Shown: positions 1-64,000 of the stretch, in pieces
Numbering within the stretch: the first letter of the stretch is position 1
Layout: the number at the start of each line of letters is the position of its first letter
Assembly: GCF_038025025.1 (NCBI RefSeq)
Contig: NW_027117339.1
Coordinates: forward strand, 1,860,001-1,924,000
Source of the DNA: Phyllosticta citribraziliensis
Lineage: Eukaryota
Direction: 5' to 3'
DNA: 64,000 bases
Program-made: the position numbers and the translations under genes
Notes under the pieces: model-generated
The model's database searches: none
Told to the model about the DNA's origin: nothing
The model's input: the letters and a program-made list of their open reading frames with translations, nothing else

Positions 1-301
1 CCAGGACTCCCTGGAATGGCGATTGCAGAGAGCGAAATGGACCGGCCCGCATGCCAGGGATCTCGGACCGATCTCTTCGGATGGAGCATTGAGGAGCAAC
101 GAAGCCCTCTGCAAAGATGCAATTAAATCACTTGTCACAATCCATACACAATGCAGAAAAAGCAAAGCATCAATGCAATCGTACAGGATACCTAACAATT
201 CGGTCGGACAAGCTTTCCCGCTTCTCCCACAAGCATTCCAGGGAGCATCCGATGGTCCATCAAGGTGCAGCAGATCCTGGCAACGACACACCGCGTCTGC
301 C

Positions 302-1363
302 TTATCCTCCCGTCAACTCGTCCATCCCACCGCGCACCTTATCCCTAACTTCATTCCTATACAACGGGCACACGTCAACCTCCCTCCTCCACAGCTCCCA
401 CGGCCTACCCACCGAGCCCTTCGCAACCGACTCCGCGGCATCCCTCGCCTCCCTGTCACTCAGATACCGCACGCCATCCACAGCCGCACTCTTGACAGTC
501 GCCCCACTCAGCTTCCCACTACCTTCGTCAACCTTGCCTCCCTCCACCACGCCGCCTCCCCAGGCCGCAGCAATTGTCAAGGCCCCCGTCAATGCCTGCG
601 CCGCCTCCTTGGTGTACACGGCCTGGAATACGGCAGTCTCGATGCTGGCGGCCGCCGTGGTGAAGCCGTGGCCGCGCATCAGCACCGTCGAGTGTTCCGG
701 GACGCGCGGTCCAGGCGGCGGGTCGCGGCCGGTGATTCTGGTCCTCAGCGACGTCGACAGTGTCGCCAGCGCTGTGTGAGACACGCGGAAGGCATTGGCG
801 AGCGCCGCGCCCAGGCGCGGTGTGCGAACTAGCAGGTCTTGTGGCTCTGACGAGGATGAGGAGAAGTATGCGGCTATGTCCCAGACAGGGACCTGCGGGC
901 CTGGAGAAAAGGAAGAGGATTAGCAGGTGAACCAATAATGGTGTAGTTGAGCGCCGGGCATACCGAGAAACCCAGCCATGTGCGTAGTCGGCCTGAGCGG
1001 CACATTGCTCACGCAATACGGCAAGACCTCTGGACAATGACTATGGACGACGGCATTGACATCCGGGTACTTTTTCAGAAGCTCGCTATGTATGCAGCGC
1101 TCGGCGTAGCCGGGCTTGACGTTTGGGTAGACGGGCGACGCGTCCTCGACGTTGTACTGAACCAGATCGGCCTCGCTGCTGATGAGCGCGGGCGCTATGT
1201 GGCGCGCCATGAAGAAGGTCGACGGGTTGTGAGGGTTGCGCACGCTGAGGTGCCCGTAGCCGTCGACGATCCCGTGGTGGTGCAGGATGTGGGATCCGGT
1301 GATGAAGATGTCGAGGAGTGCATCGTCTATGTCGCCTTTGGCTTGGCCTTCGTTGTCTGCCAT
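302..1363 (-). CDS. Class II aldolase/adducin family protein (2 exons: 1363-964, 900-302)
   Basis: Motifs DGYGHLSVRNP, ERCIHSELLKKYPDVNAVVHSH and VLMRGHG. Intron 963-901 (GTATGC..CTAAT..CAG) joins the two ORF-track pieces in frame (FLG/PQVPVWDIA). Confidence 0.9.
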
Positions 1364-1938
1364 TTTTGCTTTTGCTTGACGCTGCGATTGACTTATGTTG
1401 TTTGAGGCCGAATGTTGTTGTAGTATGCTGGGGGGTCTGGCTGGGAATCCAGCTGCCATTGCGTCATGCTTGCGACCCCGCCATGGCTCTTGCTACCTAG
1501 CTCCAGTCGCGCATGCATAAATCCGGGTTTTCCTCAGGAAGGAAAGCTTGGTGCATATAGACAACGACCAAAAGGGAAGGAGGGTGGAGGAAATCTGAAT
1601 TTCTTTCGGGAGCTCAGAAAGGGAGGGAATCAAGCGTTCAGGAGGAATGCATGGAGAATTCAAGTGATAAGAAGCACACGACCAATTAAGCGAGATGCGT
1701 TTGCACCACTCCAAGTCCTACCGTCAAACACTCCAGTAGCAAAGAATACAGCAGTCTCAATGCTCCGCTCGAATCGATATCCGCACCAGTCCCTTGGCAC
1801 ACATTCGAAATTCGACACTGAGAAGCCAGTATAGCTATCGAAGCTTACCCTCTCCCTGACACGATGAAGTCAATCAACCATACATCCAAGCTCCAACGGA
1901 GTCGTCCACTCATACCGATTGAAGTCAATGGCAGCGTC

Positions 1939-2528
1939 TCAGTTACACCTGAAAGAACCAACATCATCGGTCCAACCCTTCAAATCATCTGTCCCAGGCC
2001 ATTCCAAGTGGAGGAATTTCCCCGAGCAATCAATGGTTCTAGACACGGCGGTTAGCCGCAAAAGAAGCCCCGGCAAAGCTGAAAGTTGTAGAGATGCAAA
2101 GCTGGCCTACCGAAACAAGTCGCACTGGAATCCCTGATCTGGGCCGAAAGAGGACAGTTCGGCTCCGCTGCAGCGAAAGAGACGCGTTAGAACTCAATAT
2201 CTTTAGTAAGAGACCGGTAAAGAGGATGAGATGGGTGGGAATTGTGGATGCACCTTCGCCCGTTATTGATGCAGTAGCCCTTGAGACGTTCGATTTTGGT
2301 GCATGTGCCGCCCCAGTGGGGATCGGTGCATATGTATACCTGTTTATTCGTGTCAGGGAAACTGTTTATGCCCTAAATGAAGTTCGGATAGCCACGTACG
2401 CGGAAGATGAACGGGTTGTCCTGGCGTGGCGAAAGGGCGCCAGCTTCTCTGGACATAGCAATGTCGAGAGGTGTCGCGGTCGCCATGGCGGCCAGCAGGT
2501 TGAGTAGAATGACGGGTAAGTAATGCAT
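1939..2528 (-). CDS. Small secreted 6-Cys protein, 123 aa, beta/gamma-crystallin-like pattern (exons 2528-2400, 2339-2254, 2167-2111, 2038-1939)
   Basis: Three GT-AG introns with branch sites give MHYLPVILLNLLAAMATATPLDIAMSREAGALSPRQDNPFIFRVYICTDPHWGGTCTKIERLKGYCINNGRSGAELSSFGPDQGFQCDLFRTIDCSGKFLHLEWPGTDDLKGWTDDVGSFRCN*. Hydrophobic signal peptide and LSPR propeptide end. Confidence 0.85.
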
Positions 2529-3291
2529 AGCGATAGGATAATGATGCTGTGGCTCAAAAGAGTGCCAGTGTCGACACAGTGTTGGGGTTCGAGAAAGTAA
2601 TGAAGGATATATAGCGTCTCGGGCACGGCAATGGAATTCTTTTCAGTATCCACGAAATCGGAAGGGCCTTTGAAACCAATTGAGGATGCATCTATCAAAA
2701 GAAGAAAGCCAGGGGGGAAGTTCTGCCGTTTCATCGTGCTTTGGTACATGTTGGGCAAGATCTCGAACGATTGGCGGCAAGTACGTGTATCGTTAAATCC
2801 GGAAAGAACGGACTTGAATCTGAGGTGTCTGTCCTCTTGCGCACCAAACAATTCTGAAGCAAACAAGTCAAGCCGAGGCGAAAATGAAGACGACTCGAAA
2901 TGCGGCGAATCAGCAAATGTGAAAAATTTCTAATAGAGTTACCAAATAAAGAAACATTGCATCCGAAGGTGCAACAGATCCACGGGGCCCACGCATCTCA
3001 GCTATGGGTAACGTATCCTCGAGGTCATCGTGACAACCTCGGAGACGGGCTATAGCAAAGGTCAATCAATACAGCTGTTGTGTGCACATGATGCTGAGTA
3101 GGTGATTTCGGTCGAGACGAGTAGGTATAACGTTGCTCTCTGGCGACCACTTGCGCCCTACCTCTTGTTCAAACTTGGATATCCAGATTCACTCTTCTCC
3201 GTTACTCTCATGATGCTTGCTGAAGCTTTCACCCCAGTCTTTGGCTCGGTTTGACTTGCGCCTTGGAGAAGCTTCGGGTTTTCCCAAACGA

Positions 3292-4346
3292 CTAAGCCTT
3301 GACATGCTTTGCTACCGCTACAGGAACGGCCGGAACGTCAGGCCACGCCTTCTTGATGGCGTCCTGTACCATTACCAAGCAGCCCTTGGGACCAGGAACG
3401 GCGCCTGTGGTCCGTGGTTAGCAGATGTTCTAAAGACACGTCTAGTAGGCGCACTCACCATTCACGACCACAATTCCCATCTCCTTGTCCACCTGCAGCA
3501 CCTTGAGGTTCTGCACAGTGTGACGTTCATTACCCATGCGTCCTGCCATGGGCCTGCCAGGGAGCACTCTGGAACCGGAGCCCTGACCACCACCAGACGA
3601 ACCCATTCCTCTGTGCATGAGCGACTGACCGTGCGAAGCAGGCTGACCACCCCATCCATGCTTTTTCATACCCTATAATGCCATCATGTCAAATTCTGAC
3701 CCCAACGAATTCCGCGAGAAGGTGGACTTACACCCGCAAAACCCTTGCCCTTTGTGTTTGCCCTCGCATCCACAAACTGGCCCTCCAGAAACCAGTCCGC
3801 ACCAATGACCTGTCCGACCGCCAGCAGACCCTGCTCATCCTTGACGCGGAATTCCTTGATGTGCTCCTTGGGACTGACCTCGCACACGGCGTAGTGACCC
3901 AGCATTGGCCTCGTAATGTTGCTTGGATGTCTGTATCCGCTGCCCACGGCGACAGCCCAGTATCCATGAATATTGCGCCTCTTGTGGGACACGACCTGGC
4001 ATCGGTCGATCTGCAAGACGGTGCATGGGACGCGGAGACCCGTCGCTGGATCGACCATTGCGGTCATGCCTCTTTTGATGGCGATGGCACCGGACCGCAA
4101 CGGGGTCGTAAAAGCCTTGCGCTCAAGTGCAGCAGTCGATGAGGCGCCGAGTACAGGTAGGTGGGGTCCATGGTTGAAGCGATTGGTGGGATGCGGGTGT
4201 TTGGTGACGGATTTCATGCCGCGAGAGGTCATGGCGAAGGCATTGCTGGGAGCGCATTGGGGGACAACGGCCGCCGTTCTTGATGCTTGTCTTGCTATGG
4301 ATCCAATGGGCGATTGGGCCCACCGCAAAGAGAGCCGTGGTGGCAT
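3292..4346 (-). CDS. MRPL9: Mitochondrial large-subunit ribosomal protein uL3m (exons 4346-3732, 3672-3459, 3404-3292)
   Basis: L3 motifs IAIKRGMT, KGKGFAGGMKKHGW, SHGQSLMHRGMGS, MAGRMG and NGAVPGPKG. Arg/Ser-rich presequence. Two canonical introns. Confidence 0.95.
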
Positions 4347-4938
4347 TGCTGCGGTCGTGTGGAGAGGTGGAAGTGGTAATGCTGGTAGTTTTGGGGATTT
4401 CCAGCGGCTGGAAGTCGGCAATGCGATCTCTGCACTTGTGGCCGCCGCGGTCTCCGTAGCACGATGGCAAACAACGGAGCCAGCACCGCAGCTACGTTGG
4501 AAGTTGACTTGCACACGCGCTAGCATGGCTCTAGCCTGCTGCAGATTGATTACCATCACCAATTGGTCAGATGCTAGCTGGGGGGCACCTCCACACCGGT
4601 GGAGATCCTCCTTCTTCCAGCGAATTTAAGCAATTTCAGACGTCACCAGATGTAAAAACCCAAACACCCAGTCGTTGATTAAGTCTAGAGAAAACATCCA
4701 CCACCACCGCCGCACCATTTGCCCTGAAAGCGGGACAATCACCCTTCAACTTTTGACCATTGCCAAAGTGCACCTCTCATCCAGACCTGACGCAAGGAGT
4801 TTCCGGGACGCCCCAAATGCTGATTCGACTCCTGCCAACAGACTATGGTAGACCGCTATCTAGACGCCCTCCCGAATGATTATACGCAAATCAAAGACCC
4901 TCCGACCCATTTCACTCTGATGCTTGATGTGCGGCCAT

Positions 4939-7688
4939 CTATTTTGCAGAACGCGCGCTGCTGACGCCACTGCCGCCATTGCTCATGATGCTAGGGATTG
5001 CATATGTCCCAGGAGCATTGTGCTGAGATGGCACCATCGGTGGCGTTGTCCGATTGTTCTGTGGACCACCCATGAACTTTTGCTGCGGTGGAAGTGACGC
5101 CGGCGGAGGAGGCTTGGGAGGAAGATGCGAGGGCGTCCCCCACTTCGCAATACTGCTTTGGCCGCCCATCGAGGCAGGCTTGGCACCGGGCAAAGGCGCC
5201 GCAGACACAGGTTGAGGCAACGGATGAGAAATCCCCTGATTCGGAATGCCTGTCTTCATGAAGGCAGGATTCGGTGGCTGGCGGATGCTGTTGAACTGCG
5301 GTTGCGGCGCTGGCTGGCCAGGTCTCCCTTGCTGATGCATGCCCATGTAGCCGGGGTAGCCAACCATGTTGGGAGCAACAGAGGCCATCTGAGGAGACTG
5401 TGCAGGCATATTGTAGCCAGGCGCTCCGCGCATGCCGGGCACAAAGCTGGGAACAAAAGCTTGGCTTTGGGGATTGAATTGTTGCCTGTTGAAGCTGCCC
5501 GGAAGAGGATGCTGGTTGCGGTTATTCCCAAAAGAAGGATTTGGGAGCTGCCCGTACGCATAGCTTTGGCCAGCAGACATGGGTCGGTCGTTAAAGCCTT
5601 GTGGAAACTGGTACGGCATCTGGACATTTACTTGCGGCCACGGCTGGTTGACTCCCTGAGACTGAGGCCTGTATCCATCTGGATGGCCCGCTAGCGGAAC
5701 ACTTGACATCCTGGGAGTCACTTTGGTGTTGTTGTTCTGCTGGAAAGACATCCGCTGCTGGAAGTCGGAGGAAATGTCGTAGTTGACGGGCATGGGTGCC
5801 CCAAACGGCGCTGGGTTGATCGACCCTGTGGGCGGTGAAGCAAACTGTGGAAGCTGCCAGGAATATTGGTGCTGAGCTTCTTGTTGCACCATGACTGGAA
5901 AACCTGTTTGGCCCTGAAAGGGAGAGGAGACCGGTGGGTTCACGTTCGTCTGAGGCGCCATGCTATTCACGGGCCCGTAGTACATGGGCTGAGCGCCGTT
6001 TGAGTAACCAGGGCCGCCGTATTGGGGAGGAAAGTACGGGCTGAACTGAGATCTGGCCTCAAAGCCGTCATCATCGTTGTTGCGCGGCTTCTTCTTGTTC
6101 TTTCGTCCTGCAGCAGAGCTGGAGCGGGACATGTCCTTGCCCTCGTTGTCCTTGGCCAAATCACCAAGGTCTCCATCCTCGGCACTGCCAAAAATGCGTT
6201 GGCGGGCTTCTTTGTACTTGGCCTCGCGTTCTTCCCTAGTCAGCTTTCGAGGTCCTTGGCCTGCATCGCTGCCACTATCTCCTCCCACTTCGGAAGTGGT
6301 CTTCGAAGGCCCGTCAGAGTTGGCAGTGGTGTTGGTCCCCGAGGGAGGCTTTCCATCCTCTCGACGCATGATTTTGCGAGCTGGTACCATGATTGGAGGC
6401 GTCTCGGGGCCTGAGGACAGTGCACTTGGAAGACCCGATAGGGGCGGAGGCCTGGGTCGATGTCAACGGGTGGTCACGAAAAAGGTAGCTTCTCAACCCA
6501 CATTCGACTGTATGAAGTCTTGGTAATTTTGACCGCGCTTGTAACTGGGTCAACGACATGACCAAGGAGATAATAGTCAGCAAATCGATGTGCAAGCATT
6601 CTGTAGAATGCATTGCAATTAGGAACATCGAGTTCTTTCTCTCTGTGATTCAGTCAGCAAAAAGGCACTGTCAGCGTCATTTGCCCGGAGACGTACTCTG
6701 TGTTTCGCAAGAAATCAAGCACGTCTTGTTCTAGCTTGAGGACAAACAATCTATCTCTGGGGGATTGGAGCGCTTCCAACAGCTTCTCGTCTGGCATTGG
6801 CTGCGGCTGAGAAACGCCATCATTCTCTTGAATGGAGCCGAGCGACAGGGGACTGGGTCTGTTGACCTCGTTACTGTTTGAAGTCTGCGCCATGCGTGCC
6901 GGAAGAATTCCACGGTGCGACGTGGCTGAGATTTCGTTCAATTGGTCCCGGAAAGCACGACCGGCCCCAGTGTCCGAGCCGACTCGAGAGCCTGGAGCTA
7001 CCGAGTCTGGAGGAGAAAAAACATCCTCTCTATCTTCCTCGACCGCCCGTATGCTTGCGCTGTCGTCGGGACGAATGCTCTCTTTTTCATCTAGAGCGAA
7101 GGTCGTTCCAGACGCGACGCTCTTACCATCGAGGCTTGGAGGCTTGACCGAACTGTTTGACGAGGAGACTTGTGTAGCGTTGTCGTCAGAGACTACGGGT
7201 CTGGCGGTGCCCGCCGCTGGCCGCAATACTTGCCCAACCGTAGGACCATGGATTGTGCCATTTCGGATATGAGCTTCGGTTGACGGCTCGTGGCCGTCCG
7301 GGGAGGGTGCACGATGGCAATCCCCATTGCTCTCTCCGTTTTCCATGGGACCGTCGGTCAAGGGTGCGCCTGCATTTTCCGGCGAAGTCAGAGGCTTTTG
7401 GAGGATGACGGGAACCTGAGGAGAGTTTGCGCTTTTGGGATTGGTGGTTGTCTCTTTTGTATTCTGGGGATGATAGGCTGAAGCAGCGACCTAAGAAGCA
7501 TTAGCATCATCATCCCTGCCAGTGGGCGTGTTGAAAGAATCGTTTGGGATGGCCAAAATTGACAGTGTGGGGTACACGGGGGCTGCGCAGGATGTTGCAA
7601 AACGCAAATGGGAGAGATGGAGGCGAACCTTTGCAAACGATGGCCTCAGACCCTGGGTTTCGCTGACAGCGGGGGCCTGGGAGGACAT
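4939..7688 (-). CDS. R3H + SUZ domain RNA-binding protein with Q/P/N-rich low-complexity tail (exons 7688-7629, 7490-6697, 6642-6502, 6451-4939)
   Basis: LLEALQSPRDRLFVLKLEQD, then NAFYRMLAHRFADYYLL (R-x3-H) in exon 3, then the SUZ core LTREEREAKYKEARQRIFG. Three canonical introns keep the frame. Confidence 0.9.
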
Positions 7689-8520
7689 TCTCTGGCAAGG
7701 CGGAGCCAATGGCAGTGGACGGTAGAATGACAGTAGAATAGAAGGCGGCCGTCGATGTAGTACGAAGTGTTCGGTGGGGTGGGCGCGCGCTCAAAGCCGG
7801 TAGAGCTTGCGAAGTAAAGTGAAAATGTCGGAAGCCAAGTTTTGATTTCAGGAACCGGATTGCTCAAGGAAAGTCGTGAAGGCCAGAACCGTAGGGCTGG
7901 ACATGGTGGTGTGTCGAAGGTGAGGGCTCAAAAGGTCGACGGTGATTTCATCGCGGGTGCAACAGGGCGGTTGGGTGGGCGCACGCTGCTCGTCGGGTGG
8001 GTCCTTTTAGAGCGCAAGGCTTGAAGGGAGTCAGGGAGCCGGGCGCGGGGGACTGGCTGGCGATCGGACCGGAAGGACGAGCAAAGCGCAGATGGGCCAG
8101 AGCAGGACAAGACCGACAGCCGGAGGAGGTCGACTGAGAGACGGTGAGGATGAAGCAATTGGCAGGCCGTGACAGAGGGTGCAAACGAGACGACGTCTGG
8201 GCGGCCACAGAAGAGGAAGCAGAACAAGCGCACCTGAGGTCGCGCGGTTGACCATCGGTGAAACTCTTGCTCCGACGCCGACGGGACTGAGGCAGGTGGT
8301 GCTGGTGCTGGTGCTGGGTGCCCAGAGATGCCTCAGGTTGCAGTGGGAACCGGAAACCATCATCTGCGCCTTCCTTCGCACGCTAATCCTCAACACCTCG
8401 CACCCGGCCTCTCTCTACTTCGTCCCACCTGACTCACTCGACAAACCAACTCTCCTCAGTCTCTGCCGTCCAATTTCTGTCGCCTTCGCTTCATCCACTC
8501 CCGCAGACGCTACAGCTTGC

Positions 8521-9527
8521 ATGTATCGTGGTCCCTCATCACACGCCGGCCGTTCAAAGGCTGCGCCCTCGACAACCTGCCAGAAATGCCTGAAGAAAGA
8601 TATGCTGTTCCCTCTCTCTCTATCTGCCACTGCTGACCCTTCAGAACGCCATTACAGCTATGAGTGCAAAGTCACCACCCAAGAGAGGCCATACCTCGCC
8701 CGCCCTTCCCGGACCCAGCAGCTCTTCAACCCAAAGCTGATGCCTCAGCTGACAAGCGACGTACCCAACGACCTCCTTCGCAGGCAAGTCCGCCGCATGT
8801 TTTCATCTGCTCGATCTAACACACCAGCAGAAAGGGTGTCGCCGATGAAGTCCTCGCCAAACAGTCCGAAGAACGCGGCCGCAAGCACGCGCGCGATGAC
8901 GACCACGGTGCGCCTCCTCCGCGGACGCGTTCGCGCTCAGAGTCATCGTTCTCTTCTGTCTCGACCGTGTCTACAAACCGCTCCCCCACCCGCTCTCCAT
9001 TTCCACATCAACGCGGCACAAATCCTTCCGGCCACCGGGCCCACTCCCCGCCGTCTGACGCGCGGAAGCGTCGCCGACGTTCAGTGAGCTCGTCGCCAGA
9101 CCGAAATGCTTCCGACAGACCGAAAGAGCGCAATACCAGGAGAAGACGCAGTTCGTACAGCCCAGCCCAGCGTGGCCGGCGCAGAAGCAGGTCATTCTTG
9201 TCAAACAATCGCGATCGTTCGGCAAGCGCGACTAGGGAACAAAGCGTCGACCATGAAATGGACAGATCCCCGTCGCCCTACAGCAGAAGAAAGAGAACTT
9301 CGAGGCGAAGCCCAGATAGGAGTCCTGCGGGGAGGGCACCTAGGATGCGCAGCCCTCCCCGATATCCTAACCGGGACTTCGACAGAAACATGGACGGTGT
9401 TGCAGAGAGGCCATCTCAATTTTCTCCGGCCCCTCGTGGCTCTCCTCCAGCAAGTACCCGTGAGCGAAGTCTCAGCCCTTACAGCAAGCGCCTGGCCTTG
9501 ACTCAAACCATGAATGTGGGTCACTGA
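8521..9527 (+). CDS. Zinc-knuckle (CCHC) protein with RS-rich tail, SREK1IP1/ZCCHC10-like (exons 8521-8599, 8648-8783, 8831-9527)
   Basis: Spliced product reads CQKCLKKGHYSYEC..QERPYLARPSRTQQL..LLRRKGVADEVLAKQSEERGRK, followed by RS/SP repeats and RERSLSPYSKRLALTQ. Needs one AT-AC and one GC-AG intron. Confidence 0.88.
8600..8647 (+). other. Predicted AT-AC intron with U2-type signals (48 nt, in frame)
   Basis: Starts ATATGC, has a pyrimidine tract, branch site GCTGAC at 8632-8637, ends AAC. Removal restores C-x2-C-x4-H-x4-C. Confidence 0.75.
8784..8830 (+). other. GC-AG intron with CAGCAG tandem acceptor
   Basis: AG|GCAAGT donor, CTAAC branch, CAGCAG end. Joins the 8521 frame to the 8967-9527 frame. 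Confidence 0.85.
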
Positions 9528-10161
9528 GGCTGCTAATCTCTCAATCCGATCTGAAAGACTCGTCTTATTCTAGACGGCGCGATGATGCATTCTGTGGATT
9601 CGGGTAGGCATTTGGTGGCCTGTGGCCGTCATTTATGGATAGCAAAGGCGTTGGAAAGACGGGCTTTGTTTTTTGAGGCGCGCATCACGGTGAACATTGT
9701 ATTCCGGCCCTGTGGAAAGGCCTTTTGGGTAGACGTGCCGCTTCACCCCTCCATGATACCCAAGAACCCTAGTATAGAAACCTACTCCGCAAGACGGACG
9801 CCTTTCATCCCACTTATTTGCGCTTGTATCCACATGCAGACGATCATCTCTCGCAGAGTGCCGGCGTACCATGATTTGGAACATTGTCTGGTTCCTGTAA
9901 AAACCTCTTGCAACAGTGTTTCTGTGCATTAGCATAAATCAATCACTCAACCCTCAGACCACCGGGCTATACTGTTGTAGACACAGCCCTCCAAATTGTA
10001 AATTCAAGGACACGCCCTCCTTCCTCATTTCCCACCTGCTCGCAGTACCCTGAATCCAAAACCCACATCCCTTGGAATGCGCCGAACCCATGCTTTTCGT
10101 CAAATCACTTGTACCAATATGCCGAAACGCCCCGGTTGTCCTGAAGCAAGCGTGAATGTGT

Positions 10162-10773
10162 TTACGCCAGCTCGTCGTCGTCCTTCTCCCTCTCTCGCTC
10201 AGCCTCTTCTTCTCTCTCGCGCACATGCATAGCCTCGACCAAGTTGACTCCTTCCATGCCCACTTCTTGACCATCGCCAGAGCTCGTGCCGTCGCGCTCT
10301 GTAGCCCTTGACTTTGCCTCCCCTTGACTCTTCTCAATGCGCTCCCGCACCAGTCTTGCAATCGCATTCTCAGTCCTTACATTGAGTACTTCCAGCTTCT
10401 TTTCCAGATCGCGCTTGAGATCCCAGTTCGGTTTCTTGGGTTGCAGCTTGAAAAGGTCCAGCGGCTTGTCGTCGCCCTCCTCCTCTGCTTCCTTCCGTGT
10501 CCGCTCTTCGAGCTCCTGCGCTTGCTTCTCCAACGTCTTCTGGCCCTCGGCGGGATTTAGCTCGAATCCTAGCTTGGGGGCCTTGGTAGTTGCGTCATAG
10601 TTGCGGCCTGAAGTGTAGGTCGAGGTGGCATCGAATGTTTGCTGATAATCAGAGGGCGCGCCGTCTTCCATGTCTTGATCTTCGTCAGGTTGTTTTCGCT
10701 TCAGCGATTTGAGCTTCGCAAGGCGAGCCTTGCGCTCCTCGGCCGCCGCGCTGAGGGAGGCTTGAGATGACAT
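10162..10773 (-). CDS. cwf18: Pre-mRNA splicing factor Cwf18 (CCDC12 family)
   Basis: ERKARLAKLKSLKRK, SGRNYD and LDLFKLQPKKPNWDLKRDLEKKLEVLNVRTENAIARLVRERI. Intronless 203-aa ORF. Confidence 0.92.
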   Translation of the reverse strand: MSSQASLSAAAEERKARLAKLKSLKRKQPDEDQDMEDGAPSDYQQTFDATSTYTSGRNYDATTKAPKLGFELNPAEGQKTLEKQAQELEERTRKEAEEEGDDKPLDLFKLQPKKPNWDLKRDLEKKLEVLNVRTENAIARLVRERIEKSQGEAKSRATERDGTSSGDGQEVGMEGVNLVEAMHVREREEEAEREREKDDDELA

Positions 10774-11130
10774 TGCCCCAACGGTGTAATTGTTTGATGT
10801 TGGATTGATGTTGGCGCTGCGGAGAGTGGTAGTGGGAAAAGTAGACTGATGGCGAGCTCCGTATGCGATTGTGGTGGGCCAGTGTATGCTGTATGCAAGG
10901 GCGTGGAGATGCGCCAGTGGGCATTTGAGAGCTAGAAGGAGTTTTCGTGAACGTGGGCGTCAACGATGCAAAGCGGTTGGTGAAGCCGTGAAGTTGTTGC
11001 TCTGCGGGTAGCGGAGACGGCGGCGGAGGTTACGCGCCAAAAATTCCGCCGTTGGCTCTTCCGTTCCGCTCAGACACCTTCATCACTCGCTTTTCTGCGA
11101 GACTGCGACATGACCGCAACGCTGACCTAG

Positions 11131-13725
11131 ATGTTGCCAAAGCCATTGTCTCATCGCCAAGGCGCCTTTGCCAACTCGGTTTCCCCCGCGCTATCCGTCG
11201 TCGCGTCCCGCGCCCTCGAACAACCTCGACCCGCACCTTTTACGCGAAGATGGAATCGACAATGTACTCGCCCAGTCGTGACCAAGATGAAAGAGCATGG
11301 GAAAGATGATGGAGATCGATTGCACAATCCCCAAATGACCTCGAGATATCCCCATCCTGGAGCAGGAATAATCCAGCATGGTGGCTCGGGCGTGTCTCGA
11401 AAGGAACGCGGGCCTTCACCCCACAATCTGCAACTTCTAAACCAAGTAGTTGGCCAACATGTGGGGACAAAGACCGCGCTCCGAGATTCCACAGCACAAG
11501 TATTCAAGATTCGCCAAAGCACTCGCGCATACTCGTCAGAACAAGACAACTACTTGGTCGAGGATAAAGACCCTGATACCGAAGATGGGTCACTTCCTGC
11601 TATATACGCAGACCCGGTTATCTTTGGGCCAAGGTATCGGTCGACCATGAGAGCAGTGTATATCTTGAAGGCGGCTGAAACCCCCTATGAGGTCTCAGAA
11701 CCCATTCGCAAACTGTTTGAGATCTCCGAAAATTACAAACCGGTGGATCAGCTGCCATTCCTCGACAAATGGTGGATCCAAATCAGCGCCCAATACGCCG
11801 CCAAATGGGATACTCGACTTCCCCCCGAGTTGAGGACATCACGTCTCAATGTAAACGCTTCTACTGAGCATACCGTCAATTGTCTTCTTCAGGACGGGAC
11901 CAACTATGAAGCCATTCGAGATGTCTGGATAGGTGAGATGCGCCGCAGGCTTTCGCCAGAAGCCAAAAGACTTGTTTTCTGCGAATGTCTGTTGTGGATC
12001 ATCGCAAACAGGCCTCATCTCTCACTCAACTACATTCAGGCCCTCGGTGCAGGCAACAAAGCCATGTCGTACATCCTCGCGGACGCATTTGAGTTTATAG
12101 CCGACCGCTACTTGGAACTCAAGGAACCTTTACCTCCGCGATTCCACTCGGTACTGACCGCGATTCTACTCGGTACTGACAATATGACCTTGTCTCCACG
12201 AATATCCACTGGACTCTCCCAGAAGCTTGTCCACCGAGTGCTGCAAACAGCTTCTCTGGATCAAGCGCAGAAATTCTGGCAGACATGCATATCTCATTCC
12301 TTTAGAGCGTCAGTCCCGACGTTCCTGGCGGCCGCCTACAGGTTCGCCTTTCTGGGCGACTATGAAACGTCGATTAAGCTTTTAAAAGACTCAATGAGAG
12401 TTGGGATGAGGACATCTGCCCAATCCGTTGTCAACGTCGCCAGAAGTATACTTCGCTTCAGCGCAGTCAAGGCTGGGGCGTATAGCGCGGGCTTGGAGAT
12501 TCTGCAAGTGTTTGTAGACATGAACATGACGATCGACTCGCCGCTCATCACAATTCACATACACAATGCCATGGAGGCTGGCGACGTGCGCAGTGCTCTT
12601 CGGTTCTATGACAGGATGAGGGAAGCACAGATGTATGTCAACGATTACACATACACCATCGTCCTCAGCGGCCTCAAAAGAGCTGCCTCCGAAGATGTCG
12701 CTGCGATGCGAGTGGTTCTCGTGCACGCAATGGACGCTTTGCCTACCCTCAAACGTCCGCATTATGTCGCCACAGAGATCCTCCACTACACCTATCTTCA
12801 GCGATTCAAGTTTCAAACCATGGATGATGGACGAAAATTCATGGTGGCAAACAGAAAAGCCTTCTCTGCGGTGGCCCAGACTTATTGTCAATACTTCGAC
12901 CCGGAACCACTGCGATATCTCGGCATCCCGGAAGAGTTTTTGGCCTCCCCACCGCCTGAGATACCAATGGAAACGACGGCACCCCCGATCAGGCTGACTG
13001 TCGGTGCCTTCCTCCACCATGTCGCCTACACCTCACCGGGAGACCTACCTCAGATGTTTGACAGCTTTGTTGATAAGCTGAAGCGCGACGAGAATCCGCG
13101 AATGGTAGAACTTGTTGCCACGAACCACATCTACAATGCGTTTTTGATGGCTTTATGTGAAAACGAATCGACCTTGGGGAAGATTCCGGACGTCCTAGTG
13201 CACATGGTCGACAAGGAAATCCACAAAGGAGGACCCATGACTTCGGTGCACACATGGAACATCCTGATCACAGGATTTATGCGACACAAGCAGATTGCCG
13301 CCGTCCGCCGTGTGACGAAGATCATGCAAGACCTTGGTGAGGAACCCAACGAGGTCACTTGGAACTCTTTGGTGCTGGGGTGGCTCCGAAACGAAGAACT
13401 CGAAATGGCCGTCGAGACTATGAAGACGATGGAACGCAAGAAAATGAAGATTAATGAGAGAACTTTGCGGGAGATTTCTTTCAGTCGCAAGGGACCTAAA
13501 ATTGTGGAAGCCATGAAACGAGACGACGAGGACTACTTGGTGCCAGAAGACTCGGAGGAGCCCGCGGTGGAAGACGCAGTCGAGGGGCAGCATGACCCCG
13601 AAGTCAGCCGTTCCGAAGGAGGCCCCTCTCAAAGACTCATACACAGGGTCTACGTCGACAGTCCCCGAGTTATACAACCATTCGTCCGAAATGGTCATGA
13701 CGCGCGATCCACCTGGAAGAAATGA
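11131..13725 (+). CDS. Pentatricopeptide-repeat (PPR) protein, probably mitochondrial
   Basis: 864-aa ORF with PPR-like helices: VNDYTYTIVLSG, SVHTWNILITGFMRHKQ and EPNEVTWNSLVLGWLRNEELEMAVETMKTM. Basic N-terminus. Confidence 0.85.
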   Translation: MLPKPLSHRQGAFANSVSPALSVVASRALEQPRPAPFTRRWNRQCTRPVVTKMKEHGKDDGDRLHNPQMTSRYPHPGAGIIQHGGSGVSRKERGPSPHNLQLLNQVVGQHVGTKTALRDSTAQVFKIRQSTRAYSSEQDNYLVEDKDPDTEDGSLPAIYADPVIFGPRYRSTMRAVYILKAAETPYEVSEPIRKLFEISENYKPVDQLPFLDKWWIQISAQYAAKWDTRLPPELRTSRLNVNASTEHTVNCLLQDGTNYEAIRDVWIGEMRRRLSPEAKRLVFCECLLWIIANRPHLSLNYIQALGAGNKAMSYILADAFEFIADRYLELKEPLPPRFHSVLTAILLGTDNMTLSPRISTGLSQKLVHRVLQTASLDQAQKFWQTCISHSFRASVPTFLAAAYRFAFLGDYETSIKLLKDSMRVGMRTSAQSVVNVARSILRFSAVKAGAYSAGLEILQVFVDMNMTIDSPLITIHIHNAMEAGDVRSALRFYDRMREAQMYVNDYTYTIVLSGLKRAASEDVAAMRVVLVHAMDALPTLKRPHYVATEILHYTYLQRFKFQTMDDGRKFMVANRKAFSAVAQTYCQYFDPEPLRYLGIPEEFLASPPPEIPMETTAPPIRLTVGAFLHHVAYTSPGDLPQMFDSFVDKLKRDENPRMVELVATNHIYNAFLMALCENESTLGKIPDVLVHMVDKEIHKGGPMTSVHTWNILITGFMRHKQIAAVRRVTKIMQDLGEEPNEVTWNSLVLGWLRNEELEMAVETMKTMERKKMKINERTLREISFSRKGPKIVEAMKRDDEDYLVPEDSEEPAVEDAVEGQHDPEVSRSEGGPSQRLIHRVYVDSPRVIQPFVRNGHDARSTWKK

Positions 13726-16700
13726 GGGCAGCCTTCAAACGCCTTGGACTCAAAAGCAGTCAAAGATACAGGTGCTTGCTTGCTGAGTGCCGGGCCTGCG
13801 CTCCAAGCTAGAAAAGACAAGGTCAAGATGAGCTGTCCCAACTGGAACAGGATTGAAAGCTGCGTGGTCCCGAGCACACAGATCTTTTCACTATCCTACT
13901 CCCGGTGGCAGCGTCAAGCCACGCAGCTATGTCTACTCCATTTCAATTTATCTTGCAAATCATCCACACTTTCAACTCCGACTCAGAATGGCTGGGAGCC
14001 TATTCGGTCCAAGGCCCAATGCAGCAAGAGTCGCATTATTCGCACATCGTTGGGAACCTTTGGGCGGAGACTAGGTCAGCCACGAGAGCGGACACAAGAC
14101 GCATGCTGCGCCTCTCATTGAAAAATCTCGCATTGGCGCAGCATCAACTCTCGGCGGCATTCTCCGCTGACATGCGTGCGTTCAAACTGTCCAAAAAAGC
14201 ACCAAAGTCATCCATGTACCGCTCAAGAGAACAGCCAAAACTTCATCGGAAGACTGTTCCAGCGCTCCTCACTTCAGCCGCAAGAAGCAGCCAGGCGACG
14301 TTCTCCTCAAACGCAGCTACCCGCGCTTTGCAGCTGTCATGAAATCAGCTCCTGGGCATGGCGTAGTCTTTAGACGGCACTGGGAACCATGTTAAGCATT
14401 TCTTGGGCCGAGGCTGAAGAGAAAGGCGCACGACGTTCCCTTGAGCTTGTGCCGACCAATGAGATTCGTCTGAGCCGACCCTTGCCCGAGTTTCCGCTGC
14501 CCGCGCCGCCGTCTCACGAGCACACTGCTTCTTTGCGCCCTGCGCCACGGTCCCGTCCATGGCCGCAACCCAAATCCATGGTCATTGCACCATTCACCTG
14601 GATAGCAACCAAGCCTCGTTCCTTCCCGTCGCCCACACTGGGTGAGTTCAGCGTACCAATTTTGGGCTCGCCTCGCGGTTGATCATTTCGCCATTAGCAG
14701 CACCTGCGCCGGCAATTGACACGAATTGAGCCCAAGCATCCTGTCCCGCTTGGCAGCAGGCTCTGTTTCGCCCTTGGAAACTCCGCTTGCTCTCTTGGGC
14801 CCCCCTGTCTCACCCCCTCCTGGCTTGATACTCGACTACATGTCTTCCTTCGTCTCGCATTGTCTCGCCTGGTTTTGTCTCTGTGTTCCCGTCTTCCCGC
14901 GCCCCGCTCAATCGAGATGGTCCATTCCTGTCGGTCCCGCGGCGGTAACGGGCCTGCCCGTCCGTTTGGGCGCCCATCTCTCAAACCCACGCTGCCCCGG
15001 ATTCGTCAAGGGATGTCATCAAAATCACCACGCTTGATCCTCGGCACTTTGGACGGGCGTTGATGTTAACTGGTGTACCAAACGATGGATCGCACGAGGG
15101 TGAGTCTAAGAGCGGGACAAGGAAGCTTGAGGTTCCGCCAAGCTGAGGCTGGTCGAGCTCTGGACCAAAGCGTATGGATGACTGGTAGACTTGCCGAGAC
15201 TCAAAAAAATGAATACATTCAGATCAATCAAGTGTCTTTTCGCTGTACATGCCGGACCAAGCTAACCAGACCATCTCGCCTACGCGCCGTGACGGCTCCG
15301 CGACGGCTCCGTCATGGCCAACACCACACACATTACATGCGCTTCGGCACTTGTAGCGCACATGGAGCCGAGGGCGCGGCGCTGCTGAGCACCAACCTAT
15401 CGACTCGCCCCGCAAGACCAAACCAGTGGGTTGGATCCGAGCGAGCGCAAGTTGCCAGAGTAGGAAAGAGCAGGTGCTTGCGGCTCGCTAAACTCCAAGC
15501 AATCCATCCATCCGTCTGACAGTCTATCCGGCCGAATCCTTCAGCCCATTAAACCCATGTCAACACGCACATGTCGAGAGGTCCGAGGTTTTCTTTTCGT
15601 TGTCGTCAACACCGGACGGCCTTTTACTTCCGCGTCGCGGCTGTTACTTGTTTCGGTGTGAGGTAGAGTCATTGATGTTTTGCGCTGCGTCGCCACCACC
15701 GCCACCACAAGAGCTCCGCGAACAGCCGCCCGTAGATCCGCGCCCGGACATGTCATAGCGAGCAATCTGACCACCTGACCTATCCGTCCGTCCATCCATC
15801 CAGAGAGAGGAAGAGACGGACAAACCACTCCTCGACAAGGCGGCGGCAGGGAGCGCGCGCGTGGCGGCATCGGACCAACCGAAAGAAGAAAGCGGGCGAG
15901 CATTTGGCGAGGAAGAAGGATGAACGGCTGGCTGGAGGGAGTGTCGCGGCTTTTGCTTTTTCCTCTTTTCTTCTCGCAAAGGAAGACGCCCCGCGAGCGC
16001 CCTAGTGATCCTTCCCGCTTTCTGTCTTACTTTGCGGCCCCCTTTTCCCCAGCGCCGTGGCTTTGAGCGGCTGGCTGGCATGGGAGGGCGACGGGATTGG
16101 ATGGATTGGGGTTGGGACTTTGGTTTCGTTTGGTCTGCAGGGTTGCGGTTCTGGGGGGGGAGACCATTTCAGGAGGAGAGCGGAGCACGACCAAAGGTAC
16201 CGTCTGGTGCGGACCGAGTTCAACATGGATGTATTTGCAGTAACTATCAACAAGCCAAGAACTCCGAAAGCCTACCTACCATATCTCACGCGCGCTCGCC
16301 TCAACTAACTCCCGCACGTCAACGTCAGCCAAACCACAGGAAGCGCGCGACCCAGATGTATGCATGCATGCACGCCAACAACGCCTCCACCAACCCACTC
16401 TACCGAGATCTCTCGCCTCAGCCTCAGATCGGCTCGGGCGCCTCACCGCGCCACCCGCTCTTTCCCCCCGCAGTCCTGTATGCGGGTATAAGCTCGCTTG
16501 CATGCGCGGAAAAAGGAAACGCCAGAAAGAAGGAAAAAGAAAGAAAGAAAGACTGTGGCTTGCCCCGCCGCAGTGGCGATGACGACGTGTGGCGTTTGAG
16601 AGAGGGAATGTAGCAGCGAGAAGAATTGATATCTGATGGGGAGGGAAAAGGAAACATGAGTCTGTGGAATCTTTTGATAGCCCATTGGCGTGCAGGAGGG

Positions 16701-17065
16701 GGGTGGGGAGAGGATTACTCCGACGATGACGGAAACTATATTTACGGTATGCAGGAACGAGGGAGAAGGAAGAAATAGACTGACAGACAGGCTGTATCAG
16801 CGGCGTTCGTCGTCGTCAGGCACATGGGTACACGTCGATAGAACCTTCAAACCAAGCACCTATCGTAATCAGATGCGTAGGCGAAAGGCCGAGAATAGCA
16901 TATCAGCGGCGGCGCTTCCATCGGCCTCGACCGCCTGTCGATTGGAACAAAACAAGAAAGAAAAGCCAAACACCCAGCGAGCGGGTGGCTGCACGACATT
17001 ACGCATCTCGCCCGGATATGTACACTTTCATCAGAGGTCCTCGTTTATCTGACATGCATGCTTGC

Positions 17066-17284
17066 CGCAGCAGCAGCAGCAGCATCAGCGCTGTCAAAGA
17101 TGTGCGTAGCCGTCTCTGTCTTCCTGACGGATAGATACATGCATGCTTCGGTTGGTTGGTTGGTTGGTTGCATATGCAATGCAATGCAATGCAGCGCGGG
17201 CCGCCTCGCAGCGCAGCAACAGCCGTGGGTGAGTCTTACCTGCATACCCTGAACCCCCATACATACTTCATTTTTTTTTTTTTT
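17066..17284. repeat. Cluster of simple repeats (GCA)n, (TTGG)n, (ATGCA)n and poly-T
   Basis: Read directly from the sequence. Confidence 0.85.
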
Positions 17285-18835
17285 CCTACCTTGGAAGCTG
17301 AATGGGAACAGAGCGAAAGCGGAGCAATGACCGGAAACGGAGGCGAGTGTTGATTGTGAATTTGTTGCCCCCTGTGTTTCTTTTGGGACTGGTGTTTGAG
17401 TTACCTGTAATAGCTGAGAGGGGGAAAACGCGGCTGCTAGTGTGAGAGAGGATGAAGGAAAAGTGAATTCGGAGCAAAGGAATATGAAGCAGTGATGTGC
17501 AGGAATTTCTTGTGGTCTCTTGAGGGCACCAGTCTTAAGATTGTTGAACTCTTGATAAAGAAAAAAGCCACATCATCCGCCGTAAATCAATGCTCACAAG
17601 TAAACAAATACGTTGAGGTGCACCGCGCAGTTTTGACCGTCGCTAAGTCCCAGCAGCAGATCAGATGAACTTTTCGCACTAACAGAGTGTACATACCTAC
17701 CTACCTTCGCTGCCTTCCTGTCAAAAGCGACGACGTCCAACCCAGGTACCCCTACTCCCCCATAACCCGGGCATGCGGCTCGTTTGTCTCATCTCGTCTC
17801 GCCATGTTCCTTCCTATTGCAGCTCCTGGGTCGCCTCCTGCCACGCACGACCGTATTCCCTACCTTAGCCTCGCCGATGCCCTTTCCCCCCTTGTTTCCC
17901 GGCTGCGGTGGCTGGAGCCGAAGCTGCCTCAGGCAGTGTCGGATCTGGTTAGGCCAACAAAAGCTACGACAACTCACGCATATCTGAGATCTGAGATCTG
18001 AGATCAGACGGTTGCCCACTTACTCACTTGCTACATGGTGGCAAGACACGCGACGTGATGCGATACAATACTAGTGTGCTCACTTGGAATCTTCTGCGGC
18101 GCCCTGCTCTCGTCATCCAGCTCGGTCTGCGTCCCTTGGGCAGCTGAATGTGTGGATGGCTGGGTGACGGGTGTGGAGGGCTAGGTCAGGCTGTCCAAAC
18201 AGGTGGGCCGAGGGCAGCTCAGCTGCGGCCTCTAGGATGCAACAGAGTGGGGCAAAAATAGGGGCAGCGAGAAAGGTGGAAAGCGAAAGGACAGAGGGGA
18301 TGGCGCACGATGGCGACGCAAACGAAGTGGGAAAGAAAGAGGTGAGAGAAGATAGGATGGCTGCAACTGGTAGTTTTGCAGGTGGAATCCGATGGGTGTG
18401 CTCCTCCGAGACGGGAGCACTTCCTCCCGTCCGGCCAACACAACAACGACGCAAGACAATGCAAGGCGGCGGAAACCGGCAAAGTGACTGGGAGGTCGGG
18501 GCTGGGGTCTAGGGCAAGGCGGATGGTCGGGAGAGCGCGAAACAGCCGGACCGGACGCAGGCGGGGCTGAGCTGGATGGACAAAGAGACGATGTTTTGCG
18601 GGGACAGGGAGGGAGGGAGCGCAGCGGATTCGTTGGGCGCCAGTCACTACGCGGATTTTTATTGTTGGTGATTGGGATTGATCGTTTTAGGAGACAGTCT
18701 TCTTCGTCCTGCAATGTTGGCAATATTGCGAGACTGAAAGCGGAACAGATGAGGCCCGCTGGAGCGGGAGAGCATGCGGTTTGAATGAGGTTGTAGATTG
18801 ACTGTCGTTTGACGCAAGGAGCAGGGAGGGAATTG

Positions 18836-18861
18836 AAAAAAAAAAAAAAAAAAAAAAAAAA
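18836..18861 (+). repeat. Poly-A tract (26 nt)
   Basis: Read directly from the sequence. Confidence 0.95.
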
Positions 18862-20020
18862 GAGGTCATGGTGCAAGGGGGGTGTGTATTGAGAAAACTA
18901 CACATTGCCAGATTCACAATGTGCTGGAAACCTCAAAAAAGGCATGATCCCTCCTACCTGGACAACTAGAGTCTCGTCGCGAAGAGAAGGATGCCGAGGA
19001 CGAAATCGTGGGACAGGCCGAACAGTAATTGGGAGCGGCACTGGATCTACTGGCGCAACGGATCAGCACCATTCGATCAGCCAACAACACGAACAATAAG
19101 TCATTGAATGCCGACACGTTGTCGCGCCCTGTGTAGGGCGGGCGAGCAGAGGAGGCCAAAGACAGGGCAAGGTCGGCAGGGCTACCCCTGGCCAAGGAGG
19201 CTCTCAACGGCGGCTACGTTGCGCCATGATGTCGATGTTGTTGGGGTTTGCGTGCCAGGCACGCCTCCTCCCAAGCATGCCCCGTCGTGCCAGAGTGTCA
19301 GGAGTAGGGCAGTTGCAAGTAGTTTCGCGATTTGGTCGGTACGCACCAAGCGTTGGCGAGCCGAATCGCCCAGTCTTGGCCAAGGCTGCGGCGCTAAGGG
19401 GAGAACGGACGGATGGTTCCATGGATGTTGGTGGTGGTGGTGGGGAGAGAAGCGTTTCGCATTGCCCAAAGACGGAGCGTGATGATTCTGATCGACTGGA
19501 TCGCACGTGGTGTTTCACCTGACTAGCTGGCCTTTTATGAGGTGGTGGACAGGAGAGGGCGCGAGCATCACGGATCCGGGGCAAAGAGGGGGGTTTGCTC
19601 GGCACTTTTGGGAACCGAGGGTGCGAAGGGGGGATTCTCTTGTATTGCAGCATAACAAAGCAAGGCATGAAGGCAGAAGTCGTGATTGTGCAATGGCTCA
19701 GGGTAGTTGTTGACAGGTGGGGGCGTTGTGGCGCCGTGTGTCACCAGGGACTGTTGGAAAGCAGAAGGCTGGATCGTGATAGGGGTCCTTGCTTGACCAT
19801 GGGTGGCCATGACGTGTGGGCGACGATGGAGAGTGGGCTGGAAGCAAGGGGTAGCCTAGCAGCAACGGTTTATGCGCGGCTAAGGCAGAAAGTCTGGCGA
19901 GCTAGAGAGTAGCGGCCGCAGGGCAAGGTTTGATCTACGCAGGCGGTCGTGGTACGGTGGTTTAGGGTTTGACGGAGCTGCACGGTGCGGGAGGTTGGTG
20001 AGGCATGGATGCCGTGGAGT

Positions 20021-20060
20021 GGAGGAGGAGGAGGAGGAGGAGGTGGTGGTGGTGGTGGTG
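20021..20060 (+). repeat. Compound microsatellite (GGA)n(GGT)n
   Basis: Read directly from the sequence. Confidence 0.95.
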
Positions 20061-20696
20061 ACATGGATTGAGGGTGATGTGCTCTTGGTGGTCAATGGCC
20101 CACACGAGCAGCATCATGTTGCAGGTTGAAGCGAGGTTGGCATGACGCATCAAGAGATGAGGTCGTGATGGTCGTCAGTTCCCCGGACCGTCTGGGTGAC
20201 CAATGGCAGCGGCACGTGGCGGCATTGGCCAGGAGGAGCAGTGGAGCTGCCCGATTAGGAAAGGGGACGTGTGATGGGCGGCTCTATCACCCACCCCGGC
20301 CTGCACCTCAGCAGCAGCACAGCACGTGCACTGGCAGAGGCAGACCGGGGGCGAAGAGCGCAGCGCACGGCGACTGACTCTTGGTCCGGGCAGGGACGTG
20401 GACCCACGCGTCGATATCGGAGGGTTTGCTGCTAGACAGGCAGGCCGCGTCGTTTTGCGGCGGAGATAATGGCCGACGCGTGATTCGGAGACGCAGCCGG
20501 CGACAGAAGTCGGTAGCGAGACGGCGCGTCTACAGACGCTTGAATCTTGACATGTCGCGACTTGAGGAGAGTTGGGGAAAAAAAAAAAAAAAAAAAGAAT
20601 TGTGACGTCGAGGGTCGGTCACACTGCGCAGCACTAGGCGCAAGCTCGCTGCCATCATGGTGTTTGGGGGGGGGTAAAGCGTCGGTGCCGAGAATT

Positions 20697-20760
20697 GGGA
20701 GAGGGAGAGGGAGAGGGCGAGGGCGAGGGCGAGGGCGAGGGCGAGGGCGAGGGTGAGGGC
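20697..20760 (+). repeat. Hexamer microsatellite (GAGGGM)n
   Basis: About 10 units of GAGGGA/GAGGGC. Confidence 0.95.
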
Positions 20761-21375
20761 GACGACGACGAGGGCGAAAGGAAGGGTCGAGTGGCAGGCG
20801 GTGGGGCGACCGGGATTTTGGCGCCGATCAGCAGCAGGCCCTTTGCCCTTTGGTTATTGCCGTGCTCCATGTCTGCTGCGTGCACACAATAACGGGGCCT
20901 CGGGCGCGTCCGCTGGGGTAGCCCTACAAAGGCCGTCGCCGGGGAACTGCCTGGGACTCGCAATTTCCACGCCGCCCGCTATTGGTGGGCCCGTCGAGTG
21001 CGCCGTTGGATGGTTGATAGCAGTCGTGACTGCCGGCGACATTGACATCAGCGACGTCGTCTCCAACAGCCAGCGGCCGTTGTCCCATTAGACTTGAGGC
21101 ATAAGCTTTGTGGCATCAAAGCAACAGACGGAATGCACAGATGCCCAAGGCAGAGTGGCAGAATGGACCAACAGAGGTGGACAGTGCATGAGCACCTGTG
21201 TTCGACGCGCACGCGATGCGATGGCTTGGCGGGACGGGGACCTGAGTTGAACTAAGGTAGTGCTAGAGACTGGAACCATGACTGCGGGATGCTGATGGTT
21301 GCTGCTTTGAGCGGCGCGAGAATATTGGAGATGCAGCAAACGTGGTCGGATCGTCGCGGGGGCCAACACCTGCAC

Positions 21376-21407
21376 GGGCGTGGGCGTGGGCGTGGGCGTG
21401 GGCGTGG
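21376..21407 (+). repeat. (GGGCGT)n microsatellite
   Basis: About 5 units. Confidence 0.9.
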
Positions 21408-22492
21408 AGAGGCGACCTGACGGCGGTCCGATGAGAGGTCGGGTGGTGGTTTTGATTAAGGCCTTTGGCCATAGAACAACGGTTTTGCTGGCCTGACTCG
21501 ATCACCGTGTGCCGCCCTCGTACTCGGGCAGCATAGTGGGCACATGTACAGTAGCAGGTCGAAGGGACCTCGAGTCCATTTCAGGGATCGACATGGCGGA
21601 AGAGACGGCCGATGCGGCCGGTCGTTTGTGCCTGGCGCCAGCTGCAAGCCACGCCCGCCGCGCATGCAGCAACCGAACCGTTGCCATGATGGTCGGTCAT
21701 GATGATGGCGCCGTGCCGCATTATCGACCTCGACGCTCAGCTCCGGGCCATGGGGAATACGGGCTCTCGACGACGGCAGCTGAGAAAGAGAAAGGCAAAA
21801 GACGAGTAGGCGACGGGAGGCTGCAGTCATTCATCAGTCTGTCTACGGTAGCTATGCGGCCCAGGGTCCCGCAAGGCGCCCCCCCTGCACTGCACCCCAG
21901 GGCACACGTAGAGTGCCCTTCCATGGATGCATGGTATGGTAGAGCACCATCTCTTCGCTCGCTGCTCTCTCTCTGCTCGCTGCTCTACTCTGCTCTGCTC
22001 TGCGCTTCCTTGCATCAGACACACTTCGTCCTTCCCTCCTTCCTCCCACCTCACGCAGAAACCCGCCGTGTCTGGACACCCCACCCCACCCCGCCGCGGC
22101 TGCGTCGGACGAGCATTCCAGCGCGTCACAAAACTATCGGTCCCAAAGACACGGCTCCATCCATCCTCGACCACACCAGACGTCCTCCACCTCCGCCGAC
22201 GCCCTCTGCTCTGTGCGCCACAGTCGTCTCCCCGTCTGCCCGTCTGCCCGTCACCCACACCAAATACCCTACACTCCCTCACCCTCTCTCCTGCTGCTTC
22301 ACTACTGCCTCCCTTTCCTCCCCTCCTTCTCCCCCAACCCGAGACACCACTGCTCCCAAGGATCCCCGTCCCTCGACCTTCCGTCATCGCCCGCCCTCCG
22401 CCGTCGCCGTTGTCTGGACTGCCGCGCTGCATTCTTCCCTCTCCTCTGCCCCGTTGGGCAGCCGCATTCCTCACCAACTGCCTACCTCAGCG

Positions 22493-22519
22493 ACAACAAC
22501 AACAACAACAACAACAACA
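22493..22519 (+). repeat. (ACA)n microsatellite in the RasGEF leader
   Basis: About 9 units. Confidence 0.9.
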
Positions 22520-22780
22520 TATCAACGACAAGACGTCCTCTGGCCCTGCTCTCGCCCGCCACCACTTTGACTTTTCACTCCGCCAATTTGCTCCAACACC
22601 AATCTGCACGCCACCATTCGATGCAGCCCGCAATAACGCCCTGCATTCGCCACGCTTAAATCAAACCTTCGCCCCGCTGCTCTTTTTCCGACCCAGTCCA
22701 GACCCTCGACTACTTTACCCTCGGGAGAAGCCATTCGACGACTCCGCGGCCAAGCGCCGGCAAGAGATTGGAGACTGTAA

Positions 22781-25700
22781 ATGACTGATTTTGCTCGGAA
22801 AGGAGGAATGGACCGGAACAGCGCCATGGTGGCGCCGCTCACCATCAGGAAGAAGCCGTCCAACGCCTGGAGCGCCGCCTCGCGCACCGGCAGCGCCCCA
22901 TCATCACCCAAGTCCCGTCCCACGCCATCCTCGACCAGGACCCGCACTCAATTGTCACCGCCACAGACTCCGCGCGACTCGCAAGAGGATGAACCCCAGC
23001 CCGAGTCGTTCCCAAACTACCTCCGCGCCTTTTACCACTTTCACCCTTCAACAACAATGTCCTCTACTGCTGAACAGAGCTCCATAACAGTCGCCATCAG
23101 CCAGGGAGACGTCATTCTCGTCCACTCAATACATCCCAATGGCTGGGCAGACGGGACCCTGCTCAGCTCCGGAGAGCGAGGGTGGCTGCCTACCAACTAC
23201 TGCGAGAAATACAACCATCCCTTCATCGCCAGTCTCCTCTTCGCCCTGACACATCTCTGGGACCTGGTGAGCAGTGGCGAAAATGGCAACGTTGCCGCCT
23301 TTTCCAAGCAGGACTACGTAAGGTCAATGATCGCAGGCGTCCGCTTGCTCTTGGTATTATTGCATCTTCACCCAGATACGATGAAATGAGCTAACGCAAT
23401 GCCCAGGAAAAATGCAACTGCTTGACAAGAGAGTCACCCCTTGTCATGATGCACTCGAGCATCAGGAGAATCCGCAAGAGCCTACTAGGCGATCTGTCAT
23501 CACTGGTCAAAACGGCCAAGCAATTGCAGCAAAATGTGCTGCAGGGCGATCTTGGCTCCGACGCCGTCTACGAGCTCCTCGACGAGTTGGTCTTCAAGGC
23601 ATTCAAGGTCGTCACTCGAGCCGTTCGCTTCCTCGACGTGTGGGCTCAGGACGCCGATGCCGAACAGGCCGTTGGGGGTGCCTCGAGGCCAATGACCCCG
23701 CCGCACGAGGCGATGCAGAGCAACGCTGAGCAGTCGCAATCAGCCGATGCTGGTGCGACCGAAGCGCTCCAAAACGTTCCTGTCGTGTCACCACCTTCGC
23801 CGCCCCCTTCGGCGACGCTTCCCAGCCACGACCAAGTAGACTGGAATAACACCACTCCTCGTACCGTAACCTACGTTCCTTATCGCGAGTCATTACAGTC
23901 GCCATCATGCATCTCTCCCAAGTCGACCTATCCGAAGCGCATCTCCGTCTCCCATAGAGCTTCGTATACCAGTCAGGTGAGCGGCCAGCGAAAACGCAAC
24001 CTTGCGTCGGAGCGCCTTTCCGCCGCACAGGATTTATTCTTAGGATCAATCGGCTCCTTCATTGGGTTACACTTGCAGTCTCGCTCTTCGTCGGAACTCC
24101 TCACCACCACCCAGCAGGCCGCACTCGCCTGTCGCCAGCTCCTTGCCATTGTGGACGGAGTATGGGAACGCGATCAGCGACGATCCGAGCCTCTCGCACA
24201 AGCAAGGAATACGATGCGCGAAAAGCTCTCGGAGCTCGTGCAGACGACCAAGGACACGTTTGCGCAGACCGAGGCGCTCGTCAACGCAGGGGAATTCGTA
24301 CCTGGCGGCGAAAAAGAAATGGTCGGCGCTGCTACCGGCTGCGTCAAGGCTGCGGGCGACTGCGTCGCCAAAGCAAAAGTCGTTATTGAACGGATAGGCG
24401 ACTTCGAGTTCGAAGAAAACGACGTACGCATCAGTGACGCCATCTTTGACAGATTGGGCCTGCCACGCGTCTCTGCCGAATACTCGCAACCTCAGCCGAG
24501 CAGTGCAAAGCCTCTCCCCGATACTCCTGCGCAAGCAATCCGAAAGTCCCAAGAAGCTATTCGACAATCCCAAGAGGCCAAGCCACTCCCGCCGCCGCCC
24601 GCTGGCCACGAGTCCCGCTCCTTGGCAGAGTCTGTCGAGGCTGTCCCCCGGACATCAAGAGTTCCCTCGGCGCGATCGTCCAAGGATTCCCTGCCAAAAC
24701 TGCCGATTCCCAACTTTTCGCACCAGCAAATATCGTCGGCAGACAAGTCACCAAGCCTGCACAGCGCACGCAGTACACTTGGCAACCGAGGCCCCACTGA
24801 TAGCGTTCACGCTACCGACTCGACCAGCACCTATCCCAACAGCGTCCATGGCGACTCGGCAAGCATCATCTCGCACACGTCGACGCGGGCCACCACCCCG
24901 GACGACGGCCCGTCAAGCCCGAGGCCCGAGCTGGGATTGAACATTAGCATCCCCAGCGTTTCCGAGCTGCAACTGAGCGGTGAGGAATGTAGCGGTGTCG
25001 AGGAAGAGATGCTCGTCAAGACACATGTTCACGAGCTCATCTGGAAAGATGGTCAAATCGCCGGTGGCTCGTTGCCGGCGCTAGTCGAGCAGCTCACGAA
25101 TCATGAGTCGACGCCCGATTCCATGTTCGTCACCGTCTTTTATTTGACTTTCCGTCTGTTCACCACACCGGTGCAGCTTGCGCATCATTTAATAGACCGC
25201 TTCACCTACGTTGGTGACAGCAAAGAGCTCGCCGTCCCTGTGCGCCTCCGCGTGTACAACATCTTCAAAGGCTGGCTCGAGAGTCACTGGCAGCCCGAGA
25301 CCGACGGGGAAGCTCTTGGACTTGTCTTGGGCTTTGCGACCGGCAAGCTCAGAAAGGCAATGCCGTCGTCTGGCAAGAGACTGGCCGATCTCGTCCAGAG
25401 AGTCAGCGGAGTCCGTGTTGGCGCGTCGTCGTCGCGCCTGGTGTCGTCTCAAGGCAAGACCAACACATCGGTTACCGTGTACTCGGCCGTGGATCCCAAT
25501 GTCCCGAACCCAGTCGTGTCCAAGAGCCAACTCAACGCACTCAAGGCTGCTCGCAATGGCAACGCAGCGCCTGGCATCCTGGATTTTGACCCTCTGGAGC
25601 TTGCGCGACAATTCACCCTCATCGAATCGAAGCTATTCTGCTCAATCCAGCCGCACGAGCTTCTTGCCTCGGAGTGGACCAAGAAAGACGGCAGAGCCGT

Positions 25701-26523
25701 CAACGTAAGAGCAATGTCTAAACTCTCGACTGACCTTGCCAACCTCGTGGCCGACAACATTCTGCAAATGGAAGAGCCCAAGAAGCGTGCCGCTGTCATT
25801 AAGCAGTGGGTCAAGATTGCGACAAAGTGCTTGGAACTTAACAACTACGACTCGCTGATGGCCATCGTCTGCTCGCTCAATTCATCAATGGTCATGCGTT
25901 TGAAGCGCACTTGGGAAATGGTCTCTTCCAAGACGCACGCGCGACTCGAGGACCTTCGCGAAATTGTCAATGTCGGCCGTAATTACGCCGTCCTTCGCAA
26001 GAGGCTCGAGAACCACGTCGCTCCCTGCATTCCGTTCGTTGGAATCTACTTGACCGACCTCACCTTTGTGGACGTCGGCAACCACGGCACGCGACAACTG
26101 CCTGGCGAGGGCGGATCCGACTCGGGCATTTCGGTCATCAACTTCGACAAGCACATGCGCACGGCAAGAATCATCAGCCAGCTGCAGCGGTTCCAAGTTC
26201 CGTACGCGCTTGCAGCAGTGCCTGAGATGCAAGACTGGATCCAATCGCAGATTGAGCGCGTGCGCTCTTCGGACCAAAGCAACGTGCAAAACTACTACCG
26301 CCGCTCCCTTGCGCTGGAGCCTCGCGAAGCCCAGCAAGCGACGGCTGGAGCATCCAAGCACAGCCCAAACGTCGACCACGGCGACTCCAAATTCAGCCCA
26401 GCGACCAGCGCGGGTTCTGGCAGCACCAGAGAAAAGTTTGACTTTTTGAACGCGTTTTCCTTTGCCACCAAGGAGTGGCGCTCTGAATCCGTGAGCGGGG
26501 CTTCGCAGCGGTCGACCCTATAA
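22781..26523 (+). CDS. Ras guanine-nucleotide exchange factor, SH3 + REM + CDC25 domain (exons 22781-23353, 23407-26523)
   Basis: SH3: YLRAFYHF..GDVILVH..NGWADG..RGWLPTNYC. REM: GGSLPALVEQLT..FYLTFRLFTTP. Catalytic domain: FDPLELARQFT, LNNYDSLMAI and PCIPFVGIYLTDLTFVDVGN..INFDK. Confidence 0.95.
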
Positions 26524-27422
26524 CGCTCACTAGAGAGGCGTCCCTAGACCTAAAGAGTACACCATACGCATCGCATCACATGGCTGCATCACGGGGAGTT
26601 TGTGCTTCCTCTTCACGAATCGGACGACCATCGGACAGGCGTTTCCCGGAGTTTCCCTTTTCCTTTTCTTTTCCTTCATGCGCCACGCTTCGCTCCAACC
26701 TTTAAGCGATGAGGGGGAGGGAGTTGGCGTCCAGCTATACATATTCGCACGAGCTTCTTTATTTCCCCTTTGCGTCTGCGATGACGGCCCTTTCGTTTTT
26801 CGTTCTTTGATAATCTTTTCAGCTCTCTGTTCTACTTTCTACTAGTAAAACATGAGGATTAACTGGCTTTTCTTTTCTTTTCTTTTTTTTTTTTCCGTGG
26901 GTCTGTTGCATCCATCAATCTTGTCCCCCCTGTTTTTTTCTTTTGGTTCAAAAATGAGGGGGCCCTTCATGATCGGATGTGGGTGGAGCTGCCGGTTGCG
27001 AATATTTCTTAATCTTTGTTTTCGTTCTTGCTTTTTTCTTTCTCTCTGGGTTGTACGATACAAGATACCTCTTTTGCACGCATAGTCGATGGGCTAGTTA
27101 GTCATCATTGTGGTTATGGGAAGGCATGGTGGTGGTGGTTGAGGTGGTGGAGGAAGAAGAAGAAGAGAAGCTCGCTGGTCAAGCAAGCAGAACAGAGGGG
27201 AGTGTGGCTGATGGCGACCGTCGCTCACGGAAGAGGATATGGCAAAATACGGCATCGATCACGGCGTTTTTTTGTGTCTTTCGACGCTGGCTGGCTGGCT
27301 GGGCTGGCGCGCGCAATGGAGTCGCCGGCGTTCGTCGGGGAATGAATCATCAATGTGCACCGGAGGAAGGCAAAAGGTGTACGTGATGCGATGGATGGAT
27401 TGATGGATGGATGAATGGGAGC

Positions 27423-27448
27423 AGCGAGCGAGCGAGCGAGCGAGCGAG
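27423..27448 (+). repeat. (AGCG)n microsatellite within a repeat-rich 3' region
   Basis: Read directly; (GATG)n and (GCAGA)n lie alongside. Confidence 0.9.
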
Positions 27449-28527
27449 GCCCCGTCTGCAGAGCTGAGCTGAGCGGAGCAGAGCAGAGCAGAGTGTTTAA
27501 TGTCGGAAGGAAATTATATGATGATGTTTTCTGGCCACTGTTTGGTGTCGGTCTCTCTGATCTAGTGCTTTCCTGCTGCACCGTGTGTGCCGTTGACCCG
27601 ACCCTCTTTGATTGTCATTGCTCGCTGTCGTGTGGAGGGGAGAGGGGTTCCAGCGTCGTCTTCTTGCTTGCTCCTCTGCTCTACCCTCCTCCCCCTGTCT
27701 TCCATCCACCAAGTCAATCTTTTACGTCCATCTGTACATGAGTGCATGCCAACATGACAACACGCAAAAAAGCCGCCGTCCGATCAGCGAATCTGCTTGC
27801 TCATCCTCGATCGACTGAGACGAAGACCAAGCAGGGACGGCCAAGCCAACCTACAGACAGACAGGCATGCCATCGAGTGTGCTCACCACTGCTACTGATT
27901 TAAACAACCACAGAAGTGAAGAAGTGAGGCCGACCAATTAATAGGTAATGTTTTTTTTTTTTTTTTTTTTGTCTACACATACCAGAGCTACCAGAGCAAT
28001 CGCATAAGATACCGCCAAGTCCCCGCAAGCAGACCAGGACCTTCGCATATCAGATACCGCATGTCCTCCAAGCAATGTCTGTCCCAGAAAATAAGAAATT
28101 TTGGTTTGATTGGCCGCCTCACCTTCCATTCACCCCGCTCGAAATTTTGACCGGATCCCTTTGCTGCGATTTGGCATCGCAGATTTTGATGACCATATCG
28201 TGTGATGCAGACAGCGTGTCTGTAGGATGAGTCTTGGAGAAATGATGAGTGTTTTCGGAAAGATAAAAGCACTTTCAATTGAGCCAGGCTCGCAAGTCCT
28301 CGTCAGGACCGGATTGTAGGTTGTGTTGTGGTGTTCGATTCCACCGGACGCGTGGAGTATATCATGGAGTCTCGACAAGGAGAAATTCAAACCCGAAAGT
28401 TTTGTTCCACACGCAATATGTATGGACGTGTCCGGTTCGGGGTGGGGTCGTAGCCTGGATAAGAGAGGTCGCCATCATTGCGGCCCAAGTAGCGGTGAAA
28501 GCTCAAGCCCGAGTTCGCAAGGGCAAT

Positions 28528-29770
28528 TCAATCCCACTCCCGGCCAAAGTGGCGCCACTCGTCACCGATGCGGCCCGCACGAGCTTCGCTTCGAACCCAA
28601 AAATCATGGTAGGTAGAGTAGTCTGGCAGTAGGTATAAGCAAGCGACAGTATAAATCAATCACGAATAAACATACCACGTTCACGGGACATGCCCAGTTG
28701 GTCTGCGACGTTGACGTATCCTTCGGCATTGACCTGACCTTTTTTTGCGACATTCTTGGCCGAGCCCTGATCGGCCTCCTGCCATGGAGTGCGGCAGAAT
28801 GGACAGGTCACCTTGCCAGGCTTGGTGGCAGCCCACTGGCCAAAGCACGCCTTGTGAATATTGTTTCCACAAGCTGCCTTGCAGTAGACAATTTCCTCAC
28901 TCTCGGGCTCAAATTCGCAGCAGCAAATGGGACAGTCGTCGTCGATCGGCTTACGCCTACCGTCGTTGTCTTCATCGCCGGCAACTTCCGACGGAATAGG
29001 TGGAGCTTTGGCAAAGATCTCGCGCAGCTCGGACGACACGAACGCAAGCTGGTACTGTAGGTGTCTCGGTGCCTTGAGCGTACGAATCAGGACCTGGGGT
29101 CAGGTTAGTGGCATGCAGCAAGGCGGACTGGGATGAAGTACGTAAGCAATGTGCTTGCACTGGTGTCCCTTCTTGTTGTAGGGACACGTGCAACTGGGGG
29201 CTTTGGAAATGTTGACCGTGTAAACGTTGCCGGTCGAACCAGCAATGTCGACATTTTCCTCGGGACACTCTTCGGAGCCGGCGCGGGAGCGGTCAATGAC
29301 AAACATTCTTGTTGTTGGGTCAGTCATCAGCCATGTTCAGACCCTGTGATGTAATGTCTCACCTCTGGGTCAATGCACGTTCTTCAATCTTGCTGAAGGC
29401 CTGGGGAGGCTGAGCACGAAAACTGGTCTCAGTGAGCACGATGAACCAGACGAAAAATAGGGTGGCAAAAATCGGGTGCATACCGCCTGAGACGCTTTTC
29501 CTCGGGAGCCTCCGATTTTGCCTTGGCCTTGGCTTTGGATTTGGCTTTGGCTTTCTTGGAGTCATCGACATCAGCGGGGAGGGTTTCTTGAGCGGGTGCA
29601 GCGGTCTTGCGAGCCTTCTTTCCAACGGCGGGGGCAGAAGGGCTGACGTCTCGTTCGGTGTAGGATACGGGCTGCTTGCGTTTCCTGCTCCTCGAGCGAG
29701 GCGCTAGCGGTGGCGGTACAACAGCTCCACCTGCGTCAGGCACGAGATTGGACGAGCCGTCGGCACCCAT
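28528..29770 (-). CDS. SWIM zinc finger + RING finger protein (5 exons)
   Basis: SWIM: GSTGNVYTV..PSCTCPYNKKGHQCKHIAY. RING: DDCPICC..YCKAACGNNIHKACFGQW..CPFCRTPW. Tail EGYVNVADQLG..RDYSTYH. Four GT-AG introns. Start codon less certain. Confidence 0.88.
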
Positions 29771-30459
29771 GGCTGTGGGCGTCGAAGAATTGGTGGAATG
29801 GGCTGTTGATGGGGCGGTGCCGGATGCGAGCTGACGTTGAGCTGGCGAGTGGGGACGAGAGGGAGAGGTGAGGTCGGGTTGACGTGGTGCTGGGGTTGAC
29901 GTAGTCGTGGGGTCTGGGGTCGCTAGCCTATTTGGGCATGGATGGGCTGAGAAGGAAGTCGCGTTGGTCGCGTGAACACGTGATGAGCCGAAGCAAGCGA
30001 ACCACCGTACCTAGACACGTTAACCTCGACCATCTCTTAGCGTTGGGTGTAGGGGGCTCTAAGCGACGTCTCAAATATGGTCGAGCGCAAATTAGGTGTT
30101 GTCATGGCGCTCAGAGCTCAATTGCAAGGCGCGGCGGCGCACTCAATTGCTGATGGCGCACCGATCACGGACCAGGATTTACATTGCATGAGGAATGCAT
30201 GGGTGATGCGCCGTAAGGTGGTGCAAACAGTAGCTATTACACGGCCTCGCTCGGCCTCGTCCAAACGGACCACTTTTTCTATAAACAGAAATGCTGTACT
30301 AGGGAATCATGTCGACCAATCTGCTCCCTCAACGCCCTGCTCGATGCTAGGCGTGTCGCCGGCCCAGATGATGATGTAAATGCCAAAACAATTTCCCTGC
30401 TCTTTGTGCCCTCTAAAGCAGTCTACGCAAAACGAAATTCGTGCCTCGTGAATCGTGCT

Positions 30460-31534
30460 CTACTTGCGGCCAAAGGGAAAGCGCCTTCCGCTGCTGGCCT
30501 TTTCCTCGTCGGGCTCTGGAGACATGGAATAGGCTTTCTTGCTGCCGAGCTTTTTGCCCAGCCTGACGTCCCTGCGGCTGGCACAGAAGCAGCAGAGACC
30601 AGCTTGAATCAGCCAGGCGAGAATCGAACAGGCGGCGGCGATCCACATAAAGGCAAACATTTGATTGCCTATCGTGGCTCCAATGTTAAGCGAATCGACC
30701 TTGGTGAGGGCGACCTTGAAGATGATGAACATGGCCGTCGCCAGAATGGTCGCCACGGTGATGAAGAGGGCAGTCGCAAAGGAGAGGATGGCAATGGGCA
30801 GCGAAGCCCAGCGCGTAAAGACGGAGAGGGGTGCGAGGAAGATCATGAGGACTGAGAGGACGCATCCAGTGAGAAAGAGACCGAACATCCAGTGGGACAC
30901 AATCTTGACAATGTCGAGATACTGCAGCGCTTCGGCAGGAATGGCAACTAGACGCGGTTAGAAACAATGTTTCACACTAAAAATGACAGGTGGACGTACT
31001 GGTCGCGCCCGAGAGCAGCTCGTTGAGCAGAATTTCGACCGGATTGAACCAGTACAACGACACGGGATTGGAGCAGTGGGTGATTCCGCCGGTGTCATAG
31101 CCTTCGCAGAAACCCCACAGGCCGACCTGGTAAAAGTCGTGCAGGCCGAGTGTCTCTGCAATACTGTTGAGGAGGACCGCGTTGGGGATGGAGGTGGGGA
31201 CAATGTGGCTCAAGTCGAGCTTGATGAAGAAGGTGTCGCGCAGAACGGGCTTATCATAGATGGTGCCGACTTCGACGAGCACGAGGAAGATGAAGGAGAG
31301 CAAGTAGAAAAAGGAGGTCAAGAGACCAAAGACTTTGCGGGTGCGGGTTGCGCGTTTGACTTGTTTCTTGGATAAGGTTGTTCCCGAACGCTTGAGGCCA
31401 TTGGCATCCGGGGTCCAGGATGACGAGCCGGCAGCATTGCTGCGCGCGCTGGCATTTGAGGCCTGGCGGTGCGGCTGAGATGCATCTGTGGCGGCGGGCG
31501 GGTGCTGAGAGTAGGCAGGCGGCGACGAGGACAT
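30460..31534 (-). CDS. SUR7/PalI family four-TM membrane protein (exons 31534-31000, 30947-30460)
   Basis: Claudin-like signature LGLHDFYQVGLWGFCEGY..CS..YWFNPVEIL, four hydrophobic segments, one canonical intron. Confidence 0.9.
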
Positions 31535-31968
31535 TGTGAGAGGAATCCGGAGCTGCAAGGAGACACCAGACAGCAGCGGAGGGAGAGGGAGAGGGAGAGG
31601 AAGAGGAATGGGAAGAAGTGGGTGAGGTGAAGAACAGAGGCGGGTGCGTTTTGGGGCGGAGGGAAGGGCCGACGAGGTGGTAGCAGAGGCGCAGATCCCG
31701 CCTGCAGGAGCCCTGAGGAGCCCTTGATGCAAGAGGCGCCTATGGCCAGAGTGCCAGGCCAGCCACAGGCTCCTTTTGTTCTCGCCATCTCTAGCCCCAA
31801 GCCTTCATGGGGGCTCGGACGTCATGATCCAAGCCTCTATTTGTTTCCACCCGTCCCCCAGCCTGGCCACCATCCTCCCTATGCGTCGAGATCCCTGACT
31901 CTTTTCCGCAGACCCCCATCCATCCTCTTCTCCGACACCTTCTCTCCCGCTTCTCTTCACACCAGACC

Positions 31969-33566
31969 ATGCGGCTCTCTACCCTCCTCGTGGGCTCTCT
32001 GGCCGCTCTCGCCATTGCCGCCAATGACGACAACAGCAACAACGACTCGTCGTCTTCTTCATCATCCGATGTCGTCGTCCTGACCGGAACCGAGCGCACT
32101 GCGCAAAGCACCCCGACGGGCAGCTACATATCCTACTCCAAGACGATCCGCGTGTCCAACAGCGACGGCACCGGTACCCGGACAGGCGCTGCGGCAACCA
32201 CTGGAGCATCAGTCAGCGGTGAAGACGAAGTCAGCAAGACGAGCTCCGACGACAAGACGGTGACCAAGACGACTGAACATACCGTAACCCTTCTTACCGG
32301 CAATGGACATACCTCGACGTATACCGGGGGCCCTCTGACCCCAAATGCCAACATCACCAGAGTCGTCGCCAGCGCCACGAGCTCTTCGGCAACGCCGACC
32401 AACACTCAGCCCTGCAACGGCTATGTCGAGCTTTGCGACCGCAAATACTCCAACATCACCGAGGTCTGCGCGCACAACTCGCCGTTTACTCGGTCGGGGA
32501 GTGCCGCCGCCAACCAGCAGTATGACGTTACGGTTCAGCTCAACGACGGAATCCGCATGCGTAAGCCGCCGAGAACAAAAGTCTAAATTTTAGGTTGTGC
32601 CCGCGCCGCTAATGACGCCACAGTACAAGTCCAGACGCACTACAACGCTACCAAGGACAAATTCAACCTCTGCCACACCTCTTGCGATATCCTCAACTCC
32701 GGAACCCTAGACGACTACCTCGCCGATGTTTCCTCGTGGGTCTCGGATCACCCGTACGATGTCATCACGATCCTGCTCGGAAACGCAGACTACGTCAAGG
32801 TCGGCAATTACACCGGGGTGCTGGAAAACTCTGGGCTGAAGCCGTACCTGTATGAGCCGCCGCAGATTCCCATGGGCCTGGAGGACTGGCCTACCCTGTC
32901 TGAGTTGATCCTGACCGGCAAGCGGGTGCTTATCTTTATGGACTACGAGGCAAATCAGACCGCGGTCCCCTACGTTATGGACGAATTCAGCCACATTTGG
33001 GAGACGCCTTTTGACCCGACAGACCAGAGCTTCCCATGCACCGTTCAACGTCCCCCAGGTCTCACTGACGACCAGGCCCATGATCACATGTACATGATCA
33101 ACCACAACCTCAACGCCGAAATCTCGCTTCTTGGCACGAGTCTGCTGGTCCCAAACACGGTCGAGCTCAATGTCACCAACTCCAATACGACAGAGTACGG
33201 TGCCCTTGGCCGTTCAGCGAATCAGTGCGCCAGTAAGTGTTCTAGATCCAAATACTTGGCAGCGGCGCGGGGCGGATTTGCAAAATCCCCAAACAGCCCG
33301 CCGCAGCTGAGACGTGAAACGAGAGAGACCATGCTGATCGCGTCGCAGACATGTGGGGCCGCCCTCCTAACCGCCTCAACGTCGATTATTACAACGTCGG
33401 CAACTTCAACGGCAGCGTCTTCGCCGTCGCCGCCCACCACAACAATGTCACGTATCACGGCGGTTGCTGTGGGCGTGACAGCGACTCGGCCGCCGTGGCA
33501 GACAAGCCTGCACGGCCCCTGTTTGCAGCGGTCATTGCTTTGATCGTCGGCATTGCCTTTGCATAA
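31969..33566 (+). CDS. Secreted PLC-like phosphodiesterase, possibly GPI-anchored (exons 31969-32560, 32624-33232, 33349-33566)
   Basis: Signal peptide, S/T-rich linker, CNGYVELCDRKYSNIT..AHNSPF, QLNDGIRMLQ, LCHTSC, WETPFDPTD..FPCTVQRPP and WGRPPNRLNVDYY. Hydrophobic C-terminus. Confidence 0.9.
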
Positions 33567-34466
33567 AAGCCTTGCTTGCATTCTCTGTTCAACTATCGTG
33601 TCCTCGATGTTTTCCTTTTTCTCTTGAGGCGTTCGCTGTTGTACAGCTACCAGCGACGCCTTTTTTCACGAAGCCATGGCATACATCTATTGCATAGGCG
33701 ACGGCGTTGTGGGTTTAGGGGCGCAAAAGGTTCGAGTCAAAAGGAGTGAGACTCAACAATCATAGACGGGTCGGAACAGTCGGAATCTATTGCCTCTAAT
33801 TTCAGCCATCTTGTAATTGCCATTCCACTTTGCACATTTCGCTTCTATTCGGACAGGCAGGCAGGCGGCCACGACCTGAGCACGCGCAGGTACATGCCGT
33901 GCCGTATTTTGGCACTCTCGTCTGTTTGAACGGGCCTCCCCTCGCGAGCTCCTTGCCAATCTGATTTCTGTCCATCCGCCATGTGCGCCGTGCGTGTGGG
34001 ACGACACCCAGGTGCCAGCCTCAGCTCCTCGAGACGTCGAGGGCAGCAGCAGATCTTTTTCTGCAAAAGAGAACGAGTCTCGGTCCTCCTGCCGTCCGTT
34101 TCGGAACTCGGCGCCTTCGGTCGGTCTTTAGGTCGGATCTTATCTCGGGAGCTTGTCGCGCCGGGTCATGTCATTTTTTCAGTTCGCGTTTTTGTTTGGT
34201 TGCGATTTTCGTTCTCCTCATTCCTCACTCCACACGGAACATGCCCGCTGCACGACCCAGGACCCAACCCCACCCCGTCATGGTGGTGGTTGTGGTGCGA
34301 TTGATGAATGATGAATGGCCAGAGTCATACAGAGGCTGCTTGCCCCAGTCATAATACATTCGTCAACCATTCGTATCCCGCAGCCAAGCCTCGCCAGCCA
34401 GCCAGCCAGCCATCCAAAACAGACCAAGCGGTTGAAAGGAGCCGAGCAGCTCACCAACATTACCCG

Positions 34467-36332
34467 TCACACTTCCCCCACACCCCTCGCGCAGGCAGCT
34501 GCGAACTGCTTCAGCGCATCCTCATCGCCGTCCTCGTCCATCAACCCCTCGACAGCCTGCCTGTTGCCCTCCCACCGCGCCCACGCCGCCGCCTGTAGCA
34601 GACAGTCTGCCAGGTCGTCCAGCTTGCCAATGTCACCTTCTTGCGTGATGCTCGCTGCTGTCGACGACGTCGTCGCCGCGGTCTCTGTTATTGCCTGGCC
34701 GCCGCCGTCGGCGCCGGGCTGAGCAAGGGCGTGCGCAGGGTCGTGCTCGAGCCTCCCGTGTTCTCGTCGCCCCTGTCCCTGTCCCTGGCTCTGTCCCTGG
34801 CCTTGTCCCTGACGAATATTCGCTCCTGCGTCTCTGGTTTTTTGTGCGCCCTCCTGTCCGCCGCTCTCCTCACCGCTCTCGTGTTCATGGTCCGTCTCTT
34901 GTTGCCTTTGCACAGCCTCAGTCCCCGTCGAAGCGAGATGGCGCTGCTGAGCCTCGACGTCCCCTGCTGTCACCTGTTGTGGCTCCCCCGGCTCTTGTGA
35001 AATGGGTCTGCTAGCGCCTTGATAATGACCCTGAGCGCATTCATCATCTCCGGTGACTTCGGCGGCTGTCGCTGTCGTAGCAAGCGAGGTGCTTTCGCCG
35101 TCGCTTTTGTCCATGCTGGTGGTACCTCGCCGTTTGCCAATGTCCGTGGCCGTCTTCTTCTTCCTCCTTCCTCTCGCCTTGCCCACCATCTTATCCAAAA
35201 ACGCATCCCGCGTCGCCGTAGCCGCGGGCGTGTCGAACGAGACGTCGACATCGTTATCCAAGAATGAGCCCAGCGCAATGTGTTCTTCGTCCATGACGGC
35301 GTCGACGACGGAAGGGATGGCGACGGCGTCGGAGCCGCTGCTGCGCGCCAGCCACGCGCTCAGGAAGGATATCTTGTCGCGCTTTTCGACCTTGAGGCGC
35401 GAGCTCCCCTTGCGCGGCTGCTTGGCTGCCATGAGGGCGCGGCCGAGCGGCGTCGACGTCATCCAGAATTTGGCGACGCGCTGGGGGGACACGGCGTGTG
35501 GGGAAGGCAGGGGCATAAAGGAGGGAGAACCAGTGGTAGAAGTAGTAGCACTTTCATCAATGACAGGAGAAGACGCGAGCTGTGTCCTGGACGTCTTCAC
35601 CTCCTCGGACTTCAGCGTCTCCAGCACCGCCCACAGCATCCCTTCGAGCATGTTGACGCGGTACGTCCACTCTTGCACGGCCGACGACCCCTGGCTGCGG
35701 TACCGCTGCTGCTCAATCAGCAGCGTGCCCGGCGCGTACGGCAGCAGTTTTCGCGTCAGCAGAGTGTACGCGATGCGCGAGAGCGCGGCGGGGAGGAACG
35801 ATTCTTTTTCTGCTGCTGCCGCTCCTCCCCCGACGTCATCCTCGTCCGTCGCCGCGAGCTCCTGCACCGCGATGCGCTCCCACGCAACGACGGACAGGCT
35901 GACCTCGGGGCCCACAGGCATCTTGTCCTTGTCCTTATCTTTGCTCTTGCTCTTGCTCTTGCTCTTGCTCTGCTTCTGGCGCGGCGCGCGCATTTCAACG
36001 TCGGCGACGCAGAACGCAAGATTCCTAATGCCCATGTCGACGCTGACGATGCGATGAGCGACAGATCCGGGAGCGCGCTGCCGGAAGACAGGCGTCAATC
36101 TGGGCGCGGCGACGTCATGGCGGAAGCGCGAGACGAGGGTCGGCTTGGTGCCCGACGTGGGGCTGCCAATGAGCGCGAGGAGCGTCTTGAGGTCGACAGT
36201 CTTTAGCGAAGACGCTGACGTCGTGGAGGTTGCTTTTGGTGTTGGTGGTATTGGGCCGGCCGCTTCTGGTGACGCCGCGATGGTGGATCTGGCTGTTTTG
36301 GGCTTGACATGGAGTCTGGCTCGTGGCGGCAT
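34467..36332 (-). CDS. cce1: Mitochondrial Holliday-junction resolvase Ydc2/Cce1 (SAP-like + RuvC-like)
   Basis: N-terminal LKTVDLKTLLALIGSPTSGTKPTLVSR. Catalytic motifs IVSVDMGIRNLAFC, LLIEQQRYRSQGSSAVQEWTYRVNMLEGML and KLDDLADCLLQ. Confidence 0.92.
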   Translation of the reverse strand: MPPRARLHVKPKTARSTIAASPEAAGPIPPTPKATSTTSASSLKTVDLKTLLALIGSPTSGTKPTLVSRFRHDVAAPRLTPVFRQRAPGSVAHRIVSVDMGIRNLAFCVADVEMRAPRQKQSKSKSKSKSKDKDKDKMPVGPEVSLSVVAWERIAVQELAATDEDDVGGGAAAAEKESFLPAALSRIAYTLLTRKLLPYAPGTLLIEQQRYRSQGSSAVQEWTYRVNMLEGMLWAVLETLKSEEVKTSRTQLASSPVIDESATTSTTGSPSFMPLPSPHAVSPQRVAKFWMTSTPLGRALMAAKQPRKGSSRLKVEKRDKISFLSAWLARSSGSDAVAIPSVVDAVMDEEHIALGSFLDNDVDVSFDTPAATATRDAFLDKMVGKARGRRKKKTATDIGKRRGTTSMDKSDGESTSLATTATAAEVTGDDECAQGHYQGASRPISQEPGEPQQVTAGDVEAQQRHLASTGTEAVQRQQETDHEHESGEESGGQEGAQKTRDAGANIRQGQGQGQSQGQGQGRREHGRLEHDPAHALAQPGADGGGQAITETAATTSSTAASITQEGDIGKLDDLADCLLQAAAWARWEGNRQAVEGLMDEDGDEDALKQFAAACARGVGEV

Positions 36333-37129
36333 TAAGTGGCGGGTCTATCAGCTAGTTGAAATGGTAGAATCGAATCCAATGGGGCTATCGCGGTCTTGCG
36401 GCTGTAGGATGGTGGCGAGAGTAGGACATGGGAAGAGCAGTGTGGAAAAAATTGTCAGAGGCCGCGAAAAGCATTGGCGGAGACGCAATAGAAAGACGCT
36501 GCAGAGAAAGGCGATTGCTGTAAATTCGGAAAAAGATGCGAAAAGGGCGACTTGAAGAATAGTCTAAGATTGCTGAAGAGATGGAATCCAAACATCAAGA
36601 CATGGCAAATGGATGATTTGTTGTTGGAGGACGCGACAAGGAAGCAGCAGAACGCGTCGTGTTGGAGCCGACGGCAGATCGACCGGGGCCCATCGGCAAA
36701 TTGCAATGACCAATGAGGGCATGAGGGGAAGCGTGCCCATCCCGTCTTGAGGCTGACATTGTTTTGTTGTTTGTTTCAACCTCTTGCCTTGACCTCATGC
36801 TTCGAAATCATCGTTACTGTCTTTGATTTTCTTCAACAAGTTCAAAGATACCCGATACGTCGTGGAAGTACAGTATCTCTTTCGGATTCTGAACATTCCT
36901 GCAATGACACCACTGCTGCAAGCCTTTCACCGGCTAGAGACCAGACATGTTGCAAGCTGACCTTTGCTGAGGTGACTGATGCTCCATTACAGATATGACA
37001 CGTCTAGTATGCAAGATACAGTTTTAAAAACCCAAAAACCAACCTTTCCGTACACCATAACCAGATGCTCCTGTAAGCCTACCATGCACCGACCCACCGA
37101 CAAACGCCTGGCTAAATCCCATGTACTGC

Positions 37130-38550
37130 TTATGATGCATCTTGAACATCAGAATCAGAAGATGGCTGCGGCTTCTTCGTCTCGTTCTCCGCCAGATCCA
37201 TCTCAGACGTCGAGTTGCTCGTCAATGCTGTTGAGTTACCCAATTCGGCCGCTTTCACAGCTGCGGCTTTGACTTGCTTTGCCTCCTCCTCGCCGCAGAC
37301 TTCCTTAAGACATCGGCCCTTTCGGCCCACCTCCTGCCGGAGCACCTCCAGCTCTTCGGGCCGCGAGAAGGAAAAGTCCCCGCTCCAGAAGCCGCAACCA
37401 ATGTTGCTCGTTTCGTTTCTTCGCAGGGCCTGCGGCATGCCCGCCGCGTCGACCGGGGCAAGTCGTTTGGGGTCACGGTGGTCTTTCTCCGCGATGATGC
37501 TCGCTCCTGGCATGTGATGGAACAACTCCGGATTCAGGCTGTAACACTTCAGGCCTCTCTTGGTGCAGCCGTGGAGCAAAGCCATGTCATATGCCGAATT
37601 TTCCGGGTGCGCGAGGGGAGCGATGTCCGAGATGATGAGTGCTGCCGAGGCACGCGTGACGGCGTATCCAAACGTGCAGAGCGGGTGCGTGGATGCGTGG
37701 ATGGCGCGCCGCTTCTCAGGGAGCTCAATTGCGTCGAGGAGATTCTTCGTGTAAGGATGCAAGTCGGGACGATCCGGCACCGTCTCGTCCCGGTATTTTA
37801 CGTGTTTGGTGCGTTCCAGGGTCGCTGGCGTCTGGTACTTTGTTCCAACACCATCCTCCAGCTTATTGAACCAGTCGCCGCAGTGGCCGATCCAAAGAAC
37901 GTCCCAACCGGAGAGGTCGCCATAGTAACTGCTGCTTTCCGGAGGGCTGAGGGTACGAACGGCTTCTGCGAGGCGCGGAATCTGGACCGTCCGGAGACGA
38001 ATGTCCCAATCGACGTCGTCCTCGAGGATCAGGGCTGTCTGGGCATCTGAACTCAGAAAACTAGACCATTGTCAGCAGAGTTGGATTTTGGGGAAGACGG
38101 CGTGGCAGACCTCTGGAGTGCCCTCACGTGTGAGAGCCATGCAAGAGCTGTTCCATTGCCGACCAGACGGTTTCCGGTATGGGCGAGGGCGACTTCGAAG
38201 CGCGCAATGTCGTCGATCGTAGGCTCAGGCTTGTCTGGAATGTGCAGCTCGATTTCCGAAACGTTTGCGGCCTGGATCAGCCTGTCACGACGGAGGGACG
38301 CATTGTGGGCGCTGTCGTCGGTCGACACGACGTAGATTGCTCCGAATCCTAGAGTCGCGTTTGCGGGGCCGCCGGTCCAATGTGGTGACACGAGGACGCC
38401 AGAAGAAGACGAGCTACCGCCGTGCTGGGACGACCCATCGCCGACATCGATGCTGCGGCTTCGGTAGGTGAGCTCTCGGGCGAAGATTAAGAAGACGACC
38501 AGGACGAAGAAGGAGAGGGCCTGAAACAGGTGCTTTGACGGGAGGAACAT
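37130..38550 (-). CDS. Glycosyltransferase family 25-like type II membrane protein (exons 38550-38111, 38060-37130)
   Basis: N-terminal TM helix, PANATLGFGAIYVVS, LAWLSHVRAL, ALILEDDVDWDIRLR and PLCTFGYAVT. Confidence 0.88.
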
Positions 38551-39394
38551 TTTTTTTTTAGGGAGGTGGTGGCGCCGAGCCGTGGTCGTGCTGGTGGGGG
38601 TACGACAGCGGCGGCGGCTTCATGGATTTGGGGGAGGTCAGGAGGTGGTGGATGGTGAGGTGAGCGCGCCGGAGGACGTCAGGATCTTTTGAGGTGTTGA
38701 GGGCCAGTACGTCACACGTCTCATCTGAGCAGAGGTGAAGGCCTATCACGGGCGGTTTCATGCGGCGCGCGGCTACCCGTAACGCTGCATTTACGAGGTT
38801 CACCATCCTGATTCGGCCAAGGGCGCCTGGTTGAGGAGGCCCCACCTCACTCCCCCTCAGTACCTCACTTCAGAACAACAGCCATCGGCCTCCAAGTCGG
38901 AGGTTGGAGAGGCTGAGACTGCAGATCGTCGCGGGGCGTTGATCTCTGCTTGCCGATCGTTGTTTCTTTGCACCTGCTATCTACTGTATCACATTGGGAC
39001 GTGTAGCCAGCCTTTGACGGCTTCTTGCAGCCTCGAAACGGTCCGGCCGACGCCTGTACCCAAGCACATGCCAGCGTCAAACTCGTCCAAAATAAGCCGA
39101 GGGAGCGGAATCACCACAACTACCACTTGACCACATGTACTCACTACCCAGCTCTTTCTCATTCGCCGAATTTATCGTCCAAAGTAAATCGTGTGGCACG
39201 CTGGCACGCGGTTCCGGCACGTCGCAGCGCGTCTTTGTCCAACGCCTTGTGATGTTCATCACCCAAATTTCAATCTACACCCTCTAAATCCCCTTATTAT
39301 GCTGCCGCCTGCCCTCCACCTCTGATCCACATGAGACCATCCTAGTCACCATTTTATTCCAAGGGCCAAGTGGAAAAAGCGACGAATGCCGCCT

Positions 39395-40567
39395 TCACTC
39401 CCCTTTGACGTGCCCTGGTCTTTCGTCTTCCCCTCTGGGCACCCCGTTGACCACTTTTAGGCTCCCATTTGCCCACGTTTGAAGGGATCCCAGTACGACC
39501 ACGGCGACGCTGAAGATGATGGCGGCACCAACAAATACCTGCACACGGGACCAAGTATCAAGAAGTCCAAACAGAGGGTAGGCATACACGCCGTTGTTGT
39601 GGGCAGCACAAGCTTCAACCCAGAACCAATAGGCAGTGGCGAGAGCACTGGCGAGCCCAAGCGAAGGGATAAAGGCAAGGGTCCAAGGAGGAGAGAGGAG
39701 AAGCAGGTCGAGGAGGCAGAATATCGTGGGGAAGGTGTGGAACGAGTGGTCGACGATTGGAGGAGGCATGGGTGAGTCAGGGTGCAGCAGAAGTATTGGG
39801 TCAATCTGCGATGTCAAGTCAGTTGGAGTGTCAAGTCAGTTGGAGTGGCTTTGACGGTAGGTGTTGCAAAATTGGAAGCAATGTAGTTGTGAGCAGGTAA
39901 GGACCAGGTGCTATGCCGTTTGGCGGGGCAGGGGCTATCGCGGAACGTGGGAACAAAGGGTCCGTTGATGCAGGGGAACCGGGCCGGAATGGCGGCGTAT
40001 CCAACGGATTTGTCGGATAGGTGCGGAAACCTCCAGACGTACAGATCTGATTCCCCAGTACAGCACCGTGACGCAAAACTCGAGCGGAGCAGCCACCACG
40101 GCGAGTATGTTCTTGAGATAGAACAGGCGGGCGGACAGAGTCAAATCGGCCAATATGCCAAACACAAAAGCCAGAACCGTTATCGCGAGGGTGAGGATGG
40201 TCAGATGTTGGAAATGCCATCCCCAGAGGTCGCCGAGGGGGTTTGGCGTCACGACCAAACTGAGACGGACATCAGCATTGTGTGGAACTGGAATTGATCC
40301 GGGCCCAGTGTTTCGGGCAAGCGATTGTAGCGGGCGAAGGAGCGGGATGACGCACTAGCGGAACGAGTAAAAGAAGCTCACTAGACCAGCAAGCTGGGAG
40401 ATGGCGTCAGAAGACTGCGATGGATTCTGACAGACAGACAGACAGACGTGACTTACATGGACAAGGGCCGATACGCCGCGAGAAGGGCTGGGAAGACGTT
40501 GGAGAGGGTGCTTGGAGGCGAGTAGAGTGCCCTGGGCGATGAGCGGATCGCTAGATTGGCGCGCCAT
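39395..40567 (-). CDS. FAR-17a/AIG1-like membrane protein (4 exons)
   Basis: KHPLQRLPSPSRGVSALVH, WGWHFQHLTIL, APLEFCVTVLYWG, HTFPTIFCLLDLLLLSPPW and YWFWVE..N..YAYPLF. Three GT-AG introns. Confidence 0.88.
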
Positions 40568-41188
40568 GGCCGGGACGAGATGCTAAGACGCGAGAGAGAG
40601 AGAGGAAAACCGTGGTGGTGCAGCAGGAAGCCTTGGAGCTGGGGCGGAGTTGCAGCGGAGCGGACCTGGACGGGAAGGACGGATAATGACGTTGGCCGGG
40701 CCGTGCAGGTGAGCCGTCATCCATCCATGCCTGCCGTGCCGTGCGGGACCCTGTGGGCCGGCCGCAGCATGAAGCGCCTCAGGCCTGAACGTGGAACCTT
40801 GGATGTTGATGTCCTTGCGAATGGAGGAAGATGGTGGTGAGGCGAACCAGAACCAACACAAGGCAGGTCACAGCGAGAGAGGGTCCTGCTCAGCCCTGCC
40901 GTCTTCCCCACAAGCTACATGCAACGATTACTCGGTGGCCGCGTCTAGTCTCGTCTCTTATCTGCTGAACCCGCGCCAAGCATCACCTTCTGGCTGCTAT
41001 CAGCCGCGTCCCACCCTCATCCATGCCGTCCATCACAAGCTTCCCCACCGCCGTCTTTTCGCGAGCCATGATTTCCAGTCTTCCTCTCCTCACAACCCAA
41101 CCCGCTCATATCTGCCTGACAACACTGGCTGACGAGAGCCTCCCCATGCCGTCGTCGACCTTACATCCCGCCGTCCAATCACATCGAC

Positions 41189-43680
41189 ATGCCCCGCCCC
41201 AAGAAAGTCGGTGCTCCTGAACCCAAAAGGCGGAGTAGAAACGGCTGCTGGCAAGTTGCAACTTTTGGCCTAAAAGAGAACCATTACTAACCGCCCTTCC
41301 CAGGCCATGCAAGGGGCGCAAGGTCAAATGGTGAATCTTTCTTCGCATTTCTTCTTCCAACGCTAACACTTTCATTCCAAGTGGGGAAGAAAAACCCAAA
41401 TGTCTAAACTGCGAGCGCAACGGCGAGGTGTGCGACTATTCCATTCGCCTCAACTGGGGTGGTCGCACGAGGAGGCAGGATGACGACTTCACCATGACCC
41501 TTCGCTTCTCTCCGCCCTCAAATTCCTATTCTCTTCCTTTTCCCTCGGCCGAACAATTTACCCAACACCCTCCGCCGCCTGAGCCACAGCACCGCCGATC
41601 CGACTCGAGTACACAATATTTGCCTCCTCAGTCCTCGGAAAATGAACGTTTGGATCAACCAACCCACATGTTGTACGACACGCGACGAGGCTCGACGCCA
41701 TCCGCGGCCGAAGGCTCCAGACCCATTTCCATCCCGATAGACCCGAGGATTCACGCCGCCCAAGATCACTACAGCATCGATTACCCTTCACCGCAGAGCT
41801 GGTCGAATCTGCACCACACTCGACCTGACGCCGCGTCTCCTATGCTTCCACCTCTACGGGCAAATCTCGCCATGGCCTCTCCCGAGCATCGGACGAAAAG
41901 GTTGAGGTTGAGTCCCTTTGGCGAATCACCTGCACAATCGCTCTCGACCATGACCAGGCATGACGGTTCTGTGGACTCCGTAACGGCGGGCCACGCACCG
42001 CCAGACGTGCCGTCGCCCTTTACTCTGCCCCCGATGACACCTTACAGTCCCTTCATGTCACTTCCTCTAACCCCGGGATCGTCCGTGGCCTCGGAGGAAA
42101 GCACCGCGAGGTCTGTTCCAATGCATCTGCCATCCTCGCAGCAATCCAGCGACTCACGCCGTCTCTCCGTCAACTATCTGCTCACAAACAGCAGTCCGAC
42201 ACGCACTAACGTGGTGGACAGTGGACCCAAAAACATGTACATCAACTATGGATTCGACATCGGTCAGCCGGATCTGGACATTCCAAACAACAAGGATCCC
42301 GAAGCCATCATTGCCTTCAGCCCTCCAGCTCACCCCGAAACCTCTGAGGAGACCACTTCCGCCCAGAGCACTGCATTCGAAGCAAACGGTTACTATGAGA
42401 AGCCGGTGCGGATTAGAATCCCAAAGGAGCTAGAGCCTCTGCCTCCTCTTCTGCTGGAAAGTCCGATGAATTTGCTCTACTTTCATCATTTTTTGAACCA
42501 CACCGCACGTCTATTAGTTCCACACGACTGCGAAGAAAACCCGTTTCGCTGTGTTCTGCCCAAGATGGCAGTCCGCGACAAGGACCTTTTGAGCTTGTTG
42601 CTTGCATTTTCAGCTTCTCATCGCGCTCGCCTCCTTTGCCATACGGAGCCGTCCAACCGAATCGCTATCTGGATGCAGGACGTTTTTCCGAAGCTGCGCG
42701 TGGCGCTGGAGAGCCCTGATCCTGTTTCTGACTCCATCCTCACGACTGCAATCATGCTCGCGAGTCTGGAAATAGTGTCGCCCAATGCGTTCGAAGTCCC
42801 CATTCCATGGAAAAGCCATCTTGGCACTGCACGCCAATTGATCATCGCTCGTGGCGGACTGCAGTCTCTTCATAGGGGTGACGACGAAAGCTCCTACTTC
42901 CTCTCACGCTGGTTCGCGTACCTTGATGTGCTTGGTAGTTTATCAGGCAGCAAGAATGACAGTCCTCTGGGTGCAGACTATTTAGCCCTCAGTCCCAACG
43001 ATGCTCTCCCTGGCGACCTCAACGCTGATGACCAAATCGACTGTCTTCTCGGCTTCACCAATCGCTTCGTCGGCACTCTCGCCCGTATAGCTTCACTTGC
43101 AAAGCAATGCGAGCATCAACGGATCGACCCGCATGGCCACGTCCGTTCCGAATGGCGACCTTCTGCCGATGTTGTTGCTGCGGCCGAGGTTTTGCGCACC
43201 GAGCTTCGCAACGGATGCGAGAAAGTCGTGTACAAAGCATGCACCCATGGTGATTCCCGCTCCAACATGAATCCCGCCGCCGCCAGCATCTCTGCTAGGA
43301 AAGCAGACGCCTGGGATCTGGAAGAAATCCAAGCTACCAACTCGGCTTTCCACTGGGCAGGCATGCTTCATCTCTTACGGCGTGTCCTTGGTTGCCATTC
43401 TGCACATGGCGAAGTTCGTCATGCTGTTGAGCAGACGCTGGCAGCGCTGAGGAAAGTTCGTAGAGGCAGCACGGCCGAAGCCTGTCTCCTTTTCCCAATC
43501 TTCAGCGTTGGCGTGGAAGTCGAGACCGAAGAGGACAGGAAAGTAGTCAGGGAACGTATGCTGGCCATGGAGAAGATAGGACTGGGTCAAGTGGGAAGGG
43601 CGAGGCGGGTGTTGGACAGGGTATGGGAGGGAGGGAACAGAGCTTGGGAGGGCTTCGTGGGAGACGAATTCTTCGGTTAG
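41189..43680 (+). CDS. Zn(II)2Cys6 transcription factor with Fungal_trans_2-type domain (exons 41189-41250, 41304-41330, 41382-43680)
   Basis: Spliced N-terminus RRSRNGCWPCKGRKVKCGEEKPKCLNCERNGEVC. C-terminal LYFHHFLNHTARLLVPHD..NPFR..FAYLDVLGSLS..LLFPIF. Intron 1 has a GC donor. Confidence 0.92.
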
Positions 43681-44923
43681 GGTACGCCTGGGTGTTTGAC
43701 ACACGGTGATTTGTTGGCCTCCTGACTGCTGTTGTTGTTTTGTGCTTTTAGCCAAACTGGCTTTGGTAGTTGCAGCTTGTGGCATTATCAGATACCCTAT
43801 CAGAGCAGAACTTGCACGTCTTAGCTAGTCATTTATCGGATTTTAGCGGGCAATCGACACATTCATAGTCAGGGGGTGGCAGTCGGTGTGGTTGATGTGA
43901 GTTCAACAGCTTGTGGATCAACGTCAGTTCTCTTGTTCGTTCTTCGTCGATGATTATGCTAATGTGCGTGCAGATATGCTCTTGGCCCCGAACAAGACCA
44001 TGGCCCGATGCTGCAAAGCTCCGCACCCCCGCTTCGCTTGATGATCTGGCGCTCTTCCCAGCAGCCGCCTGCAAACCGACGCCGGAATTTCAGGCAGGCC
44101 ATTCACGTTCCTATTTCGCCGACCACAGGGCGTCGACGAGATCATCATTACTGAATCGTATGAATCAAACAATCCTTAGAATCAAACTCTTGACAATGTC
44201 AAGCAGCAGCAATCTGTCGCCGCTTTTTCAGCCGTCTGATTAGAACCAGTCTTCCCCGTCTTCGCCGTCCTTTACTTTCCCAGGCTTCAATCCACCTGGG
44301 TTTTGCAAGAGGATGAAGATGTTCATACCCTGGGAAAAGTCATGGTAGCCTCATTGCAACCACATCTACTTCCCCGTGCTTTCCCATGTGTCCCGGCCGC
44401 ACTGCGGGCTTCTCCTCATGCTGTAGTCACTTGGAAAACGGCTTGGAGGTGGCTTCTTGCGCCTTCATCCGGCACGCGCCTCTCGAGACTACATAAGCTT
44501 GCCTCTTGGGCTGAGGACACTTAACTTCTTCAACCGCACCACCCCAACCACGACTCCGAAATCACTTGTCCGTCATTGCTTGGGTCTTGATCTAGCCAAC
44601 GCGGACTTGCATACCTGGTCGAGGAAGGTGTTGACACAGACCGCCGGTCAGTGCTCACGCCGAGCTGCGAAATCTTCCCACGCGCGACCCTAAGATTTCA
44701 CCAGCCTGTGCCTTTTCCCATCAATCGAAGCGCGACCAAGCGTAACAGCTGGAGTGCGAGAGCCAAAGCGAAAGTCGATTGAGCGTGGTGGACATCAAGT
44801 TCACGTCTGAAGAGAGGAGGTCAAAAACTCCGCCATCCAGCCCTCTCCGCTCCTCGACCACCATCACTTCCTCCGCTTGAACGCATCAAGTCCTTCTTCA
44901 GCAAGACCTGAAGAATCCTCAAG

Positions 44924-45000
44924 GTACGCATCGTCTTCTCCATCTCCAAGCGATTGAGCAGGCTGTATCAGATCATGCTGACAATTCGTTGCGCTTGAAG
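44924..45000 (+). other. Probable 5'-UTR intron of the downstream gene
   Basis: AAG|GTACGC..GCTGAC..GAAG upstream of ATG 45082. Confidence 0.55.
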
Positions 45001-45081
45001 AGACCACGAGCTTGTTGGCTCACCACCATCAAACCCTCTTCTCCAACACACTCTCTGCCACTCAAGTACCTCTCGCCCAGC

Positions 45082-47354
45082 ATGCCCTACCCCACCCTCC
45101 AAGACCCCATCGTCGTGGAGTTCAATAGGATGGCGCATCTGTTGGATCAGCTCTGCAAGGAGCGCGATGATCTACGGGCAGCGGTGGCTATTCATGAACG
45201 GATCATCGAGCTCCAGGCGACGGGTCTCAGGTCCAATGATCTAACAGAAGTCAGGCAGAACTTCAGAACCTTCCACGACCACCTCGGGGGACTTGAAAGA
45301 AGGATTTCTTCCGTTGAGCATCAAATGGGCGAGATCATGCTGATCTTCAAGGTAAGCGGCGAGCAAGGAGACGCCATCACACTCAAAAGACTTCTGCTAA
45401 ACATATTGAATAGGAGCCAGAGGAGGTCGTTGACGGAGAACGTCGTCTCAAGCCGGCTTTGGCTGCTCTCCTCAACGTCATCAAGGCCTCTCTTTGCCTT
45501 GCCAACCAGGCGGTTCCCGAGCCAGTCTCTGAGGCGCCTGTCGCAGAGTGGCGGGAGGACACGGTCGAAGAGGGCCGTACTTCTCACCCTAGCCGTCCGA
45601 AGCGCAGGTTCAGGGACTACTTTGCCCCTGCGGCTTCTTCGCGCCAAGTAAGCATTGTCAACGCTCCCTTTCATGATCCCGTGCTAACATGACATGCGTA
45701 GCCCCCTGCCGTCGTCTCGCAGGCTGCTCCTCTTCCTGTCGGTCGTCCCAACCACCCGGCCCGACAATACCATGCCACGCAAGTCTGGCGCCCTCGACCC
45801 AAGCTCTCCTACCACGACATCGATGCCCCGACCGTCCCGTCGTTTGGCGCACCCATTCCCGGTGCCACCAACCAGGCTCCCGTTGATTGGAATGTCCTTT
45901 ACACTGCCGACAACGCCGCTGCGGCTAGCATCTGGAATCACCGCGACTACTCGCACCGCACGGTCACCATCGACCCCATCGACAGGACCTTGCCGCTGTC
46001 GACCTTGCTCCAGAGGTTGAACACTGGTCACTACATTGAGTCTGTCCAGCGCATTCGCTCGCCTAGAGTCTCTGGAAGTGACATGGTCAAGATAAACTTC
46101 TTGTCCACGGACGATGCCTATGAGTACGTCCAGCTTACCGATATGCGTCGTTCTCTTGCCAGAATCCCCCAGACCAGCAAACCCATCATCAGACAGAGCG
46201 AGATGGCTACCGGTGCCCTTTCGCGTTACGTCAAGGATGCTGTTTTTCTCCACGGTGCCACGCGGATTCTCCTGATTCAGGCGTTCCCCCGTACGCTCAG
46301 CTCTCCTCGGGAGCTCCGCATCCAGCTTGGCTACATCTTCAACGTATCGTTGGATGTGTTGCTCACTGACCCGGAGTTTGGCGAGAGGACGATCCGGATT
46401 ACTTTCCGTGCTGTTGGAGATGCCTACCGCGCCGCCAACCGCTGGCGCAAGACAACCGATCCCATCTGGCGTGGAGTCAAGATCTTCTTCGGCAACGACG
46501 GCAAGATCCCTGACTTGAGCGGTGGTGATGCGCCTCGCGATGACGACGGACACGACGGCCCTGGTGGCATGCCTCCCCCTCCCCCTCCAGACTCATCGGA
46601 CGATGATGGCGATGACGAGAATGAAGGCATTTTCGGTGATGGCGGTCCTTCCGGCACCGACAACAACGGCGGAGGCGACAATGGCGGCGACGGCGCTGGC
46701 GCATTCAACTTCACCCCTCAAGATATGGTTCCTGGTGCTCGCTCGGTCCTCGACTACAATGCGCGCAGGGCTCGCGGCATGGCCATCAACGATGCCCACC
46801 GACCGCTTCCAAGGTTCGACGGCAAGGGACCTGCCTGTGGTGTTCGTACTATGCCTACGCTCGCGGAAAGCAGCTTTGACGCTCCCATGGCCACCAGCAG
46901 CGGTCAATACAGTGCTTCTGTCTACTCGCGCACTACGAACGGTGGACCGGTTGGTGCGTCTACGTCTCTCAACAACAGCGTTGCGTCCAACAACGCGGGA
47001 GGTGAAGCTGAGTCGTCCAACAGTGCCGGCGGCGTTGCTGATCTTGCAGCCATGCCCACCGAAGATGGCACAACGGGCCTTGGAATCGGCAATGTCGACA
47101 CCGTCGAGGCTGTGCACCGTGTGCACACTCCTGCCGAAGTCCATTACTACGTCAACGGCATTGAGACCGACGACGATGGCAACCCGCTCGCCGACCCTGA
47201 CGACCCCCGCCTGGCCAACATCCCAACCCACCAGGCCACCGAGCAGAATGCCAACAATGCCGTCAGCACTGTCGGCAATGTCCCTGTCCGCCGTGGTGGC
47301 GCCTTGCCTGATGTCGTCGCTCGTGCGATGGCCAGAAGCAAGTGGGCCGACTGA
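45082..47354 (+). CDS. Hypothetical ~718-aa protein: coiled coil + two degenerate RRM-like folds + acidic disordered tail (exons 45082-45351, 45414-45647, 45702-47354)
   Basis: Two phase-0 GTAAGC..GCTAA..TAG introns link three ORF pieces. Motifs HRTVTIDPI..VKINFLSTDDAYEY and HGATRILLIQ..ITFRAVGDAYRA..WRGVKIFFGND. Confidence 0.75.
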
Positions 47355-48887
47355 ATGCCGACTTTGTCGACAACAGACCTCTACTCGACTCCTTTTTCTT
47401 GACCAGCAACCTTGCGCTTCTTGGCTCTGGTACACTTGGTCTTCCAACGGTCTAGAAATCGGACAATCGAGAGAGGGCACCATGCTACCTGTACTTGCAC
47501 TCACGTTAAAAGCGCCTCTTGCTCGACACTCTTACCGACTGGCTGACCTGCGCTTTGATTTTCTGCTTTTCCACTTTACGACGGCTTCGCGGTTTGCACC
47601 CTCCACTCTTCGACAGCTTGCTCATTCGACTTGCGCATACCAAAAGCGCCTTGGGCCGTTTGCGCCTTTTTTGCAGCAGCGCAGCTTTCGCAGCATGGCA
47701 CATGACGGCAGCACATCATCACGGTACGCTGCAACATCCAATTTGCTGCCTCTTCCGATGGTCTGTCTGTCGGTACGCCAGCCTGCTTCATCGGCCTTCA
47801 TGCGCGCCTTTTGCTTTTCTTCGCTTCTACGCAGCCGAGCGCGCCATCAACTGGCCGCTCACCGTAAGTCGTTACTGCCCGGCTACTTCGTCGCGGCTTT
47901 TTCTCCACTCAGTCTGATTTTGCTTTTGCTTTACTTGCCGTGGCACACAGTTGCGACGGCCTCTTCCTTTTCTCTGAAAAAGCCCCCGGTGGTTGACCCT
48001 TTGGTATAGGACGAGATGGGATGGGAGGCGTACAAAGGGACATGGGGATTGGGGGGTTGCTCTTTCGGGTATAAAAGGTCTGGTTCGGATTCAGTCAGTT
48101 GCTCTCCACTTTGCTTCAGTCCGGTAGTTAGTCAGGTCAATACAAAACCAGTCGGTTTGTCATTTCATGGGGCCAGGAGCCTTGGTATGGGTTGTGGCAC
48201 TACCATCAAAATGCTTCGCCCTTCAAGCAGTGGAGGAGGAAAGGGACATGGTAGAAAGGGAGATGCACGACCTTGTCGTCTGGGTCTTTTGAATATTTGC
48301 TGTGGGGTGGAGAGGAAACTTGAGAGGGACGGGGCACAGCTGGAGCAAATGCCTGGCGGCCGTTCTCATGAAGCCCAACGCTCGCCTTTCACAAAATGAG
48401 TAGACAGAGCAGCGAGAGTAGCACAGGAAAGATGGATACGCTTTGGATTGTTATCGCGGACAACAGAGGCGGAGGTGGGGTTGGCGGCGGGACAGACATA
48501 TGACGTGATTGGCGGCGCGGCTGAGGCCATCCGGGCCATGCACTCTTCAACCGCTTCCCCACCGAGTCGAGGTCATCACTGCCGTTTGCCCATATTTCGC
48601 AATTGCATCCTCCGCCTGCGACTCGTCAGACGGCGTCGAGCAACAAACCATGAGCGCACGCCATTCGCGGCGCCATGGGCTTCTGCTCGCTCCCAAAGCT
48701 CCCGCTCCTATCGCTGCTCTCCCCCAACTTTATCGCTACCCGCGCCCTCGAGCGGGTTTCCAATTTCGTCGTCCTTTTTTTCGATTTAATGTTTGACTTC
48801 TCTTCTCTCCATTTCTCTGGCTCGTCTGCCGTCCAACCTTGAGCTTCCTGCTCTCCCCAGCCCGCCCAAGTCAGTCAACCGGCAATC

Positions 48888-50295
48888 ATGATCAGCCAGC
48901 CCGACGTACTCCAACCCAACCGGGGCGCCTTTGCGGACCTCAGGCGCGGCCTGACCATCGCAGACCTCAAGGCCAACGTCGTGGACCAAACCGTCGAGCT
49001 GCCAATCCGGAACGGCGTCACCAAAGCGGATGGGCAAATCCACAGCGTGCCAGACGACGACGTCCCCGAGCTCCAGACGGTGCTTCTGCTCTACCAGCCC
49101 AAGACGCGCTACGCCCTCACGCCCAAACACACCGTCCCTGAGCTCCGGCATAAAGACGAGGTCCTTATCAAGATTGAATACATAGGTCTCAACCCAATTG
49201 ACTGGAAAGCGCCGTGAGTGCTGCCACAACCCGCTCCCAGCGACACCAACCCATCTACGAGCAGCAACACTGACATCTCTTGCCAGTGACTTTGGATGGG
49301 GCATCCCCAAACTACCCTACATCTCCGGCCGCGACTTCCTGGGCACAATCGTGCGGTCGAGCTCGCCCTCGCGCCCCGTTGGCGCTCAAGTGCTCGCCAT
49401 CTCGACCGACTACCGCGACGAGCGCAAGTCGGCCTTTCAACACTACGCCGTCTCGGCCACGCACACCATCTGCCCGCTTCCCAGCAGACAAGGCAGCGCT
49501 GCTTCCGGCCCGGACCCCTCGCACGCCTCGCTCGGTGTGGCATTCACCGCCGCCGCCCTCGCCCTGGGCGTCTGTCTCGGCGTCGACTTCTCCCCAGCGA
49601 CCTCCGGGGCCAGCAGCGGGGGATTTGACTTCCTGAACCTCCTGCGCTCGCGCACTTCGCCCGCCGCCATCCCGCACGACGTGCGCGCCGAGTGCCTCGA
49701 CGGCATCCACGAGCGGGAGCGCGCGCGGCCGGGCGACTGGGTCGCCATCTGGGGCGGCGGCAGCACGACGGCGCTCATGCTGACGCAGCTGGCCAAGGCG
49801 GCGGGCCTGCGCGTCGCGCTGGTCGGCGACGCGAAGAAGCACGGGGGCCGCGTCGTGCAGCGGGGCCTCGCGGCGCCCGACGTCATGGTCGACTGCTGGG
49901 ACGAGGACCGCGCCGTCGAAGTGCTCAGGGGCGTGGCGGGCGGCCGGCTGCGGTACGCCGTCGACGCCGTGGGCAAGGAGACGGCGGGGAAGCTGGCAGA
50001 GGCTCTGGCAGACGGCGGTGGTCAGGAAGAAAGGGTGCATCTGGTGGGCTTGTCCGGCGCCCCGAAGAACGTAAGGGATGGGATTGTCTTGCACACCGTG
50101 CCGATCAAGGTCTTCCACGAGGTCAGAGAGGTGGGGCTGCGGACCATGGAGTGGCTGGCGCGCTTATTGAGTGATGGACGGCTGGTGACGCCGGACGTCG
50201 AGGTGGTAGAGGGCGGCCTGCGAAGCGTCAACGGTGCGCTGGATCGCATGAGGAAGAATGAGGTGTCGGGGAAAAGGCTGGTTGTGCGGGTGTAA
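48888..50295 (+). CDS. Medium-chain dehydrogenase/reductase (GroES-like + Rossmann, enoyl/quinone-reductase-like) (exons 48888-49213, 49287-50295)
   Basis: DEVLIKIEYIGLNPIDWKAPDFGWGIPKLPYISGRDFLG, VAIWGGGSTT and GGLRSVNGALDRMRKNEVSGKRLVV. One canonical intron. Confidence 0.92.
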
Positions 50296-50501
50296 CTGGG
50301 GTGTTTCGGCGATTGATAGATTTGGTAAAATAGAGGAAAATAGATTGGCAGTCAGACGCTTCCAGAGATTAGTATGGTAGCAAAGATTGAGTATCCATGA
50401 CGAATAGATTAGTTGGACGAAAGGAGGTTAATGCGCTATACACTAAGAAGTGCGTGAAGGTCGAGAGCTTTCAGCTATGACGGACACGGCGTTGCGTGGC
50501 A

Positions 50502-52261
50502 CTACACCACGTCCTGCTGCCTCCTCAAATCGTACGCTACAGCCTTGGGCGGCGACGAATCGAGCACCGCCTCTGCCTTCCAGCCATTGACCTCCTGGCC
50601 TGCGACAGGCTCACTCGCCGCCTTCTCGGGTTCGACGTACGGCGGCGGGTCCTCCTCGTAGACATCGTAGCGATACTTCGCCGCAGTATGGTCATCTCTG
50701 ACACCCTTTTGCCCTTTGCCATACACCTTTTCCCTCGCAGTCCACTCACCCTGCTCCTCTTCCGGAACCTGGCCGCCGTAGATGCCCCTGCGGCGCAGCT
50801 CGGGCACGAGCAGCTCGACAACGTCGACAAAGGATCCCGGCGTCTCGACGTACGCGACGTTGAAGCCATCGACGTCGCTCTCCTCAATCCAGCGCTCAAT
50901 CTCGTCGGCGACAGTTTGCGGGCTGCCAACAGAAACGGGGCCGAGGCCGCCGATAGCCGCCTTTTCGGCGACGACGCGGGCCGTCCAGCGCGGCACCTCG
51001 CGCGACGTCGTCGTAAAGGCGTTCAGCGTGCTCGTCACCTTGTGCAGCTCCTTGCTGTGGCCGGCGTTGAGGTCCTCGTCGAGCGGCACCGCGCTGAAGT
51101 CGATGCCCGTCCACCCAGACGCCAGCACCAGCCCGCCGATGGTGCTGGCGTGCTTCTTCAGCTCCGCCAGCTTGGCCTCTGCCTCCTCGTCGGTTCGCCC
51201 CAGGATGGGCGTGAAGGTGGTGAAGAACTTGATGGATTGCGGGTCTCGCCCGTTTTCCGCCGTCAGCTTGCGGATGTTTGCGATTTTGGGCGCGAGGACC
51301 GACGGGCTGTGGGCCGTGACAAAGACGGCTTCGGCGTGGGCGGCGGCAAACGCGGAGCCGGCTGGCGAGGTTCCAGCTTGGAAGAGCAAAGGCGTGCGCT
51401 GGGGCGATGGATCGACAATGTGTCGAGTGTCGAGGTCGAAGAATTTGCCGTGGTGGTGGATCTCGCGGATGCGGTCTGGGTCAAAGTGCGCGTCGTTCTC
51501 GGCATCGTTGATGATGGCATCGGGTGCCCAGCTGCCTTCCCACAGCTTGTAGAGGACGCGCAGATATTCGTCCGCCTGCGCATAGCGCTGGTCGTGTTCG
51601 ATCGGGGAGGTAAGACCGATGGCTTTGAAGGCGGCCTTCTTCCAGCTCGTCACCTATGTCGAAAGTCAGAGGCAAGTTGCTATTCAGTGGTCAAATACTT
51701 ACGATGTTCCATCCGATTCTGCCATTGGTCATATGATCTAGGGTGGAGAAGCGCTTCGCAAGGAGGAATGGAGGCTCAAAGGTTGTGGACGCGGTGATGG
51801 CAAAGGTCAGGTTTTTAGTGACCGCAGCCATGGCAGAGATTGGCTTCTCAAATCAGTCGTTGTTCAAAAAATCTCTTTGAATGCATGATGGAAACCACTA
51901 AGCACCAGTTTTCCCAAGCTCTTGACCATGAGGATAGGTGACTGACAATTGATGGGTCGGTGACGGGCCACTGAGCAGCTCTCCTGATGCAGTTGTCTAA
52001 GGAGCCTTCGTACGTGTCGTAGCCGCCATACGTATCTGCCAGAAAGAGAGCATTGATTCCTCCTCTTTCCAGCAGCTTCGCTAAGTCAATCCAGTAGTCG
52101 AGCTTCCGCTTGTGGGCAGAGCGGTCCGTCGGGTTCTTCCATTGGCCAGGCGAAAGATGGCCGATGGTGGACATGTCGAAAGCATTTATGAGAATCTTTT
52201 TCTTTGGCTTGCTGGCCCCGTTGGCCGCGTGCCCGTTGGCGCCATTCAATGATGCTGACAT
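50502..52261 (-). CDS. FMNH2-dependent monooxygenase, NtaA/SnaA/DszA (bacterial luciferase-like) family (exons 52261-51947, 51843-51703, 51653-50502)
   Basis: INAFDM..GQWKNP, LAKLLERGGINALFLAD, AKRFSTLDHMTNGRIGWNIVTSW, PSPQRTPLLFQAGTS, VGSPQTVAD and LLVPELRRRG. Confidence 0.95.
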
Positions 52262-52868
52262 TTCCGAAAGGGAGATTGAGATGGCGGGGGAAACTCAAAA
52301 GCTCCAGAGACTATGCACTAGTATAGTGTAGTCTGGTCCAATGTCCAATGCTCGACCTCTTTCTTTGGGGTACATGACAAGTTTTTCAACACCACCAAGA
52401 CAGACGAGCAAGCTTTACAGGGTCGTCGGGTAGTCCGCTTAGTCAGTCCCGAAGCGTCGAGCACGCCATTGAGACCCAGCCGCGCGCAAGTCTGCTCGCA
52501 GCAAGAGCGGGGTCTCCTTGCCCAGGAACCTGAGGAACGCGATTCTGTTTGGCTGCTGGCCCTGATAAACTATTGCGTGCAAAAACCAATGAGTTGCATC
52601 TCGTCGGCAGTGATGACACTGTCCCGGTAGAGGGTCGCATTATCGCTGTGCCGCCTTGGCTGTAGAATCTAGGGCTGGCGATGGGCTAACAAGCGGCGTC
52701 GTGGTGGGGGACTACTGTAATCGTGGGAGATCTTGCCTTGATGGGGATTTGCCATCATTGATGGGGTGTAAGACGCAACAGAAATATAGGTACTTTGCCT
52801 GCTGAGTATCAAGCCGACGAACAAGTTGGAACTGTCGACTTGATCAGCTTCTGGCCATTTTCACTGCC

Positions 52869-54493
52869 ATGGCAGACTCGAAGCAACCAAGGGCTGAAGT
52901 CCAAGGCAGCCCCGAGCTTGCCACCGAGACGTTTCATGATGGCAGTGAACAGAGCAAAAGGGCGTTTCTGGCGAGCTTCTCAGCGTTGGAAGACAAACAG
53001 ATCATGAGAAAAGTCGACCGGAGATTTCTCCTCCTGATAGGAATGATCTACCTCTTCAAGAATGTGAGGAGCCGCAAACTCAAGAGAAGAGTCTGAACTG
53101 ACGAATGCTCCTAGATCGACTACACCAACGCTGCGACGGTCAAAGTGCTCCAAGTCGGCCAGCCCCGAAACATCTTGAAGGAACTGCACATGACTGCCGA
53201 CCAGTACAACTGGGTCCAGTCGATATACTTCATCAGCTACATCATCTTCGAGGTTCCGTGCAATTTGTTGCTCAAGAAGGTGAGCCCTCGAAACTGGCAG
53301 ACCCGGATCATCTTGTCATGGGGAGCTGTACTGGCATGCCACGCTGCTGTCAAGAACAAGGAGGGTTACTACACCGCTCGATGGTTCCTTGGAATGATGG
53401 AAGTGGGAATGTTCCCCGGGTTGGCCGCGCAGCTGTGCAGCTGGTACAGAAGCGACGAGATGGGAAGGCCGATGATGTGGATGTTTGGGCTGCAGCATAT
53501 GAGTGGCATCGTGGGCAGCTTGCTGGCCTATGGCATCAGCTACATGAACGGCCTCAGCGGTATGAGCGCGTGGAGATGGTGAGTCGAAAGTGATACACCA
53601 GTGATTGCGATCCAAGACTGACCCATGGCAGGGTGTACCTTTTGGAGGGCCTAGCTACCATGCTCTTTGGAGCCGTCGTGTTTCTAGCCCTCCCAGACTA
53701 CCCAAAATCGCCTCGGTCCCGCCGATGGCTGACTCCTCGAGAGCAGGAGTATCTCGAGACGCGCCTGTCAGACAATGCTCCAAAGACGGCAGATCCTGCG
53801 TTCCGGAAAGAGGAAGTTGTTGCTTGCTTGAAAGACGCACGAACTTATGCCTTCATGTTGGCCCAGTTCATGACCAATTTTGCGGGATATGGCCTGTCGT
53901 GGATGCTGCCAACAGTCACGACGGACCTCGGGTTTGCGGGCCTCCCTCGGAACCAGCTGCTCAACATTCCTCCTGCCGCTGGCTCAGTCCTGGGCGTCGT
54001 CTTCGCAGGCTGGTTTCTGAAGCGTGCCTATATGCCACGTCCAGCATTTCTCATTCTATCTGGTGGCGGCATGCTGGTATTTTTTATCCTGCTGGCCGTG
54101 CTGAAGAACAATGTCGGGATTTACGTGTCGGTGACATTTGGCACCACGTTCTATGCAATATGGTTTATTCCATTCTGGGCGTGGCGAAGCGCGACGCTCA
54201 AAGGCGCGACGGGGGCGGCGTTTGGGCTGGCGTTCCAAAACTGCATTGGGCAGGTGGGAGGTGTTGTTGCGCCGCAGCTATTCCAAAGCAAGTTTGCGAA
54301 CAATGGCTACAAGACGCCTTTTGCGGTGTGTGCGGGAGCAACGGCGGGAGCTTTTCTGGCGAGCTGGTGGGCGTGGTGGTTGACGCGACGCGTCGAATGG
54401 GATGTAATGAGGATACGGAGACTCCGAGCAAAGGCGGAGCGCATGGGAGAGGTGTACGCGGACGATGACGTTGACGTGAGCGGGAGCAGGTAG
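52869..54493 (+). CDS. MFS transporter, Dal5/allantoate (anion:cation symporter) family, AstA-like (exons 52869-53063, 53115-53578, 53632-54493)
   Basis: IMRKVDRRFL, SIYFISYIIFEVPCNLLLKK, RWFLGMMEVGMFPG, GLSGMSAWRWVYLLEGLAT and LPDYP..WLTPRE. The AstA subfamily call is inference. Confidence 0.9.
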
Positions 54494-55169
54494 ACCTGAC
54501 CTGACCTGACGAGTAATGAAGACAGTTGACAGAATTGGGTTGTCGGAAGGGGAGGAAGAGCGGCATGGTTAGGTTTCCATGCGGGCGTTGAGTCAACACG
54601 CCTGAAGTGGCCAAAGCGTCAAGCTTCCTGTTACCTTCCCGCGCCCATTCGGTTGGATCAAGCCCAGCCAGGAACCAAGAAAGGCCATGCCACCGCGTGC
54701 TTGCGCACACCATCATCCGTCCGGCTATCGTGCATGCATCATGTCTCACTCGGCTCGGGTCGACCAAGACATGCGCCAGCAACCCGTTTAAAAGGCGACC
54801 AACAACGGCGTCACCGTCTTGCCTGCTCTCAACACGCCCTTTTCCCGCCTTTCCGACCACGACAATCCACAGCCACAAGCTCGTTTTCAGTGGCGATGCC
54901 CGACCTGCTGTTCTTGTGAGCCCGTGAAGTGTAAAAAGAGTTTCGAGTGGCTCAGGTTTGGCTCCGCAAGCTCATTTTTAGAGCCGGCTCCCGAGATCTT
55001 CTTCTTGCCGACTCCCAAAACAGAAAAAGACTTTGGAGTGGCTGTCTTCCCGCCAACGCCATGGCGTATGGCTAACTCTGTCTTTGCGTCAACGCTGATC
55101 CGTTGGTTGTTGCCTTCGGAATTCCAGAGGCTAATTCTTTGTAAACAAGTATTGGACGGCAACGTGCTA

Positions 55170-55370
55170 GATGGCAAGTCATTGGTAACATGTCACTCAG
55201 GAACAAGACTTCAAACAGAGGCATTTACGTAGGACGCATTGGATAGCAAGTCATTGGTAACAGGCACTCAGGAACAAGACTTCGAACAAAGGCATTTACG
55301 TAGGACGCATTAGATAGCAAGTCATTGGATAACATGTCACTCGAGAACAAGACTTCGAACAGAGGCACTT
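55170..55370. repeat. Tandem repeat, 71-72 bp unit, about 2.8 copies
   Basis: Units start at 55170, 55242 and 55313: GATRGCAAGTCATTGG..CACTC..GAACAAGACTTC.AACA.AGGCA.. Confidence 0.95.
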
Positions 55371-55718
55371 GTGTGGGATGAATGGACAAACTGAATTCTG
55401 TATATGCCACTTGTATCTGGCTATGTGATAGTTACATGCGGGGTATCAAGCCTCCCGTTGGTGCAATCGCCTCCCCCCGAGAATGGTATTGTTGATGAGA
55501 TGTCGTCGTTGATGGGCACCGGATTGTGGTCCTTGTGCGCATGAGAATGATGCGGCCGGTCTACGCTGTCAAACGAGTGCTCTTCCACCGTCGGCCATTA
55601 CATATTAAAATCTGCTCCATGTACCTACTTCTTTGCCGCCATCTTTTTTGTCGTCGCCTTCACCGTTTCCCCCAGTAGTCACACTCCTTGCTGTTTCATC
55701 ACGGCGGAGAGGTAGGTT

Positions 55719-56330
55719 TTACGTCGTCTTAGGCGTTTTCAAGGACAGTCCGTTGACGCTGTATTTGTTGGCGAGTTCGCAGCGGTTGAAGCTTCCCTGG
55801 TACGGCCCGCAGGAGAGGTAGGCCGCGGTCACTGACCTTTCGCCGAGGACAGTTTTGGCCTCTGCGCCAGAGGTATAGCTTGTAGGTTGTGAGCACTCCT
55901 TGTTTTGGTCAAGAGTCAGAATGAACACTCACGTGTACTTTACCTCAACGCTCCATTCGCTGAGCGATGAGTAACTTTCAAATAAAAAGGAGAAAGCACC
56001 GTTGGCACAGGCCGTCTACGTTCCCAATACATTAGATTGAATGCCCCATGTAAATTTCTTTCAAGAGGCAGAGGTGCTTACGAAGGATGTCGGATAGCCT
56101 GATTTTCCTCCATCCGTTCCGTACTTCCAATCAATGGCGCAGGTGTCGGTGACTTCGCCGGCTTCAACATTGAAGTTGATGGAGATGTTGTCATCTGGCG
56201 TTGGCTCTAGAGGCTCATAGAACTGGAGAGAGGTGATTATGAGACCCGAGGTCGTCGTCGTGGTCTTCGTCGTCGTAGCAGTTGAAAGCGCGGCGGCAGA
56301 GATGGCCAAGATGGGAGTGAAGAAGCGCAT
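55719..56330 (-). CDS. Small secreted 4-Cys protein, 163 aa, possibly Alt a 1 (AA1)-like (exons 56330-56082, 56015-55933, 55878-55719)
   Basis: Signal peptide MRFFTPILAISAAALSTA, then ..TDTCAIDW..YPTSFTACANGAFSFLFESYSSLSEWSVEVKYTYTSG..YLSCGPYQGSFNRCEL... Two GT-AG introns. TATATAAA about 110 nt upstream. Confidence 0.8.
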
Positions 56331-57573
56331 TGTGGATGAGTTTGAAGATGTCTTGAGTGGGAGATTCAGGCAGTTGATGTGAATGCAGCTGAGAAAGATG
56401 TGATGTTGAAGGAAGGGTGTGGGTGAGCATGTTGGCACTTTATATATCCATATACGTTCATGGCGAAGAGGATGCCTGGTAAGGTTACGGACGTTCGGAC
56501 CGGGAGTGTCGTTCGGACCGGGCTTTGGAGCACGAGGAAAAAGCTTTCTGGTGACCTTGTACATGTGGGTGGATAGGTGACTGTTGGGCTGTTGATCCAA
56601 CCCGCTTCTCCTCGACCATGACCAGAAGGTTCGTTGTCCCGGTAAATTCGTACATTGGGCAAGAGGCAGAATTGAGAGGAGCAACTTTTCCCCTCATGTT
56701 TACCCGGGTCAAAGTGCGACTCGGAGTAGGGACAGTGGTGACGAGATGGTGAGGAAATTCCTCTCTCGCGAGGCCACTAGACCGAGACACAGGATGGGCG
56801 CAAGGTGTATCCATATCGCGATGACATCCACGACAACAACGACATGGCTCACGCTACTGCTGTCATCGCCATAGCCACTTGGTGTTTGCTCGAAAGCAGC
56901 TGTTGGGGCGCATAGTATCACCCGGAAGTATTGAAAAATCAAGAGTAGAGTTTGCAGAGCGGGAGGATGCGGCTTGGCCTGCGATGCTTACGAGGTAAAA
57001 ATAAAAATAGAGACTTTTGACAAGGACCACCGGCAGCGCCATCCGGCGGCGCACCCCGCAGCTGATAGAAGCAGGCACAGAAGCCGTATTCATCCGTCGC
57101 CGACCTTTCCACCCATTGAACAGCCAGTGGAGTGCTCTGGACTGAACCGGATGTGTTGTGGCGACCGGCGTCCCCCGCACCAGCCTGTCCTTGCACTGAC
57201 GTGTTCGTTGCTGCGGCTTGTTTGCTGGAAAGGTACGGCTTGCGCACGACGTAGATCGTATCATCATGTTGTGTTGATGGCGTCCGTTGGCGCTGGTATT
57301 GGGCGTTGGCGCTGGCGTTGGCGTTGGCGAGCCAGCCTAAGCGACGGACTAATGACTCGAGTCGCGCCATCATGTGACTTCGCGTTGACTCAACGGCTCC
57401 CGTCTGGGGTACCTGCAGTGCGTTAGGTGTCCAGCCGCGCGACCCCAGCGACACCCACCCGACCCGACTGAGCGCCCGCCTGGCGCCTTCTGCCACCCAC
57501 CCACTTCCCGTCTCCGTCGGGCTGCTGCCACACCCACCCACCTCGACTCACGGCTTCTCCAGTTCTCGCCGCC

Positions 57574-59400
57574 ATGGCTAATTTCGCTCCTCCAATCTGC
57601 CGCGACGGCTTCGTATACCACGGCCAATTGTTCGCTGACGTCGGGAACCTCAACCGTCATCCTCGCGCCTCAATTCAAGACCTGAACGATCTCTTGCGCC
57701 CGAACAAGCCGGCCAAGGACGGCCAGTCGAGGGATCAAGTGGGCCACTGGTACTTCGCCCAGCTCAGACACTATGGACTTCCGACAACCAAGGACAAGAA
57801 TGCTGCCAAGGTCCGGCTGTTGAATGCTCTCAATGGCGGGCAACTGCAGGTGCCCAAGGATGTCAAGAAGCTCGAGTCACAGCTTAAGAAGGAGTACGAT
57901 GCTTCAAACAAGAAAGCGAAGGCAGAATTGAAGGGAGCAGGAAGCACTCCTGTATCTCAAACGACGAAAGCCACACCCAGTGCAAACAAGAGAAAACGGA
58001 CCGACGACGAAGCCGTCGCTGCAAAAGCACCAGCCAAGAAGAAGACAGCCTCCAATCCGACGCCAGCCACGTCAACAATCAACGTCGGACGTAATGGGGA
58101 CGTTAGCATCAACATCGCATACCAAGAGTTCTTGGGCACTGTTGGAGATTCAAACAAGCAAAGCACGCCCAAGAAAGCCGCGACCAAGAAAACATCGGCA
58201 ACCGCGAAGAGCACAACCACTGCCAAAAACACGACCACCGCCAAAACCACAACCGCTACCAAAAACACGACCGCTGCGAAAAAGACGGCCACTGCCAAGA
58301 GTACGGCTGCTCCCAAAAGCACGACTTCGAAGGCCGCAGCTCCCAAGACCACGTCAGCCAAAACTCAGAATAAGACAACTGCAAAGTCGACAGCGCCAGG
58401 AAGCACCAAGTCGACTGGTACAGCAGGGTCCGCTAGGAAGCCCACGGCAAAAGGTCCCGCGGTGTCAAAGAAGAATGTTGCTCCAAAAGACAAGGGGTCG
58501 TCGTCCGCAAAGACCCAGGGAGCAAACAAGAAGACCACCAGCTCCGGAAGCGGCCTGGCAACCCAAATTCGGACTACTGGAGTAATCAAACAAGAAAACG
58601 ACTTCCTCAACTCCAGTGGCCCTGCGACCCCTTTCGATCATGGCATCTCGCAATTCTACAATCACGATCCGAACCTTGACTACATCACCGGCTTCTATGA
58701 TATTCATTGCTCCATCGAGGAAGACTTTCCAGCCTTTTGCGAGAATGGGTGTCGGATGATGCTCTGTCGCGAGCGTGACTCGGGTCGCGTCTGGGGAAGT
58801 TACTCCTTCGGCCCTTGGTTTGGCATAATCAAGTCGGACCCCGGTCCCACGCACTTCTCGCTTGCTCCAGTCTCTCTAGGCTGGCGTGCGAAAGATGTCG
58901 AAACAGGCCAGTTGCAATTTGGCCGTGGATGCACAGGTAACATGACTTTTGAAAGTCCAGAGAAGATCTCTGGATGGATTTTTGGCCTGTATGAGAAGGA
59001 CGTTGAGTTTTACGGGAGGAGGCGCAATGGCCCAGCTAATTGTGGCTTCGTTCCATCCGAGTTCGAAACGGAATGGGCATCATACCCTGCAATCGCTTAC
59101 GGCAGAGAGGGGCCAAGCCACGGCGACCTGTCTAACGGTGGCTTTTCCAGCTATGGCCATTCAAACAATCGTCACTCCAACGATGGACACTCTGATGAGG
59201 GACATTCCTACAGCGGAAATTCCCACGATGGTTATTCGAACGAGGGATACTCCGACGATGGTCACTCCCAAGAAGGCTATCCTGACGACGGCCTGTCCGA
59301 AGATGACGGCCCCGACGGCGAACTTTACGATGACGACGGCCATCTACGACCTACAGGCAGGTATGAAGACCTCATGCGCGAAAGCCTCGGAGGGTGGTGA
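57574..59400 (+). CDS. Fungal hypothetical protein, 608 aa, with K/A/T-rich linker and acidic G/H/S repeat tail
   Basis: Intronless ORF. Globular-looking N-domain (DQVGHWYFAQLRHYGLPTTKDKNAAKVRLL) and C-domain (VWGSYSFGPWFG..LGWRAKDVETG). NLS-like KRKR. Confidence 0.85.
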   Translation: MANFAPPICRDGFVYHGQLFADVGNLNRHPRASIQDLNDLLRPNKPAKDGQSRDQVGHWYFAQLRHYGLPTTKDKNAAKVRLLNALNGGQLQVPKDVKKLESQLKKEYDASNKKAKAELKGAGSTPVSQTTKATPSANKRKRTDDEAVAAKAPAKKKTASNPTPATSTINVGRNGDVSINIAYQEFLGTVGDSNKQSTPKKAATKKTSATAKSTTTAKNTTTAKTTTATKNTTAAKKTATAKSTAAPKSTTSKAAAPKTTSAKTQNKTTAKSTAPGSTKSTGTAGSARKPTAKGPAVSKKNVAPKDKGSSSAKTQGANKKTTSSGSGLATQIRTTGVIKQENDFLNSSGPATPFDHGISQFYNHDPNLDYITGFYDIHCSIEEDFPAFCENGCRMMLCRERDSGRVWGSYSFGPWFGIIKSDPGPTHFSLAPVSLGWRAKDVETGQLQFGRGCTGNMTFESPEKISGWIFGLYEKDVEFYGRRRNGPANCGFVPSEFETEWASYPAIAYGREGPSHGDLSNGGFSSYGHSNNRHSNDGHSDEGHSYSGNSHDGYSNEGYSDDGHSQEGYPDDGLSEDDGPDGELYDDDGHLRPTGRYEDLMRESLGGW

Positions 59401-60549
59401 TTCAAAACAACATCTTTCTCGGGCTATCTTGCGGTGGATGAAAATCTGCTTCTTGCTCCGAGTCTTCCTATCTTATTTTGGATCGTACAAAAGGAGGAAT
59501 TGGCAAAGATGCTCTAAAATCTTTTTCAATTGTGTAGGTAGTGCTTTGGTAGTGATATTGATGCTGATCAGGGCGCTAACTCGTTGGACCCGTCCAAGCG
59601 TGTTCTTTTTTGAGCTGATTGACATGGAACAGGGTCTGATGATGTTCCTCTAGAACCAGCGCAAAAGCAAAGAGCGTCTAACCAGGGCAGGCTGAGGACT
59701 AGTCTGCGAATCGGCGACAAAAAGCTTCATGCATGGCGATGCTTTTATCTGGTGTTAGCGACAGCGTGGGTTGATTGTTCGTCCGGCACAGCACCGCAGC
59801 ATTATGCCAACTCCGGCGCGAATTCTTCAGACAAAAGTTCTCGGTATCATTCCTTCAGAAACATGTAGTCAGAATCGGTCCAAATGCAAGTTTTCAGGGT
59901 CCGGACAAGACAAGATGCAGGTGTCAAACGACGCGACGACAGCGACGGGTGTGTTTCCTCTCCCAGTGTTGAACAAGACAGGATGCAGAGTGTCAGACGA
60001 TGCAACGGACGCGATTCTGGATGGGGTGTGGTTGTTGGCTGGACTGATGACGACTGCTCGCTTGCATCTCCCGTGGTGTGGGGGGAGAAGTTCGCAATCG
60101 GCTCCCGCAATCACGAATACCTCTCGCCAAGCACGTCTTCCACCATTGCAACCACTCACGACCCAACGAACAAAGATACGCCGCACCTCATGCTGATTAC
60201 GTGGGCAAGCCGTGTATCGCACATGCGCCCCATCTTCTGTTTCGAGTTTTTCAGATGTCGCATCTCACATGTTCTGGCCATCCACGGCCTCTCCTGCTTG
60301 CGCAATTGGTCATGACCCCTGAACAAGCTGCCTAGTCATGGGTCTAACGCCCCGGTCTTTCAACTGGTGCTCGCGCCATCGAACCCCATGGGATGTCGTT
60401 CAAGGTATGTGCCGAATTCCCGGTCGAAACTTATTAGACCCTAAAGTCGTTGCTGGACCCTGTTCACAACACGCATACAGCTTCTTCACTCGACCTGCTG
60501 CTCCAAAAGAAGACTCCTCAGAGCTTGCTATTACCACAAAAGATCCACA

Positions 60550-61740
60550 ATGGCACCAGTCGCAGTTGAGCATGATGTCCCCGTGCGGCCGTCCAAGAGC
60601 GAGCTTCCCGCTGGAAGGCAGCCGCTGAAGCCGACTGGAATCCTGGATCAGTACGAGAAGATTGATCTCACTCCCGTCATTGGCACCGAGTTTACCAAGG
60701 CGAGCCTCGCCGAGTGGATCAAAGCACCGAACGCGGATGAACTGTTGAAGGAGCTGGCAATCACTGGTAGGAATCCTTGAAAAGAACGCCAGAACAGTGA
60801 CTTACATGAGCAACCTGCAGTATCTCGTCGCGGCGTAGTCTTTTTCCGCGCCCAAGATGACCTGACGAATGAGCTGCAAAAGTTTCTGAACCAGCGTCTG
60901 GGGGAGCTGGCTGGCAAACCCTCAACTTCGTCGCTGCACATCCACCCAATTCTAAACAGCGACCGTGAGCTTGGAGATTCGGATCCGGAGATCAGCACCA
61001 TCAGCTCCGAGCAGCGCAAAAAGTACTATGACAAGGTCGACAACCGAGCGGCCAAGAAGCAGCAAAGTGCGCAATGGCACTCGGACATTCAATTCGAGCC
61101 CGTTCCCGCCGACTACACCAGTCTGAGATTAACCCAGCTTCCTGGCCAAGAGAACCTTTGGAATGCACAGTACAAGAACTACGCCGGCGACACTCTCTGG
61201 GCTTCCGGGTACGAAGTCTACGATCGCATCAGCGAACCGTATCAGAAGTTCCTCGAAAGCCTTACCGCCAGGTTTCAGGCACCATTCTTCAACAACGTCG
61301 CAGAGGCCGGCGGATTCAAGGTTTACGAGAAGCCGCGTGGAGCACCCGAAAACGTTGGCGACGTTCTCTCAGCAGACCACCCCATCGTGCGCACCAACCC
61401 TGTGACCGGCTGGAAGAGTATCTTCCCGATCGGCGTGTTCCCCAAGTCGATCAACGGCCTGGCAAAAGAGGAGAGCGATCACCTGCTGAACTGGTTCCTG
61501 GACCTGGTCTACAAGAACCACGATCTGCAGGTGCGCTTCAGCTGGCACAACAAGAACGACATTGCCATCTGGGACAACCGCAGCGTCTTCCACACGGCAA
61601 CCTTCGACTACGACCACATCGGCGAGCGCTTCGGCAACCGCGCGGTTGGGATTGGCGAGAGGCCGTACTTTGACCCCAACAGCAAGTCGAGAAGGGATGC
61701 GCTTGCAGAGGAGCAGACGGCGGGGATATTCAGATCGTAG
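60550..61740 (+). CDS. Fe(II)/2-oxoglutarate dioxygenase, TauD/TfdA family (Jlp1-like sulfonate dioxygenase) (exons 60550-60766, 60821-61740)
   Basis: DLTPVIGTEF, VSRRGVVFFRAQD, LHIHP, WHSDIQFEPVPADY (HxD), GDTLWASGY, HPIVRTNPVTGWKS and DIAIWDNRSVFHTATFDY. Confidence 0.95.
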
Positions 61741-62025
61741 AAAGCGGGGTCGCTTGTATGATAACGTTGCTCATGAGGCAAAGGGCACAACAGCAGCCAG
61801 AAATGCAGTCACGAAAGTCGAAGATTCTTTGCGTTCTCATTTCGCCGAGCTGCTATTTCCTGATTCTGTCCCGTACCCAGCAGAACGCGCACGCCGGCAT
61901 CTTCCTCCTTCCTCCTTCCTTTGCTGCTCCCCTCTCCTCCTTCCAGCCACACACGTTCCGACTGCTATAAGTCCGCGTCCACGATCGCATCCAGACTTTT
62001 CCTCTTCATCTACGTTTTATCCTGC

Positions 62026-62269
62026 GGAGGCCTGAGCTCATGAATCCAGGTCTCCCGCCAGAGACCGGCATTGCACAGCGCCGCGTCTGCTGGACGTCGA
62101 TGCTCTTCGGGGCTCGTGCGGGGCAATTTTTGATCCTCTTCGTTCCATCTACAGAACTCCCGTGGAGGCCTGAGCTCATGGATCCAGGTCTCTCGCCAAA
62201 GACCGGCATTGCACAGCGTCGCGCCTGCTGGACGTCGATGCTCTTCGGGGCTCGTGCGGGACAATTTTT
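62026..62269. repeat. Direct duplication, ~106-nt cores at 138-nt spacing
   Basis: 62026-62131 and 62164-62269 differ at 6 positions by my alignment. Confidence 0.95.
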
Positions 62270-62881
62270 TATTTTAAAGTACTGCTGAACAAGCGGTGGA
62301 TGGTGCTTCTTCACTCGCAGGCTTGTCTTGTGCGTGTGGATCCTGGGAGGCGACTTGGCTTTTGGATGAGCTTTTCACGTGGTCTGCGTTCTTGTGAAGG
62401 GTTGCTTGTCCTGAGCAGCAGTTCAGGGGCCATTCTCGTGTGACGTGAGTGCGCTGCAGGCTATGTGGTCAGAACTTCTACTAATTCTTCAAAAGGTCGA
62501 CCATGATGTCCAAGGATCACGCGTGGCCTTCAACTCAGTGTATGGATTTTTCGAGCACCCGCGTTTGCGTACCTGCGGTAGCATCAGCAGGAGTTTTGTG
62601 GAATCGGCACCATGCGTGGCTTCTTTGATGAGGTTTGTCTTCGTTTGCTTCAGACTGTGTACTTGACTGACTTGCCCACTTGATGTCTTCACTGCCAGCG
62701 AATGGATCACCACGCTGTTACGCATGTCGATCTATCTTGTGAGGAGTTTTTTCCCGCTATATATACTCCTCGCCCTCTCCCAGTGATTTCCGCATCAATC
62801 TCCAGCGTATAGATTCTCAAGAGTATACCACTTGTCACCCTTTGATTCCAACAGCACCGTTCATCCATAGACCTGTTTGTC

Positions 62882-63618
62882 ATGTCTGGTTCCAACAATA
62901 ACAGCCGCAGGAACAGTTCTCATTCTTACCAAGGCGACCCCCCGCCATACGGCTGGGAGCGCGACCCTCCTCCAGGTTACTACTCCCGTGGTGCGTACTT
63001 CGACAGACCGCCTCCTTACCGTGGTCAGTATCCCGCCATCTCCGAGCCCCCAGGTAGCAGGCGCCAGCAATCCTTCCAGAATTGGCCATTTCCTCCGCCC
63101 AGGTCCACGGTCGTCAATAGGCGCCAACAAGCCTACCAGGACTGGCCGTTCCCTCCACCCAGATCTACTGCTGTCAACGGCTCATCTCATTTCTCCGCTA
63201 CAGCGCATCCACGCTCGTCTTCGATTTCGTACTACCCCAGCAGCGGCACCGCCGGCCCAGGCGTCAGTACCGGACGCAGTGCTGGTCTGTACACAACTTC
63301 AGGAGGTCCTTCGAGACACCCACAGAACTTGTTCGGATATGAATCCTATGGCGGCGGACCGCAGCGCCATGGAAGCTCGTACTACTCAAACGGATTTGAT
63401 CCCTACGGATACAATCCATCGAGATACAACAGTGGCTCATTTTCCAGCATATACGACCGCCTTGAATCGCCGCGCTCGACCAATACAAGGGCTTCTCCAT
63501 CGTCAAGAAGGTAACATTTGTGGTTTCTTTCTCTTTGAGAAGCTGCTGACTCCATTTCGGCAGACCCAACCCGTTGCGCATGCATCCGCCAACGCCGCCT
63601 CCAGGCACACGATACTAA
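62882..63618 (+). CDS. Low-complexity S/Y/G/P/R/N-rich hypothetical protein with an internal 20-aa duplication (exons 62882-63510, 63564-63618)
   Basis: ATG follows a TATATA box near 62758. Intron GTAACA..GCTGAC..CAG adds RPNPLRMHPPTPPPGTRY*. Repeat RRQQxxQxWPFPPPRSTxVN occurs twice. Confidence 0.7.
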
Positions 63619-64000
63619 CCCTGAAGGCTGTTCCTGAACGGTAGGTCTGCCTGGCACATGACTTTGAACGATTACTGCTCTCTTGAAGCCATTCTGGTCG
63701 AGGGTGCTCGGCCATTTCTTTCGATGCTCGCATTCGGCTTCCATTACTGAAGTCATGGATTGGATGGATGCGGTTCTGGCATTTTGCTTTTGCTTGCCGT
63801 TGTGATACCCAAATTAGCCAGAACTCTTGAAATTGAATAATGACCTCTTCTTTTTACAAACTTGACTCTGCGTTCATGATTCAGTTGCGTGTGCTAGTGA
63901 TCATTCATGGGGAAGTGGGTTGATCTCCATGGCTGGATCCAGGGGCAAGTGAAATCTGGAAGAACATGGCCGAAATTTACTTGCTTTTTGGAAATTTGAC

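Follow-up and report, generated by a model that had tools for sequence, protein, structure and literature searches.

A deeply conserved AT-AC intron, very probably of U2 type, in a ZCCHC10-like gene of a Phyllosticta-like fungus

A zinc-knuckle gene and its two introns

The DNA analysed here (the window, a stretch of 64,000 nucleotides) comes from a Phyllosticta-like fungus, a source that falls in the Botryosphaeriales of the Dothideomycetes. On its forward strand lies a gene whose predicted product is a ZCCHC10-like zinc-knuckle protein rich in Arg and Ser. The gene has two introns, both non-GT-AG. Its features, and its downstream neighbor, are as follows:

8409..8520, + strand: 5' untranslated part of the mRNA; the RNA contigs of runs X2 and X1 start at 8409 and 8410
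8521..8599, + strand: coding part of exon 1, MYRGPSSHAGRSKAAPSTTCQKCLKK plus the first base, G, of a Gly codon
8600..8647, + strand: intron 1, 48 nt, AT-AC, phase 1, placed by RNA junction, signals and spacing
8600-8605, + strand: 5' site of intron 1, ATATGC
8632-8637, + strand: branch-site-like GCTGAC of intron 1, predicted branch A at 8636, 11 nt before the intron end
8642-8644, + strand: CAG of intron 1, skipped
8645-8647, + strand: 3' end of intron 1, AAC
8648..8783, + strand: exon 2, GC of the Gly codon, HYSYECKVTTQERPYLARPSRTQQLFNPKLMPQLTSDVPNDLLR and AG of the next codon
8784..8830, + strand: intron 2, 47 nt, GC-AG, phase 2, GCAAGT ... CTAAC (8816-8820) ... CAG
8831..9527, + strand: coding part of exon 3, Arg/Ser-rich tail ending in conserved RERSLSPYSKRLALTQTMNVGH
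9525-9527, + strand: stop codon TGA
10162-10959, - strand: cwf18 splicing-factor gene (E 1.9e-43), about 640 nt downstream, tail to tail

The transcript start at 8409/8410 is taken from contig starts, which are weak evidence for a true start. Loose, adapter-like letters stand at the beginning of the X1 contig (8410), a hint of an mRNA 5' end.

Splicing produces a 912-nt coding sequence and a 303-residue protein that shares 294 of 303 residues with protein P0006 of Phyllosticta citrichinensis (223 of 231 within exon 3). The knuckle, CQKCLKKGHYSYEC at residue 20, is an intact C-x2-C-x4-H-x4-C after splicing and is followed by an RPSRTQQL motif, of which RPSRTQQ is invariant in alignments. Arg makes up 21% of the tail and Ser 18%, and it contains 18 RS/SR dipeptides. 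Pfam zf-CCHC_3 (PF13917) matches the unspliced translation in two stretches (E 2.1e-14, 53.6 bits, cut-off 27), residues 44-71 being those matched in exon 2, and the orthologue P0006 at E 1.4e-18. Membership of this Pfam family, together with source names such as the 'zinc finger CCHC-type containing 10' carried by Aspergillus homologues, suggests orthology to human ZCCHC10. Single-sequence and profile searches of solved structures found no relative of the protein.

Read without splicing, the frame from the ATG at 8521 continues stop-free through MYRGPSSHAGRSKAAPSTTCQKCLKK, DMLFPLSLSATADPSER and HYSYECKVTTQERPYLARPSRTQQLFNPKL and splits the knuckle as CQKCLKK-DMLFPLSLSATADPSER-HYSYEC. An earlier note, made from the sequence alone, had described 48 nt at 8600-8647 that begin ATATGC, contain GCTGAC and end AAC, and had proposed that removing them from AT to AC would restore the finger. 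The sequence is as described, and excision joins G to GC to make Gly and rebuilds C-x2-C-x4-H-x4-C. The same note had found no suitable GT donor, and this also holds. The sole GT of the 8600-8647 stretch lies at 8607, and when GT and GC donors in 8560-8660 were paired with AGs up to 8760, frame left open, 0 of the 75 stop-free GT/GC-AG alternatives rebuilt the knuckle. Exon 1 ends in AAG, as is normal before a U2-type 5' splice site.

Among public sequencing runs matching window positions 8350-9650, nine were listed and four compared at contig level. X1 and X2 come from one organism (A) in two studies (0.84 of sampled words), possibly from the strain that gave the window; X3 comes from a second organism (B); X5 is a declared RNA-seq library from a plant metagenome. 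The RNA type of X1-X3 is a guess. In each of the four runs one contig joins 8599 to 8648, skipping 48 nt with AT..AC ends; the shorter side of the joint is 132 bases, and no base fits both sides. All four contigs also carry a second joint, with intron 2 removed. X1 and X2 contigs equal the window sequence without differences, while those of X3 and X5 contain many substitutions and so derive from relatives. Because the contigs lack both introns and these runs gave no intron-bearing contig, they are cDNA-like even where the run type is guessed. The 8599^8648 junction, which the earlier note had named as the one to look for, is thus present in four of four runs, and none of their contig joints falls at the AG at 8643-8644. 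Intron 1 at 8600-8647 is real and cleanly removed from mRNA. No contig of the four runs retains it; contigs drop rare isoforms and are blind to minor ones, and 'constitutive' here means that no retained form occurs among contigs, nothing more.

It is scarcely conceivable that there is no intron and that the junction reflects assembly error, reverse-transcriptase template switching or a processed DNA copy. Such an account could draw on the guessed RNA status of X1-X3 and on the comparison of contigs, not reads. Template switching is unlikely because the joint shares no bases between its two sides. The joint also recurs in four runs from four studies and at least three organisms, one run being a declared RNA-seq library; the same contigs lack intron 2 as well; a DNA run would give intron-bearing contigs, and none came from those runs; and the proteins of orthologues require exactly 8599^8648.

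Intron 2 is unusual in the window alone. Its joint was reported as 8779^8827 (skipping 47, with four ambiguous bases), and of the five equivalent placements only 8783^8831 gives both GC..AG ends and the orthologue sequence LLRRKGVADE, so we adopted it. Among the best 80 of 420 orthologous loci described below, taken with the window, 31 of the 32 distinct copies of intron 2 are GT-AG, and GC occurs only in the window.

Splice signals of orthologous introns and the likely spliceosome

A scan of metagenome contigs with two exon-2 peptide patterns gave 502 matches, of which 420 were confirmed as relatives and the best 80 kept. The ranking of these 80 loci came from a tblastn search whose query was the unspliced translation; since this query contains the in-frame intron, the resulting sample is biased towards introns that are stop-free and a multiple of three in length (3n). 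At fifty of these best 80 of 420 loci an intron interrupts the gene exactly where it does in the window; with the window included, they supply 33 distinct introns of 48-59 nt.

The ends of these introns are nearly invariant. All 33 (best 80 of 420 loci plus the window) start with AT, and hence have A at +1; G stands at +5 in 33/33 and T at +6 in 30/33, and 30 of the 33 fit AT[AG]NGT. The 3' end is AC in 32 and AA in one (L023/L026), and GT..AG is found in 0/33. Positions +3 (A/G) and +4 (T/A/G/C) vary, the commonest 5' forms being ATATGT (14), ATAAGT (7) and ATAGGT, ATGAGT and ATACGT (3 each). By sequence, these are the usual fungal GTATGT, GTAAGT and GTGAGT sites carrying A at +1. Near-constant AT and AC ends around a variable interior come close to the pattern (ATATG..AC) that the earlier note had proposed looking for at orthologous loci.

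Spacing at the 3' end is similarly constrained. In 31 of 32 introns, the A of the predicted branch motif, CTRAY, stands 10-12 nt before the 3' end (sd 0.95), compared with mostly 10-17 nt (sd 2.4) for intron 2 of these genes and 16.5 +/- 7 nt in a Trichoderma survey (PMC4324775). An AG intervenes between branch motif and AC end in 14/32 of the orthologous introns (best 80 of 420 loci plus the window), and in the window RNA shows that this AG is skipped.

By the definition in PMC1557818, an AT-AC intron is of U2 type when its 5' site is major-type. Intron 1 has AT and AC ends in an intron removed from mRNA (four of four runs), a 5' site, AAG|ATATGC, that is major-type except for A at +1, and no U12 motif. 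Its 5' site, branch site and 3' end match what is usual for major-type fungal introns in all but the two end bases. This agrees with the earlier note, which had proposed a U2-spliced AT-AC intron on the strength of its A/C termini, branch site and lack of U12 signals, and the 8599^8648 junction is now added. We consider it very probable that 8600-8647 is a constitutively spliced, U2-dependent ('type II') AT-AC intron of a ZCCHC10-like gene, and we infer from its signals and the literature that the major spliceosome removes it.

Removal by the minor spliceosome, as a U12-type AT-AC intron, is by comparison very improbable. Its AT-AC ends would suit that class, as would the short, constant gap of 10-12 nt behind the branch site, a trait that U12-type introns typically share. 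In spacing the intron agrees with the U12 pattern (/RTATCCTT, with TCCTTAAC 10-15 nt before the 3' end); in sequence it departs from it. Its 5' site reads ATATGC instead of ATATCCTT, and among orthologues +3 and +4 vary while G at +5 and T at +6 are kept, as in U2-type sites. Measured against the U12 motifs as quoted in PMC3033335 and PMC5029451, none of the 33 distinct introns comes within one mismatch of either. The best match to ATATCCTT has two mismatches in one intron and three to six in the others, and the best match to TCCTTAAC has two to four, so that the absence of U12 signals stated by the earlier note extends to every orthologous intron sampled. Ascomycota/Dikarya are reported to lack minor introns and the matching snRNAs (PMC2846911, PMC10639083). 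An Rfam search, which speaks for the 64-kb window alone, returned no match. On its motifs, the U12-type reading appears close to refuted.

For U2-type removal we envisage the following course. To U1 and U6, ATATGC would look like an ordinary fungal 5' site of the GTATGY type in which A replaces G at +1, and U2 would pair with GCTGAC. At the second step the +1 A would pair with the terminal C, as G pairs with G in ordinary introns, and branch-point distance and end compatibility would jointly select AAC over the nearer CAG. Such A-C pairing would explain the use of the AAC, 11 nt after the branch A, in preference to the CAG at 8 nt. Altering one end alone would create a mismatched, poorly spliced pair, and lineages would mostly keep both ends or lose the intron; this is the likely reason why the A/C pair is conserved while the interior drifts.

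Translated introns in ascomycete gene models and the question of retention

The intron is widely misread in protein databases. We gathered 377 homologue models, a non-random set made of the best 120-150 proteins per search with queries that included the in-frame intron. They fall into the following groups:

Canonical knuckle: 223/377 gathered models
In-frame D...R insert: 73/377 gathered models
Intron run into exon 2, R before HYSYEC: 56/377 gathered models
S before HYSYEC (AA 3' end): 3/377 gathered models
G...G insert or G before HYSYEC: 11/377 gathered models (7 in-frame inserts and 4)
D...F insert: 1/377 gathered models
Unclassified: 10/377 gathered models

The insert begins with D because G|AT is translated and ends with R because of C|GN. 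Intron sequence is thus translated as peptide in 129 of the 377 gathered models (73 and 56), bearing out the earlier note's expectation that gene finders would miss the intron. Exon 1 appears in another frame in 21 of these 56 run-through models, as ...RYV or ...KIC, which corresponds to G|ATATGT out of frame. A protein search with the unspliced N-terminus gave the same picture: among the best 120 of 449 homologue hits, the knuckle is canonical in 70, interrupted at this site by an insert in 47 (45 D...R, one D...S and one D...F) and otherwise disrupted in 3.

The inserted peptide does not behave like protein. The annotated protein P0003 of P. citriasiana retains 17 intron-derived residues; its flanking exon residues are almost identical to those of the window, and 6 of the 17 insert residues match. 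Beyond the first and last residue the insert peptide varies, which, judged from these alignments, marks the intron interior as non-coding. Amino-acid conservation of the insert, which the earlier note had set down as evidence against an intron, is not seen.

Models with a D...R insert come from Phyllosticta citriasiana, Lasiodiplodia, Lepidopterella and Venturia; from Glutinoglossum (Geoglossomycetes) and Cirrosporium (Xylobotryomycetes); from Penicillium, Aspergillus californicus, Emergomyces, Cladophialophora, Cudoniella and Tricladium; and from Podospora, Chaetomium, Colletotrichum and Akanthomyces. The sources from Penicillium/Aspergillus, Emergomyces/Cladophialophora, Cudoniella/Tricladium and Podospora/Chaetomium/Colletotrichum/Akanthomyces we take to represent Eurotiomycetes, Leotiomycetes and Sordariomycetes; Dothideomycetes are among the sources as well. 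The AT-AC state, as read from these models, is spread over most classes of leotiomyceta.

Gene finders limited to GT/GC-AG introns translate this sequence or cut the gene short. The consequence is a systematic annotation error, in which the intron is translated and the zinc knuckle broken, or the protein truncated, in models that include those of Podospora anserina, Penicillium, Colletotrichum and Phyllosticta. Fungal gene finders should permit AT-AC.

Could retention be regulated rather than erroneous, so that a 3n, stop-free intron left in the mRNA would yield a full-length protein lacking a working zinc knuckle? We regard such a switch, which the earlier note had raised, as improbable. Its factual premise stands, as retention would be in-frame and stop-free in the window, and likewise in P. 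citriasiana, whose annotated protein includes the 17 intron-derived residues. Moreover, 13 of the 33 distinct introns are 3n and stop-free, compared with about 9-11% of fungal introns in PMC7072748, a comparison to be read with the bias of the 33-intron sample (best 80 of 420 loci) towards just such introns. Despite this favoring bias, 20 of the 33 are not 3n and stop-free: 8 are not 3n (49, 50, 53, 56 or 59 nt), and 12 of the 25 that are 3n contain stops. At least 22 of the 377 database models show a frame change between exon 1 and exon 2, the insert peptide is unconserved past its ends, and the four RNA runs gave no retained contig, with the reservation that contigs lose rare forms. Since 20 of the 33 orthologous introns could not be retained in this way, retention as a conserved device is not supported by the sequences; a species-specific, finger-less isoform may exist.

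Relation to known introns and origin of the AT-AC state

U2-type AT-AC introns are very rare, with 24 among some 610,000 introns of five species (PMC1557818). Intron 1 resembles examples such as those of human SCN4A and SCN5A in combining AT and AC ends with a 5' site that is otherwise of major type, and in having borders conserved over long evolutionary distances (PMC1557818). The class has /ATAAGT-like 5' sites according to the same text; here the site is ATATGC, with ATATGT, ATAAGT, ATAGGT, ATGAGT and ATACGT in orthologues. Unlike the SCN4A and SCN5A introns, intron 1 and its orthologues are short (48-59 nt) and fungal, with CTRAY 10-12 nt from the end and a presumed dependence on U1, U2, U4 and U6 rather than on U11, U12, U4atac and U6atac, and they belong to a group reported to be without a minor spliceosome, in which they are conserved across many classes. 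U12-type AT-AC introns share the terminal dinucleotides and the short, constant branch spacing, and differ in carrying the ATATCCTT and TCCTTAAC motifs; the host clade, per the literature, is without their machinery.

Yeast offers an experimental parallel. Yeast can remove an /AT-AC/ intron made by engineering (Parker and Siliciano 1993, cited through PMC5029451), and there, as presumably here, /AT...AC/ splicing proceeds without a minor spliceosome and the first and last bases act together. Intron 1 would be a natural counterpart of that classic test, in which a first-base A is rescued by a last-base C. The natural AT-AC splicing of yeast RPL30 accounts for about 1-2% of transcripts and uses a 5' site unlike U2-type AT sites (PMC5029451), whereas here AT-AC removal is found in all contigs compared and is needed for the protein.

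The same rare class has been recorded in filamentous fungi. AT-AC makes up 69/14305 junctions in Trichoderma longibrachiatum (PMC4324775) and is one of the non-canonical pairs recorded in Fusarium graminearum (PMC3577648); one fungal intron survey counts AT-AC introns (PMC7072748), and in xylanase genes they were 'hypothesized' (PMC1557818). In the passages of these four sources consulted, neither this gene nor a single AT-AC intron conserved across classes was found. Our searches of the freely accessible literature returned no report of intron 1 or of a class-spanning fungal AT-AC intron, many of the AT-AC hits being polyketide-synthase domain strings such as KS-AT-ACP. Intron 1, on this evidence a previously undescribed addition to the known U2-type AT-AC class, stands out for how deeply it is conserved, for its bypassed AG and for the extent of its mis-annotation. 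It would provide a clean substrate for studying 3' site choice, with a non-AG site picked through distance and end pairing.

The genomic setting adds a suggestive link to the spliceosome. A convergent downstream cwf18 homologue is present in at least 27 of the best 80 of 420 loci (1.5-kb flanks), and in one proteomic study spectra of human ZCCHC10 occur only in catalytic C-complex spliceosomes (PMC3923134). Presence in the C complex and adjacency to cwf18 prompt, and do no more than prompt, the thought that an odd intron and the spliceosome are connected. A second step that relies on an unusual A-C pair and passes an upstream decoy CAG could act as a sensor, the AT-AC ends being retained in order to tie protein output to second-step capacity. 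We hold this to be a long shot; if true, it would amount to an autoregulatory loop conserved in most filamentous ascomycetes.

Both end states, AT-AC and GT..AG, appear to exist at the intron 1 site, the GT..AG states being read off protein models, not DNA. When a GT..AG intron of this phase is retained, a G...G insert results. Two proteins of this kind, P0227 and P0244, have Morchella (62%), Tuber (51%) and other Pezizomycetes as their closest named relatives, and a third, P0156, has in common with them an 'LKLG' knuckle and downstream motifs. Pezizomycetes lie outside leotiomyceta. Models with G before HYSYEC belong to two Aureobasidium strains and one Dothideomycetidae species, which places the Aureobasidium GT..AG signature inside Dothideomycetes. 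For the G...G models P0229 and P0224 the protein search found no close named relative. P0224 is filed under Quercus suber and looks fungal, and P0254 and P0302 likewise belong to the G-type models.

From these distributions, the intron 1 position is probably as old as Pezizomycotina. The simplest reading of the models is that an ordinary U2 GT-AG intron acquired AT-AC ends through two substitutions on the leotiomyceta stem and that a few lines reverted; the reverse direction, with AT-AC first and GT-AG later, may also have been taken. The earlier note had entertained a different source, in which the AT-AC ends are the relic of an ancestral U12-type intron captured by the major spliceosome after Dikarya lost minor splicing. 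The ends themselves and the U12-like branch spacing are compatible with such a relic, and conversion from U12 to U2 at conserved positions is documented in nematodes (PMC2846911). The GT..AG signature that Pezizomycete-like sequences (the G...G inserts of P0227, P0244 and P0156) and Aureobasidium show at this site favors descent from an ordinary U2 intron, and so would weaken the relic idea. All AT-AC copies are moreover U2-like from +3 to +6, ZCCHC10 is absent from one supplementary file of the intron taxonomy PMC11347168, and a full-text literature search on ZCCHC10 with U12 returned nothing relevant. A U12 relic is accordingly improbable, and ordinary U2 ancestry remains our preferred reading.

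Most classes of filamentous ascomycetes retain the compensated A-C pair at the ends of an intron that has otherwise changed. The 'locked' pair does not appear absolute, as GT..AG is indicated in some lineages (7 G...G and 4 G-before-HYSYEC models). Escape from it takes the form of whole-intron loss or, in a few lineages, GT..AG, and precise loss seems the commoner route. Intron 1 is absent in 30 of the best 80 of 420 loci, where LK[KR]G is encoded in 12 nt. It is absent with intron 2 present in L028, L029, L048, L065, L067, L071, L074 and L078, and both introns are absent in 19 of the 63 loci among these 80 that could be placed by pattern. Several of the loci without either intron lie on contigs of 20-135 kb whose best named protein matches are to Pleosporales-type fungi.

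End states at the intron 1 site

Intron 1 of the ZCCHC10-like zinc-knuckle gene, an AT-AC intron in the window, has predicted orthologues that carry a different pair of terminal dinucleotides, AT-AA, in two of the related metagenome loci:

L023, 1041-1116: orthologous intron 1, starts ATACGT and ends TTTAA
L026, 320-395: orthologous intron 1, starts ATACGT and ends TTTAA

Consistent with this pair, three database protein models (P0038, P0134 and P0173) place a serine before the knuckle residues HYSYEC. Other models, three Pezizomycete-like (P0227, P0244, P0156) and two from Aureobasidium sp. (P0260, P0270), instead contain G...G inserts, as from an intron read as peptide, or a glycine before HYSYEC. 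Such gene models imply that a GT..AG intron occupies this codon in their lineages; both end states, AT-AC and GT..AG, therefore occur at a single site.

Intron 2 and intron loss

The second intron of the gene also has a noncanonical donor:

8784-8830, + strand: intron 2, GC-AG, donor GCAAGT

It is removed in all four public runs whose RNA-derived contigs were aligned to the gene. Among 32 distinct sequences of the orthologous intron, 31 have GT-AG ends, which makes the GC donor a peculiarity of the window's lineage. Both introns are absent from 19 of 63 placeable loci (L024, L036, L044 and 16 others), which looks like joint loss; several of these loci sit on 20-135 kb contigs for which the named proteins with the best matches are of Pleosporales type.

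Neighbouring genes and an oak-filed homologue

The zinc-knuckle gene forms a tail-to-tail pair with a splicing factor gene, and the window also contains a separate open frame:

10162-10959, - strand: cwf18, pre-mRNA splicing factor (PF08315, E 1.9e-43)
6654-7490, - strand: open frame of 278 codons, Ser/Pro-rich

An opposite-strand cwf18 homologue lies downstream in at least 27 of the best 80 of 420 related loci (including L005, L023, L024, L049, L071 and L075), a lower bound because locus flanks span 1.5 kb. The 278-codon frame has no Pfam match and reads like a piece of a larger gene with introns.

One homologue, P0224, is recorded under Quercus suber as a hypothetical protein. Its Arg/Ser-rich tail is of the fungal kind, its model reads through a short intron of fungal type, and it is probably fungal DNA within the oak assembly.
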